Shown here piece after piece: positions 1 to 64,000 of a stretch of 64,000 bases of DNA. The stretch covers positions 558,001 through 622,000 of the forward strand of contig CDRNVI010000021.1 in NCBI GenBank assembly GCA_977017575.1. Direction: 5' to 3'. The first letter of the stretch is position 1, and each line of letters begins with the position of its first letter. Source of the stretch: Paramoeba atlantica (Eukaryota; Protista; Discosea). Position numbers and translations under genes: made by a program. Under the pieces are notes generated by a model. It made no database searches. It was not told the origin of the DNA and saw only the letters and a list, made by a program, of their open reading frames with translations.

Positions 1-2
1 GA

Positions 3-1409
3 GAAAAGAGTACATTTACCTCACTTTCTCCATTAAGCAACTCTTCATCTCTGGATTTCGCTTGCAATCCCTTGAATGATCAACGAGATTTGTTCGCCGG
101 TACATATTTGCATGATTTTTTATGTTGTGTTCTGTTCCTAATCCTCGCGAAGGACAACGACATTTCAACTTGTAAATTAGGCTTACATACACTTGCCTCA
201 ATTTGCTGTGCTCTATCTGATCTTGACTCGTCCATTTGGCAACAACTGAAGATTTTTACTGAGTCTTGTCAAAACTCTGAACTTTCTATTCCATTAGTAT
301 ACTTTGCTGGAGCGTTAGTTGACGCGATTACGACATCAAATGAAGCTTTTAGCGCAGAATGCGACGCATTCTTGTCTTTGTTCGAACGTATTCTCAAGAC
401 TATTATTTGGAGTAACATCGATCTAGAATACCGACCTCTTGCATCGATACTCTGTGGGTTATTCGTCATGAAATCTGATCTTCTCTACAACATTCCTCTT
501 CAAAGATTTTTAGGTTCTGCATGGAATTTCCTAATCAAATTCTCTTCAACTGCTCAAAAATCAAATGTATGTGTCTATGCCTTTAGAACTTGCAGCATCT
601 GTCTTTTACTCTCTCTTGAACCAAAATTTGCTGTTGATACAATAGAAAATGTTTGCAGCAAGGAACATAGGCAAAAGTGGGCAACAATTTTCTCCAATGG
701 TCTTTCTTCTGGCAACAAGACTATGATCAACGAAGTTTGCGCTTCTATTTTCTTGTGGCACGAAGCTTCTAAACATCATTCGAGAAAGTATTTCGCAGAA
801 TACCTCGAACGAATCTTGCATCACGCAGAGTCTATTTCGCACGACGGCGGTCGTACGATCTCGCTAAGTATTTATCAAAAACTTGTGCAAATTGCAGTTA
901 AAAATAGTATTAACGAAGATGTACATAGTGCATCGGTTCCGTTATACACTTTATATCGTCTCCACTATCCAGTTGGGTCAGAATCCTTGTTTTCTGAGGT
1001 TTCTGGACACCGAGCACATCATGTGTTACCTAAAAGTGATATTTCCTCCTGTTTGTTAGAACTGGTTTCGGCGACCCTTGACTGCTACTACTCCATACAG
1101 GAAAGCGCGACCATTTCTTTGGATCTGTTGAAGAACTCCTTCGCAAATCCAGATTCAAATCCGTTTTTAGAATATACAAAGATGGTTTATTCTTGGCCTG
1201 AGAAAAATCAGCGCCCTAGTACTTTCGAATGTTTGGCGGTTGTCACATTAAAGACATTAAACTTGTTGTCTTTTCATTGCGGTTCTATGAAACTTGAATC
1301 ATCATATCCTACTTTCAACAAAGTGCTATGTTCAATCGAAAACTTGGAACGTGTGAAAAAGCAGTTGTTACATCACGAACGGGACATTTTATTTTTCGAT
1401 GATGTTTAA
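3..1409 (+). CDS. Hypothetical protein, 5'-truncated by the window edge
   Basis: Frame is open from position 3 to TAA at 1407-1409 (>460 codons) and is helical/Leu-rich. No motif recognised. Confidence 0.6.
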   Translation, partial: EKSTFTSLSPLSNSSSLDFACNPLNDQRDLFAGTYLHDFLCCVLFLILAKDNDISTCKLGLHTLASICCALSDLDSSIWQQLKIFTESCQNSELSIPLVYFAGALVDAITTSNEAFSAECDAFLSLFERILKTIIWSNIDLEYRPLASILCGLFVMKSDLLYNIPLQRFLGSAWNFLIKFSSTAQKSNVCVYAFRTCSICLLLSLEPKFAVDTIENVCSKEHRQKWATIFSNGLSSGNKTMINEVCASIFLWHEASKHHSRKYFAEYLERILHHAESISHDGGRTISLSIYQKLVQIAVKNSINEDVHSASVPLYTLYRLHYPVGSESLFSEVSGHRAHHVLPKSDISSCLLELVSATLDCYYSIQESATISLDLLKNSFANPDSNPFLEYTKMVYSWPEKNQRPSTFECLAVVTLKTLNLLSFHCGSMKLESSYPTFNKVLCSIENLERVKKQLLHHERDILFFDDV

Positions 1410-1468
1410 AAAATGTATTATGTGGCACGAACATTTATGCTTTTCGTGATCTTTTTTCTATGACATAT

Positions 1469-1535
1469 TAGAGGGTTGAAACCTGTTAAGTTTTGCCGGG
1501 TTTTGCCAAGTTTTGCCTGGTTTTGCCTGGTTCTT
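1469..1535 (+). repeat. Dispersed TE-terminus-like repeat (TAGAGGGTTGAAACC plus GGTTTTGCC subrepeats)
   Basis: The same 15-mer starts at 10524 and a variant at 20518. It is followed by ~10-bp periodic (g/a)gttttgcc motifs. No matching opposite end found. Confidence 0.55.
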
Positions 1536-2326
1536 ATGGCAGTCTGTGACACTCATGGCAACCAGTGGCAGTCTGAACGGCCAAGTCATGTAGGGGGAAG
1601 AGTGGGGATGAAGCTCTTCACCAAGAGAACGAGATCTATCCAATGCTGCAAAAATGAGAAAAAAGTGTATAAAGAAATTCAAATTTCCGCAGGGTGGAGA
1701 TATCTTGAAACCACTGTATATGGTTAGTAGTGGACTGGAGCAGTCACCTCCCTTCATTATGGACATGTTTTCATCAACATGCTGATCTCTGTTCTTCGTG
1801 TATTCATTTTTTTGAGATGGACTTGATCGCCATCGAGAAGTAGTGTCCAATAGCTAGAAGAAGATGAAGGGTCTGTCGGCCTTTCCGGTGGCGAAAGTGA
1901 CGAAACAGATATCCAGGAAATCTATGTGGCTACCAGTGGTAGTGAAGCTGGAGAACCAGAGGACACTTCCGACTACTGAATTTTTTTTGATAATGTTTGA
2001 GTAATTGTCACAGCCTGAGGTGAATTTTTTTCAATTATCATTCTCAATGAAAGGGGGTGTAGTTATTGTGCCGGGAGGAGGGGGGGCACAATAACCCGGA
2101 ACTCGGTTTACATGTACTATATTCTATTATGTTTTTGTTTTCATTATTCTTACTCCAATTCGTGATGATCACACTGTTTGACGCAGTTGTTTCGAAATTA
2201 CTTTTGTTCATGAAAAATGCAGCATTTTGCTTCCTGAAAAGCTCCCGCAAAGTATACTGGTAAGTAATGTATTTCATAAGTAATGTATTTCGTTAGAATC
2301 ATACAAAATAATGTTAGTAACGGTTA

Positions 2327-2835
2327 CCGGGCGTTACTTAATTACGGTTGCCCTTAATTACAGTTTTTACCTAATTACGGTTAATCTATTTAAGATTTAA
2401 ACTGACATTTTTATTTTCCGAGCAAAATATTTTTATGCGCCCTGTGACTGGAATATCGGGAAGCAGAAAGTCGCCTGGGCGAGGAATAGAGCGACTGGCA
2501 TTCCTCGTACAATGTGGAATGCGCCACCATCAGATAATTGCATTACGAGGGGCTTGGAAACATTATAGCTTGGACTTGGCTGCGGGGAACGCAACGATGA
2601 TGCGGATACCACTAGAAGAAAGCTACAACGCACTTTCAAATCTAGTTGATTCGAATCTAGTTGATGATTAATTGTTATCGTTTCATTGATGTTGAAATTC
2701 GTTGCGGTCTTTGCATAACCCATTTTCTCTATTTACGGAATTTCTTAATTACGGTTACTCCCTAATTACGGTTAACCGATTTAAGGTTAAAATCGACGAA
2801 ATTTTAACCGTTAATCGTAATTAAGTAACGCCCGG
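2327..2835. mobile_element. Non-autonomous TIR element (MITE), TA-flanked
   Basis: Perfect 20-bp TIR CCGGGCGTTACTTAATTACG (2327-2346 / 2816-2835), with TA on both sides and subterminal TAATTACGGTT repeats. Confidence 0.85.
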
Positions 2836-3186
2836 TAGTATCAGTACACTATGATGCATAATTTTTTTGTCGCTCCGTTAAACGCGGTGGTTGTTTTCAA
2901 CATACATAGAAATGACTCATGCTGCGAGCTTCGCGTTGAAAACTGCCACCGCGTCTAACGAAGCGACTAAAAAAGAAAAATTGCGGGGGTTTTACAACCT
3001 CTGCCTCTCCCTTCTTTATGGTGTCCGGGGTAGGGTGGATCGAGGATAATCTTCGATTTGGGGGCAAATAGTTGTGCTTAAAAACGTAGGTCTCGGGATT
3101 CGAGCTGCAGTAACTATTAAATATCACTTAAATCAGAAAGTGTCGTTTTTTTCGAAAAGTTTTTTAGATACACAAATTGTTCGTCA

Positions 3187-3870
3187 ATGCCTCGATCGAA
3201 ACGCGTTCGCGTTGAGCACCTAACCCGGAGCAAGCCGAAAGGCCGATCTCATAAGGAAACCCTTATCGAAACCATACGAGAAGCTCTAAAGGAATATCCG
3301 CATCTTTATACATTTGATTATACTAATCTCCGGGCCAGTTTTCTTAAGCAAATTCGTTTAGAGCGACAGGCAGATAGTCGGATGTTTATGGGAAGTAATC
3401 GTGTTATGGCCGTCGCGTTAGGCCGCAACGAAGAGGAGAGTGTTGCACCAAATATATACAAACTTGTTCGTTTCTTAAAAGGGAGCGTTGGTTTGCTTTT
3501 CACGAGACTTTCAAAAAATGAAATAAAGACTTTCTTTCATGAAACTTTCGTACGAGAAGATTTTGCCCGTACTGGGGCACTCGCAACTCATGACTTTGTC
3601 ATACCCTCGGGTTCTCTTTCAACGGAAACATTTCCTCATAACATGAGTGAGCAATTAGCGCATTTAGGTCTTCCGGTGAAATTAGACCATGGAGTAATTC
3701 ATGTGCGCGAGGATACTCCAGTTTGCACCAAAGGGTGTGCTCTTACAAGTAATGCCGCGCAGTTATTAAAGCTTTGGGGAATTCGAATGTGTACATTTCG
3801 CATTACTCTGACAGCGCATTGGACGAATGGTGTAGCTAGGCAAATCGTCGCTCCTTCAGGACATTCCTAA
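3187..3870 (+). CDS. MRT4: mRNA turnover protein 4 / ribosome assembly factor (uL10-like)
   Basis: MPRSKR N-terminus, FMGSNRVMAVALG, GSVGLLFT and LGLPVKLDHGVI match Mrt4 family motifs. Confidence 0.9.
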   Translation: MPRSKRVRVEHLTRSKPKGRSHKETLIETIREALKEYPHLYTFDYTNLRASFLKQIRLERQADSRMFMGSNRVMAVALGRNEEESVAPNIYKLVRFLKGSVGLLFTRLSKNEIKTFFHETFVREDFARTGALATHDFVIPSGSLSTETFPHNMSEQLAHLGLPVKLDHGVIHVREDTPVCTKGCALTSNAAQLLKLWGIRMCTFRITLTAHWTNGVARQIVAPSGHS

Positions 3871-4271
3871 AGCACAATCAGTAACGAATTAAATGCTATA
3901 TTATCACTCTCATTTGAAGTACGATTTCCATATATTCTCTTTTTCTAATACTATTCTAATTCTCCTATTAAATTTGTATACTATACAGACGTATACAGAC
4001 TCGGGCTGTATGTCCGAAATATTGCTCGTCTATTTTTTTGTTTTTTCTGCGTAAAAATGGGGCTCAACATCTTTAATGCACTCAGCGAGGTTGTGAAAAC
4101 AAGCCTATTTAGTTCAGGAATTCGCTAGTCTAAGTTAGTAACAAAATCTATTTTACATACAAGCATGTATTTCCACGTACCATATAGGTGATAAAACTTT
4201 TTCAATAACTTCTCTGTCGTATTTCGTGTGTCTCTTGCTATAACTTTTTTGTTGTATTTCCTTTTTTGCTG

Positions 4272-4532
4272 ATGCTCTCTCCAATCCAAGGAGAAACCTC
4301 TTCACCCGAAAGTGAAAATCAATACAATGTTCCTGACAAATCGACGAAGACACCAACTTGCAAAATATGCTGTGCTTGCCCAATAGAACGCAGAGAACGA
4401 GATGAATGCATCTTGCTCAACGAGGACAGGAAGAAGTGCGTGCGACAGATAGAAAACTTTTATAGTTGTCTTCTACGAGAAGGGTTTACCCAGGAAGAAG
4501 TGTCAAAACTCCGGAAAAACACTAGATCATAG
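4272..4532 (+). CDS. COX17: Cytochrome c oxidase copper chaperone
   Basis: CKICCACP...RDEC-x9-C...C twin CX9C pattern with a CC copper site. First ATG at 4272. Confidence 0.85.
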   Translation: MLSPIQGETSSPESENQYNVPDKSTKTPTCKICCACPIERRERDECILLNEDRKKCVRQIENFYSCLLREGFTQEEVSKLRKNTRS

Positions 4533-4717
4533 CATAATATACCTTCATACACATACGCACGTACACATACGTACGTTTATGTAACCGTAGTACGCCACTA
4601 TCTGGGAGAGAACATTTTTCTTGGACCTCCATTTTTGAATTATTCTTTCGACAAATATTTTTTCAGGAATTAGTCATCATAAAAATTGTAATTGTTAAAA
4701 GAACCTTGTTTTGTACT

Positions 4718-6328
4718 ATGCATTCTGACGGACGTTGCGACTTACAACTTCCTCCTCTGGCGTATAACACTTCTGGATGGGGTCCGCTACCAACGAAAGA
4801 GACTTTTTTAGATGTCCCCGTGGTTCCGATTACTCGGGTCGATCACTCCTACAAGGCTTGTGATTGGATTGGGATTACACCGTATGGCCAGAACGCAATG
4901 CGTGAGGTAGTAGAGGCCGAGGATGCTTTTGAGGTGGTCGACATTGGCAAGAAAAAGAAGAAAAAGTCTACAGGCGGTTTGCCACCCAAACCCGCGCAAC
5001 GGAACTTCGCCACTGCGGGGAAGCGTCCCGAAAGCAAACAACGAGGCGTAACTGACGCGCGTAAAGCGAGAGGGGGTAATCCCGGCCGTCCCCGTCATCT
5101 GGGAGATCAATCCGTCGGTCACCTCTCCTCTGTTCTTATTCGCGACCGGTGGGAGGCAAAGCACCGGATCCCGTTGAACACCTTAGAACGCAGTGGGGTT
5201 CACGTCTCCGTGTCTCCTGCCGAAGACCTCTCCTATCACGGTCACCTTCACACCTTCGATACTTCATTCGACTTTGTTAGTCCGTTAAAGCCGGTTCCCG
5301 TGAGAGCCCCCCCACGGACCCACCCCCACGTGTCACCTCTGGAGGACGAGGTGCTGCGTGAAATCGTGATGGCACGAGGTGAGGAGCAGGACGAACGTCT
5401 GTGTGTGGTGACCAATGAGAGTATCTTATCTACTCTACTCACGGCCCCCCGTAGTATCTTCTCCTGGGACGTAAAGGTCACGCGGGCTGGCCAAGTACTG
5501 TTTTTGGACTGGCGTGGAGATGACGACCTCGCGGATGCCTACACGGTAGATGAGACTTCCACTTGTCCCCCTGTTGACTCCGGTGAGGCCCCTCTGAGGG
5601 ATATTAACTCAGCGAGTAGTCTCTCCAAGGAAGCCACCAAACTCTGCCGGGATCTGACGCAAATGTTAGTAAACCCAAAGCAGCGCGCCAAGCTCACCCG
5701 GGAGGTTCCGCGTCACAAGAATGTATTTGATGCCACAGTTGAGGAGGGAGAAGACCCGGTGGCCTCAACAACATATCTGTATCGTCAATGGACGCTGCGC
5801 CGGGCCTCGGCACCGGACATTGTAGTCATATGCCGATGCCAAGTAGATGCCGTGCTGAAATCCGCCCCGAATAAACCAGGGGAGTTGTTACGTGTGTTTA
5901 CGTTAAACGAGCACAGTGGAAACGAATGGAAAAACAAAATGCAAACCGGTCGGGGTGCCGTTCTTGCACATTTCATCAAGACGAATGCGTGTAAGTTTAC
6001 TCGATGGGCGACAATGGCTACTCTTTCAGGCGTGGATAACGTAAAACTGGCCTACGCCACGCGATCCCTCTACAATAGCAACACCTCTCACCAGTTTCTA
6101 GGGCTTGACACAAAGCCTCCTAGTGAACTGGCAGCACAGGTGGGGTTGAACATGGGGAAGATGTGGAGTGCGTTCTGTGTGCTTGTGGATGCCACACTGG
6201 AGCTTGGGGACGGCAGTTACATGTTGGTTCGAGAAGCTGGAAAGGGAATGCTTACCCTGTATGATCTTGGGGACAGCGAAGATGAAGAAGAGCAAGGGGA
6301 GGTCTCGGAGGAAGAGGAAGATGCCTAG
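4718..6328 (+). CDS. EIF3D: Translation initiation factor 3 subunit D
   Basis: LPPLAYNTSGWGP and DW N-terminal motifs, APRSIFSWDVKV, YLYRQW, NACKFTRWA and an acidic tail. Confidence 0.85.
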   Translation: MHSDGRCDLQLPPLAYNTSGWGPLPTKETFLDVPVVPITRVDHSYKACDWIGITPYGQNAMREVVEAEDAFEVVDIGKKKKKKSTGGLPPKPAQRNFATAGKRPESKQRGVTDARKARGGNPGRPRHLGDQSVGHLSSVLIRDRWEAKHRIPLNTLERSGVHVSVSPAEDLSYHGHLHTFDTSFDFVSPLKPVPVRAPPRTHPHVSPLEDEVLREIVMARGEEQDERLCVVTNESILSTLLTAPRSIFSWDVKVTRAGQVLFLDWRGDDDLADAYTVDETSTCPPVDSGEAPLRDINSASSLSKEATKLCRDLTQMLVNPKQRAKLTREVPRHKNVFDATVEEGEDPVASTTYLYRQWTLRRASAPDIVVICRCQVDAVLKSAPNKPGELLRVFTLNEHSGNEWKNKMQTGRGAVLAHFIKTNACKFTRWATMATLSGVDNVKLAYATRSLYNSNTSHQFLGLDTKPPSELAAQVGLNMGKMWSAFCVLVDATLELGDGSYMLVREAGKGMLTLYDLGDSEDEEEQGEVSEEEEDA

Positions 6329-6721
6329 GCAGTGACGAATGGATCATATAGAATGCGCAACTGAATGTTGAATGGATAAGACGACATTGGGCCTTAGTCT
6401 GCTGAAAAATGCAATTTTGTTCTTTCTTTGTAAAGTCTACTTATTATTTAGCGCAGCATTTGGATAAGGAGGGGATCAGCTTTAAGAATTTTTCTAAGAC
6501 TTTTTACCTACAATTTATGCCTTTTAATATTGCTTTCGCAGAGCCAATATACACGGGAACATCAATACATCTTGTATCTCGTGTATATCTTATAGGACAT
6601 GACAGTTTTCACAATCTCTTACATTTTTTACTTCAAAAAAGACATCTTTACCTCCCAACCCCAATCTTCCACGTTCCCTCCATCTCCCTTTACCCATCCT
6701 CCTCCCTATTCCCCCCACCCC

Positions 6722-7979
6722 ATGCCCTACAAAGGAAAACGTCGCAAGAAGCGTCGCACCCATCTCACCCAACCCCCACCACCCCCCTCCTCCCCCTCCC
6801 CCACCACCCCCTCCCCTGCCCCCCTCCCCTGCTCCCTCCTCTACCACCACGGCCCCGCGGACCCCACCATGGACCGCCTCATCCGGGACTGCCGCAAGGC
6901 CCTCGCCCCCCACACCCTCTCCCACCTCCCCCCCCCACTCCCGCCACCCCCTGCGCGACCTCCTCGCGCTCGCCCCCGCGCTACGGCTCACCCACCTGTT
7001 TAAGTTCGCCAGCCCCCCGCGCGGGCCCACGCTCGCGCTCTCGCGCCTCCCCCACGGCCCCACGCTGTGCTTCCGGGTCCAGTCCTACACCCCGGGGAGC
7101 GGGGTGGTGGTGGGGAGGGGGGCACGGACCCGGGGGTGCGCGGGGGGGCAGCGGCAGTACCAGTACCCCCCGCTGGTGATGTGTAACGGGTTTGGGCGCG
7201 AGGGGGGGGTAGTTTGTGAGGAGGATGAAGAGGGTTCCGTCCCTACCCATAGAGAAGAAAAAAAGAAGTGGGTTTCAGGTTCGCGACTTCGCCCGGAGCT
7301 TGCGCTGACGTTGGAGATGTTGCAGTCGATGGTTCCGGAGCCCATGGTGGAGCGTCGTAGTGATTTGAGTCACATTCACCGTGTGGTGTTGTTTCATTTA
7401 ATGAAGCCCGGGGAGGTGGAGCGTGTGGAGGGGGGGAAGGAGGAGGAGGGGAGAGGGGAGGAAAAGACGCCTGTGGTGTTGGAGATGCGGCATTATACGG
7501 TACAGTCCCGTCCCACGGGGTTGAATCGGAGTATTGCGAAGCTCTCGGGGGGGAATGTCCCGGAGAGTTTTTCGTATGCGGAGAGTTTGTCCGAGGCGTT
7601 GAGTGCGGGGCCTGGGGGAGCTTCGGATACGGAGGGGGAAGGGGAGAATGTTGAACTTCCGCCCGCGCTGACGTTTCGTCGGCAGAAGGGTTCGCTCCGG
7701 GTGAAGCTGGTAGAACTGGGTCCCCGGCTCAGTTTGAGACTGCTCAAGGTGGAGAGCGGGGTGTGTGGGGGCGAAGTGATTTGGCATAGTTACGTTTCCA
7801 AGACCCCAGCAGAGGTGGCGCTCCTGGAGGAGAAAGCCCGTCACACCCGACGCGAGAACAAACGTCGGGCAAGGGAACGAGAAAAACAAAAGGCGGAGAA
7901 AGACGGAAAAGGTGTGGATAAAAAGCGTGAGACAACTAAACGCAGTGCTCCGTCGTTTGAAGAGTCTCCCGCACCGTAA
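6722..7979 (+). CDS. PPAN: Peter Pan/SSF1 Brix-domain protein, split by a frameshift in the C9 run at 6928-6936
   Basis: MPYKGKRRKKRRTH start. After removing one C the frame continues LRDLLALAPALRLTHL...RLPHGPTLCFRV...YPPLVMCNGF...LVELGPRLSLRLLKVESG, which is SSF1/PPAN-like. Confidence 0.85.
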
Positions 7980-8374
7980 GTCGCATTTAATGTAGTAGTG
8001 AAGATTTCAAAAGGAACAGATTTTCTAAAAACACTACTCACAATCAAGATCTGTAATTGAAGTGCTGCAATCACTTCACTACTTTGTCGATATGAATATT
8101 AAAATAGGTATGACGGACATTTTCGTTGTATGCTATCATACGCCGCACGCGCTTTTATAGAAGAATTAAAAGGGTATTGATTTCTTATTTTACGATACTC
8201 TGGTGAGGGATTTCACGTGATCTCGAGTTGACTCTTACCGACAGTCCCTCACATTTCTCAAAACTCTTATGAATTTCTCAAAAAAGTATAAGAACTCTAG
8301 CAGAAAGTTGCTTTATGAATTGGCGTCGTTCATCGGTTTATACTTAAATTTCTCCTTGAATATCTTCTGATTAC

Positions 8375-9223
8375 ATGCCTGCACGCGCACCATTGAAATC
8401 CTTAAATAAGACGTCTGACTCAGCCCAAGTTAGATCATCAACGCCGCGTACTGAAATCGCGCCTTCCCCTCGAAAGCAGGAATGGGAGGAGCTTCAGGGT
8501 TATCTCCAAAAGCTTTTGGATTCAACCAAAGGTGAAGAAATTTGGCATCGCACCCATCACCGCAATATTTTGCGCATGGGAGAAGTGGTGAACAATATTC
8601 GGGAAAAGGTCGATCCTTCATTGCCTTCAATAGATCTTGAGCAGCCTCCATTCGAGCTTTCCGATTCCCATAATTCGAATTGCACTAAGATACACACACT
8701 TCCAGAGTGCTCAAGAGCTCTTCCATTGATGTCTTCCACCACCCCGCTCCCCACGGATGCCGCTGAACTCTCTTTGCATTCGACAATCTCAAAGGCCTTC
8801 GAAAAAGGGACAACAACGCATTGTCTTGAGCTGCATGAGAAACTACATGCCATAAAAAGTGCTCAGCAATTTCAAGAACTTGACGCTGGGCATTTTGAAA
8901 TGTTGATTCCGCTTCTCCAGCACTGGATTTGTGTCTCTCTTCGTGAGCAAGATAAATTGACGCGACGAAAGAACCTCTCGCAGCGCGCACGATCTCGTCC
9001 CACCACAGAACAAAACATTTGCTGCGGATTTTTGTTGCTTTACGAGGGTGTACGATGCTTTCCACATGTAGTGACGCACGCCGCTCACAGGCCTACGATG
9101 AGGGAATTCTACAGCGCATTGATGAATTTATCCGAGGACAGCACTCGTCGTGATGCATGCGGACTCGCAGGAACAGACCTGGTGGGATTTTGTGAACATT
9201 TACGTTTTATTTGTGGCATTTAG
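8375..9223 (+). CDS. Hypothetical protein (282 aa)
   Basis: ATG-initiated ORF on the cluster strand, preceded by a pyrimidine-rich tract. No motif recognised. Confidence 0.55.
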   Translation: MPARAPLKSLNKTSDSAQVRSSTPRTEIAPSPRKQEWEELQGYLQKLLDSTKGEEIWHRTHHRNILRMGEVVNNIREKVDPSLPSIDLEQPPFELSDSHNSNCTKIHTLPECSRALPLMSSTTPLPTDAAELSLHSTISKAFEKGTTTHCLELHEKLHAIKSAQQFQELDAGHFEMLIPLLQHWICVSLREQDKLTRRKNLSQRARSRPTTEQNICCGFLLLYEGVRCFPHVVTHAAHRPTMREFYSALMNLSEDSTRRDACGLAGTDLVGFCEHLRFICGI

Positions 9224-9615
9224 GGATGATACGTTTATTTTTTTGTAGAATATGTTTTTTTTACGAATTAGGTGTCACAACCCTACTTGTACTGTTGTTA
9301 CAAAAAACAATCTGGGAAATTCCACTTATGGAAACTCTTGCTTTCTGTTGTACAGCTTGCCGCGTACTACTACTTGCCAAATGTTTTTTTTAAAGTTGTT
9401 AATGTTTTTACTCTGGGACTCATCACATAATACATGTACATTGTGTGTTCAGCACTTTGGTACGCTTGTTTTGTTATATGGCGCATAAAACCTGAATGCT
9501 GTACTTCGATTTTTACATTATATCCTCCAAGTACTCTTGCATGAGAAAATCTCACGTTTGCTTGTTTTTATCTTTAAAAGCATTCTTTTCTTTTTTCAAA
9601 GCTGTATTTCTGAAT

Positions 9616-10446
9616 ATGATTTTCGAAATGGTAGGTTTGCTGCAGACATATCTTTTTAGCAGCGCAGACGTAACCTCTTGTCCAAAACGAGCTCTTGGCA
9701 AAGTCTCTCGTTCATTACTCCCTCTGGAAATTCAGCTCACACGGTTCACGCAATTGCTCTCCAAGTCACCAGATTCCACGTGGTCTCAGATGGTACCTGG
9801 ATGTGACTGGAATGGCGTAATATGCAACGAAGCCGATGAACCAATAATGTTAGAGTGGAACTGCCTCGGAATGGTAGGAAATTTAACTTGGGCCTATCTG
9901 CCTCATTCGATAACTTGGGTACATCTTGCGGAAAATCAATTAAGCGGGGCCGTGGACCCCGAGTCAGTTTCGTCACTCATTCGACTTGATGGTCGCCAAA
10001 ATCTCTTTTCATCAACGCTGCAACTAGGACTCTTTCCAATAAAAATTGAAACAATACTGCTTTCACGGAACAATTTGTATGGGACCCTTGATCTAACTCA
10101 ATTACCAACTTCTGTGGCTTGTATAAACCTTGACCACAACAATTTCGATGGTTTATTGGACATTAGCGCTCTTCCTCCTTCTCTACAGGAACTGCGTCTT
10201 TCTCAAAACAAGCTGAGTGGCCCCCTATTACCCAGAGATCTTTCAGAAGGTATTATAGTTTTTGCGGTAAAGGGTAACTTTTTGGCTGGGGTGCTTGATC
10301 TCTCACGACTTCCGAACTCACTAAACTCTATTGAGGTCGATTCTAATTTCTTTGATTCCGTGATTCCTCCTAATAAAAATTTTGTAAAAGTGTCTAGCAA
10401 CACCTGGCGGAGAGCGCCGAAGATTCTTATTCGAGGAGTGAAGTAG
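9616..10446 (+). CDS. Leucine-rich repeat protein (paralog 1)
   Basis: CDWNGVIC cap followed by repeats LxxLxLxxNxLxGxLDLxxLP. Confidence 0.85.
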   Translation: MIFEMVGLLQTYLFSSADVTSCPKRALGKVSRSLLPLEIQLTRFTQLLSKSPDSTWSQMVPGCDWNGVICNEADEPIMLEWNCLGMVGNLTWAYLPHSITWVHLAENQLSGAVDPESVSSLIRLDGRQNLFSSTLQLGLFPIKIETILLSRNNLYGTLDLTQLPTSVACINLDHNNFDGLLDISALPPSLQELRLSQNKLSGPLLPRDLSEGIIVFAVKGNFLAGVLDLSRLPNSLNSIEVDSNFFDSVIPPNKNFVKVSSNTWRRAPKILIRGVK

Positions 10447-10523
10447 TCAGCAAAGCATAGTATATCATGGTGAGGAGTTCCTAAATTTGCAAATTCCCTT
10501 GCATATTCAATTACGATATTATG

Positions 10524-10580
10524 TAGAGGGTTGAAACCTGTCAAGTTTTGTCAGGTTTTGCTAAAGTTTGCTCAGCTTTT
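10524..10580 (+). repeat. Second copy of the TAGAGGGTTGAAACC terminus-like repeat
   Basis: TAGAGGGTTGAAACCTGTCAAGTTTTG is nearly identical to 1469-1495. Confidence 0.55.
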
Positions 10581-10959
10581 CCAGGACACCTCCTTGTTGG
10601 GGGTTCATTTTGGGTGGCCAAAATTAATCTTAAGAGCATAACATATATGTTGCTCTCTCATAAATTTATACTTTCGAGTTATAAAAATCTGTTTTACGCG
10701 GGAGCATTAATTTCTATAAATCGAAAAAAACAAACGTTACTTTCATAAGTCCAGTGAATTTCACTGGGCGTAGCTTCACCAGACATATCGTCTGACGTCA
10801 AATCTGTGTAGGTATCCTCGCGCTTTTTTCAGCCACTTTACTTTATCTTAGATTCTTTTTAGATAATCTAAAAATAAGAGGAATCATTTACAAAAATAGT
10901 TTGCCTTGGAATAGTTTACAAAAAGCTATTTTGCATTACCTTGATTCCCTGATCCTATT

Positions 10960-12123
10960 ATGGCGCAATCAAGAAGTTCTTTATCCGATGCGTTTAATGC
11001 TAGTGCCGAGTACCCCGCACTCCAGGACACCGTTCGACTTTTGCTTGAGGCCTTTCATAAAAATATGTGGCATGAAGTCACTCTACATGCTTTTGAGCTT
11101 TTCCACAATACCTCTTTTCTAGCCCAAAATGGAGAAAGAGTTCATCAGCTTGTCCTTCACCCCAAAGCCGAGTTCTTCAATCCGATCTCTTACGCTCGAC
11201 TCTCTTTGATGATTGCTCTTACGTTTTCGCCAGAAACTCGTTGCAGTTTTTTGAAGAATGTCGTATCAAAAGATTTCGAGGCTCAGAAATGTATTCAAGC
11301 CGAATTCTCCATAGCTACGCATGCTTGCAATAATTCATATTTGTTGCTCGATGCCGCATGCCGTGAAATTGAAGACTACACGCGCCCTTTGGACCGTGTC
11401 CGTGTCTCGCCCCTTTTATGGATGCAGTATTATCGTATGCGCTGCGTAGCGCACTGGTTTCGTCAAGAGTGGGAGTTCTTTTACAATTGTGTTTTTCAAT
11501 ATTTGGCTTATTGTGACACGAACGTCACACTGGAACCTAATGATTTCTCTGCTCTTTGTGTGCAGGTTGCGATATCTGCACTTTTATGTCCTCAGCTCCA
11601 CAATTTTGGAGAGCTATTGAGTAATGTTCGTGTCAGTGAAGGACTTAAAGACACAGCTCCGTGGTTGAGCACGATTCTTCAATCATTTCAAGAAGGAGAC
11701 GTTGAGTCATGGAAAAATCTCAAAACAAAGTACTCTCTAGAAATCTCGCACAATGATCTCATACGAATTCATTCTGAAGGACTTGAGCAAAAATTCACTC
11801 TCATGAGCCTGTTGCACTATATTTTCTACACTCCGGAAAACAAGGGCCGTATTCTGAAATTTTCTCAAATTGCGCAGCGTTGCGAAATAAATGCGAATGA
11901 CGTGGAATCGTTACTGATTTCAGCGCTATCCTTGGATCTTTTCGAAGGTCGGATGGATGGCATTGCGAGAACATTAACGGTGACTCTAATTAAGCCCCGT
12001 GTATTACATCCTCAAGAAATTGGTGTCTTCGCCAAGAAAGCAGAATCTTGGGTAGATCGAATTCAACAGGCTAACTCTTTTTTGCATAGAGAATGGAATC
12101 AACAGATTGGAATTTTTTCCTGA
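10960..12123 (+). CDS. RPN9: 26S proteasome lid subunit Rpn9/PSMD13
   Basis: MWHEVT N-terminal motif and a C-terminal PCI domain (LEQKFTLMSLL...VESLLISALSLDLFEGRMD...KPRVL). Confidence 0.85.
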   Translation: MAQSRSSLSDAFNASAEYPALQDTVRLLLEAFHKNMWHEVTLHAFELFHNTSFLAQNGERVHQLVLHPKAEFFNPISYARLSLMIALTFSPETRCSFLKNVVSKDFEAQKCIQAEFSIATHACNNSYLLLDAACREIEDYTRPLDRVRVSPLLWMQYYRMRCVAHWFRQEWEFFYNCVFQYLAYCDTNVTLEPNDFSALCVQVAISALLCPQLHNFGELLSNVRVSEGLKDTAPWLSTILQSFQEGDVESWKNLKTKYSLEISHNDLIRIHSEGLEQKFTLMSLLHYIFYTPENKGRILKFSQIAQRCEINANDVESLLISALSLDLFEGRMDGIARTLTVTLIKPRVLHPQEIGVFAKKAESWVDRIQQANSFLHREWNQQIGIFS

Positions 12124-12398
12124 TAAAATCCATCATTTTAGTAGTACCGTGAACAGATAGAAAACATGGAATAATGTACACAGTTGAACGACAATTTCAA
12201 TGGTAAATGTTCTCTATCACTATACTCTATCATTCTGGTCATGTAAATGCACTCCATCTTCAAAACGTTTTTCTGCAGATCTTTTTCAATACTGCAAGAA
12301 GTATTACGCAGGAAGTCCGATACCGGTATTCTTTTTGCATCAAGATACAACGTACAATTCTTTTTTTAGTTTAATCCTTTTCGTAGCAACTCATTTTA

Positions 12399-13293
12399 AC
12401 CCCCCGCACACTTATTATTCCGTTTTTTTTATTATTCCGGAAACACTTATTATTCCGGAAACACACTTATTATTCCGTTTTTATTATTATTTCACCTTTG
12501 AGATTTTTTACAAAACTTTATCTCTGCCAATGGAAAAATTGGATTCCTGGATTCGAGAAAAATTTGGTATAGCTTGAAACAAAGAACCTTCGCCAGGAGC
12601 GTCGTGAATGGGGCGTTGACATTATTGAAGAAAGAAACTCGAATTCTCCCGATGAAGAATCCTTCAACGATGGCTCTTCCAAAGACCCTGACTGCTCCGG
12701 ACGGTCACTGGCAAGTCAGACCCTTCACAGACTGATTTGGAAGTTCCGAGACCGACGTCATCTGCCAGTTTCCGCTTGCCCAAGGCGGCACTAACGTGCT
12801 GTTACCGACACGCTGCGTCGACGAATTGTATGTCAACACGGCTATACCCAAGAGGTAAGCCAGGTAAGGTAGCTGGCTCCCTGAGAGGGGTCCTGGCCGG
12901 TCCTCCGAGTACTGGGCCTAGTCGATTCTCAACCCAGCCTCCTGGAGTGAGGCCGCCGGGAATTATGTTCCATGAGCGGGGTTCGAATTCGCCGTCTGAG
13001 GACCATGTGCTCTATGACCCAGGCTATTGTAAACGACGGAAATACTAAAAGATCTGCTGACAAGGCACGGCTAAAATGGAACAGTATCTCCCGTTATTCT
13101 TTTGTCATATCCGAATCCATGGTTCAACTTGAAAGTTCGCTTCAAGGTTTATTGTGTACATAACCTTAATTTTTCCGGAATAATAAGTGTGCGCGCACAC
13201 TTATTATTCCGGAAACACACTTATTATTCCGGAAACACTTATTATTCCGGAAAATGTGGACGAAAATATCCGGAATAATAGTGTGCGGGGGTT
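12399..13293. mobile_element. Non-autonomous TIR element with subterminal ACACTTATTATTCCGGAA repeats
   Basis: About 25-bp TIR (ACCCCCCGCACACTTATTATTCCG; 1 mismatch, 1 indel), TA flanks at 12397-98 and 13294-95. The interior 12690-13010 is homologous to the reverse complement of 19680-20010. Confidence 0.75.
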
Positions 13294-13465
13294 TAGTAAC
13301 ATTTAAGAATTGCATATTTTAATACTGTGTTAAGCGACTGGTCTTCATTTTTTGTGTACATTTTGAATTCATCACCCTCTTTCTAAACAAGCGAAACGAT
13401 TTTCTCTTCATTGCCATTTAGTTTAGAAAAATAGCGGCAAGAAAGTTTTTGTTTCTTTATAACTT

Positions 13466-14572
13466 ATGAATAATTTGTGCGAAGAAGAAATAACTACAGT
13501 TCGTTCGTTCGTTCAAAAGATTCAAGAAAACCCAGATCTTCTTCAGGATGATCGTTTGACCTTTTTTCGCGATTTCCTTCAATACGCCAGTACTAACTTT
13601 CTTAACAATCCCTGTGAGCGTGACGTTCCGGAAAACTCCTTGGGATGTGATATGGATGAAGAATCAGATATCTCCTCCGATGAAGACCCGGACCCGGATC
13701 TATGGACAGTGGAACCTCAAGACCCCTCATACGAGGAAGTCCTGGAACCCACTGAATCAGTCTCAGATGAGGCTTTGGAGACGCACATAAACAAACTTCG
13801 GTCCGAGGCAGCACAACTCATACAAGCGGGCGATCTCTCAAAGGGAATAGAAAAGATCAATGAGGCATTACGTTGTAATCCCTACAAAGCTCCCCTCTGG
13901 GCACTTCGCGCTCAGTGCTATTTAAAGTGGAAAAAGCCCAACTGTGCTGTAAAAGACTCGAACAGAGCCTTGCAATACAATCCGGAGAATGCGAAAGCTC
14001 TCCGTGTACGAGGTATGGCACATCGGTATCTGGGTAACTACGCTCAAGCCACGTTGGATTTAAATGCTGCTAACCGAGTTGATTATGACCCCGATACATC
14101 GGAAGTATTAAAGTTTGTCGAGTCTCGCGCCCGTCAATTACGCACAAAGCAACGTGTGCAGGAGGAGAGAAGGTCCGCGCGTCATGAACCGGAAGAAAGA
14201 AATTTTTATATGCCACGACAGAACAAAAGTCAAACACCCGAAGCATCGAGTACGGCAGAGACGCCATTTACGGGCGCGTCCTTCAGCGGCATTCCTAAGA
14301 TGGATTCGCTTTTTCAAGACCCTGAGGTACAAGCAGCTCTTCGTGATCCTGAAACGGCGGAGAAACTTAAAAACTTAATGAGTAATCCTATGAGTGCTAT
14401 GCAATACATGCAAGACCCAAAAATGTCTAAATTGATCTCGAAGATGATGTCATCTATGAACATGCCCTCGGCTTCCGCCAGCGGTACGAATAGTACATCA
14501 GCTCCATTCAACGATACATCAACATCAAAATCAACTTCTTCAAAGCCCCAATCCAGCGACGAATTAGATTAA
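13466..14572 (+). CDS. ST13: Hsc70-interacting protein (N-terminal dimerisation domain, TPR, STI1)
   Basis: PDLLQDDRLTFFRDFL N-domain, acidic linker, three TPRs (KKPNCAVKDSNRALQYNP) and a DPEV-type STI1 domain. Confidence 0.85.
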   Translation: MNNLCEEEITTVRSFVQKIQENPDLLQDDRLTFFRDFLQYASTNFLNNPCERDVPENSLGCDMDEESDISSDEDPDPDLWTVEPQDPSYEEVLEPTESVSDEALETHINKLRSEAAQLIQAGDLSKGIEKINEALRCNPYKAPLWALRAQCYLKWKKPNCAVKDSNRALQYNPENAKALRVRGMAHRYLGNYAQATLDLNAANRVDYDPDTSEVLKFVESRARQLRTKQRVQEERRSARHEPEERNFYMPRQNKSQTPEASSTAETPFTGASFSGIPKMDSLFQDPEVQAALRDPETAEKLKNLMSNPMSAMQYMQDPKMSKLISKMMSSMNMPSASASGTNSTSAPFNDTSTSKSTSSKPQSSDELD

Positions 14573-15026
14573 TGATTAACCGTTGGATTGTTTTCATTTG
14601 CTTTTGATTGTTTGACGTTTGAGTAGCTTCTGAATTTTCGTTTCGCACGGCTTTTTTGCTGGCTTACTGGTATTTTGGGCGTGTTTTTTCTTTGCTTTGT
14701 TCGCCTTTTGTAATTTAACGAAATCACTGTTTGGTATACGAGTCTAAGGTATAACGTAACTCACGAACCGACCGCGGAGTAAATTTGTTTAACCCTTCCG
14801 CAAAAGACATATTTTCCGCAGTACACTGAAGCCGTTAAGGAACTGCTAGAAAATGGTTTTATGATGTAGATAGTCGTTGAAATTTATAATCGTACTACAT
14901 TTCGTAGCAATATTTTAAGCGAAATTGCTTTGTGCATGTTTCGTAACTAAGTACTCTATTTGAAAGTTGAACAATTATACATGGCATAGATTCAATTGAA
15001 TCAATAACACCTTGTTTTACTCTTAG

Positions 15027-17081
15027 ATGGACAACGAGGTCATAAGGAGTCTCCACGCTGCTATTGATCGTTCACACCGGCTTCTGCTTCACCGCAATGC
15101 AATCTTTTTAGCTCATCGCCTCTATGAAATAAATCGGGATCTTAGCACAGCCCATATCTTAGCGCAGACTTACTACCTCGCTGGCGAAGTTCGAACCGTT
15201 TGTCGTTTTATAGAATCGCTCTATCCGTTTTCCTTGAATGATATCGTTGCCTATGCTCGCTTAATGTACTTATTTGGAGTAGCACAGGTGCAGGTGGGGA
15301 ATTTCAAGCAAGCTGAACGAACTTTAACTGAATTACGATATGCGTTGGAGTCAACTACGGAAGACATAGCACACGAAATTCGAGAAGACCTTTTCTGTGG
15401 AATACTTTATTGGACTTCAGAGTGCAAGAAACGGTTAGGCAGGCACGCAGAGGCAAAAAAGTCGTACTCACAGTGTTACTCTATAGATCCCACCCAAATA
15501 GCAGCGCTCGATGAAGCTTTGTGTGGAGGCGCCGATACGGATGATGTATTTCATAAATTTACAGCAGAACACTTTGATGCCGCATCTGAAAACGACACAC
15601 ACTGTAAGACGGAAAAACCGAACATGGCAAAGGAAAGTAATGAACCTGTCCCTTCCTCAGCCGAGTGCAAAACGTCAGACCCTTCTGCCGCCCCTCCCGT
15701 ATTCACACGTTCTCTTATAGGAAAACATCGGCGAAGTACGCTGGGTGGACTTACTATGCGTAGCTCCACTAGAACCACTCAGGGCTCAGCCTTGGATTCC
15801 TCTCTTGAATATTCCACTCCGGCTCCTGTGAGGAACTCTACCGCGAGGCGTACACCTCCCCCTCTCATGAAGTCGCCTCGACCCCGAAATCTTCACACCC
15901 CACCCTCAGAGCGTCGCCCGAACATGCTCGGACGTCGCACCCCATTGCAACAGTTCTCCAACTTAGTCCTTGACGGGCGACCGTCAAGTTACGGACGTCG
16001 GAGTACTTTTCTACACTCAACCCACATGGAGGACATAAGCCCCGAGAGCACTCACCCGCGACCTTTACGAAAAACCTACGCCCAGAGACTTCACTCCGTC
16101 GTGGATGTGCTAAAGCCCTACGTAGAGGCACGCCAGTGTCTCCGTGGGAGTAACACCAGTGGGCTGTCCTGTCTCACCAACGGGTCCTTCGCTACCGCAC
16201 ACAAACACGTGGAGTGGTATCTCCCGATGCTGGCGCAGACCTACTACGAGAGAGGGCTATACACGGAGGCGGTTCGGTCGTGGTCGACATACACCCGGCG
16301 CTATGCGTGGAAAATGGACCCCTCGCTTCTGTACTACAGTATAGCGCTGTGGCACACACGAGCCGTGGCTGAACTTCGTACCCTGGCACAGCGTTGTGTG
16401 GCCCAGGAACCGTTTTCCGTGATCGCTATGTGTGTTGCCGGTAACTACCACAGCCTTTGTGGAGAGGTAGAGGAGGCAGAGCGTCTGTTCACGCTTGCGA
16501 TTGGCGTGCAGGAGGATTTTGCGTACGGACATGTGTTACTTGGGTTCGAGCTTTTACGTCAGGAGGCGTGGAGGTCAGCATCAGAGCGCTTTCAACGGGC
16601 GTTAGATTTCGACCCACGTTTGTATGCGGCGATTGCGGGACTGGGCGAGGTGGAACGACGACGTGGTAAGTTTCCTCTAGCCATAACTTACTTTGAGGCA
16701 GCGCAAGCCTTGAAGCCTGAAAATCCTGCTCTAGCGACAGGCTTAGCAATGTCACTTGAAGAACTCGACGATGAAGAAGCACGCACTCGAGCTTTAAATA
16801 TTTATGATCAAATATTGGAAGTTGATTCTAAGAACCACAACGTACGCCATCGTCGGGCTCACTTGGAAATGCTTCGAACAAACTATGAAAAGGCTTTTCC
16901 TGATTTAGAATTCTTGCGGATTCACTGTCCAGAGGACGCGCTTGTACACCTCAATTTAGCGCGTTGTCATGAGAAACTCCGTCGGAAATCAGAGGCAATT
17001 TTCAACTACCAACGAGCCGCCGATTTGGATGAAAATTGGGCAGATGTAGCACGCATTTCTGTTCAAGAATTAGCTGTCTGA
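15027..17081 (+). CDS. CDC27: Anaphase-promoting complex subunit 3
   Basis: NAIFLAHRL N-terminal APC3 domain, a low-complexity S/T/P linker and a TPR block (YYSIALWH...CVAGNYHSL...FAYGHVLLGFE). Confidence 0.85.
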   Translation: MDNEVIRSLHAAIDRSHRLLLHRNAIFLAHRLYEINRDLSTAHILAQTYYLAGEVRTVCRFIESLYPFSLNDIVAYARLMYLFGVAQVQVGNFKQAERTLTELRYALESTTEDIAHEIREDLFCGILYWTSECKKRLGRHAEAKKSYSQCYSIDPTQIAALDEALCGGADTDDVFHKFTAEHFDAASENDTHCKTEKPNMAKESNEPVPSSAECKTSDPSAAPPVFTRSLIGKHRRSTLGGLTMRSSTRTTQGSALDSSLEYSTPAPVRNSTARRTPPPLMKSPRPRNLHTPPSERRPNMLGRRTPLQQFSNLVLDGRPSSYGRRSTFLHSTHMEDISPESTHPRPLRKTYAQRLHSVVDVLKPYVEARQCLRGSNTSGLSCLTNGSFATAHKHVEWYLPMLAQTYYERGLYTEAVRSWSTYTRRYAWKMDPSLLYYSIALWHTRAVAELRTLAQRCVAQEPFSVIAMCVAGNYHSLCGEVEEAERLFTLAIGVQEDFAYGHVLLGFELLRQEAWRSASERFQRALDFDPRLYAAIAGLGEVERRRGKFPLAITYFEAAQALKPENPALATGLAMSLEELDDEEARTRALNIYDQILEVDSKNHNVRHRRAHLEMLRTNYEKAFPDLEFLRIHCPEDALVHLNLARCHEKLRRKSEAIFNYQRAADLDENWADVARISVQELAV

Positions 17082-17496
17082 ATCTGGAATTGGTATGTAG
17101 TAGAAGAAATCATAAAGAAAGTAATGTTCTTTTCAAGATACAGTAGTGTATGTCTACACTCTGGTTAGGTTACACTGTGCATTGAAATCCACGATTATGT
17201 CGTATTCATGTTGGACATCATGCGCGTTGTTCGAGCACGCAGTTGTAGGGGAAACTCAATATTGCGGTCCTATCGTAGTGAACTAACGTGTATTTTACAT
17301 GTCTACTAAAACATTTAGCCATGACTCCGTGTGCTGATGTCGGTCCTAATGTTATTTCGTCAAAGATCTTAAAACCTTCGTGCTGAGGAAAAAGAATTTT
17401 GTGTTCCGTTCAAAGTACTTTTCTTGCAATTGATTATTCCTTTTTTATTTCAAGTCTTTTCCTTAAGCCATTTCCCTTTTTACGTTAGTCTATTTA

Positions 17497-18063
17497 ATGC
17501 CCAATATTTTCTCATGCGGGATATTACATTTTGTGAATATTGTTTATTCGAAAAGGAATCTACAATTTGAAATGACGAGCACCGGGTTAATCGAGACGTA
17601 TCCACAAATAGCGCCTCACAGTGACAACGAGGATTGGAGCAGACAACATCCCGAAAGTTGGGCTCACTTGCTCAGAGTAATTTCACTACCTTTGCTACGA
17701 ACTTCAAAAAAATGTCATGAAGGTTTAGAAAGCATTCAACGCGGAAATGGTGATTCTCCATCAGGGAACATGGCAAAAAAAACTTGCCTGCTTCCTATGG
17801 GTGCTGAGTTAACTATCGCTCTGTATTCGCATCGTCTTCGTCAATGCGCATTGGCTGCACTTCGAGATCAGCAAGATACTGCAATGAAAGAGCTTATTAC
17901 ACTTCTAAAAGAGCAGAAGAATCAAATTCAACACACGAAGTCATTGATCCACAGTATTCAAAGTTCCGAGGTTGGCTTGGTCAAGGACGCCGTCCAACGC
18001 AATGCACAGCATATTCTTTACAACGTGTGCAACATGACACAAACCTTCTCGAAAAAGAAGTGA
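17497..18063 (+). CDS. Hypothetical protein (probable start 17497 or 17572)
   Basis: 188-codon ORF on the cluster strand with a coiled-coil-like C-terminus. Confidence 0.5.
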   Translation: MPNIFSCGILHFVNIVYSKRNLQFEMTSTGLIETYPQIAPHSDNEDWSRQHPESWAHLLRVISLPLLRTSKKCHEGLESIQRGNGDSPSGNMAKKTCLLPMGAELTIALYSHRLRQCALAALRDQQDTAMKELITLLKEQKNQIQHTKSLIHSIQSSEVGLVKDAVQRNAQHILYNVCNMTQTFSKKK

Positions 18064-18671
18064 CATCTGGATTTTTTCATGTCTTTCTTTATCAAAATAT
18101 GTTAACCGAAGTACCTTGCTAATGAGTCTAAAGCGTTTACATACCTTGGACTTTAAAAGTCCAAGGAAACATCAATTGAACGATTAATTAAAGTCCTCCA
18201 GTAGTAGAAACTAGAAACCGAAGTCTCCCTTCCTTGCAGTTACATGTATGTATCTAAAATTATATTTAAAGCATATCTTGCCGGTGCTTTCTCTCATTAG
18301 ATTCCCTAACGCTTAAATTCGCCTTTAGATCCACTTACCGTAAAAACTTCAATTGCGGTGGTTGTATAACTACCGCTCTGCCCTCGATTATTGAAAAACA
18401 AGTGAAAACAGTGAAAATATATAGAGGAACACCGTAATGGAGTCCATGCAAGTGTGGCTGGCACTAGACCCCCTGCAACTTGACATCTTTTTTGGGTCCA
18501 CTCGGGGCCACGGTGTGGCACTGCTACTGGTCTTTGCTGATCATTTTTTATAATTTTAGTTGAGCAGATCTGGATTGTTACTGTTATTTCTTAAAAGTTG
18601 CCCCCTTGTGATGCAAAATGATACTCATTATTATTCTCTAGATTCGAACTCTCCATCTATTCAAAATTATT

Positions 18672-19610
18672 ATGATGGGAAAAATGTATTGTCCTCGCTG
18701 CAAGGTGGACCGCCACGTGTCTTTGGGGGAACCTATACGGTGTGTAATGTGTGCATGCACCATTGAAAGTGATGCAAAGGATCCTTGCATCCAATGTCAA
18801 AGGGTCTCTGTAATCATAGGCACGAACTACTGTCCTCTATGCAATGCTCCAAAGGATTCGGAACGACTTCTGCCCAGTGCCATCGACCATCTTCACGCTC
18901 GTGAGCTTCAAGAGACTAAAATTCTCAATGTGTGTGCAGAGTACGTTGGCCGCATGCTTTGAGGCACGAAACTCATGTTCGGTCACGTGGCACAGGTCCT
19001 TATCTTGATCAAGCGAGCTAAAGATGTTTCCATCAAGCGCTACATCTCTCGGAAGCAATATGCGCATACTTTAATCACCCACGCAACTCCCTGCAAGAAT
19101 TTCTTCGAAACATGTGGCGCATGTACGAGGTTGTGCGTGCGAACGAGAAAATTTTTCTCTTTTTCAAAAAGAGACTACGCGACGATCAAGCAGCTTTGGT
19201 GGAAAGCTTTTTATCGACCTTGTGGGATGCAAACCTTGAAGTTGATCCAAAGTTTTTTTCACCAAATTCAAGATGATGTCAAGGATAAACTTTTGGCTAC
19301 ACTGGAAGGAAGTGAAGTCACTTCCCTTAAAGATGACCTTCTACAACGTCGCATCATCAAACACCGAAAGACAGACAAATTCCACCTCGTCCACGTGGCG
19401 AGACCTCCGCCTCGTAGTTCCATCTCCGCAGAAGCTGAGGTTGAAATCGTAGAGATACGAGATACAAATAGAAGAAATGAGGTTAGCGGTCCGAAACGTC
19501 ATCGGAGCGACAGTATATTTATCGCCGGTTTTCGGGTCCACTCGGGGCCACCAAGGCCCACTGGGGGCCATGCTGGGTCACTCGGGCCCTGCATTGGGCC
19601 CACTGACTGA
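18672..19610 (+). pseudogene. Cys-rich (multiple CxxC) ORF interrupted by one in-frame TGA at 18960-18962
   Basis: ORFs 18672-18962 and 18975-19610 share a frame. Motifs CPRC, CVMC, CIQC, CPLC, CGAC. Embedded among GGGTCCACTCGGGGCCA repeats. Confidence 0.4.
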
Positions 19611-19679
19611 CACAGAATTTTATTTTATTTTATCACCCCATGCTGATTCAGGTGGCGGAGTGGCAAGAATTCAAAGTTT

Positions 19680-20010
19680 GAAGCACATGGTGTTCTCAGA
19701 CGGCGAGTTCAAACCCGCTCATCGCATTATTCCCGGCGGCCGCACTCTAGGAGGCTGGGCTGAGAACCGACTAGGCCCAGTATTCGGAGGACCGACCCGG
19801 ACCCTCCCCTCAGGGAAACAGGTCCCTTACCCGGATTACACCTCTTGGGTAAGCCGTGTTGGCGAACAATTCGTCGACGCAGCGTTTTGGTAGCAGTGCG
19901 TTGGTACCGCCTTGGACAAGAGGAAACTGGTAGAGGACGTCGGCCTCGGAATTTCCAAATCAGTCTGCGAAGGGTCTGGCTTGCCAGTGACCGTCCGGAG
20001 TAATCTGGAA
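19680..20010 (-). repeat. Dispersed repeat homologous to the interior of the 12399-13293 element
   Basis: Alignable by eye, e.g. GRSLASQTLRRLIWKFR versus GRSLASQTLHRLIWKFR in conceptual translation. Confidence 0.8.
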
Positions 20011-20110
20011 TTATCTGGACCTCCGAATCTACCAGGCCCTCAGACTCAACCGACTCAGTGACAACCAATTTGAAGGAAATCTTGATCTCACGAATCCATG
20101 TTCTTTTTAC

Positions 20111-20270
20111 TAAGATACAGTTTACGTACCTTGGTGTATTTTCTCTAGTTCGTCTTTTCCTTTCCCGGAAACGAGCATACGCTTAAAACTTTATGCGTGT
20201 TCGTTTCCGGCTGGCGCTAGGGCCGGAAACTCTTCTTTCCTTTGAAGAGGGGCCTCCGCTTCGCACCACC
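20111..20270 (+). repeat. Diverged copy of the 5' part of the 53143-53732 insertion (SL-like motif plus hairpin)
   Basis: AAGATACAGTTTACGTACCTTG, followed by a 14-bp stem at 20165-20178 / 20197-20210. Confidence 0.7.
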
Positions 20271-20739
20271 GTGTAGCGCGTCTTCACTGATGTATTTTAC
20301 AACGGATAACAACTCTTTCTCTGGTTTAGTGATGTTTGATCGTCTTCCTGAAAACTTGAATTTTTCTTGAAAGCATGGATCTTTATGTTGAGATTGACCC
20401 TTCAGTTCTTCCTAAGACTTTGCACCCAATTCATTTCAATAATAGAAACATTCGCTATTAATTAAAACAGAATATCGTCTCCTCATAAACGCGTAAGTAC
20501 CGTCACCTCCCCTAACTTAGAGGGATGAAACCGGCTAAACTGAAGCGAAATTCGGTTTAAGTTCGGGGTCGGTTCGCTTCGGCTCGCCTGGCGCAGTCTA
20601 TTTACTTCTACTAGTTACTGTGTTTATTCGTCTTTCTTATTCGTCTTTATGCTGGTCATGCTCTGCCAATGTAAGAACGGCTTTTCTGTCCAAGTTGACA
20701 AGTGAACTTTTCTCGTCATAGCAAACAATGTGACGAAGC

Positions 20740-20877
20740 TGTCATATTTGTCGATAATTTCACGGCACGCTTCGAGAAGGGCGTAGCACGCTCAATATCT
20801 CCGGTTTCCTCGAAGCGTTTTACCCACAACTTTACAGTGCTGTCGTGGACACCTAGGTAATGCTTCCCTATTCGGAA
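20740..20877 (-). pseudogene. Tc1/IS630-type N-terminal HTH fragment
   Basis: Manual translation gives RIGKHYLGVHDSTVKLWVKRFEETGDIE, matching the LGVSxSTVxxWVKRFxETG pattern. Confidence 0.5.
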
Positions 20878-20880
20878 GAA

Positions 20881-21310
20881 TCATGCACAACACAAAATGC
20901 TAGTCAAACCAAAAAGGCATACCAATCTTATTAGCCTGAAGGATTGGCCTGAGTATGCCTTTTCGGTTTTACAAGACTCCTTCAAGGAGTCTTGTTCGCA
21001 TTTCTTTGGAAAGTTATGGAACAACCATATCTGCTGTCCTGACTTTACTCTCGAAAGAGCAACGTAAACGGAAGCGTGAGTCAGCATACATCTGTGATAA
21101 GTTTATGGGCGTTGATTAAGATCAACGCACAAATTTCCCAGGACAGCAGCCCCTTGAACTTTGTGAATCGAATAAGAAAACCCGCAGCCAATTTCTAGTT
21201 CCTCGTCCAAGTCGTTCTTTCTAAACTCTACAGTCACTTTTTCGTCCAATGTGGTAGTGGCTATTCCGATAACGGAAAAATAAGTGCAGTCTAGTATTTC
21301 GCCCAGGCAT
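20881..21310 (-). pseudogene. PIF1/RecD-type (Helitron-like) helicase C-terminal relic
   Basis: Manual translation gives GFSYSIHKVQG...*...THASVYVALSRVKS (helicase motifs V/VI) with an internal TAA. Confidence 0.65.
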
Positions 21311-21702
21311 CATTTTTCTGTCATGTGTGCTTCTAGGCACTGTTTCGTTGTCCTGGGGCAGAGTAACGCCTAGTGGTCTTAAAGGGGGGCCACCATGGTG
21401 CATGGCTCCCCGAAAAAGCTGGGAACCATCCTTGAAAAACCGACAATTAGAAATCGCCATTGATTTCAATGGGATTGAGTCGGTTTGCCCCGTTTCGTTC
21501 AGGTGCCGTTTTTTTAAGTTTCACCTCTCTAACTAGGAATATTTTCTCGCGATGTGATGCTTCCTGTCCATCTCCTTGTACTCACCATCCTCACCCTACC
21601 AATTCTTATAATTCCTCATTTACTCTCCTTTCGTAGTTATTTTCTTTATTTCTCTCTCCCTCTCCCTCTTTCTTTTCCTTCTCTCCTTCTTCTCCCTCCC
21701 CC

Positions 21703-22260
21703 ATGGCCTCCGAATCCCTCGGCCTCTCCCCCGAACCCTCCCCCTCTCCCCTCCGCGATAACTCACCCCCCTCCTCCCCCACCCTCCCCCCCGCATTACC
21801 CGGCACCACCACCACCACCGGCGCCAAAGTCGCGGCCAAAACCCGCGGCAAGGGCGGCAAAGCCAAGACCGGGAAATCCGCCGGCAAGACCAGCGGGAAG
21901 GTCCGCAAGCCCCCGCTGTCACGCTCCGCTCGGGCGGGGCTGCAGTTCCCCGTCGGCCGCATCCACCGTCGACTAAAACAGGACTTGCTCCGTCACCAGC
22001 GCTGTGGGACCAGTGCGGCGATCTACACCGCGGCGCTGGTGGAGTACCTCACCGCGGAGGTGCTGGAACTCGCCGGCAACGCGTGTATGGATCTAAAGGC
22101 GAAACGGATCACCCCGCGGCATATCCTCCTCGCGGTGCGCGGGGATGAGGAGCTGGACGCGGTGGTGCGGGGGACGATTCGTGGCGGGGGGGTGGTGCCG
22201 CAGCTGCACCGGATGCTGCTGAAGAAGAATAAGACGCCGAAGAAACAAAAGAGCGGCTGA
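21703..22260 (+). CDS. H2AZ: Histone variant H2A.Z with N-terminal extension
   Basis: [26 protein letters not shown] (kinetoplastid-like), [18 protein letters not shown]. Confidence 0.9.
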
Positions 22261-22627
22261 GAAAAGGGGGTGGGGGGGGGGGTAGAAGGGTAGGATTGTG
22301 TATACAGATACGTGTATGGTATGTGCTGTGTGTTTGATGCTTTTGGGTAATCAACATTTAGATTAGTTGTGCTCAGATTAGCGAAAGGTGTAGTTTTTTA
22401 TAGTTGTTTGAGGCGATCAATGATGCGCTGTTAAGTGCGTATTAAATTTTTTTCACATGCCTTTCTCGGCTATGGGGAGAGATTTTTTGCTCGGTAGTCT
22501 TACGTAATTTCTTTAGTTTAAGTACAGATTACATTTAATTAAAATATAAATATTTAAAATAGAATTCCGTCTTCTTTTATTCTTACTGCTTTGATTTCTA
22601 ATGACCTAGTGCCGCATAGAACAGAAA

Positions 22628-23137
22628 ATGTGTCTTAGCAAAGAAACACCGTCTGTGGTTGCGCAGGGATATCGCTCTTCTCATGGGTTTCGACCCCCTG
22701 CGCAACGCAAGGCACGAGATACGAGTCCTTCAAGCCACACCCCGCATTTTTCGAACAAATCTTCAACAAATCTAAGGAAATACTTTTCCCTTGTTGCTGA
22801 ATGGGCTTCAACAGTGTCTCAACATGCACCGGAGGATAATGTCTGTGTATCAAATGGAAATGTGGATCAGACGGAAGAGGTTGAAACCACAAGTGTAGCC
22901 GAAGAAAGGGAAGAGAATGACTCACTTCTCTTCTTGCAACAGTCCCTCTCTAAACACATGGCGAGAATGAATGAATGCGGGACGCCTCCCACATGGTCGC
23001 AGGTTGACACCAGTACGGATGATGTGGATTTTGCGCGACTTCCCCACTACCCATTCGCACACACCAGCAAACTTTTGAGAAGGACAGTACAACTCAAAAC
23101 CACGAATAGAAATAATCATTTTACGAGACGATGTTGA
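22628..23137 (+). CDS. Hypothetical protein (169 aa)
   Basis: ATG-initiated ORF on the cluster strand. No motif recognised. Confidence 0.45.
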   Translation: MCLSKETPSVVAQGYRSSHGFRPPAQRKARDTSPSSHTPHFSNKSSTNLRKYFSLVAEWASTVSQHAPEDNVCVSNGNVDQTEEVETTSVAEEREENDSLLFLQQSLSKHMARMNECGTPPTWSQVDTSTDDVDFARLPHYPFAHTSKLLRRTVQLKTTNRNNHFTRRC

Positions 23138-23544
23138 ATAAACATTGCGCCTACTATTTATAACTTTAGCTGGAAGCGAAACGGTGTTAAAGCTTTCGCC
23201 CACTACCCCATTGCAGCTTCATGATCGCTCTAATACCAAATCGGAAGTTTTATCGTTTCGCTGAATCGTGTGGAAGATGATGGGGAACGTTTGGGATTGT
23301 TTTTAAGTTATTTTACGAATAAGGTCTCCCCTTCGCTAGTAATCGCTCAACACTGGTACGGTATTTTTCTTACATATCGTATGCCGGGGTATTATACCTA
23401 CCCCGGTATGTATACATACCACTGTACGGGTATTGAGGCATTGTTTCAATGAATTCTGTATTAGATCATGGGAACAATTTAATAGAAGTAATGGATGTTA
23501 CAACACCTATGGTGTTGTTCCTCTGATGATCGCACTATTTTCGT

Positions 23545-24951
23545 ATGCAGTCTAGAATTCTTGCAATTTCATTTGACTTTTTCTTGCTGTGGTCAATGGA
23601 TGAAGACTGTTCATACAGCTTGTCAAAAAATTGGATCCTGTATAAAAATTACGTACCGTCATTCCCGCAAAACTCACCTTCAGATATCAATGGCATCTTT
23701 CCTATATCAACGATGCGTGATGTTGCCTCTGCAATTAAAGAAATGTCTCACGAAAAGGGTTGCAGTTACACGCTGATGTGGTCTTGGATGTGTTCATACA
23801 AAGATTTTGGAAAACGGATGCTCAATTTTTGTGAACAAACCTATGAAGGATCAGAGGAAGGCAGTACAGCAAACTATGCAGATGACCTCTTTTTGGGAAA
23901 GTTCATTATAGGCGACCAAGTGTCAGATCCCCTATTGCGCCACAAAATTCGGGTTCGTCTCTTTCTTTGCGTTGTGGGAGATGCCACATTGCCGTCACTG
24001 GGAATCGAGCATGCTTGTGGTCTTCGCTTTGGCCACACAAAAACGGAACTCCTAGTCGGCTCTCGCTTTCCTTTTGAAAATTCGCGTGCGGTATGCGGTT
24101 GGCTCAGCGATTTCACGCTTGCGAGCACTCACTTTGAACAGTTGCAAGGAAGACATGAAAAATCTTTGTTGGAAAGAAAGGCATCTGACAAACGTGATTT
24201 TACCTCAAACTTGGATCTAAAATATCAAAATTATTGGGCCGTCGGAGAATCAAAAACAAATCTCGTAGAGAAGAGTCTTTTTGTGAAAGGCTCAACTTAT
24301 GCTGCTTCACCACATGACCCTGGTAATGTCGATAAATTTTACGATAAGAATTCTAGAATGCATGCAGATAAAATCCAGGCGGATGATAAAATTTGGAAGA
24401 AAGGCTTTCGTATAGAATCTCTTCTAAGAGGTAATAGGGAAGAATCGGACTCCGTCGCTAAGGTGCATTCTACTGCGCGCAGCGAACTCGCCGCATCATT
24501 CATGCAAAATAAAAACTCGAAGTTGCCTTCAATAAAGGAGAACTCGGAACTTCATAGAGAATCAGGGCAAGCGGATGTTATAAATATTGTGAAAACAGTT
24601 CCTCCTCAAATACCATGTGAAAAGAGGCGAACTAAGGGGAATTGCTCTGCTCCTACAGAATCTACGAATTCGGCGACAGGAAATAAACGAATTTTTATGC
24701 CCGAAATTCCTTGCGAGAAAAAGAATTTTGCAGCACCAGCGACGCGAAAGGTAAGAAAAACGAAAAATGAGAATTATTCAAGTACTTTCGGAGAGATTTT
24801 TCGAAGATATCTTTCTTTGTCCACATGGATAAGGAGAGAGCTCTGGGAACTTTCACTGGCATTTCTCTTAATTGTCATAACAGTTTTGTACTTTACGGGG
24901 TCAAAGATCGTCGAGCTAATTTCTCTATTTATTGGAGACGTCGAGTGGTAA
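23545..24951 (+). CDS. Hypothetical protein with a C-terminal hydrophobic (tail-anchor-like) segment
   Basis: 468-aa ORF ending ...LWELSLAFLLIVITVLYFTG... Confidence 0.6.
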   Translation: MQSRILAISFDFFLLWSMDEDCSYSLSKNWILYKNYVPSFPQNSPSDINGIFPISTMRDVASAIKEMSHEKGCSYTLMWSWMCSYKDFGKRMLNFCEQTYEGSEEGSTANYADDLFLGKFIIGDQVSDPLLRHKIRVRLFLCVVGDATLPSLGIEHACGLRFGHTKTELLVGSRFPFENSRAVCGWLSDFTLASTHFEQLQGRHEKSLLERKASDKRDFTSNLDLKYQNYWAVGESKTNLVEKSLFVKGSTYAASPHDPGNVDKFYDKNSRMHADKIQADDKIWKKGFRIESLLRGNREESDSVAKVHSTARSELAASFMQNKNSKLPSIKENSELHRESGQADVINIVKTVPPQIPCEKRRTKGNCSAPTESTNSATGNKRIFMPEIPCEKKNFAAPATRKVRKTKNENYSSTFGEIFRRYLSLSTWIRRELWELSLAFLLIVITVLYFTGSKIVELISLFIGDVEW

Positions 24952-25163
24952 CATGGCTTTTAACACTTCGTTCAAAACGTCTTTTTTTGAAATTGGTCTC
25001 AAAACTTGACCAAATATTTACATTCCTGCTGAATTATGTGTATGTACATAGTTGGCATTAATCCACTCGTATGTTTCCTGCGAGTTGCACGGTACAAGTA
25101 CCAGTACAAATATTTTTGTATATACATTATTTATTATCGGCAATTGTACATGGTTTATTGGTA

Positions 25164-25340
25164 CTGTCCCCCTCCCCTTAAGCGCACCCGGTCAGACCCC
25201 CCGTTTAAGCGCACATAGAGTTGAGGTGAAGTCTCCGGCGCCGCTAAGCGGCGCCAATGTTTTTTTATGTACTGATTCAGACCCCCTCGTTGAAGCGCAC
25301 ATTTCACGGAAAACGAGGTGCGCTTAAACAGGGGGGACCG
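25164..25340. mobile_element. 177-bp MITE, TA-flanked
   Basis: Ends are TA-CTGTCCCCC and GGGGGACCG-TA, with internal TAAGCGCAC repeats. An inverted homologous copy lies at 54852-55031. Confidence 0.8.
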
Positions 25341-25517
25341 TATATCTACATCTATCAATAGAGTTGAGCCTACTTTGCCATAATACTTTGAGCCATAATA
25401 AATAAGAGTACGAAATAGTAATGATAAAAAGGTTTTATATCGCTTATTATCGTTTTATATCGCTTTATAGCCACTTTTGTATCCGGGTTATTCATTTTGC
25501 GTCGACATACAATATTA

Positions 25518-28500
25518 ATGAAAGGCGCATCCAGTATATCGAGTACGCGCGTAGAGAAATTGCGTTCCATTGAAAAGGCATCTCAAGAACTCTGGTCGAA
25601 AGAAAAAGTCTTCGAAGCAGACGCCCCATCGAACTTCGAGAAGAACGAAAACAAGTATTTTGTGACATTTCCTTATCCGTATATGAATGGTTTGCTTCAT
25701 TTGGGACACGCTTTCTCCTTATCTAAGTCAGAGTTCGCGGCCGGTTTTGCTCGCATGAAAGGCAAGCACGTATTATGGCCATTTGGTCTTCATGCCACAG
25801 GAATGCCCATTGCTGCCTGCGCAAAGAAACTTGAAAATGAAATTGAAAATTTTGGCAATCCTCCGATATTTCCGAGTGAAGAGACAGTGGAGAAAGCGGA
25901 TTCGAAACCCCTATCTGGCTCCGAGATCGTTGCATTCAAAAGTAAGAAAGGAAAAAAAGGTCCTGCGGCGAAGCCACAGTGGACTATCCTGGAGGAGATG
26001 AAGTGCGATAATATTTCTGAATTTAGAGACCCGGAACATTGGCTAAAAGTCTTTCCTCCACGGGCTCTTGAAGATCTCAAGGCATTTGGTGCTCGCATTG
26101 ACTACCGCCGTTCATTTATCACAACGAGTTTGAACCCTTACTATGACGGTTTTGTTCGTTGGCAATTCGACATACTAAAAAGGGGCAAAAAAATAGCCTT
26201 CGGTAAGCGCTATACCGTATTTTCACCCCTTGACGAACAGCCGTGCCAAGATCACGATCGTGCCTCAGGAGAAGGAGTTCTTCCTCAAGAATACACCTTA
26301 ATAAAGCTTCAAGTTGCCGATCCCTCTTCGCATCCAGCGATTTCTCGTTTTGCAGCGCTCATTGGCTTTCGCTCCGTCATTTTTCCTGCAGCCACACTTC
26401 GCCCTGAAACAATGCCTGGGCTTACGAATTGTTGGGTATCCCCAAGCATAAACTACAGCGCGTATCTTGTCCAAAACGAAATTTTTATTATGACAAAGCG
26501 CAGCGCAAGAAACCTGCGTTATCAAATGCAAGGCATGGGATCAGATTCTCTTTTTGAAGTCTCCGGACAGGATCTCGTGGGCACACGACTGCTAACACCC
26601 ATGGGACCATATGCGTCCGTGTACGCGCTGCCGATGGACACCATTTCCGAATCCAAGGGAACCGCAATCGTGGTGTCTGTGCCCTCCGACAGTCCTGATG
26701 ACTTTATTAATCTACAAGCGCTGAAACGAAAGCCGGATTATCGATTTAAGCTTGGACTTAACGATGAGTGGATTATGAATTTCAACCCCGTGGCGATTAT
26801 CCAGGTTCCGAACAGCGAACTTGGGGAAAACTCAGCAGAGGTGGCGTGCGCTATCCACCAAGTCAGTGGACCAAAAGACGCGGAGAAGCTTTTAGCCGCG
26901 AAGCAAATGACCTATCGTGAAGGTTTCTATCGAGGGGTTATGATCACAGGCCCGTACTGTGGCAAACCGGTGAGCGCGGCTAAAATGCTGGCGAAGAAAG
27001 AGATGACAGAAAGTGGCCAGGCACTTGCGTACTCCGAGCCCGACGGGTTGGTCATCTCCCGTAGTGGAGACGAATGCGTGGTGGCGCTGGTCGACCAGTG
27101 GTATCTCCGGTACGGGGAGGAGAGTTGGAGAGAAGCTGTAGAACGCCATGTCGCGCAAACAATGGAATGTTACAGCCCGGCAGTGCGAAATGGTCTCTGT
27201 GAGACGCTGTCGTGGTTGGGAGATTGGGCGTGTAGCCGAACTTTTGGTCTGGGCTCGCGACTGCCGTACGCGGGGGCTGAGAGGTATCTCGTGGATTCTC
27301 TTTCGGACAGCACTATTTATATGGCGTATTATACCATATGCCACTTGTTGCATGGGGAGGATAACATCGATGGATCACGTCCTTCTCCAGATTATGGCAT
27401 TGAGGCGTCGTCCATGACGAACGAGGTATGGAATTACATTTTCTTTGGAGAATTCGAGCCTGTTGAATGTGGAATTCCAAGTTCACTCCTACGTCGCATG
27501 AGAAGAGAATTTCTTTACTGGTATCCTGTAGATTTGCGAGTCAGTGGTAAAGATTTAATTCAGAATCACTTAACTATGTGCCTTTATAATCACGCCGCTG
27601 TCTGGCCCACCAAACCAGAGTTATGGCCTCGGGCATATTATTGTAACGGTCACATCCTTGTCAACAAAGAAAAGATGAGCAAATCAAAAGGTAACTTTAG
27701 GACCCTAAAGGAAACTGTTGATCAGTACACTTCTGATGCTGCGCGACTGGCTTTGGCCGACGCGGGTGATTCGTTGGATGATCCTAACTTTGTTACCAAC
27801 AATTTACCTTCTATAATTTCGAAATTGGGCCAGATTATCGATTTCTGTGAGGACTTTGTCAGTTCCAGGCAGAAGATGCGCGACGGCAAAAGGAACCTTT
27901 TTGATAAAATATTTGACAATCACATATCGCACTCGATAGTAGAATGTGAGAAGGCGTATACGAATATGCAGTTTCGAAACGTGTTACATTGCATGTTTTT
28001 TGATCTGACGAACGCACGTGATGAATGGAAATTATACTGCGGAGCTGAGGGACTTCATCATGACATTGCTCGCAGATATGTGGAAGTTCAGGCCAAACTA
28101 TTATGCCCTATAGCCCCCCATACGGCAGAGCATATATACCAAAACTGTGTTGAGGTATATCCCGGGAAGCTCCCATCAATTCAGTCTTTTGGAGTACAAT
28201 GGCCCGATGCCCCCAAAGTCAGTCTGGCATTGCAACTGACTCAGAAACTACTGCAGGATACTTTGTGTGATATTCGAGGGAATTTAGTGAAAGCGGTAAA
28301 GAAGCGTCCAAAAATCAATGCCGTTCGTATATTCGCTTCCTCGTGTTACACTTCCTGGCAGCGGCATGCTCTTACTGTAGTATCAAAGGAAAAAGGTGTT
28401 ACACAGGGAATTTTTGCTGTTGATGGAGATGTCGCAAAACTATATGCCAGTCCCCTTAAAAACCATGCCGAAACATCTAAGTACGTAGCAGATGCACTCT

Positions 28501-28733
28501 CGTTCCTAGCGTATGTTAGGGATAATAGTATTTTACATGAAGTAGAGAAGCTTTATCCTGCGGTAAACGATTACGCAACCCTACTAGAACAGCGTGGATT
28601 TTTGGAGGAATTTACCTCAGTATCGCACATTGATATTGTCGATCGTGATGTGGTAGAAAATGATAATGTACATTTCGCTACAGCGCAAAAGTGTCGTACT
28701 TCGAAGCCGAGCATCTGCTTTTTTGAAAACTAG
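25518..28733 (+). CDS. LARS: Leucyl-tRNA synthetase (eukaryotic cytosolic type)
   Basis: FPYPYMNGLLHLGH (HIGH motif), CP1 editing motif ATLRPET, and KMSKS motif. Confidence 0.95.
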   Translation: MKGASSISSTRVEKLRSIEKASQELWSKEKVFEADAPSNFEKNENKYFVTFPYPYMNGLLHLGHAFSLSKSEFAAGFARMKGKHVLWPFGLHATGMPIAACAKKLENEIENFGNPPIFPSEETVEKADSKPLSGSEIVAFKSKKGKKGPAAKPQWTILEEMKCDNISEFRDPEHWLKVFPPRALEDLKAFGARIDYRRSFITTSLNPYYDGFVRWQFDILKRGKKIAFGKRYTVFSPLDEQPCQDHDRASGEGVLPQEYTLIKLQVADPSSHPAISRFAALIGFRSVIFPAATLRPETMPGLTNCWVSPSINYSAYLVQNEIFIMTKRSARNLRYQMQGMGSDSLFEVSGQDLVGTRLLTPMGPYASVYALPMDTISESKGTAIVVSVPSDSPDDFINLQALKRKPDYRFKLGLNDEWIMNFNPVAIIQVPNSELGENSAEVACAIHQVSGPKDAEKLLAAKQMTYREGFYRGVMITGPYCGKPVSAAKMLAKKEMTESGQALAYSEPDGLVISRSGDECVVALVDQWYLRYGEESWREAVERHVAQTMECYSPAVRNGLCETLSWLGDWACSRTFGLGSRLPYAGAERYLVDSLSDSTIYMAYYTICHLLHGEDNIDGSRPSPDYGIEASSMTNEVWNYIFFGEFEPVECGIPSSLLRRMRREFLYWYPVDLRVSGKDLIQNHLTMCLYNHAAVWPTKPELWPRAYYCNGHILVNKEKMSKSKGNFRTLKETVDQYTSDAARLALADAGDSLDDPNFVTNNLPSIISKLGQIIDFCEDFVSSRQKMRDGKRNLFDKIFDNHISHSIVECEKAYTNMQFRNVLHCMFFDLTNARDEWKLYCGAEGLHHDIARRYVEVQAKLLCPIAPHTAEHIYQNCVEVYPGKLPSIQSFGVQWPDAPKVSLALQLTQKLLQDTLCDIRGNLVKAVKKRPKINAVRIFASSCYTSWQRHALTVVSKEKGVTQGIFAVDGDVAKLYASPLKNHAETSKYVADALSFLAYVRDNSILHEVEKLYPAVNDYATLLEQRGFLEEFTSVSHIDIVDRDVVENDNVHFATAQKCRTSKPSICFFEN

Positions 28734-29328
28734 TAGAAGAGAAGATTTCTTAACAAAAGAGATCTCTGTACTGATCTTTAATCATTATCGTGAAGTGGGC
28801 TTCTGAATAACGTGTTAAGAACGGAAGGATCATTTTCATCAAATTTTACATGAATTATGTTGTTGTTTTCAATAGAGTCTTGTATTTTTTTACAGCTGTT
28901 TGATTATCGCCTTAAACATCAATAACCCATTTATAACTAAATAAGTTTAATTATAAACTTATTTAACAAGTGTAATTCTTTGACATCGACCGAATTTCAC
29001 GTTTTACATTCTCACGAAATATCTCTAATATATACGAGTTAGCTTATTAAATGTGGTATGGAATTCAAGAACTGTGTGAAACGCTCGTACTCACAATCTC
29101 CTCTTTAGATGGGTGATAGACTTACATACATAATTGCATGGCATATCATGCATTAATTAAATGAAGATGTGAATTATACGTGAATTATATTTTCAAAACG
29201 ATTAAGATCAATGAACGAAGGATGGGAGTGGTACGTTACATTCTATACTCAGCTACTTTAGTATTATTCTTTTTCTACATGTGTGCACTCGGATAAGATT
29301 CTATGGGCCGCGCCATTACAGAAATAAA

Positions 29329-30024
29329 ATGGACAACGTGATCACACATACTCTTATTGGAGCCGAGTCCGGCGAGGTCTTGTGCGAGACTTCAGCGACG
29401 AGCGATATGCATGGGACTTCCGCTTTATCTTATTCCCAATTATTACGTTCCCTCCCGCACTCGGAATATCGCAACAGTGGGACATGGAACGGTCAGTGTT
29501 ATCATTACCTACATGAGCAAGGCCTTTTTTACCTCTGCATCAGCGGACCTCAAGTCCCTCTCCGCGTTGTGTTCGGCTTTCTTGAGGACATCTCATGTCG
29601 CTACCGTGCGCACTGCGCAGTGTTAAGTCGTGGGCCCATCTCGTCTTTTACGCCATCTGCTCCTCTTATGCGACATAGTCTTCTTTTTTTGCCCACACTG
29701 AAGCAACAACTTCATCACTTCAATGACCCTCGAACGGATCGTCTCACAAGTGTGAAGAAACAAATCGATGAGGTTAAAAATGTAATGCTTGAAAATATTG
29801 ACGCTGTTTTGAGTCGTGGGGAGAACATCGACACGCTCATGGATCGCACAAGTGAGCTCAAAGTTAGAGCTGAAAATTTTCAGCATGGTTCTAAAACACT
29901 GAGTAGCAAAATGTGGTGGAACAATGTGCGAATGGTTGCTACAGGGTGTTTAGCTGTTGGTTTCATTTTTTTGCTTCTTCTTATGATGATGTGTGATCCA
30001 AATTTTGAGAAATGTAGAAGATAA
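29329..30024 (+). CDS. VAMP7-like longin R-SNARE
   Basis: Longin domain, SNARE motif (VKNVMLENIDAVLSRGENIDTLMDRT) and a C-terminal TM helix. Confidence 0.85.
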   Translation: MDNVITHTLIGAESGEVLCETSATSDMHGTSALSYSQLLRSLPHSEYRNSGTWNGQCYHYLHEQGLFYLCISGPQVPLRVVFGFLEDISCRYRAHCAVLSRGPISSFTPSAPLMRHSLLFLPTLKQQLHHFNDPRTDRLTSVKKQIDEVKNVMLENIDAVLSRGENIDTLMDRTSELKVRAENFQHGSKTLSSKMWWNNVRMVATGCLAVGFIFLLLLMMMCDPNFEKCRR

Positions 30025-30175
30025 TAGCAAGTGAGAGAATGCATGTACTAATATTTGATTGATTTTATCTTCGTTCTCTAAAGCTCGCACTAGCGTACTG
30101 CAGGGTGTCATAGAGCTCTATTTAGCTCCATGTTGTAGGGTAAATCTTTCGTTGTTTTGGCATTTCACTCAAAGT

Positions 30176-31471
30176 ATGTGCTCTAATCCTGAGACCCGTT
30201 GTCTCTCAGTTGCATCTTCAAATCACGAAGCTAAGCGGATTAATCCTTTGATGTATAGGACACCAACCGAATTCGGCGTGTACAAAAGGTTGTCGTCCTT
30301 TATCGAAATGTCTGAGGACCTGACCGTTCAAGACAAAGATGAGCACGATCAATTTACCCTAAAAACCGATAGCTCAGGCGCAGTTCAACTTTTATCTGAA
30401 GAGCGCTTACTCGGCTGGATGCACGACATGTTGCATAGAGATCCCCTTTTATGTGACTCTCTATGCATGAAACCTATTAAACATCAAGTCACTTCTGCAA
30501 ACATCGCTGAGATGGTCGCTTCTGTTGCAAGCAAAGTAGAAAATTCTGAAGCCCGGGCCCTTATGTCTCACTCCGGATATTTCATGGTACTTCTTGCTTT
30601 TCAACGACTCAAGCAACTTCACGATTCCATCATTGCGGAGGGTCCTACACGTCAGCCATCCTCTAACGCAATAAACAATAACTCTGATGTTATCGCTAAT
30701 GACAATACGGACGCAGCAAAAGCTTCTCTCTCGTGGAACGAATTATGTGAAGCCGCAGGACTCTCCGTAGATTATCAGGACCAGGAGATTCAGAGTGAGG
30801 AGGTGAATCCGGTGTACCGACTCCCACCAGAAAGACAGCTTCTTAGTGAAATGTCTTCCAGGAAAAAGCGGAGACGGCAAGAGAGCTCCGTGCTATATGC
30901 CTCTTCACTCACTCGCTTAGAAGTACCCCCGCCTTGGGCATACATTACTAATGAAAAAGGAACTGTTCTCCTGGAATTTCGCGCATATGCTGTGCTAGGT
31001 AGGAAAGAAGAAAGAAAAGAAATATTGGCTGCGCAAACCTCGAAAAATTGTTCTCCCACACATGAATCTTCTAGCAGGCATTCTCCGGAGAAAGCAGAAA
31101 ATAATGACACAATAAAATCAAAAAATGTGATAAAAAATGACCAGCCACTCCAAGGGCAATATACCTCTCAAGTGAATGAGCGGGCTCTTGATCTTTCATC
31201 TTCCTATTCTGTGCCCTTCCTAAATCTTGCTTTACACAACCCTACTAAATCTTCGCGTAAGGTGAGCCGAATGCATGCCGCTGTCTTTTGGAATAACAAG
31301 TCGTACCACGTCATTGTTTATGGAAAATATCCTGTGTTTATCTCATCTAAGCCGGGCCAACAAACGTTTACACATCTGGGGTACAACCAAACACCTTCTC
31401 TGTCAAGCGGTTCTACTATACAAATTCAAGATTCACGCCTTGTACTTCGCCATAATTCAGTGGTATTATAG
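30176..31471 (+). CDS. Protein with a probable C-terminal FHA domain
   Basis: YAVLGR...VSRMHAAVFWN...VIVYGKYPVFI...LSSGSTIQI fits FHA motifs, with a long insert. Confidence 0.55.
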   Translation: MCSNPETRCLSVASSNHEAKRINPLMYRTPTEFGVYKRLSSFIEMSEDLTVQDKDEHDQFTLKTDSSGAVQLLSEERLLGWMHDMLHRDPLLCDSLCMKPIKHQVTSANIAEMVASVASKVENSEARALMSHSGYFMVLLAFQRLKQLHDSIIAEGPTRQPSSNAINNNSDVIANDNTDAAKASLSWNELCEAAGLSVDYQDQEIQSEEVNPVYRLPPERQLLSEMSSRKKRRRQESSVLYASSLTRLEVPPPWAYITNEKGTVLLEFRAYAVLGRKEERKEILAAQTSKNCSPTHESSSRHSPEKAENNDTIKSKNVIKNDQPLQGQYTSQVNERALDLSSSYSVPFLNLALHNPTKSSRKVSRMHAAVFWNNKSYHVIVYGKYPVFISSKPGQQTFTHLGYNQTPSLSSGSTIQIQDSRLVLRHNSVVL

Positions 31472-31916
31472 GATTAAGTACTACTATTACTAAGTAATGA
31501 TAAAGTAGTAAATAGCCCTCCTAATCTTTCCGAACTGCGATAAGTGGCACTGTTGCACTAGGACCCCTTTTTACGTTTCATATTATTGATTTTTCTTTCT
31601 CTCTATACTGTTTTTGTTGCTTATAGCGTCTTTTGTTCGAATCTCGAGTAAGAGAAACTACTAGTTGGAGAAATACAACCACCTTTTTAGACCCAAACAA
31701 ACAGTACTTTAATCACATACATAGTACCGGGAAAACGAGGGAACGGGGGTGTCGTTTAGGTTAATTTCAACCTTCATACTTGCAGTTAGAGAACCTGATT
31801 ATTAGAGTCGAAAAGATATCTGATTATTAGAGTCGAAAAGAAAATTCCGTTTTCTTAACAATTTGTCTCCTGATTTCTTGACTTCTGTTTTCTAAACATA
31901 CGATATACACATTTTA

Positions 31917-32822
31917 ATGCACACAACGACACGGATTCTTTTTCATGATGTTTGTCAACCTGCCCGCAAAAGATTAAAAACGAATCACACGGTACAGAGT
32001 GATACAGAGGCTGGTACCGCAGCACCGAGTACGTCTGTCTCTCTTAGAAAAACGCTTAAACCCGATTATGCTCCTCGAGGAAGAGTTCGTGGAACAAGCC
32101 TGCCTCCAGAGTATGAGCTTACAAGATTTATTCAAAATATCAGCAACAGGCACAGTTCATGGAATACGACTTTTTCCGCTTGTGAATGGACAGGTGTGGA
32201 GTGCAGTGCGCAAGCACTAGTTGCGAAAATTGAGTGGGGATTCTTTGGTATAAGAGGAATCCCTTCATGGAATTATTTGCCTACTTCCCTTGTTGTTCTG
32301 CAGATTCATGGAAATAATTTATCTGGAGAAGTGCCACTTAGCTATCTGCCAGAGCAACTAACACAATTTGAAATGTCACGCAATGCTTTTGTGGGTGAAA
32401 TTAACCTGAGTGAACTACCCGCTCACCTTAAGGTCTTGAAAGGTTTTCAGAATCGATTCAAATGTAGCATCAACTTAGATCAGCTACCTGAAACAATGTC
32501 GGTACTTAACTTGGCACACAATCAACTGTTTGGTGAAATTAGCCTTTGTCAGTTACCAGATTCTCTGACAGAGCTTAACCTCAGTCGCAATACTCTGGAA
32601 GGAATGCTAGATTTGAGACAACTATCTGATGGATTGAGAGTTTTTGATTTGAACAGAAATTTGTTTTCGGGTCAATCATATTTTGATGCACTTCCACAAA
32701 ATCTGACGCACTTAAATCTTTCCAACAATGAGGAACTGCGTGGTAGAATGTACGAATCTCTACTTCCTTGTTCCTTAACGGGTGTTTTGGTACATGGGAC
32801 GCGAATAAAGAAACTGCAGTAA
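31917..32822 (+). CDS. Leucine-rich repeat protein (paralog 2)
   Basis: CEWTGVEC cap and about 7 LRRs. Confidence 0.85.
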   Translation: MHTTTRILFHDVCQPARKRLKTNHTVQSDTEAGTAAPSTSVSLRKTLKPDYAPRGRVRGTSLPPEYELTRFIQNISNRHSSWNTTFSACEWTGVECSAQALVAKIEWGFFGIRGIPSWNYLPTSLVVLQIHGNNLSGEVPLSYLPEQLTQFEMSRNAFVGEINLSELPAHLKVLKGFQNRFKCSINLDQLPETMSVLNLAHNQLFGEISLCQLPDSLTELNLSRNTLEGMLDLRQLSDGLRVFDLNRNLFSGQSYFDALPQNLTHLNLSNNEELRGRMYESLLPCSLTGVLVHGTRIKKLQ

Positions 32823-32876
32823 CGTAGTTTAAGATACAGACTCTTTTACTTTAAACAAAAATATAGAGGTTACTTC

Positions 32877-34250
32877 GGTTAAACTGAACCAATATTCGGT
32901 TAAACTGAACCAATATTCGGTTAAACTGAACCAATATTCGGTTAAACTGAACCAATATTCGCAAATTTATGAATTTTCAAAATTTCACGTCCCTTTTTGC
33001 TTACACTTTAAACTTTTCTCCACTTAAACTTGATTACTTCTTACAAATGGAGGCATACGCAGTGCTCCTTCAAATTTCGCAAGACTTGAAGCAGTGTATC
33101 ACCCCCATTGCACTTCAAACTTCCGGTGCATACCTCTGCGTATGCTTGTATTCGATCCCCCCTCTTCTCCAACTTTCGACCTAGAACATTGCCGTCCCGC
33201 TTTAGACGCTTCTTGACCATGGAGTTCGCGCACTCCACAGTATTAGTGTGCACACCTTCATTCGTAACCCACTGTCTCTTGTGGTTTACACTTTCCTACT
33301 TATATTTGCCGCGGAGAGACAAATTATGGCGGGCACCATCAGTCCAAATTTTTGTACGACTTCCCGAAGCTAGATTCTGGATGTTCGGAAGAAGGCTCTG
33401 AGATGTTCGATTTGGAACAGATTCCATGAGAATTTCAGATAATTTGTTGTCCCTCGTTGTGACCGCTATCGTCTGAGCAATTTGATTACCATCTTGGCGA
33501 ACACGTTTTGCTCGATGGCAACCGCCCCTCTTTCGGACAGAAAAAAAGTTTCATCGCATTGCATTGTGGTCACCTTGGATCGCAGTCGAACTCGTCGGCG
33601 TATATGCGCTGTGGCCATGAGGGAATCCAGCCATTGACGCAATTTAATCACCGTTTTTTCGCTTAACTCCGTTTCCGCCACTGAAGACGCATGGCTCCCA
33701 CCCCTAGAGTACAAAACGATGTACAGGAGAGTCTGTTTAGCGCTTCGCTGGCTCTTGCTGGGCAACAGCGGCCCCATAGCTCCGTACCTCCCTTTACAAT
33801 GCTTGGTGCAGACCCATTTATTCCCGACTAATGCCATGGTGTGCGGAGCTCTGTGATTTTTCTTGTAGCAAATAACTTTCTGCGCCACTAGAGAGTGGTT
33901 TTTCATCCAATCCAGACATTGATTCTCACTCCAGGAAGAAATTCTTCTGATCGTAAGTTTCGAACGGCACGAGAACCCACCGCACCCAGTGCACGTCATT
34001 AAAAAGTGAGAAGAGCAATAAACAAGTACTAATGGATTCAAAAAACACAATGCTTATAAAATTAATGTGAGAAATGTGATGTGTTAAAGGTGAGAAGAGC
34101 AATAAACAAGTACTAATGGATTCAAAAAACACAATGCTTATAAAATTAATGTGCAGAACCATGATTCAGAATAAAAGAAAGGAGCGATAAAACGTTCAGG
34201 TAAAAATTTTGCCAGATTGAGAAAAGTGCGAATATTGGTTCAGTTTCACC
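32877..34250 (-). mobile_element. Merlin (IS1016/ISXO2-like) DNA transposon, decayed
   Basis: 8-bp TSD GTTACTTC (32869-76 / 34251-58). GG-initiated TIR whose 21-bp unit is repeated 4 times on the left. ~84-bp internal duplication at 34003-34155. Confidence 0.9.
33041..33999 (-). pseudogene. Merlin DDE transposase (frameshift at A7 33541-47; stop at 33296-98)
   Basis: CDETFF...VPNRTSQSL...IWTDG...VNH...GVHTNTVE, with an N-terminal Cys/His cluster. Confidence 0.85.
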
Positions 34251-34463
34251 GTTACTTCTATAGAACGTACGTCCTCATTCCTTTTCTTTTGCTCAGTGCT
34301 AGTGGGCCCATGGCGTCCGGAAACGTTATCATCTGCACAGCGAGAATCATAGGATAAGAAATATAGAATTTATAGAAACATCAAAAGGCTATTGCTGTGA
34401 ATATCTCCTATCATGTTTTATTACTGCTAAACTAATTATTAAATTTCTTTGTCTTAACATATC

Positions 34464-34628
34464 ATGCCCGGAAGACTGGGTAAGCAGCGCAAAGGTCGCA
34501 AAAGAAATCTTCGTCGTACCGTCACCAAGCTTCACAAGAAGGTTAAAGACACAAATAGTGAGGTTTCTAAAGTGCGACAGAAACTTCTTGATGCTGCTCT
34601 ATCTTCGAATCAACCATGTATGAATTAA
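34464..34628 (+). CDS. Small basic ORF (54 aa), below the ORF-track cutoff
   Basis: MPGRLGKQRKGRKRNLRRTVTKLHKKVK..., on the cluster strand after a T-rich tract. Confidence 0.35.
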   Translation: MPGRLGKQRKGRKRNLRRTVTKLHKKVKDTNSEVSKVRQKLLDAALSSNQPCMN

Positions 34629-34995
34629 TATTGTGCGTATTGATCAGACAGTAGAGCGAATCGATTGGCTAGAAAAACTCTTTGGTATGTTTTTTAATAC
34701 GAAGAAGAATGTTTTTTCGTGAAATGCCACACGTGAATTAGCAACAACCAGCTGAATGCTTCACACGGAGCGAAAATGTATTCTGGCTTACTGTTTTGCA
34801 TTAGTTTTCTTTAGTACTCATATTTAAAGTTGCTGACAGATTTTCTTTTTACACGCACATTCTATGCAGCTCGTGCTGCTGGATTACCTTTGACTTATCT
34901 TACTCTTGACTTGGGTTATCTTTGATTTGTCTGATGTTGAAAAACATCAGATTATTCATTGAAGACATATTTTTTTACCGGTATCTGTTTTGCAA

Positions 34996-35472
34996 ATGCC
35001 TTCCTGGTACACCGGTCCTTTACGCAAGCACAACAGGGTTAATATCACTCGCCACATGGAAAAATACTTTGATGGCCCAAAGCGTATTGAACGAAATCGT
35101 CGTACTATGTGTGATGCTAAGTATCAAAAATATCACCGTTTACATAGTGTGGGAGATGGGGTTGACGTCCGCCGCACATGGCAAGAAGCCACAGATGGAT
35201 CCCGCAATTCTCTTGACTATTTGCCTGTTCGTTCCCCATTGCAACATTTACCCACTCATACAAGCCGCCTTCAAACGAGTGAAAGGCGAACTCCATTGTT
35301 CCGCTTATATGATAACAAAAAACTTTTGCCTTTCAAGAGAGCAGACCCTATTCGAGCAGTGCAACAAGTTCAACAAATCAAGCACTGCTTGCTCACTAAG
35401 CCTCATCCACAAATACCCTCTCGCATGCTTGACGATCCTTCTCGATTTTTCAGACGTCGAACTATTTCTTGA
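34996..35472 (+). CDS. Hypothetical basic protein, possibly mitochondrial
   Basis: 158-aa R/K-rich ORF. Localisation is a guess. Confidence 0.5.
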   Translation: MPSWYTGPLRKHNRVNITRHMEKYFDGPKRIERNRRTMCDAKYQKYHRLHSVGDGVDVRRTWQEATDGSRNSLDYLPVRSPLQHLPTHTSRLQTSERRTPLFRLYDNKKLLPFKRADPIRAVQQVQQIKHCLLTKPHPQIPSRMLDDPSRFFRRRTIS

Positions 35473-36451
35473 AATATTTTCGTACGTTTTCCGACAAAAT
35501 GTAAAGCATTTTTTGTCTTATACAGTGTTATGGAACGTCTTTTAATCTTCCTTGCTCTACCGTTTATTATGTGTTCACTCATAAATAATACACGAATCGA
35601 TATGAGGCTTTTGGGTCGAATGCGGTTGTATGAGTGTTTATGTTCAAAAGGCTTAAAAACATTGGCAAACAGGTATCCCCCTCAACTCTAGGCTAGAGTT
35701 GCCCGCTTATTAGAGTCGGTTTTGGGGGGAAAAACAGCGGCGCATGGTCTTAAGCGCGTCCCACATGTTGGTATACAAGCTTACAATTCGCTAAACAATG
35801 GAGAGGGTCCCTCTCTCTCTCTCGTTGCTGCTAAAACCGTATATGACCAATTGTCAGTACACGAGATCAGAGCAATGCTGCCAATTCATGCACGAAATAT
35901 AGAATAAGATCGAACAAATCGCAGATTTGTTCTAAAATAATGACCCCCGTTCTAAAATAATGAAACTATTCCCCAGAGAGCTACGTCAATCTATTTTAAG
36001 TAATTTAAAAACGTACTTTCGGGGAACAGTGCTGAGAGGACCGGAAAAATGCTTTTAATTCGATTCCGAAAGTTTTTAACTATTTTTCCTGAGTTATGCT
36101 CCACTAGAGGAACATTTTCCGCACATTGTCTTCCTAAAATATGAACAATGCATCTACATGGAACAGTTTCAAAAAGGCAAGAACGGGGGTGTAGTAACTT
36201 TGATTCGCCATTAGGTCAAAAACAATTATTATAATCATATTTATAAATAGTCTAATTGGTGGGATTGAACAAATAATGTACACTTTCAACCAGTTCCCTT
36301 TCACCAACCATTTTCATGTTCTCATCCGTTTGAACACTTTATTCTTCACCATAACATAATCTTATTCCATGGGTGACACTTCTGTCCTACATATTTGCAA
36401 ATACAACTATATTTTTCTGCACTTCATTTTTTGAGGAATTCGTCCATTTTG

Positions 36452-37414
36452 ATGAAGCTTACAAGAGAAGACCTTCCCAAGGGTCAAGGTTGCTGTATTG
36501 AGGAGTCATCATTTACTACGTTGTTCCCTTCCTACTTAGAGTCACATCTCCGTTCTCTGTGGAATGAAGCTCAGAATGTCCTTCGTGCTTGCGAAATTAG
36601 GGGCGAACTAAATCTTATAGAGGGCTCCATGACAGTAAAAACCACACGTAAAACTTTCGACCCTCTTGCAATATTACAGGCCAGAGATTTCATTCGTTTA
36701 CTTGCTCGTAGCGTACCCCTCTCGCAGGCCCAGAATATATTTCGCGACGAAATGTCCTATGATATAATAAAGATTGGCAATCTTGTACACAACACACAAA
36801 GATTTGTGAAGCGTCGAGACAGGCTCGTGGGACCCAATGGTCAAACGCTTCGCACCTTAGAAATCTTGACAGAGTGTTATGTTTTTGTTCAAGGAAAAAC
36901 TGTGTCTGTGATGGGTCCTGAAAAAGGGATTAAGCAAGTTCGTCGCATTGTTTTGGATACGATGCGGAACATCCATCCTGTGTATGGTCTCAAACGCCTG
37001 ATGATCTTGAAAGAATTATCTTCTAGGGAGGATTTAGCTCACGAGGACTGGTCAAGGTTTCTCCCTACGTACCGGAAAGCCCATCAAAAGAAAACAAAAC
37101 ATCCGAAGAGTGTAGACGACAATACCGATAAGCCGGACGCGGAAGGTCCTGGCGCAAAAGTAAGGCGCAAGCGAGAAAAGAGGAAATTTGAAGAGCGCAC
37201 AACTTTTCCACCATTACCACAACCTCGCAAGGAAGATATTGCCATGGAAACAGGACAAGCATTTCTTGCCCCAGAAAGAAGAAAGAGGAGAAAAAAGAAA
37301 CGTGATACGGAGGCGACAGAAGAATATGTGGACACGAAGACGCCCGTACCATGGTACAATGAACACACAGGTAAAATGGTGGAAGATGAAGACATTCCAG
37401 ATGATGAGGTTTAG
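36452..37414 (+). CDS. KRR1: SSU processome KH-domain protein Krr1
   Basis: EESSFTTLFPSY, EGSMTVKTTRKTFDP, RFVKRRDRLVGPNG and EDWSRFLP. Confidence 0.95.
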   Translation: MKLTREDLPKGQGCCIEESSFTTLFPSYLESHLRSLWNEAQNVLRACEIRGELNLIEGSMTVKTTRKTFDPLAILQARDFIRLLARSVPLSQAQNIFRDEMSYDIIKIGNLVHNTQRFVKRRDRLVGPNGQTLRTLEILTECYVFVQGKTVSVMGPEKGIKQVRRIVLDTMRNIHPVYGLKRLMILKELSSREDLAHEDWSRFLPTYRKAHQKKTKHPKSVDDNTDKPDAEGPGAKVRRKREKRKFEERTTFPPLPQPRKEDIAMETGQAFLAPERRKRRKKKRDTEATEEYVDTKTPVPWYNEHTGKMVEDEDIPDDEV

Positions 37415-37838
37415 TGCGATGCGCTATTTCACATAGTAATTGATGTTTCCGTTTCAATACGCTTGATGTCCTTTTTTACGACTATTAGATTGTACAATAC
37501 AACTTCGATTGACCTCGATTGAATTTTTGCATACGTACGCAATACTATCCTCCGCGGTAAAAGAGTGGAGGAAGGCGGGTGTCCGCTAATTATATTGTAT
37601 GAATTTGTTTTACGCAATATGTATGATTATTTTTTACTTTTTCAAAGTAGAACACTAGCATGTTTTTTGGCGCACTCATTGAATGAAAACTGCTGTGAAA
37701 CGTCGTCGGGTCACCTTATAAATTAATTTTCGAAGTTAGCTTTACTTTTGAAAAAGTGGGGTTTCCGAAACCTATGAAATGAACTATATTCGCGTACTGT
37801 GCTTTTGAAACTGTGAAGAAGTCCAATCCAACAATGTG

Positions 37839-38921
37839 ATGCAGTTCCCGACCACAAACGTATGGCGTCATATCGAAGCTAAAATAAAGAATCTGTCGCT
37901 TTCTGAACTACGTTTTCCTTTATCCCACGATTGTCATGTACAAAGCCGGAAAACTCATACTAACATGAACTTAAGGCATGAAAATAAATCTTCTGGAGCT
38001 AAAAGGCACCCACAATATGTACTATGTGGATTGGAGTACAGTGAGTGCAAATCGTCGAATTCAGAATTTCAGTTCTCGGTCGATTCGAAGTCGTTAAAAA
38101 CTCCGCACCTGCACTCGGATGTTTCCGCAAGAAATTTTCTCTTTGGCATTAATCATTCATTGCACAAAGCTATCAATGAGCACTATTCCAAAACAGAACG
38201 CAAATTCTCAAAATTTTCAATGCGAGAGTCAACAAATTATGCTTCCGAGAACTTTATCACAAATTCCATTCTTCGCGGTATACTAAAAGGCTGTGCTGAA
38301 CAGAATGCTTTAGGATCTCTTGCCGCAGCGGGAATACCCTACTCGCATATTCGGGCGATGTATATTGTGGTCTTGAATAATCGTATTCCTCAACAAGACT
38401 ATTCTTGTACATGTCAATCCGGGTTTTCTTCATTTCTAGGGGATCTTTATTCGTCATTCATTGGTAATTCTTCAGTTTCCAACAAACTGTTCCTATGGAA
38501 TCAGAAGAAGTGGGGAATGAAACACGCAGATGTAGTTCTTGAAACAATGGCGATCTACGTTCCGTGTCAGCCATGCCTTCGGTATTTGAAGATTGTATCA
38601 AAATACGTAGAAATGAGGAAATACAATCTTGGTCGACAAAATACACATTGTATGAAACGGTTTCAGTCTTCAAATTCGACATTCACAGCATCTTCTTTGC
38701 AAAGGCGTGTGCGTCGAGTTTTTCCACGGCTTCCCCGAACTCGATGGAAGCAGAAAAACGAGCTCTTCAGCGAATTTTCCCTTCATGACTTTTATGGTCG
38801 CGATGCGTCGCTCACACCCTCGTTACCAGTATTTGTAACTCGAGATCCTGAATTGCGTGTAGTTCATCGTGTCACGTGGGAAAGGAGAGTAGTTCCTCGC
38901 ACCGGTATAGAAGTCAACTAG
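37839..38921 (+). CDS. Cytidine-deaminase-fold protein
   Basis: Zinc motifs GCAEQNAL (CxE) and VPCQPC (PCxxC), unusually far apart. Confidence 0.6.
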   Translation: MQFPTTNVWRHIEAKIKNLSLSELRFPLSHDCHVQSRKTHTNMNLRHENKSSGAKRHPQYVLCGLEYSECKSSNSEFQFSVDSKSLKTPHLHSDVSARNFLFGINHSLHKAINEHYSKTERKFSKFSMRESTNYASENFITNSILRGILKGCAEQNALGSLAAAGIPYSHIRAMYIVVLNNRIPQQDYSCTCQSGFSSFLGDLYSSFIGNSSVSNKLFLWNQKKWGMKHADVVLETMAIYVPCQPCLRYLKIVSKYVEMRKYNLGRQNTHCMKRFQSSNSTFTASSLQRRVRRVFPRLPRTRWKQKNELFSEFSLHDFYGRDASLTPSLPVFVTRDPELRVVHRVTWERRVVPRTGIEVN

Positions 38922-39126
38922 CTCACACAGAGTAAACATAAGCCGAGTTACACCATTCAGCCTTCTCTGAAGGATATTGCGTCGGTGCTTGGGTTAGTTA
39001 TCCTATAATTGTAGTAGTCATTCAAAAAAGAGAATTTACGTTGGATAGAATACAGAATACATGAGGATAATTCAACGCTTCGTGTATCGTCCTATTTTTA
39101 TTTAATTTTAGATTTTTGTCGCCTTT

Positions 39127-39681
39127 ATGAAGCGTGCAGCTCCACTTCGACAAAGTTTTACCGCCCGTCACGCGGGCTACTACTTAGAGGACAACGAAAA
39201 TTACTACACGGCAAAACTGTACTACCATCCCCAAGAATGGAAACGAAAAGTAGCTGGCCTGGAACTGATCCGAGCAAGGTACTGGTTGTACCGTATGAGG
39301 CAAACTTCCAGCGCTTTCCACAATCAGGGTCTTCATCCAACTTATGGAACTGGTCCTTTTGAGCACGAGTTACAGCGTCGAGGTATTCCGATACACAAAT
39401 ACACACTACCGACCACCACGGGCATCAAGCGCGTCCACGATATGACTGTACTGCGACGCCTAGAGCTTGAGAAACAATCTCAAGAGGCTTTACAAAAAGC
39501 TCGTGCGGGTCTGAGGCAGCCCCGCCCAAGCTCTTGGTACGACGAATCGAAAGGACCGCTAAATCCTCACTTTTTGGAAAGAATGGCGTCACATTATACT
39601 GAAGTCGATATTACTCTTCTTCCTGTTACACCGTACATTCCATCGAAGGAGTCAAACGCACAAGTACAGTCTTTAAAATAA
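39127..39681 (+). CDS. Hypothetical protein, likely mitochondrial (mitoribosome-like)
   Basis: Basic presequence-like N-terminus and a W/Y/R-rich body. Family not firmly recognised. Confidence 0.5.
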   Translation: MKRAAPLRQSFTARHAGYYLEDNENYYTAKLYYHPQEWKRKVAGLELIRARYWLYRMRQTSSAFHNQGLHPTYGTGPFEHELQRRGIPIHKYTLPTTTGIKRVHDMTVLRRLELEKQSQEALQKARAGLRQPRPSSWYDESKGPLNPHFLERMASHYTEVDITLLPVTPYIPSKESNAQVQSLK

Positions 39682-39973
39682 AATTTGTCTTACTCTTGAG
39701 GTACTGACTAAATCATTTCTCCTAATTTTGAAGTCTGACTTTCCGGATTTGAATATGAACTACTCAACATTAGAACGTAGTCGGTATTAGAGCTATTTAA
39801 GCAAACTTGTATAATCGCGCCAAAATCCATGTCAAAAATAGGTGTCAAAAATAAAAGTACAAAAAGAGTATGTTCCTTGAACTTTCTAAGAAATTTATAC
39901 CGTTCTTCGGGCCCCTGGAAAGAAATAGTATTTAGTAAATATTATTTTTGCCACGTCAAAGAATACGTCACGC

Positions 39974-40792
39974 ATGACTCATACCGTTTCGAAGATGTCT
40001 ACCAAACACTCCTCCTTGGTTTTTATTCCAGCTGCGGACGACCAACCACGCTCTCGACCAGCCAAAGTACGGCGTGGGATTTCCCTCTCACCGGAGTACG
40101 AACTTTCACGACTCGTGGAAAACGTAACCAATCATCACCCTACATGGGGAGTCGACACCCCCGCGTTTAGCTGGAAGGGAGTTCACTGCGATGAGAATGG
40201 TACGGTTGTGACCATTACGTGGCCACAGATGCACTTGTTGGGTTCTCCGGGGACACTTCGTGGCACACTGGAGTGGTCGTTCATTCCCGCTACCGTACAC
40301 ACGTTGAACGTCGCGAAGAATAATCTCGAGGGGGGAGTACAACTCGAAGCGTTGCCACAGAGGCTTGAAACTTTGCAAGTCCACACAAATCGCTTTTCCG
40401 GGTCACTGAATCTTTGTGCGCTTCCTGTTGTTATGACTGCGTTCCATGCCCAGGTCAACTATTTTTCGGGACCGATAGATCTTACCCGACTTCCGGATGA
40501 GCTTCGCACCGTTTATCTTTTTCAAAACGAGCTGGAAGGCGAAATATGTCTGAGTGCTCTTCCTGCAAAGCTTAATGCGTTGCGTCTCTCAAAAAATCGC
40601 TTTAGTGGGGAAATTGATATCCGTTCTTTGACTTCTTCACTACGTTCCCTTAGTCTTTCTGGAAATCAATTTACGAAAGTTGTAGGACTCGAAGGTTTGA
40701 AGTCCGGTACGATGACGGACTTGGATTTGCGAGATAATAAGTTAACAGACATTTATTCTGGCGACTTACCAAGATTCGTTCACATACACTGA
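39974..40792 (+). CDS. Leucine-rich repeat protein (paralog 3)
   Basis: FSWKGVHC cap and about 6 LRRs. Confidence 0.85.
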   Translation: MTHTVSKMSTKHSSLVFIPAADDQPRSRPAKVRRGISLSPEYELSRLVENVTNHHPTWGVDTPAFSWKGVHCDENGTVVTITWPQMHLLGSPGTLRGTLEWSFIPATVHTLNVAKNNLEGGVQLEALPQRLETLQVHTNRFSGSLNLCALPVVMTAFHAQVNYFSGPIDLTRLPDELRTVYLFQNELEGEICLSALPAKLNALRLSKNRFSGEIDIRSLTSSLRSLSLSGNQFTKVVGLEGLKSGTMTDLDLRDNKLTDIYSGDLPRFVHIH

Positions 40793-41351
40793 GCGAAACG
40801 CTCTATACGCTCTATATGCATAGTGAACAATTTTGATACAAGAAATAAAAGAAAGCAGGGTATACAGCAGGGTAATCTGAAATTGGTAATAATCGATGTG
40901 TATGTAATTTTTGTGATTTCAATATGTGTTTTGGGGTCTTGATATCGCTTTCACAAGCTCTTGCACAGATCTTTGCATGAAATTGGTAGCTCTAGTTTCA
41001 TCGAACGATGAAAGAATCAAATTAAAAGCTCTCGCGGTGCTCTTTGTAGTCTGTAATGGGGTAAAATACGGTAGTGCATTGAAATTTGTTTACTTCACTT
41101 TATCCTGAACTAAAAAAGCATACCCAAGAATGTATACAGTACATATGTAGAAGTAAGTACTACACCCCCCTACATAATTGTCACCCCCCACCCCCCCTAC
41201 TTATTTGTCATTTCTGGGAATGACAAAACTTCGGGGAAGTTTCATAAATTTTTATTTAGGAAAAATTAATTAGCGGGGGTACACATCCCACGCGCTTTCA
41301 ACCAGCGTCTAGCTCAAGGCCCGGATGTTCAACTCCAGTGCACCACCTCAT

Positions 41352-42736
41352 TGTCAATTCCAGCGCACCACTTTTTTCACCATAGTCGACCGTCATTCCT
41401 TTCTTCTGCGCCTCACCATAGTTGAACATCGTTCTTTTTTCCTTTCAACATAAAAACTTATCCAGAGTATTTAAAGAAAGCGTAGTACAAGTGTAAGATC
41501 TGAGTAAGAAACTTTATTAGACAAGAATTTCTTCACCTTTGCAAAATTCTTAAATTTATTGTCATTAAATTTCCAACACTAACAGACTAACTTTACAAGC
41601 TTTCTCACGTACCTTTGCTTACTTAGCTCCTTTTACTTACGCAGTTCATTCACAAAATCCATTGGAGAACGATCATTTAATAATTTCCGAGGACGAGTGT
41701 TCAATTCCAATGCTGTTTTGTTTAATTCACTTTGGTTCAAATTCTCAAAAGATTCGGTTTTCTGATGGAATTGTCGGATCAAACCGTTTACATGTTCCAC
41801 AGACCCTTTCTCCCACGAATGATACGGAGCGCAAAAGAAAGACTTGCATTTTAATTTTTTGTTTACTTCTTCATGGTGCCAGAATTCTGTTCCGTTGTCA
41901 TATGTGATTGTTTGAACCTTGTAATTTTTTAACCCGTCTACAATTTGTTTGCTTACCCCCTTCGCGTGCTTAGATTCCAACTTGCGAAGAACAAGGAAGC
42001 GACTCTTACGCTCGCACAGGGTAAGAATATATCCAGTATGTCCTCGACCCTCGACCAAGTCTGCTTCCCAATCTCCGTAGCGCCGACGCTTATTAACAAT
42101 TTCTGGTCGATTTTCAAGTGGCGTTCGGTTGGGAATCGCGCTGCGATCAGGTCTGGTGCGACGACGGTATGGTCTCTTTCGCCGGATCCGCAAATGGGTG
42201 TACAACTTGCCGCCTAAGGACGCGTTGCGACGAATATGGCGATATATGGTAGAAGTCGAGGCGGTACGACAGCTACGGATCGTATTTGCAATCTGTTCCG
42301 GGCTGTGCTTCTTTTGAAGTCGAGAGCTGACTTCCTCTTCCAAAAGGCCTTGAATCTGGTGAGGCTTGACCTTTTTACACGAGAGACGTCTTTTCGAAAT
42401 GCGCTGTGCCCTCGTCCCCTCATAGCGCTGACCCCTTCTTGCATTACGAGCCAACTCGCGACAAACAGTGCTGTGACTTTTGCCAATTATGCGAGCTATG
42501 CTTCGCCGACTCTCGCCAGATGTAAAGAGTGATTGAACACGATTACGATCGTAATGACTGAGTCTTGAATAATGGCGCATTTGTAGTGTAGATCCGAAGG
42601 ATATTATAAAATAATACTTCTTTAAATAATTGATGGTGCATTGGAAATGAGAATACAGTTTTTAAGAAAAAGTGGTGCACTGGAAATGATAAGAAAATTA
42701 TTTTTTGGGAAAAAAAGTGGTGCGTTGGTGTTGACA
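41352..42736 (-). mobile_element. IS30-family insertion sequence (1385 bp)
   Basis: IRs TGTCAATTCCAGCGCACCACTTTTTT and TGTCAACACCAACGCACCACTTTTTT (23/26 identical), with AT duplicated at 41350-51 and 42737-38. Confidence 0.85.
41633..42580 (-). CDS. IS30-family DDE transposase, intact (315 aa)
   Basis: HTH (IARIIGKSHSTVCRELARN), GDWEADLV, ITYDNGTEF, PYHSWEKGSVE, and LNTRPRKLL. Confidence 0.95.
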   Translation of the reverse strand: MRHYSRLSHYDRNRVQSLFTSGESRRSIARIIGKSHSTVCRELARNARRGQRYEGTRAQRISKRRLSCKKVKPHQIQGLLEEEVSSRLQKKHSPEQIANTIRSCRTASTSTIYRHIRRNASLGGKLYTHLRIRRKRPYRRRTRPDRSAIPNRTPLENRPEIVNKRRRYGDWEADLVEGRGHTGYILTLCERKSRFLVLRKLESKHAKGVSKQIVDGLKNYKVQTITYDNGTEFWHHEEVNKKLKCKSFFCAPYHSWEKGSVEHVNGLIRQFHQKTESFENLNQSELNKTALELNTRPRKLLNDRSPMDFVNELRK

Positions 42737-43376
42737 ATCCGCCAGGTGCTTGCGTGTATGACACATGTAAAGTATCCGGGGCATCATACGGGAGTGAAAG
42801 TCTTCATCTGGGGGGGGGTCTAAAATTCGTAAAAATTGTGCAAATTTGAAAAAGAATGGCACGTTCGAAATCTCTCGCTGAACAAATCAAGTAAGACCAA
42901 AAGACGCCGTAGCATTTCTTTTCTTTTTGCAGTAGTGCCATGATACACTGTTTCACTGCTTTCTTTCATTGCTTTTTTCCTAATCGGGGGTAGAGTACTT
43001 TTAGCGGGCTAAAATCACCAATAAATATCTACAGTAGACGTGTATTAGAAGCAATTTTCTCTTTCTTTCTCCGATTGCTCTGCATGATGATTTTTATGGA
43101 AGGCAAGAAACATGAGTTTCTAATGACTTCAATACACTATGCACCACGCTGATTCTTTTCAAAACACATGGTGTAGATTTATTATTTTTGCGATTTTCTG
43201 TGCTGATATAACTACGGGTTAAAGTATTATGAAAATCACCTACGATACGTACACAGAAACGCGGCGAGCGTGTATCAATTTTTATGCTGCTTACTGTTTT
43301 CCTCAATCCTGTAGTACTCAATCCTGTATTTTGAACTAATCTAAAGACTTTTTTTTAGCATTATTGATCTACAAGT

Positions 43377-46300
43377 ATGTTAGAGAGCGATTCAATAGCA
43401 CGGGATATAACCGCAGCAGCGAGGCAATTTGTGAAGGGGTTTTCTCGCAAGTCTAGCTTTAAAAGTTCATTCGAATTAGAATTCTTGTTATCATTGTGTC
43501 CTTCGAGTGATTTAGAACGAGCTGTTCGGCGCACATCTGATAAAGATGTATTTTTTCGTTTGTTCTCTAATTCACGAGGGGCTCCTTTTTCGCCGTGCAA
43601 TATCGAAAATTATTATAGATATTTGCTTTTTCTGGCTAGTATTGAGGAAGGTACAAATCCAGAGACTGAAACCGCGAGCTCATTTTCTGAACGCAAAATT
43701 GCTTCCGAAAAAACAAAAACTCATGAAAAACTTTTAGAAAAGCTTGAAGAACGCAAAAATGTTAACGCTGTCTTTGATTTGTTGAAAGGGAAGAGTGCCG
43801 TTGTCAACCTAGATTCTCACATTTCTACTCTAGTCGATTCTATTAGCATAGAAAAGTCATCTCGAAACTTGACATCACTGTCTCAATACGTTGTTCACCG
43901 CCTACTTAATGGTATGCTTACAGCATCCTTTCATCGCGTTTTGATAAGCACGATCGTGCTTAACGCGATTCTAAGAAGCAAAAGTTCACGAATTCAAGAG
44001 GTTATTTCGGACACTTTGCGAAATTTCTTAAAACCGATTGCTACTGGTCAGCTTGGGTCCGATTACGAGGGTTTGAAGCCATCTCTTGTCTTCTTTAATT
44101 CTATGTTCGTGGTTTGCTTGTTGATGAATGGAAAGGAAAAAACGGTGAAGAAGGAGGATGGAAAGCTTGTATTTGCCGTGCTTGAACAGGTCTACGCTGG
44201 AAGCCCACTTGCGCGTGTGTGGGCAACAAGGCTCTTCTGCCATTTGATCAGTTCGGTCACCTCTGAATTACTTCTATGTGGTCTTTCCTTTTTGGAAAAA
44301 GCGTATTTTGCGCCAGATGGAATGCAAAGAACAGATATTAATAACATTGGAGCTGACGCGATATGCATTTATCTTTCTGTCCGGTCTAGGTTAAAGAAGG
44401 ATGAGCATATTATGAAAGAAATACCTCAGGACCTAATGCCGAAAAGCTTAGATGTGTTTCACCCTAAAAAAGTGCAATTATTCGCACGTAACCTCCTGCA
44501 ACAAAACCAGCTTTGGAAGGCATATCCCGATCTTCATCCCGTCTTTCACTGTGTGATCGTGTCCTTGATGGATGAAAAGGAGGTTCTGAATATTATAGAA
44601 CCCTTTATTCGTGTGTTTTTCTCTAATTTTCCTGATGAAAGTCTTCCTCAACGTGCCGCACGCCAGACCTTTTCGAACAGACTTTGTCAGGAAGTTTCTA
44701 AACGAATCAACGGATATCAGGGAAACCGCGTATTAAGTGAAATTATGAAGGGTGCAAAGCTTTCTCGATTACCAACTTTGCGTCCTGCGCAGGATATAGA
44801 TGGATATGGAGGCGATGGATCTCTTAGGGAAATCGTATCTCGGCTTTTAGAGCAATATGTTGATGCCTCCAACCCTATCTACCTCAATAAAGAAGACTGT
44901 AGTGAATCTCCTTCTATTGATATGGACATTGATTCCGATGATTCATCGACGCAAGAGAATGAATTTCTGTCTCACATGTCACTTAGACAACCAGTCTGCA
45001 ATACATTTGCCGAAGAAATACGGGCCTTTGTAGTTCGCCAGGTAGTACGTTCTATAAGCTTGCGAGTTCCACATAACAGAAAAGCGGATTTAGACAGCGC
45101 CATTAGCGTGGCAACTACTTTTTTCTTAATGAATATAATCTTGCAAACGAATCAGTCTGGCGTTGATGTGGACAACGTACTAATAGCACCATCCATAACA
45201 TCCGAACAACGCGCAAGCCTATTGAATCACCTTTCTCGAATTTTGAGCTATCAATCCTCGACTGACGTTGATTCGAAATTTAAAAGTACGACGGATCACC
45301 GACAGATGTATTGTGCTTCTTTAGATTTGAGCCTTCCTGATCTTTTAGATTCATTTTTTCGTTGGTCAGGAAATGTTTCCAACAAAGCTGAAGTCGCTTA
45401 TCCTAATTCAACTATAATGCGGCATCCGAAAATACGTTCTTCCTTGTTGAATCTTTATTCTTCTGGTTCTTGCCAAGGTTTGGCCCAACTGCTGATCGTT
45501 ACTTTTTTGGTAAACGATGAATCTATTTTACAATGCACTGACATTGCTCAAGCAGCGTGCACAATAATTGAGACATTCCCAAAGAATAGTTCCAATGAAT
45601 CGGTAGATTTACTAACGTTTTCCGCCTTTTCAGTGCTGTACGAAAGTGGACATAAGATTATGTGGAATGATTCCCTGAGGAATTGTCTTGACAAGGCTTT
45701 GGAGTCTTATTTTTCAACATTCCTATGCCCAAAATTAAACGACAGCTCAGTTCTCCATATGCTTTCTCCTAGCTCATCACATTATTCAGAAGACACGGCG
45801 GATACCTTGAAAGGTTCCAATGTGCAAGTTGACGCTTGCACGGTAAGTTTAAACGAATCAACGAGTTTGACACAGGAAAATGTAGAAGTCAGTGTAAATG
45901 ATGGAAAGTCTGCCCTTGTTCCTGAAACTAGCACCGACATTACGCTGCTGAACATTCGGCGCACAAAACTATGTGGCATCCTGTTTAAATTTCCGGTAAA
46001 GGAAGTTGGATACATCGTAGCCATGAGGTGGCTTCGATTTATCGAGGTCACTGTAAGAAATCAATCATTGAAGGAGACAATGGCGTCCGAGTTGCGACAT
46101 TTTCTTTCTACTTTTTCCGCAGTGAAGCCCAATGTCCAGTGTTCAACGGACGCAACGGGTAAGAATTGTAGTTTCTTCGTACAAAGCCTTTCAACGGAAG
46201 CTGCAAGGATTCTTCAGTCGCGCGCTAATTCAATTCTTCGAAACCCATGGATTAAAGAAGGAGCTCTCTCGTTGATTAGCACTCTGCATCGTGCTGATCT

Positions 46301-47270
46301 TTGTGCTCACGCTAAACGGATTCTCGGTGAATTCTTTACTCAACTTTTATTCTCCGATCGCATGGGAGCCGCTTTGCGCCACGTCTTAAATGTTATGCGA
46401 AACAATTCATTGAACACTGCACTGGATGTGTTTCCAAGAGTGAGGGATCATTTGGAAGATCTTATGAAGCAGCGTTCGAACTGTACAACCGCACCTGTGA
46501 TTCAGTTACAGAAGGGAGCTCTATGCAAACGTGATCTACAGTGCTCTACGAGAATTCTAGATTTTTTTAATGAAATCTACAGAAACCTGCTTAGTATGGA
46601 AGAGAACTTAAGGCGTCAGTCGGAGTCACATATAGTTTCTATCCTCTCTCTCCTAATGCCGCCATTATCTACCATCTCAAGTCAAAGAAAATTGACAGAG
46701 CAGGCATTTAGTTCCAATGAGTCAAAAGATTTGCTCGTGCCGCTTCTTCAGAGCTTACTTCCAACACTTTGTGCAGCACTACGCCGATGTCTTCTTGAAT
46801 TTCGATCTTTTTATGTCTCCTTAACAGAAGAGTATTTGCAATGGTTGGAAAATATGGCATTTCCTATTTCTCCTAAACTATACTCAAATATTTCTTCCTT
46901 GACCGTCCTTGCAGATATTCTATTAGATAAATACGAATTGAACACAGCGTCGCATAGTGCAGAAGCATCGCACCGGGTTAAACATGATAAGAAGGGGACG
47001 CGCAAGGCAAGTAATAAAGATACACCGAATACTTTGTCTATGGGAAATACTGAAAAGCGCGATGAAAAGCAAGGACAGAATAAACACGTTCCGCGAAAAG
47101 AGAAGCACAAGCTGCAGAAATCGCCAGAAGAACTTCAGCAAAAGAGAAATCATCGTCGAGAAATAATCGAAAAGAAACGCTTGAAACGCAAAGCATACGA
47201 AGCGAAACGGCAGCAAAGCTCTTCCAAAACTAAGAAAAGGAAGAGAGTTCAGAAGATAAAGAGGAGATAG
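43377..47270 (+). CDS. Large helical nuclear protein, possibly Pol5/MYBBP1A-like
   Basis: 1297 aa with QYVVHRLLNGM and YPDLHPVF weakly resembling Pol5 motifs, an acidic patch and a basic C-tail. The gene is solid; the identity is tentative. Confidence 0.45.
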   Translation: MLESDSIARDITAAARQFVKGFSRKSSFKSSFELEFLLSLCPSSDLERAVRRTSDKDVFFRLFSNSRGAPFSPCNIENYYRYLLFLASIEEGTNPETETASSFSERKIASEKTKTHEKLLEKLEERKNVNAVFDLLKGKSAVVNLDSHISTLVDSISIEKSSRNLTSLSQYVVHRLLNGMLTASFHRVLISTIVLNAILRSKSSRIQEVISDTLRNFLKPIATGQLGSDYEGLKPSLVFFNSMFVVCLLMNGKEKTVKKEDGKLVFAVLEQVYAGSPLARVWATRLFCHLISSVTSELLLCGLSFLEKAYFAPDGMQRTDINNIGADAICIYLSVRSRLKKDEHIMKEIPQDLMPKSLDVFHPKKVQLFARNLLQQNQLWKAYPDLHPVFHCVIVSLMDEKEVLNIIEPFIRVFFSNFPDESLPQRAARQTFSNRLCQEVSKRINGYQGNRVLSEIMKGAKLSRLPTLRPAQDIDGYGGDGSLREIVSRLLEQYVDASNPIYLNKEDCSESPSIDMDIDSDDSSTQENEFLSHMSLRQPVCNTFAEEIRAFVVRQVVRSISLRVPHNRKADLDSAISVATTFFLMNIILQTNQSGVDVDNVLIAPSITSEQRASLLNHLSRILSYQSSTDVDSKFKSTTDHRQMYCASLDLSLPDLLDSFFRWSGNVSNKAEVAYPNSTIMRHPKIRSSLLNLYSSGSCQGLAQLLIVTFLVNDESILQCTDIAQAACTIIETFPKNSSNESVDLLTFSAFSVLYESGHKIMWNDSLRNCLDKALESYFSTFLCPKLNDSSVLHMLSPSSSHYSEDTADTLKGSNVQVDACTVSLNESTSLTQENVEVSVNDGKSALVPETSTDITLLNIRRTKLCGILFKFPVKEVGYIVAMRWLRFIEVTVRNQSLKETMASELRHFLSTFSAVKPNVQCSTDATGKNCSFFVQSLSTEAARILQSRANSILRNPWIKEGALSLISTLHRADLCAHAKRILGEFFTQLLFSDRMGAALRHVLNVMRNNSLNTALDVFPRVRDHLEDLMKQRSNCTTAPVIQLQKGALCKRDLQCSTRILDFFNEIYRNLLSMEENLRRQSESHIVSILSLLMPPLSTISSQRKLTEQAFSSNESKDLLVPLLQSLLPTLCAALRRCLLEFRSFYVSLTEEYLQWLENMAFPISPKLYSNISSLTVLADILLDKYELNTASHSAEASHRVKHDKKGTRKASNKDTPNTLSMGNTEKRDEKQGQNKHVPRKEKHKLQKSPEELQQKRNHRREIIEKKRLKRKAYEAKRQQSSSKTKKRKRVQKIKRR

Positions 47271-49289
47271 AGCGACATACTCAATAGTTTGTTCTATTTC
47301 GCCACATGGTGATATTCCACTAGATTCGTTATTGGTCAAATTAGTTCTGGATTTTGCTACACTATTCATTGAGAATGTTTTTCTTTTTTGGGGGCATGTC
47401 TTTATTCGGGTATGTTCTTCCGCGAAGAGTCTCGATATCTATTCTCGAGAAGTTTTGATTTGATTTTCTTTTTTATTGATGAAGATGTATTATTTGTTTC
47501 TCTTCAAACCGGGTGACTCATAATGCGGTTAAATGTAGTACAGTAATACAGTAAATAGAGATAAGTATAAGAAACTCGGGCAAACTGAAGCGAGTGTCTC
47601 ACCTTAGAAGAATACTAAACTTGATCGTCATCAAGCTGGCGCTTAATCTTAATGCTTGTTTTTCAATTATTGGCAACATTATAGCACTAGCTTTCAATTG
47701 ATTTCTACAAAACGTGTTTGCAAAGAAAATTAATTTATGAAATTAATTTTTATGCAGTGTTTTATTTGAACTTTTAGAACGACCTCTATTTAGTCCACAA
47801 TATGTTCCCTGTTGCCTCCAGAGGAAATTTTATTTCCTCTGATGTTATCAGCCTCTATGGTTCACTTCTTCAAAAACTTTGTAAACTGGCGTTACGTAAG
47901 AGAAAGAAACATGTGCTGCAGAAACAATTGAAAATTGAAGTTTTATGCCTCTTGAAAGCTTGTATGAGCATGTCACCTAGCTGATGCGGAACTACAAATC
48001 GGAATACGAATCGCACACAACCATTAAACTTGCCTTTTCCTTGCATTATATTAATACTTTTATTTTGACTCACTTTCGGTCTGTAAGTTCACATGTTGCT
48101 TAGCATGTATTGAGAATTCTGCTAAAAATCGTACACATAGTAGAAATTTCAATATTATCCAAGCAAGTGATTAAGCATCGTATTTTTGCTACTTACACGA
48201 CTCCGCTCTATCTTTTTTCTTTGTACAGGCTGTACTTTTTGTAGTTGGCAACCTTGGATGACGTGATGATAGAAGCTTGTACCGTACGATGTGAATTAAG
48301 GAGTTCTTGTAATCCGCTGTTTAAGGAATTTGAAATTATTGTCCAGGCTCAGAACCAGGACCAAGATATAGCTCATACATTTTCTTGTTTCGTATATTTT
48401 ATTAAGGGAAGTACGAACTTAAAAGTTTTTGGGGGGAAAAAAGTCCTTTTTGACCAAAAGCAAGAACTCAACAGTATTAAAAATAGACCATTCACGCACG
48501 TTGCCGTTCTTTCTTAAGGTTTCTACTTGATAAAAAAAATGGCTTGCCTTTTTTCTCATCTCTTCTCGCGTACCAATTTCATACCTTTTGGTTCGCTGGT
48601 GTGTTCACTGGTCCTCTTTTCTCCCAACTCTCTTGTTTCTATACAAATGTTTCTATTTTTTCTTCTGAAAATGTGTTAAAACGCTTATTTGGGTTACCCC
48701 CGAGGCCCCGGCATGCAGACACCCACCCCCTACTCCATATACGCCTCCTGTGGGGCTCCCGAGCGAAATATCTCTTACTGGGGGTCAGCTCAAAAATTAT
48801 ATTCCTGTACCCTATAGGAATAGAGGATAGGAATTAATGTCGGTGTGGTAGCTGCTTCATTAAAAGGCGGTGGTTGTTGGTAAACGGGGCTTCGCAAATT
48901 GCTTTCCACTAACTACGTCGCGTATGGGTGAAAATGTAACCACCGGGAGTCGAGCCTTCGACCACCACATTGTGAATGGCAGGTCTTACCTACTGGACTA
49001 CCTGGGTTCGAGTCACGGGACCTACGTTTATAAGCACCGTGATTTATGCCCAAATCGAAGATAGGGGGACTGGGCCCCCTTTTCTCGCCCTCCAAGATCC
49101 ACCCAACCCCGGACACCACAAAGAAGGGAGAGGCAGAGGTTGTAAACAACACCCGCAATATTCCTATATCCTCTCGTATTCCTACCAGAAATATTAAGTG
49201 TCCCAATGGTGTTTAATACCCCCCTCCTCCACAACTATCCCGGTCTCTACTTGAGATCCATAAATTTCCTCACTTACATTTGAGTGTGA

Positions 49290-49405
49290 TGAAACTTTGC
49301 GAAAGCTCGGTGAAACTTCGGTGACACCTCGTGAAACCTCGAAACCTTGATAAAACCCTCTATGAAACCTCGCGAAACTTCGGTGAAACCTCGTAAAACC
49401 TCGCT
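49290..49405 (-). repeat. Array of ~10-bp GAAAC(C/T)TCG motifs (TE subterminal-like)
   Basis: About 10 degenerate copies. The reverse complement resembles the GGTTTC/GGTTTT arrays elsewhere in the window. Confidence 0.55.
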
Positions 49406-49716
49406 ACCAGCAGCCCCTCATTTCCATTTTTTCATGATGAGTTTTTCATCGTTATGGCAAGAAAAACGCACACACAAGCCAAAAACAGACAAAAACGGGC
49501 ACAAGAGTAAATATCGCGCCGCGAAGCGTCGCGAAAAATAATTTGTCCTTTTTCGCTATTTTTTTATATTCCTATACCTCGTAATATTCCTACCAGGAAT
49601 ATTACAGTAACCCGAACACTGGTTTAAGTCCCTTTGTTTTTCATTCCTGTAGCACCGAATTGCATCTTTCTCTCCTCCAACATCCACGTACCCCCCTCCC
49701 CATCTCCCCTGTATAC

Positions 49717-50856
49717 ATGACCGACACTCCTTGTGACACCGAGGACACCGAGATCCCCACGCTCACCCCTGCCGTTGTCCCCGTCACCCTACTCACCGGG
49801 TTCCTTGGCTCCGGGAAGACCACCTTACTCCATCACATCCTCAACGCCCCCCATGGGCTACGCATCGCGGTCGTGTTAAACGAGTTCTCCGGGGCCACCT
49901 CCTTTGAGAGAGGTCTCTCGGTGGCCTCCTCCGAGATGGAGGACGAGGACTGGGTGGAGATGCCCAATGGGTGCCTGTGCTGCACCGCCAAGGACCGTGC
50001 CGTGGAGGCGATTGAGGCTCTCGTGGCGTCCCGTCCAATTGATCATGTCCTCGTCGAGGCCTCCGGGCTGTCGGATCCGGGACCCGTGGCGGGGATGTTT
50101 TGGAAAGACGACGCGATGGGTTCCGGGCTGCGGCTGAATGGGGTTGTCGCCCTCGTGGATCTGTCCAGGGTACGGGACTACCTTCGTGGAAGGCACGCGG
50201 TGGCGGAGGCGGAGCGGCAAATCTTGCTTGCGGATGTGGTGTTGCTTAACAAGACAGATTTAGTGGAAAAGGATGAGGTGGAGGAATGGGTGGCGGAGGT
50301 TTCCGCAATTAACCCTACAGCGCTTGTCAAATGTACAGCATTCGCAAAGCTGTGTGATCTGCGTGAATTGCTCAGCATGAATCGTTTAGCGAAATCCTTT
50401 GGTTTATCAAGCGAACGGAATACTCCGGGCGTATACACGTCTGAGGAAGAATCACTACACAAGCATTCTATTACCCACATTTTCTACACTTTTCCTCATC
50501 CCTTACCCAACAAGAACGCTCTGGATGTATTCGCTAATGCACTGCTGTGGTCAAGGCATCGCGATGAACAACCGAAGTGTCAAGAGCTGGATTCTGAATC
50601 CGACGAGTTACCAGAGGTTATTCGTGCAAAAGGTCTATTTTTTGTTGAATCCTCTGAAAATGAAGGCAAGGAATATATTTTTGAGGCGGTTGGGGAACTA
50701 TACGAATTTCGTGAATCTTTTAATCCTTCCCAAAAGTATAACTTAAATGATGAACTCAATAAGGATCTTAAATCTTCAGTTCTTGTTCTTGGAAGGCATT
50801 TGTCAAATGATTTTGTGAAATCTTGCTTCGATCGTTGCCTAAGACCCATGTCATAG
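49717..50856 (+). CDS. CobW/COG0523 zinc metallochaperone GTPase (ZNG1/CBWD-like)
   Basis: LTGFLGSGKTT, NEF, GCLCC, EASG and NKTD motifs. Confidence 0.9.
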   Translation: MTDTPCDTEDTEIPTLTPAVVPVTLLTGFLGSGKTTLLHHILNAPHGLRIAVVLNEFSGATSFERGLSVASSEMEDEDWVEMPNGCLCCTAKDRAVEAIEALVASRPIDHVLVEASGLSDPGPVAGMFWKDDAMGSGLRLNGVVALVDLSRVRDYLRGRHAVAEAERQILLADVVLLNKTDLVEKDEVEEWVAEVSAINPTALVKCTAFAKLCDLRELLSMNRLAKSFGLSSERNTPGVYTSEEESLHKHSITHIFYTFPHPLPNKNALDVFANALLWSRHRDEQPKCQELDSESDELPEVIRAKGLFFVESSENEGKEYIFEAVGELYEFRESFNPSQKYNLNDELNKDLKSSVLVLGRHLSNDFVKSCFDRCLRPMS

Positions 50857-50998
50857 CTATTTTTTTCTTTAAGCGGGCTATAAAATCATTTTCAATTTGA
50901 GCTTTTTGTTGTTTATCCGAAGATTTTATATGATATGGTCTGAATTTTTTTGACGGCTAGAAATCATAATATTGGTATGATTTGTTATTAGATAACAA

Positions 50999-51598
50999 AT
51001 GGGTAACTTTTACTCAATTGATTTTATGAGAACCCTGACGAATTTGCAAAATTTTTGCGATTCTTATCTTCCGCCCGGTGCGTATCCACACATCTGTACT
51101 TCCGCATTAGAATCCTTCAAAAATAAAATGACCACTCTAAACAAAACCCTTTTCGGTGACGACATGTCAGACAAGTATAATTCGAAGTCGATCAGAGAAC
51201 TCGACCAAAGCTTTTCTACTGTAAGCAAAGTGGGGGAATTCGATACTTGGCTGAAGAATTTATCAAAAATAGAAATTGGGTGGATAAATAAGAATATTTT
51301 GAGAGGGCCATGGGGAGCATCTTTGATTCAACTTTTAGCAGACGGTTTTGATGAATATCTGCTATGCGGACGGCTTCTTGATCACAATATTGCTCATTCA
51401 GGAGTGAATCTTATTTTTAAGAAGTGCGTTGGGGATATCCCTCCAGCGATGAGCTTCGTAGAGATGAGGACAACTCTTATTTTCGCTGCTTTGCAGCCCG
51501 AAGATGTCATAGAAATAGTTGAACGTGTCACAGGTCGTGCTCGAAATTTATCGAAAAGAAACATTGCATTAGCGAGGCATGTGATAAATATTTCGTAA
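50999..51598 (+). CDS. Hypothetical protein (199 aa)
   Basis: ATG-initiated ORF on the cluster strand. No motif recognised. Confidence 0.45.
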   Translation: MGNFYSIDFMRTLTNLQNFCDSYLPPGAYPHICTSALESFKNKMTTLNKTLFGDDMSDKYNSKSIRELDQSFSTVSKVGEFDTWLKNLSKIEIGWINKNILRGPWGASLIQLLADGFDEYLLCGRLLDHNIAHSGVNLIFKKCVGDIPPAMSFVEMRTTLIFAALQPEDVIEIVERVTGRARNLSKRNIALARHVINIS

Positions 51599-51958
51599 TA
51601 AAGCTATTGTATGGTTTACATGAACCTCCACCTGCGTATTCGAAAAAAATGCTTAATGTAGAATGTGGAATAAAATGGAACAAAGGGTACTAATTTTGTT
51701 GACATATCTTTATACATGCCTTTATATGCCTTGTAGTTTTACACAGCTAACTTCTGTCCTTGCAACATTTGGCTACACGCTTGCTATCTACTTCTGTACT
51801 GTGACCCCCCTTTTAATATGCACCCCCCCCTGCCCCCCCTTAATATGCACAAAATTGGGGCTCAAGAAATTTCGTGTTATACATTTTTAATGTTACCGTA
51901 TTTTAGAGCGGGGGTATCACAATTTTGCACCAAAATTGTAATTGATGTTTTACCAGTA

Positions 51959-52587
51959 CCGTTACCCCCCTTTACTTCGCCTCCCCCCTTACTTCACCAC
52001 ATTTAGTCACTGGACGTGTGGTGAAGTAAGGGGGGTGTCAGATTTTCCCCCACACTACTTACCACCTCTTTACACAGCCGGAGGGGTGCACTGCAACCGA
52101 CTGTTGCATCGGGGTAAGTGACCGATCGGAGCAGTCCGGAATGGTTTAGATCCGTTGAACCATTTTTAATTCGGAACGGTTTTCTTCCATGTGAGTTTCA
52201 TCATCGCTTTGATCATAAAGTTGCGCCACAGCGCCTTGTAGTTCTAAAATTTAAATTGGTGTTCAATAGGTTATGTTCTGCGACATCATTTAAATTTCAC
52301 GATGTAAGAAATTTTCATGGGAGAAAAACGCATGGGACATCATAGACAAGTTAAAAGAAACGTAAAATATAGAATGCAACATAAGGTATTACAACACTCA
52401 AGAAAAGGAAATTATGCTCAATGTCGATAGCATAGTGTACTTCAATAATTTGAGAATTTCCGAGAGAACTGTAAATTGATCGGACTTTGAATCACTTATT
52501 CACCCCCCTTACTTCACCACCCCCGACTTCACCACAAAGTACGGGTTTTGGACCAAAAAGTGGGGGCTAAGTAAGGGGGGGTAACGG
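51959..52587. mobile_element. 629-bp non-autonomous TIR element, TA-flanked
   Basis: TIR CCGTTACCCCCC(T/C)TTACTT (18/19 identical), TA at 51957-58 and 52588-89, and internal CCCCTTACTTCACCAC repeats. Confidence 0.8.
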
Positions 52588-52641
52588 TATATTAATCTAG
52601 CATAAAATGGATACTAGACACCAGACACTTGCTGGCTTTTA

Positions 52642-54113
52642 ATGAACATTGTTAAAATAATGTGTAGATTCGTTTCCTGTGCTGAAATACAGCCTTATCG
52701 TGCTCCGCGAAAAGTTTCTTGTGCACTTCTTCCACCTGAATTTCTCCTTGCTCAATTTGTCCCTGACATTGAGGGTACGCACGAAAGTTGGAACTCGGAA
52801 ACCCCTGTTCACGATTGGGTCGGTGTCAAATGTGATGAGGCAGGCCAAGTAAAAGCTATTCAGTGGGAATCACTATATCTTAAAGGTACCCCTCGGTGGT
52901 CTTTTCTTTGTCATACAATAGTGGATTTTTCTGCACCTATAAATGAGTTGAACGGAACTCTTCCTTTTGTGGAGTTTCCTCATGGACTAGTTATCCTAAT
53001 TCTTCTGCGAAACAAATTTTTTGACACTTTCCATGCACGGGATCTTCCACAGTCGATGGAAATACTTAACCTGGGGCATAATGCTTTATACGGTCCCGTC
53101 GAATGGGATAGCTTGCCTAAGACTTTAGAGCGTCTTAAATTAAGATAGATCTTATATAAATAAAGATACAGTTTCTGTACCTTGTTGTTCATCCTTTCTT
53201 TCCCCGGCAACGGGCATACTCTTACTGTATTTTCATGCCCGTTGCCGGCCGGCACTAAGGTCGGAACTGTCCCTCTTGTCGCTGAAGCAGGGGACGCGCT
53301 TTCACCACTTCACCCCTCCCCGACTCACTCCCCTGGAGTGAGTGTGCCTCCCCCTCTCGGCTTTTTTTCGACTTGTCTTTTTCCTCTCCGAGAGGGCCAT
53401 GCGTCACGGTGGCCTCCCTTGAGGACCACTAGACGTGTCCTCCGCCGACGAGACTCGGCTCTCTGCACCTGGCGGTCGCCCAGCTCTCCGTACCTCGGCT
53501 CTGTCGCAGCTCTCTGCACCCGGATTGCCCCCGAAACTATAATATGGGGATTACGCATCCGGCTCTCTGCACCTGCACATGACAACCGAGCTTTCTGCAC
53601 CTGGGACGCCAGCTCTCCGCACCCGCACACCTCCGGCGAGGACGAAACCTCACATGATCCACCCGTCGTATGCGGGATAAGGACATGGTGAGCAAATCTC
53701 TGCACTATAAGTGCATGATAAAACACTTTCTTACCTCGAATCGTCTAGAAGGAGAATTATCCATTGCAGAACTTCCCCGCTCACTGAGTTATCTAGCCGT
53801 TAATCAGAATCTATTTGTAGGTTCTCTGGATCTTAAGGCACTTCCGGACTCTGCGCGCAATGTTTATTTTCACAGCAACGGTTTTTCGGGGGAAATTAAT
53901 CTGGCAAGGCTTCCCGATTCTTTGAATAGCCTTTATTTGGATGAGAACAACCTCACTGGGGTCGTGAACGTGGGGCATTGTCCTTCTACTCTGTCTGCGT
54001 TGGGTTTGCAAGGCAATTGTTTTACAAGACTGGAAGGAAGTGCTCCTAGTTGCAGCATTGGGTTGGAGCCGAATTTTTCAATACCAAAGGGAACAAGAAA
54101 GCAGTACTCTTAA
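52642..54113 (+). pseudogene. LRR paralog 4, interrupted by a ~590-bp insertion
   Basis: The N-half ends ...LPKTLERLKL (53142) and the C-half resumes TSNRLEGEL (53733), together completing one LRR consensus. Confidence 0.8.
53143..53732 (+). mobile_element. Insertion headed by a spliced-leader-like 39-mer, with hairpins and GCTCTCTGCACC repeats
   Basis: AAAGATACAGTTTCTGTACCTTGTTG at 53162-53187. Parts are homologous to 20111-20270 (+) and 21357-21483 (-). Confidence 0.6.
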
Positions 54114-54851
54114 GCAGTACTCTCCTTTTATACTTAACTTACTTGTATTTACAAAATTTGTAGATTTTATAAGCAGCACTTTACCTAAATATAAGTATTA
54201 AGAATGCGGTAGAGGACGGGTCCAGTAGAGTCCACTGGATGTGCATTTCTTGCTTAATGAGTCCTCACAAAGTTACTATAGTAGTAGTAGGCGAACAACT
54301 GTCGCCTTGGTAATGCGTTACTGAGCAATAATAGAACTATTTTCTATCCCCCAGAATGGCTTGGTGTAAATAAGTCAGTGTCCTCTCTTTCGTTAATACC
54401 AGAGGGGGTGTCGGTGTGTATCACCGAACTCGCACCGAACCTGTGACCCTCAGCCCCTCACCAATATAAAGGGACTGTTAAATCGCTGAACTCGACAAAA
54501 CTTTGAACTATTCTTTTTTCTCGAAACCAATTGGGGGAAAAGGGGTAAATTCCACCCAATTGATAGTTTAGAAAATCGTGTTGCATACACGGTTGTAGTT
54601 GACAAACTGTTGTACAACAATTTTTATTTTTTCGTGTTTCTTTCTTTACATCATCAGCATGGTATACAGTAGAGGGGCTGCAGGTGCGGCTTCAGCGCGG
54701 TTTCGCGTGGTTTTAGGGAGACTCGAAAGCTTTTTCTCGATAGAGGTGGAAAAAAAGTAGAAAGCCCCGTGAAAACGCAAATACTACTGAGTACTATACG
54801 TGAATACGTGAAATTCTGTATTCACTGAATACTAAAATCATTTTTTAGGTA

Positions 54852-55031
54852 CTGTCCCCCCCCCGTTTGAGCGCACCTCGTTTTCCGCGAAAAGTGCGCT
54901 TAAACGGGGAGTCTGAATCACTACGTAAAAAAAAATTGCGCCGATTCGCGGCGCCGGGCTCTTTCCTTCAACTCTATGTGCGCTTAAACGGGGGGGGTCT
55001 GACCGGGTGCGCTTAAGGGGAAGGGGGGCTG
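54852..55031. mobile_element. 180-bp MITE, inverted copy of 25164-25340
   Basis: TA flanks at 54850-51 and 55032-33. The reverse complement aligns with the 25164 copy along its length. Confidence 0.8.
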
Positions 55032-55380
55032 TACATTACTATCGGGCCAGGCCTCAGGGGGCCGATTGTATACCGCGGTTTCGCGCGGTTTCAGGGAGAC
55101 TCGAAGGAATTTTCTCGATAAAGGTCGGATGATACATGTAGCAAGCCGGGAGCGCACGCTGATCCTTTTCTTCAAATACTGGCATGACGGGTCGGAAATG
55201 TTAGTAAGTAGTGGTTTGTTAAAGCATAAGTATTATGTCAGTAGTTTTTAGTGTTAGTAAGTATTAGTTTAATGCTAGTAAGTAGTAGTTTTTCAAAAAA
55301 ATATTTCTACAATAAAAACCTGTTTATCTATTTGCCCCTGTCACACTTAGGGATGAAAATCCCTTACGGGGGTTTTGATA

Positions 55381-56412
55381 TCAGGATGTCCTGTTTAAAA
55401 TCCTGATTAAAAAAAGGAAGGAATATGCTTTCTTTCTATTTTTTGACTCCTTGGGGTTGTACGGAACATATTCAATGTTATCTTTGAGATGATCCCTTCT
55501 CGATGAAACGTTCTCTACTACTCCACACCCTTTACTACACCAACACTCCTTGGCACAATCAATCGTGCGAAGAGCCGAGTTTATCGTGGTGTCAAGATCA
55601 TACTGCGGTTCATCCGCTAACAAACCATAAACAACCACCAACACAATTTGGAGCGCATCTTTCAACCACGAAAGATCGTGATCCGTACCCCAGAAAAAGC
55701 GATATTTGTCAAAATGTGAAAAAGAGCGTTCTATACGCGAGCGGATCAAGGAAACTCTCTGATTGACTTTGTGCTCAGCATTGCTAACCTTTTTCTTTCT
55801 TGAGGACTTATACGGAACTAAGCAATGGTCGCAACCAATGTAGCCTAAGTCCGCAAGAAACATTTCATTTTTATGATGATCAAAAAGAAATGTTTTGTGA
55901 TCACCAGTGTTTTTAGAAATGCTTGCATCATGAAGACTTCCCACTACCGGGCCACGAAAGAAAAATGGAGCGCGTGCCAGAGTTAACCAGAATTCTACTT
56001 TGAAACAATGTTTTCGGCGTTTTCCTGAATAAGTAAAATCTTTGCTAGTAAACCATTTATTGTACCATTTATTGTGTGGCTTTCGTGCACAACATGGAAT
56101 TATCGTAATCATGCAGTTTACGTCGCTCAGCCACGGGATACCTTGCTGAAACCTCAAGGCAGGATTCGCAAGAAAGGGGGAGCGACAAAGCTCAGCGACT
56201 CGGTGAAAATCTTCGCGGAGGGTACGGATAGACACAGAAGGGACCTCGGGAGATGTCCACACAGCATGTAGGTCGTGCAACTGCTCCCAAGAACAATTAA
56301 GTGCACACATACACAACGAAGACTGTAATCGGCGGAAGTCTGCAGGTGTCATACTCGTTCCATGTACGCTTTTCAGCTCGTCGAACAGTTGTTCGCGAGT
56401 AATACCATACAT
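55381..56412 (-). CDS. PIF/Harbinger-ISL2/IS5-like DDE transposase (DDE_Tnp_4 type)
   Basis: YSGKRRKH, GSLHD, FLADLGYIG and N-x6-RSRIERSF. The first catalytic Asp is not evident (MITIIP). Confidence 0.75.
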   Translation of the reverse strand: MYGITREQLFDELKSVHGTSMTPADFRRLQSSLCMCALNCSWEQLHDLHAVWTSPEVPSVSIRTLREDFHRVAELCRSPFLANPALRFQQGIPWLSDVNCMITIIPCCARKPHNKWYNKWFTSKDFTYSGKRRKHCFKVEFWLTLARAPFFFRGPVVGSLHDASISKNTGDHKTFLFDHHKNEMFLADLGYIGCDHCLVPYKSSRKKKVSNAEHKVNQRVSLIRSRIERSFSHFDKYRFFWGTDHDLSWLKDALQIVLVVVYGLLADEPQYDLDTTINSALRTIDCAKECWCSKGCGVVENVSSRRDHLKDNIEYVPYNPKESKNRKKAYSFLFLIRILNRTS

Positions 56413-56667
56413 GCTTGAATGAAAGTTGAATGAATAAAACGAATAACCATATAAACGTTTTGTGCAAGGTTCTGATTGTGGTCAAAGGAGTATTTAGTTC
56501 AAAAATCGTGGTTAGTCAAGAGAAGTACCTGTTCAAATAAGTTTACAATGGCATGTATAAAATGCCTTTTGCATCACACTTTCAATACGATCTTCGCATG
56601 CTTTCAGCGCCTTACTTTGACAAATCAACTTAACCTTGAATTTGCGACTTTTTTACTTACTTCTTAC

Positions 56668-57162
56668 TTAAGGTCTTGGAAAAGAAACTACTCGCTCGGA
56701 GGTTTGTATGTTTTTTATCTGGTAGTACGAGTGCGATGTCGTCTGCGAACGTTTCTGGCTGTAAGAATGATCTTCAGGTGACCGGATGTCAGTTCTCTTC
56801 CGCTGGCGACGCCAGTTTGCGCAAGCACGCAAATTTTTTCTGGATACAGATCGCCAAAGACTTTTCACAAAGTCTCCTCCTTTGCTTGAACTTCGCGGAG
56901 CAAACAACGGGTTCTGTTCAAGGAACGTTCCAAAATCTTGCCCCGCTTCCTCCACAAAGTAGATTGCACGCGAACGAACATCCTGCAAAAGATGTCCGCG
57001 GCGATCAATGATGTGAAGCAGTTCTAGGAGCCTTGCAGTGACTTCGACTCCGCACACCGCGCTCCCTCCGTGTAGAAAATAATCCACAGTTCGCTGCACG
57101 CGATCTAGGATTTCTTCCATTTTTGCGCTGAGCTCCTCTTCGGAAATTGTGAGAGCAGGCAT
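56668..57162 (-). CDS. Accessory ORF upstream of the Harbinger-like transposase
   Basis: ATG-initiated 164-aa ORF, same antisense orientation, preceded by a pyrimidine tract and AG on the minus strand. Confidence 0.4.
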   Translation of the reverse strand: MPALTISEEELSAKMEEILDRVQRTVDYFLHGGSAVCGVEVTARLLELLHIIDRRGHLLQDVRSRAIYFVEEAGQDFGTFLEQNPLFAPRSSSKGGDFVKSLWRSVSRKNLRACANWRRQRKRTDIRSPEDHSYSQKRSQTTSHSYYQIKNIQTSERVVSFPRP

Positions 57163-57930
57163 AGTGGCAGAATTATTGCGGCGGTTGTATAACTACCGCT
57201 CTACCCTCGATTATTGAAAAAAAAGTAAACAAAAGCAGTGAAAATATTAAGAGGAACACAGTAATATAATGCAGGAAAAAAATATAAAGGGGGGCTCCGG
57301 TGGTCCAAAATTAAAAAAATGAAAAAAATGGGGGGGGGGGGGGTCCAGGGGGGGCATATGTCGTTTTTTGAAAGCTTCAAAATCCTGATTTTCGAAATCG
57401 AGCGCAGGGAAGTGGTAGAGTAGGCCGCAGCGATGACGTTCCACCCCCCCCCTGGTACGCGCGGGAGGGGTCCGACAAGGTCAAAATTTCAGAAATTTTT
57501 GGGATGACCAAAAAACAAATTTGGCACATTACCGTTAAAATTGCACATTACCGTTTAAATACGAATTTAAACGGCAATCCGACGGACGGGTTAATTTGAA
57601 TCCAGTAGTATGAAAAAATTGATTCGCAACTCACTACGCCTGCATTGATACACTGTCATTCGTACCATATGCGACTTCAAAACATAAAAAACTCTAATAT
57701 TTCTTCCGTACATTACTATAGGACCAGACCTCGGGGGGTTGGGGGGGATTGTAAACCGCGGTTTCGCGCGGTTTCGGAAAGGCAATTTGTTAGTACACAG
57801 GGAGTATAAATGCCTTTTTGGTAATAAAGCAATTTGTTCATAAGAAATCGTTATTATTCCTTCCATATATTTTAATATAAATCGTTCGTAATTTCGTTCA
57901 TAGGAAATCGAATTTAATCTAAAACGTAAA

Positions 57931-60777
57931 ATGCCGAAATCACTGCGCAAAAAACAAATGGTTACGCAAGGAGGGGTAGATAGTAAGGTGAGAAGGCATT
58001 CTAAGAATACAGAAGAGTTTCCTGTTGAGCCTATTGCATCAAGGCACGAAGCTTCTGCTCCGGAAAACCAAGATGTCGACATCAGGCATAATTCTTCCTT
58101 AGTATCGAAAGGTTGCAAATGCTTTGAACGTTTTTCACATCACCTGGATTCTTGTAACTCGCAAAGTTCTCTGAGCTTTCATTCAAAACTTTCTTCGGTG
58201 GTTTCAGGCACTGAATCCCATGAAAAAGTGCACGACAAAGTGTCAGATACGCCTTTTCCTTGGATGAAGGCTTGCTCCAGTTCATGTCCTGGGTCATCCA
58301 CTAATCACGATACACAATGTTCGCCTCCATGTTCTGGAGCACCGAGGACGTGGTTCAACTACTTGCAATCATTCTCCGGAGCATACAAGAGTCATGAAGT
58401 TACGAGTGGCAATTGCAGTTGTTCTTTTGATGAAGAGGATTCTCCGGCTAGCGATGAAACTGATTCAAGTGAAATCTCAGACGCCGAAAATTTGGGCTTT
58501 TTGGGGCCCTTTTCAAAACCCTCTCCAATACCAAGACGATTGCGCACCAAAAAAATTAGTACCAAACTCGTTAATCTCAATTCTACTCCGGAAACAATTT
58601 TGTCGAACGTTACGGATAAATTATCGGGCCTTTCCTCATCAACGCTTACAAGTATTTTGTTATCTCCAGTGAATGGTACACCTAACTTTCCACAGATGTC
58701 AGCTCGTGGTAAGGGCACTTCTACAAGCAATGATACCCAACGGTTGGATGGGTCTTCTTTAACTTTAAGTGAGGAAGGCGCGTTATCTCGACCAAATCAG
58801 AAAGAACTAATTCTTTTCTTACTAGAGCGCATGGTCCTACACGGCTCCGTGTGCTTTGCGACTAAAATGGATGAGTTTGATTTGCTTCATAATGTGTTTC
58901 AGGTGAAAAAGTTTGGTTTGGTGAAGCAATTATGTCAGAATTTAACCCAAACACTAAATTCCGTATCATTAGCTAATCTATCAAAGATGCTTGTAGCTTG
59001 CGACCTTCCTCCCACAAGTAACATTCAGCATATTGCTGAGCATTTGTTGGCTCTTGGACTATTTGAATTTCTGCGCTCTTTGCCAAGCAATTTGTTAGGG
59101 CTGGTGATCAGTGAGTTAGAAAAAAAGCTTTTTGATTCTTTAACAGATTCTGTGGCAAACAATATAGAAAACGTTGTCCACTACGTATTCTCTCGAGAAT
59201 CAAATTTTGTACGTCCAGTTGCAGAAACCCCTGATAAAGAAGGAACGTACAACGGGGTTTCAAAGTTTAGTAATGAAAGTCACAATTGTCCAACTGGTGC
59301 TTCTCAAGTTTCATTACAAAATAACATCAAGCCCGCATCTGCTCCCCGTTTGCACATACTTGGATGCAGCACACACAGTTTCTACGGCGTGGTGTCTTGG
59401 AAATTAAATGGTGTAAGTCTGTTGCAGAAATCTTCTTTTCAACTATTTAGCTCTCGATTTAATTTTGCGGGTATGCAATGGAATATGCTATTTTCTCATG
59501 AAAATTCTAGACTCTCCATATTTGTCCGGCAGACGCTTCGTGCACGCTGTGTGCTACGTTTATATTTGCTGAATAATCGCAACATTATAATTTCGCGTAA
59601 AGAAGGTTTAGTTTTTTTTACTGGACAGGAATCCGAACCTTCTGTATACGGTTTCAGCAATGTAATCACATTCGCGGAATTGTTTGACTCTAATAAGTCT
59701 TTTCGGGACCCAGAAACAGATTCTTTTCGATTCGAGCTCCACCTAGGATTACTGGGCAATATTGCAACACAAACGGACGATACAACAGCGAAACGCAATT
59801 CCTGGCTATCCGATTTGAATCCTAAACAGCTTAACAGTGTTATAAAGTCTTTGTTGGACAAATATCCAATGCCTTCTCCTCCAAAAGAAATTTTGGGGTC
59901 CTCTGGCAATTCATCCGTGATCACCGATCTTCCTATTAAAAGCGATGCGAAAGCAAAAAAGGGACAGGATTGTTATTTAACTTATGAAAGCACAGCCGCG
60001 AAAAATGTTAGTTCCGATGAATATGCTAAAAATGAAGTAGACAAATCTCTTTTATGTGAAGGCAGTGAAACTTTTCTATTGAAAAAATCAGTCGATGAGA
60101 CTCCCAAGAAGATTAAGAGAGACACTGAACAAAGAATGGCTCAAGTTGTAAGTAAAGCAAAAAATAATAAAGGTTCACAAAGGGGTTCGCAAAATCTTTA
60201 TCGGAAAGAAGCATTAGCCATTGAGGAGGAAGAAAAGCGTTTACGGACTGATATTGTTGCTGAGCACACTATGGAATGGGAAACGATGCGCTCAGAACTT
60301 GTTCATAATTTGGAAATTTTGCGCGTTCGACAGCTACGGCGAAAGGAAGGTACTAAACTACTACATACTCTGAGATCTCAACATAGGAATTTGGTGGATA
60401 AAAGGAAGAATCTCCAGAGACGCCTTGAACAAGTAGTAAATTCCGACACTCGGGTTAAAGAAGAACTTCAAAAAGCGAAAATAAACCAGAAAAAGCTTGA
60501 CGATGAGCAAACCAAATTACAACTTCGACTTCAGGACTTAACCGATTCTAGCGCGAGGAAGCTTCATGAAATCAAAAATATACAAACACATTTCCGCGAC
60601 CTTTTTACTGTTGGAAGCACAGACGTTTCACGCACGAAATTTGACAAAATGGAATGTTGTACAAATGTCTCGGGGTGCACATCGCTGTCGCACAGCACTC
60701 TGAATAGCGGACAGACGTCGCCTGCTGATGGTTCTCTCGAATTCCACGAAGATAATTATTATACTTGGAAAAGATGA
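57931..60777 (+). CDS. MATH/TRAF-domain coiled-coil protein
   Basis: VSWKLNG...SSRFNFAGMQWNMLF...LSIFV...YGFSNVITFAEL...FRFELHL, plus a C-terminal coiled coil. Confidence 0.75.
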   Translation: MPKSLRKKQMVTQGGVDSKVRRHSKNTEEFPVEPIASRHEASAPENQDVDIRHNSSLVSKGCKCFERFSHHLDSCNSQSSLSFHSKLSSVVSGTESHEKVHDKVSDTPFPWMKACSSSCPGSSTNHDTQCSPPCSGAPRTWFNYLQSFSGAYKSHEVTSGNCSCSFDEEDSPASDETDSSEISDAENLGFLGPFSKPSPIPRRLRTKKISTKLVNLNSTPETILSNVTDKLSGLSSSTLTSILLSPVNGTPNFPQMSARGKGTSTSNDTQRLDGSSLTLSEEGALSRPNQKELILFLLERMVLHGSVCFATKMDEFDLLHNVFQVKKFGLVKQLCQNLTQTLNSVSLANLSKMLVACDLPPTSNIQHIAEHLLALGLFEFLRSLPSNLLGLVISELEKKLFDSLTDSVANNIENVVHYVFSRESNFVRPVAETPDKEGTYNGVSKFSNESHNCPTGASQVSLQNNIKPASAPRLHILGCSTHSFYGVVSWKLNGVSLLQKSSFQLFSSRFNFAGMQWNMLFSHENSRLSIFVRQTLRARCVLRLYLLNNRNIIISRKEGLVFFTGQESEPSVYGFSNVITFAELFDSNKSFRDPETDSFRFELHLGLLGNIATQTDDTTAKRNSWLSDLNPKQLNSVIKSLLDKYPMPSPPKEILGSSGNSSVITDLPIKSDAKAKKGQDCYLTYESTAAKNVSSDEYAKNEVDKSLLCEGSETFLLKKSVDETPKKIKRDTEQRMAQVVSKAKNNKGSQRGSQNLYRKEALAIEEEEKRLRTDIVAEHTMEWETMRSELVHNLEILRVRQLRRKEGTKLLHTLRSQHRNLVDKRKNLQRRLEQVVNSDTRVKEELQKAKINQKKLDDEQTKLQLRLQDLTDSSARKLHEIKNIQTHFRDLFTVGSTDVSRTKFDKMECCTNVSGCTSLSHSTLNSGQTSPADGSLEFHEDNYYTWKR

Positions 60778-61119
60778 CTCTTTCTGGAATGAGCTGATGT
60801 TTTTTATCACTCCTGAAAATATAATTTTTCTTTCTTTACTTAATTTTCGAGTTTAATTAAGTCTTCTTTTTCGAATTGTTCTCTCTGTCGAGTATTTTAT
60901 CGTAACAGTTTCCGCTTCTTGTACCTACAACATGGTGGTGTATCACATCTTGAAACATACAGTGTTGTCTGCAGTATGGCATCGTTATGTTGGAGTTGTG
61001 AAGTTTATACCTGATATACAGTGCATAGCTTAATCTATTGCTTCTACAAGTTATATTCGTAATTCTACATGTTTATGTTGGGTAGTGCTTGATACATCTC
61101 TTTCGGGGCTGCTTTTCTT

Positions 61120-63480
61120 ATGGAAGGAACATTTGTCCAAACAGACGTTCAACGGCACAGCTGCGGATCCTATCAAGTCGCTTTTCCTTATTCTCCTTAC
61201 GATACACAACGTACGCTTGTGAGCGCAATACTATCCGCTCTGGAAAACATGGGTATAAGTATCTTAGAGTCACCGACTGGGACCGGAAAAACTCTATGTG
61301 TTATTAGCGCTGTACTACATTGGTTTCACGAACTATATACCGGAAAACGAAACTTACCATGGCCTCTTCCTGGAGTTCAGGATAAAAGATCGACAGATGA
61401 AGATGGAAACATTCCATTCTTCGTACGCCAGTGGGACGCTCAAAGAGGACTCGAAAAACTTCGTGACTTTATAAGCAATAAAGAAGGAATTAGAAAAAGA
61501 AAGCGTGGGCTTATTAAGTCCTATTCGGTACTCTCTAAACGAGACAATGTTTCTTTGAAGAATGGCGCATTGTGTGAAAATGATTTTTCTGGTCAAACAC
61601 CAGAAATCTCGTCAGATGATGAGTCCAACATTACTTCCACCTGTTATTTGACCCCAAAACTTATATTTACTAGTCGTACTCATTCACAACTTGGTCAGTT
61701 CATCACTGAGCTTCGAAAATCACCGTACTTGAAACTTTTCCGAGTCTCATCCGTACCGCTTGCATCACGACTACATTTATGTTTGAATAAAAATGTTCGC
61801 TCTTCACATGGCGAAAGCATCGCTGACTTAAATAATGCTTGTCACGATTTGGGAATGGCATGTCCCTACCACAACCTAGAACGTGAGAATCAACTTGCAG
61901 AAACCGTGATATCGAAGCCGCATACACTCGAAGACATTGAGAATTTGGGATCTGCGACACACACGTGCGCTTATTACGCTACGCGTCGGGCCGTGGCACA
62001 GGCCCAAATTGTTTTAACGCCTTACAACACTTTACTGGACGCTCATGCAAGAGAAGAATGTGGTTTGCATCTAACTGGAAGCGTAGTAATCATAGACGAA
62101 GCACATAATTTAATATCTTCATGTCATGCTGCGCTTTCAAAAGAAATTTGTTTAGGAAAGGTAGAAAAAATACGCTGCTGCCTTTCTGATGCGCTTCAGA
62201 AGCAAGGGCAACTTACTAAAACAAGGGAAAAATTATTTGAACTTAAACGCATATGTGACAGTTTTTATTCCTTTTTTAATGCAGCATCTTATAGTGCCAA
62301 TTCTAGGACCTTCCAGCAGAATACAAACTTGCATACTGTGGCATTTAATGTTGGGACATTCTTAAAAGATATTAAACTAGTGAATCACGACTTTTTGGCT
62401 CTGGCGAATTTTTGTAGGGAATCCACTCTAGTTCAACAGCTTGCTCGAAGTGCCCCTCTTGATGATTTGACACAATTTCTTTCTCTTTTAGCTTCAGAAA
62501 CCGGAGACATGGTTGTACTCCATACTCCGGATGCTAACTGTTTGGCACTAACTGCCTTATCTGGACGGCGTGCCTTTACCTCTTTACTTGAGGAGGCACT
62601 CTGCGTTATCCTTATCGGAGGTACAATTCCACCACAGTCCATCCTAGATGCTGAGCTTTTTTCTGCGTCTGCTTTAGGGAATCGATCTCCCATTCGTGTT
62701 TCCTTGCCGCACGTTATTCCTCGAAATCACGTGTGCGCTATTTGCGTCACTTCGGGACCTACCCAAACTAGCATGCGCTTCACACATGCCGCGAAGCAGT
62801 CTGGTCAAGACACAGAGATGGCATTGGAGGCCGGGCGTTCGGTTCGAAATTTGGTTCAAATTGTGCCCAAAGGCATAGTATTGTTCTTTGCGTCATTCTC
62901 ACATCTTGATTTTGTTTACAAAGTTTGGGAGTCCAACGGAATTTGTTTGGCCATTGAGGCGAAAAAGAAAATTTTCCGTGAGCACTCTGGCGCCAATCTT
63001 ACTACATTGTTAGAACAGTATCGCACTACCATTTCGAATTCTGAAAATGGCGCTTTGCTTTGTTCCGTTATGGGAGGACGACTCTCAGAAGGCATCAATT
63101 TTGAGGACGACTACTGTAGACTTGTTGTCATTATCGGTCTTCCATATCCTAATCCTTTCGACACAGAATCAAAGGCACGCTTGCAATACCTTCAAAATCT
63201 GAATCCCTCAATTTCAGAAGCGAACTACTATGATGCCTTGTGTATGACGACTGTTAATCAAACTATTGGTCGAGCAATACGTCACCGTGGGGATTATGCT
63301 GCCATTCTATTTTTAGACGAAAGGATGTCACAACCGAAGCTTCAATCCTTATTGCCACATTGGATACAAGAAAACATCACGCAAAAGCGTAGTGACACTT
63401 CTCAGAGCGCACTTTCTTTTTCAACTGCATTCGCCACGTTAAGGGAATTTTTCTCTTCTTTTCGAAACTTTGAAAGGTAG
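61120..63480 (+). CDS. DDX11: XPD-family Fe-S helicase DDX11/Chl1
   Basis: FPYSPYDTQ, ESPTGTGKT, SRTHSQL, IIDEAHNL, GGRLSEGINF and NQTIGRAIRH. Confidence 0.85.
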   Translation: MEGTFVQTDVQRHSCGSYQVAFPYSPYDTQRTLVSAILSALENMGISILESPTGTGKTLCVISAVLHWFHELYTGKRNLPWPLPGVQDKRSTDEDGNIPFFVRQWDAQRGLEKLRDFISNKEGIRKRKRGLIKSYSVLSKRDNVSLKNGALCENDFSGQTPEISSDDESNITSTCYLTPKLIFTSRTHSQLGQFITELRKSPYLKLFRVSSVPLASRLHLCLNKNVRSSHGESIADLNNACHDLGMACPYHNLERENQLAETVISKPHTLEDIENLGSATHTCAYYATRRAVAQAQIVLTPYNTLLDAHAREECGLHLTGSVVIIDEAHNLISSCHAALSKEICLGKVEKIRCCLSDALQKQGQLTKTREKLFELKRICDSFYSFFNAASYSANSRTFQQNTNLHTVAFNVGTFLKDIKLVNHDFLALANFCRESTLVQQLARSAPLDDLTQFLSLLASETGDMVVLHTPDANCLALTALSGRRAFTSLLEEALCVILIGGTIPPQSILDAELFSASALGNRSPIRVSLPHVIPRNHVCAICVTSGPTQTSMRFTHAAKQSGQDTEMALEAGRSVRNLVQIVPKGIVLFFASFSHLDFVYKVWESNGICLAIEAKKKIFREHSGANLTTLLEQYRTTISNSENGALLCSVMGGRLSEGINFEDDYCRLVVIIGLPYPNPFDTESKARLQYLQNLNPSISEANYYDALCMTTVNQTIGRAIRHRGDYAAILFLDERMSQPKLQSLLPHWIQENITQKRSDTSQSALSFSTAFATLREFFSSFRNFER

Positions 63481-63696
63481 TGAGAGCTTCGAAATATCGA
63501 CCTTTCCACAAGCTGGGGGACCCACATTGAAAAAACAGCAAGAATAGAGTACGTGAGCAATCACATTGGACATGTACGATTCTGTCATTTCTAGTTTCAA
63601 AGATTAATGTATGACAAGACTTTGTTACTTGGGTTAGACACTTGAAGAAAGGAACAACGTCGATTTATTCTTTCTTTCTCTTTTGACTTTCTAACA

Positions 63697-64000
63697 ATGG
63701 TGGCTGAGCGAAAACAAAAACTTTCGAATTCCACGAGCCCAGAACCCAAAAAACGTTCCGTTATGAAATCAGGCAAAGCATTGGTAGCAGCAAAGGTAAC
63801 TGAAGAATCTATTTTAGAGGGGACCATACCCTTTCAGCGGGCATCCAAGGATTCAGACTTTACTTCAGATTCCATGGTCAAGATTCTTTCCTGGAATGTA
63901 GCCGGACTCCGTGCCGTTATGAGAAACTGGGACAAGGAGTTTCACCAACTTTTCGAAACAGAACGCCCTGACGTTGTGTGTCTCCAGGAAACCAAATTAC
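63697..64000 (+). CDS. APE1: AP endonuclease (ExoIII/APE1 family), runs off the window
   Basis: Manual translation gives KILSWNVAGLRA...PDVVCLQETK. Confidence 0.85.
   Translation, partial: MVAERKQKLSNSTSPEPKKRSVMKSGKALVAAKVTEESILEGTIPFQRASKDSDFTSDSMVKILSWNVAGLRAVMRNWDKEFHQLFETERPDVVCLQETKL

Follow-up and report, generated by a model that had tools for sequence, protein, structure and literature searches.

The window, by which we mean the whole stretch of 64,000 nucleotides analysed here, contains genes for an LRR protein, eIF3d, proteasome Rpn9, HOP, an APC3-like protein and a class I tRNA synthetase, and 22 of its 24 open reading frames (ORFs) of at least 220 aa lie on the plus strand. A 39-mer containing ACAGTTTCTGTAC, which we take to be the conserved core of kinetoplastid spliced leaders, is also present. 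Judged from its sequence, the window is nuclear DNA of a kinetoplastid-like eukaryote, and the host appears to be of a bacterivorous flagellate type. On the minus strand, at positions 41320-42743, lies an element of 1424 bp that encodes an IS30-family transposase. The genes for the LRR protein, eIF3d, Rpn9, HOP and APC3 flank it, in agreement with an earlier note on this DNA, which had recognised an IS30-family element inside a eukaryotic gene cluster. All the element copies that were examined stand among eukaryotic genes; the other copies have ribosomal protein S13, Piwi/PAZ genes, ubiquitin and retroelements as neighbours.

With regard to the borders of the element, positions 41352-42736 and a 2-bp AT target duplication had been proposed previously. 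Both are ruled out by the ends of the other copies and by an empty site, which place the termini at 41320 and 42743. Two copies located on other contigs of the ENA assembly of the same organism, in L004 (98.2%) and L005 (96.6%), align over exactly positions 1-1424 of 41320-42743, and their flanks are unrelated to those of the window. Logan contigs of public runs depart from the window into other sequences at 41319/41320 and at 42744. The search for empty sites, which the earlier note had recommended, yielded one contig of 606 bp (run X3), in which 41316 is joined straight to 42744, with an AGG that fits on either side and is retained as a single copy of the triplet. As the copies and the empty site place the ends at 41320 and 42743, the target duplication is 3 bp long (AGG, at 41317-41319 and 42744-42746). 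The flanks of the empty-site contig differ by about 5% from the window. This contig may come from an allele or a strain that has diverged, or from a paralogue of the flanks, and the insertion is defined in all these cases; no such paralogue was found among the loci compared. The pair of inverted repeats described previously from position 41352 onwards does exist, but its left member is a second, inner copy of the end motif and not the terminus.

Perfect 3-bp duplications are observed at all four of the independent insertions that are readable, namely CCT/AGG in the window and GAT, TTT and ATC for the copies in L004 and L005 and an older element in L002. By chance, a perfect triplet is expected in 1 of 64 cases per insertion. 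The junctions of the window recur in a second assembly record (L001), which may derive from the same reads, and the filled junctions in the public runs, which are stored as short contigs breaking at repeats, were read from contigs and not from single reads. Ends joined back to back (42743 to 41320) are not listed among the run contigs, an observation of little weight, as contigs drop rare forms. The AGG-flanked element was inserted by genuine transposition in a eukaryotic genome. The real transposition event that had been deduced from the supposed AT duplication is thus upheld on other grounds, with a proper 3-bp duplication at each of several loci and an empty site, and the recommended count of copies and duplications gives several loci, each with a perfect 3-bp duplication, and a multi-copy element by depth.

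The transposase-proximal (5') end carries a terminal inverted repeat at 42717-42743 (minus strand), which starts with GGCGGATTGTCAAC and reads GGCGGATTGTCAAC...GCACCAC in the direction of the transposase, from 42743 down to 42717. It is homologous to the bacterial GGTGGATTCAA...AGTGCA termini. Two more subterminal repeat cores, at 42672-42695 and 42633-42656 (minus strand, 42633-42695 as a whole), sit 45 and 39 bp further in, within the 163 non-coding bases that precede the ATG. The transposase ORF (41633-42580, minus strand) fills 67% of the element and is trailed by 313 non-coding bases with 37% G+C, where an AT-rich spacer of about 255 bp had been described previously. The transposase-distal (3') end is composed of two repeat copies in opposite orientation: the terminal inverted repeat at 41320-41346 (plus strand), which starts with CCCGGATGTTCAAC and lies outside the former borders, and the subterminal copy at 41347-41372 (plus strand), which was earlier taken as the left inverted repeat. 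The 27-bp termini are imperfect and match at 20 of 25 positions, starting at base 3. The extra internal copies of the repeat core mentioned in the earlier note are real, with 4 matches compared to 0.29 expected by chance. The remainder of the 3' non-coding part (41373-41632, minus strand) includes a 31-nt direct repeat, at 41377-41407 and 41413-41443, and a weak, inverted sixth copy of the end motif at 41408-41431, with 8 mismatches in 24 positions and a chance expectation of 0.05. No significant fold is predicted for the 3' non-coding part (z = -1.4), and an Rfam scan of the window gave no match.

The 315-aa ORF is intact and comprises the Pfam domains HTH_38 (residues 3-46) and rve (residues 167-255). 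It scores 244.8 bits against the NCBIfam model NF033563 (IS30 family transposase), for a cut-off of 80, and covers profile positions 1-267 of 267, whereas rival models stay well under their cut-offs (59.5 versus 224 for IS481, and likewise for IS21). D174, D228 and E262 make up the catalytic triad, and the 33 residues that separate the second aspartate from the glutamate give a DD(33)E motif; each of the three is found unchanged in 251-252 of the 252 homologues in the alignment. The intact transposase with a helix-turn-helix and full DDE motifs that had been read from the letters is therefore confirmed by the models. The protein is colinear with the bacterial transposases along its full length, with no gained domain, and a sequence search among solved structures gave no match. 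The basic stretch LRIRRKRPYRRR is a feature of the family and could double as a nuclear localisation signal.

Two residues speak against the competence of the window copy. At the position of D303, 214 of the 252 homologues exhibit Y, F or W and none exhibits D, and at the position of V15, 227 of the 252 exhibit I; the L004 copy keeps I and Y at these two sites. The window copy had been described as apparently transposition-competent. Its ends and its ORF are indeed intact, but its competence is uncertain, as D303 is unique among the 252 homologues. Nevertheless, even if its own D303 protein is impaired, the window copy could be moved in trans by a transposase of the majority type, because its ends are intact.

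The ends were compared to those of four related bacterial elements, whose borders were fixed from repeated copies. These elements are 1061-1214 bp long and start with GGTGGATTCA... An AGTGCA-type core is present at position 16-17 in three of the four, and the Verrucomicrobiae element L018 exhibits CTAACGAATA. The bacterial elements with clear borders are flanked by 3-bp duplications, including L018-L020, three copies of a 1214-bp element in one Verrucomicrobiae MAG. Having the same termini and the same duplication length as the bacterial elements points to the same chemistry. The number of repeat cores is different: all four bacterial elements carry one per end, whereas the window element carries three and two and the L002 element two and three. 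As the bacterial elements have a single core per end, the multiplied end repeats are a derived trait common to the diverged protist subfamilies. In L006, a related terminus, GTGGATTGTCAATGTCAGTGCAACA, is found together with extra inner copies. The end motif of the window subfamily is absent from L007, L008 and a second L004 fragment, which therefore have other ends.

Among 5.8 billion protein clusters, the best non-self match of the transposase is P0003 (57%, from L002), followed by matches of at most 49%. A search without word index in 1.84 billion representatives returned only short proteins above 50% identity. All the relatives above 50% that were looked up (three short proteins, P0003, P0121 and P0122) belong to assembly ERZ24900291; a further match above 50%, outside this set, is P0195, a 107-aa fragment with 94% identity. 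In the databases searched, in which protist genomes are thinly represented, the lineage is carried by one organism only. In 185,579 species genomes, the best bacterial and archaeal relatives show 40-47% identity over their full length, and 50% in one partial match. No bacterial relative above 50% identity was found in either the 5.8 billion clusters or the 185,579 species genomes; near-identity to a bacterial IS, which the earlier note had named as a ground for refutation, is thus not observed, with the best bacterial relatives at 40-50%. The nearest bacterial relatives are mostly from Verrucomicrobiota, with some from Planctomycetota and Pseudomonadota, and as far as can be told from these comparisons the nearest sampled relatives of the window family are Verrucomicrobiota and other aquatic bacteria. 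In metagenome contigs, an exact search for the terminal repeat gave no match, and a protein-pattern search gave as best match (50%) a compact element of bacterial type, L003. A viral vector was also considered and rejected, as the best relatives on viral contigs, seemingly in prophage-type records, show 39-41% identity and no closer link.

A tree of 84 sequences places the six protist sequences together (SH-aLRT 86), within a Verrucomicrobiota-rich clade supported at 100%. In a tree of 72 rows with denser metagenomic sampling, the window group, composed of the two 315-aa copies, P0003 and P0174, is a 100/100 clade on a long stem of 0.62 inside a Verrucomicrobiota-rich radiation, and it holds two subfamilies and no bacterial member. 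The second pair, P0187 and P0235, is placed elsewhere in the same Verrucomicrobiota-rich radiation in this tree, and the six protist sequences are united in 6% of the bootstrap trees. Forcing all six together costs 7.1 log-likelihood units. A single origin of the six sequences is not rejected by the approximately unbiased (AU) test (p = 0.25), and two origins are possible. At least two deeply diverged subfamilies, with 57% protein identity, share the end motif in the same genome.

The element is more abundant than its surroundings. In run X1, the word depth is 390-1088 on the element and 76-120 in the flanks, and in run X3 it is 60-420 on the element and about 25-57 in the flanks, so that overall the element is 4-10 times as deep as its flanks. 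Depth is higher at the ends than in the middle and one contig skips 42498-42713, both of which fit the presence of further copies with internal deletions. The L004 type, and not the window type, dominates in X1 at eight positions, so the window copy is a minority sibling in a more abundant and nearly uniform set.

Between the transposase genes of the window and of L004, which are both intact, there are 14 codon differences, of which 9 are synonymous and 5 non-synonymous. The dN/dS ratio is 0.155, and neutrality is rejected by a binomial test (p = 0.0009). The L005 copy has two frameshifts and changes mostly at first and second codon positions, as expected of a dead copy, and the L002 copy is interrupted and frameshifted. 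In relative synonymous codon usage, the window gene shows a correlation of 0.53 with host genes, close to the mean of the host genes with each other (0.55), whereas the bacterial-type L003 gives -0.05. The G+C content of the element is host-like as well. The low dN/dS and the host-like codon usage support the view that the element copies are resident in the host genome. The suggestion of the earlier note that this is possibly a eukaryote-adapted IS30 lineage is reinforced by these data as a whole, with copies at multiple loci, diverged subfamilies, host-like codons, a dN/dS of 0.16 and multiplied ends.

No Shine-Dalgarno motif is found upstream of the transposase ATG, as had been stated, and a scan for sigma-70 promoters and terminators around the element found nothing above chance. 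A host of this type lacks gene-specific promoters, so any expression of the element would have to come from polycistronic or antisense transcription. The transposase is antisense to the flanking genes in the window and in L005, and also in L002 on the side that bears genes; in L004 the orientation is ambiguous, as the copy lies in a transposon-rich stretch. The Merlin elements of kinetoplastids have the same antisense bias, for which a faster loss of sense copies was suggested as the reason (PMC8101967). The 5' non-coding part contains pyrimidine tracts with an AG after them, inside the repeats and upstream of the ATG, which could, speculatively, serve as trans-splice acceptors. With regard to transcripts, a small RNA run that bears the same species label has coverage of the adjacent LRR gene and none of the element.

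Taking these results together, we consider it very probable that the element at 41320-42743 belongs, as one of several copies, to a DNA transposon family of bacterial IS30 descent, which lives and moves in a kinetoplastid-like nuclear genome. If the element works as members of the IS30 family do, the core CCAGTGCACCAC, which is present two or three times per end, would be bound by the helix-turn-helix at the N-terminus of the transposase, and the DD(33)E core would cut at the termini and join them to the target with a 3-bp stagger. A joined-ends intermediate, either a circle or a dimer, which in the IS30 family has a 2-bp spacer, is probable by analogy with IS30, and the donor copy would stay in place. 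We also lean, if only slightly, towards a broader scenario of a still-active lineage of eukaryotic cut-or-copy-and-paste transposons, which we call IS30EU. It would have started from an aquatic, Verrucomicrobiota-like IS30 source, with uptake by a bacterivorous, kinetoplastid-like flagellate, then adapted to the nucleus through multiplied end repeats, loss of bacterial signals, and host transcription with trans-splicing, and it would show ongoing insertion polymorphism between strains. The label of superfamily is premature, because the lineage is known from one organism only.

The origin of the diverged subfamilies leaves some room for a different history, in which related bacteria, such as prey, contributed the subfamilies in several separate transfers, without diversification within the eukaryote. 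The position of P0187 and P0235 apart from the window group, the 6% of bootstrap trees that unite all six sequences, and a host that is apparently of a bacterivorous flagellate type would suit such a history. We nevertheless regard it as unlikely, as one clade is not rejected (AU p = 0.25), the window group of four already unites two subfamilies in a 100/100 clade with a long stem and no bacterial member, and these subfamilies share a multiplied end motif that is lacking in the bacterial relatives. A recent, one-off transfer of an ordinary bacterial IS30 element that is now decaying, with no lineage maintained in eukaryotes, is much harder to defend. It is true that the protein lines up with bacterial transposases from end to end and has gained no domain, that the termini and the duplication length are bacterial, that the L005 and L002 copies are broken and that the element is without coverage in the small RNA run. 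However, a recent arrival accords poorly with the lack of any bacterial relative above 50% in the collections searched, with at least two subfamilies at 57% protein identity that share derived multi-repeat ends, with several independent insertions, with a dN/dS of 0.16 and with host-like codon usage, and we judge it very improbable.

Two further explanations appear hardly tenable. An assembly chimera or contamination, which the earlier note had itself named as a ground for refutation, would mean that an element of a co-cultured or endosymbiotic bacterium is mis-joined to protist DNA, and the junctions are indeed seen in contigs and not in single long reads. Such a mis-joining would have to produce four insertions in different eukaryotic contexts, each with a perfect 3-bp duplication (1 in 64 each), as well as an exact empty site that keeps one copy of the triplet, the same junctions in a second assembly record, and host-like G+C content and codon usage; we give it next to no credence. 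Equally implausible is that the transposase is a domesticated host gene and not a mobile element. The purifying selection between two copies speaks in favour of such a gene, but there are multiple copies, whose terminal repeats are intact and whose duplications are fresh, presence is polymorphic, the copies occupy unrelated loci and many of them are broken. No single syntenic orthologue that lacks the ends and is conserved across species was seen.

The element agrees with the IS30 family in its model score, its helix-turn-helix and DDE domains, its terminal inverted repeats of about 20-30 bp and its target duplication of 2-3 bp, and departs from it in the compact size of about 1.0-1.25 kb, the near-complete occupation by one ORF, the single binding site per end and the prokaryotic host. 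The closest bacterial counterpart is an IS30 type of about 317 aa (for example L018-L020, 1214 bp, and L003/L169, 1083 bp), which likewise exhibits a single transposase with an N-terminal helix-turn-helix and a DD(33)E core, homologous termini (GG.GGATT..CAA....AGTGCA) and, as in the window element, a 3-bp duplication. The protein identity between the two is 40-50%, and the bacterial elements measure 1061-1214 bp compared to 1424 bp. In contrast to the bacterial type, the window element resides in a eukaryotic nucleus, has non-coding parts of 163 and 313 bp and carries two or three cores per end, where the bacterial type has a single one. The window element is also without a ribosome-binding site, whereas GAGGAA precedes the ATG of L003. 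The family thus offers a natural experiment on what changes in a bacterial transposon for nuclear life: the protein is the same, the ends have extra repeats and the non-coding parts are longer. An IS30-type transposase working in a kinetoplastid-like nucleus would also be a potential genetic tool for such protists.

To our knowledge, very few prokaryotic IS families have entered eukaryotes and kept moving, and the IS30 family has so far been described from bacteria and archaea only. No report of a eukaryotic IS30 lineage was found in the searchable literature, the name IS30EU occurs in none of its papers, and searches of the literature for IS30 with kinetoplastid, protist or eukaryotic DNA transposon superfamily terms gave nothing relevant. 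The IS481EU paper of 2023, which reviews the IS families with eukaryotic counterparts, contains 0 occurrences of IS30 (PMC10045372). The groups IS481EU, IS3EU and ISL2EU are likewise multi-copy eukaryotic DDE transposons whose nearest relatives belong to one IS family of prokaryotes; they, too, have been proposed to stem from prokaryotes by transfer, and further groups of this kind are expected (PMC10045372). Like them, the window family has multiple copies in the nuclear genome of a eukaryote, and at independent loci these copies exhibit terminal repeats and duplications. Their parent families are other than IS30, and presence in more than one eukaryotic species, a criterion for such groups, does not apply to the window family, which is known from one host organism.

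When 430 eukaryote genomes were surveyed for every IS family, IS607 alone was detected (Gilbert and Cordaux 2013, PMC3673617). The IS607-like elements of protist and fungal genomes have intact copies and signs of purifying selection, but neither terminal repeats nor duplications were demonstrable, which left their transposition in the eukaryote open (PMC3673617). The window family is likewise a prokaryotic IS in a eukaryote and has, in addition, terminal repeats and duplications. The terminal repeats, the 3-bp duplications at four loci and the empty site represent direct proof of transposition for an IS30-type element in a eukaryote. With regard to kinetoplastids, Merlin of Bodo saltans and Perkinsela was the first DNA transposon reported (PMC8101967). 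It is also a transposon related to a prokaryotic IS in a kinetoplastid-type genome, oriented opposite to the neighbouring genes. It belongs to the IS1595/Merlin family, generates 8-bp duplications, and its copies were judged inactive or unresolved, whereas the window family exhibits near-identical copies and an empty site.

A parallel to the multiplied ends is found in transposons of the Tc1/mariner IR-DR type, such as Sleeping Beauty, which have several transposase-binding repeats per end and a TA duplication. The window element resembles them in having more than one presumed binding motif per end. The likeness concerns the end architecture alone; the Tc1/mariner transposases form a family unrelated to that of the window element within the DDE class, and binding to the inner repeats of the window element is presumed.

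With regard to the insertion site of the IS30-type element (41320-42743), contigs from several runs diverge from the window at 41158-41220 and at 42802-42852, and read depth at 41073-41269 rises to approximately 1.7 times that of the flank. The region of these contig breaks contains a C-rich direct repeat, CCCCCCTAC.TA.TTGTCA. The element may have landed inside, or adjacent to, another short repeat family.

An older copy of an IS30-type subfamily, exhibiting 57% protein identity, is found on another contig of the same organism (L002, 9755-14376). Close to its 3' end, the transposase gene carries a frameshift and a stop codon, and the copy is split by a G+C-rich insertion of approximately 3 kb, which encodes a 765-aa ORF on the minus strand. 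The 3-bp duplication, ATC, is nevertheless still present, and retroelement genes of the RVT_1 type lie downstream of the copy. Other IS30-like subfamilies, those of P0187 and P0235, have ends quite unlike those of the subfamily of the window element: they are bordered by long near-perfect hairpins and by arrays of approximately 19-bp repeats in inverted orientation (L007, 1513-1975 and 3817-4159; L008, 3169-3285, 4372-4561, and 5086-5671).

This genome comprises multiple DNA transposon families. L004 and L006, which also carry IS30-type copies, exhibit transposase ORFs of the pogo/Tc1 type (DDE_1, DDE_3) and of the Merlin type (DDE_Tnp_IS1595), at 17727-20470 in L004 and 2677-3636 in L006, and L004 contains an additional degraded IS30-like fragment on the minus strand (18670-18967; 55-62% identity to residues 35-130). 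In the window, only two minus-strand ORFs reach at least 220 aa, namely the IS30-type transposase and a 343-aa ORF of the PIF/Harbinger type (DDE_Tnp_4, domain E = 5e-15; 55381-56412), which is therefore likewise antisense to the gene cluster.

Within the region of an LRR gene, a stretch (53143-53732) starts with a spliced-leader-like sequence that contains ACAGTTTCTGTAC and continues with G+C-rich sequence, and the whole looks like a spliced-leader-associated insertion. Islands of 50-60% G+C, exhibiting strong strand skew, are observed at 5001-8000, 15001-17000, 21001-22000, 49001-50000, and 53001-54000, in a surrounding background of approximately 40% G+C.
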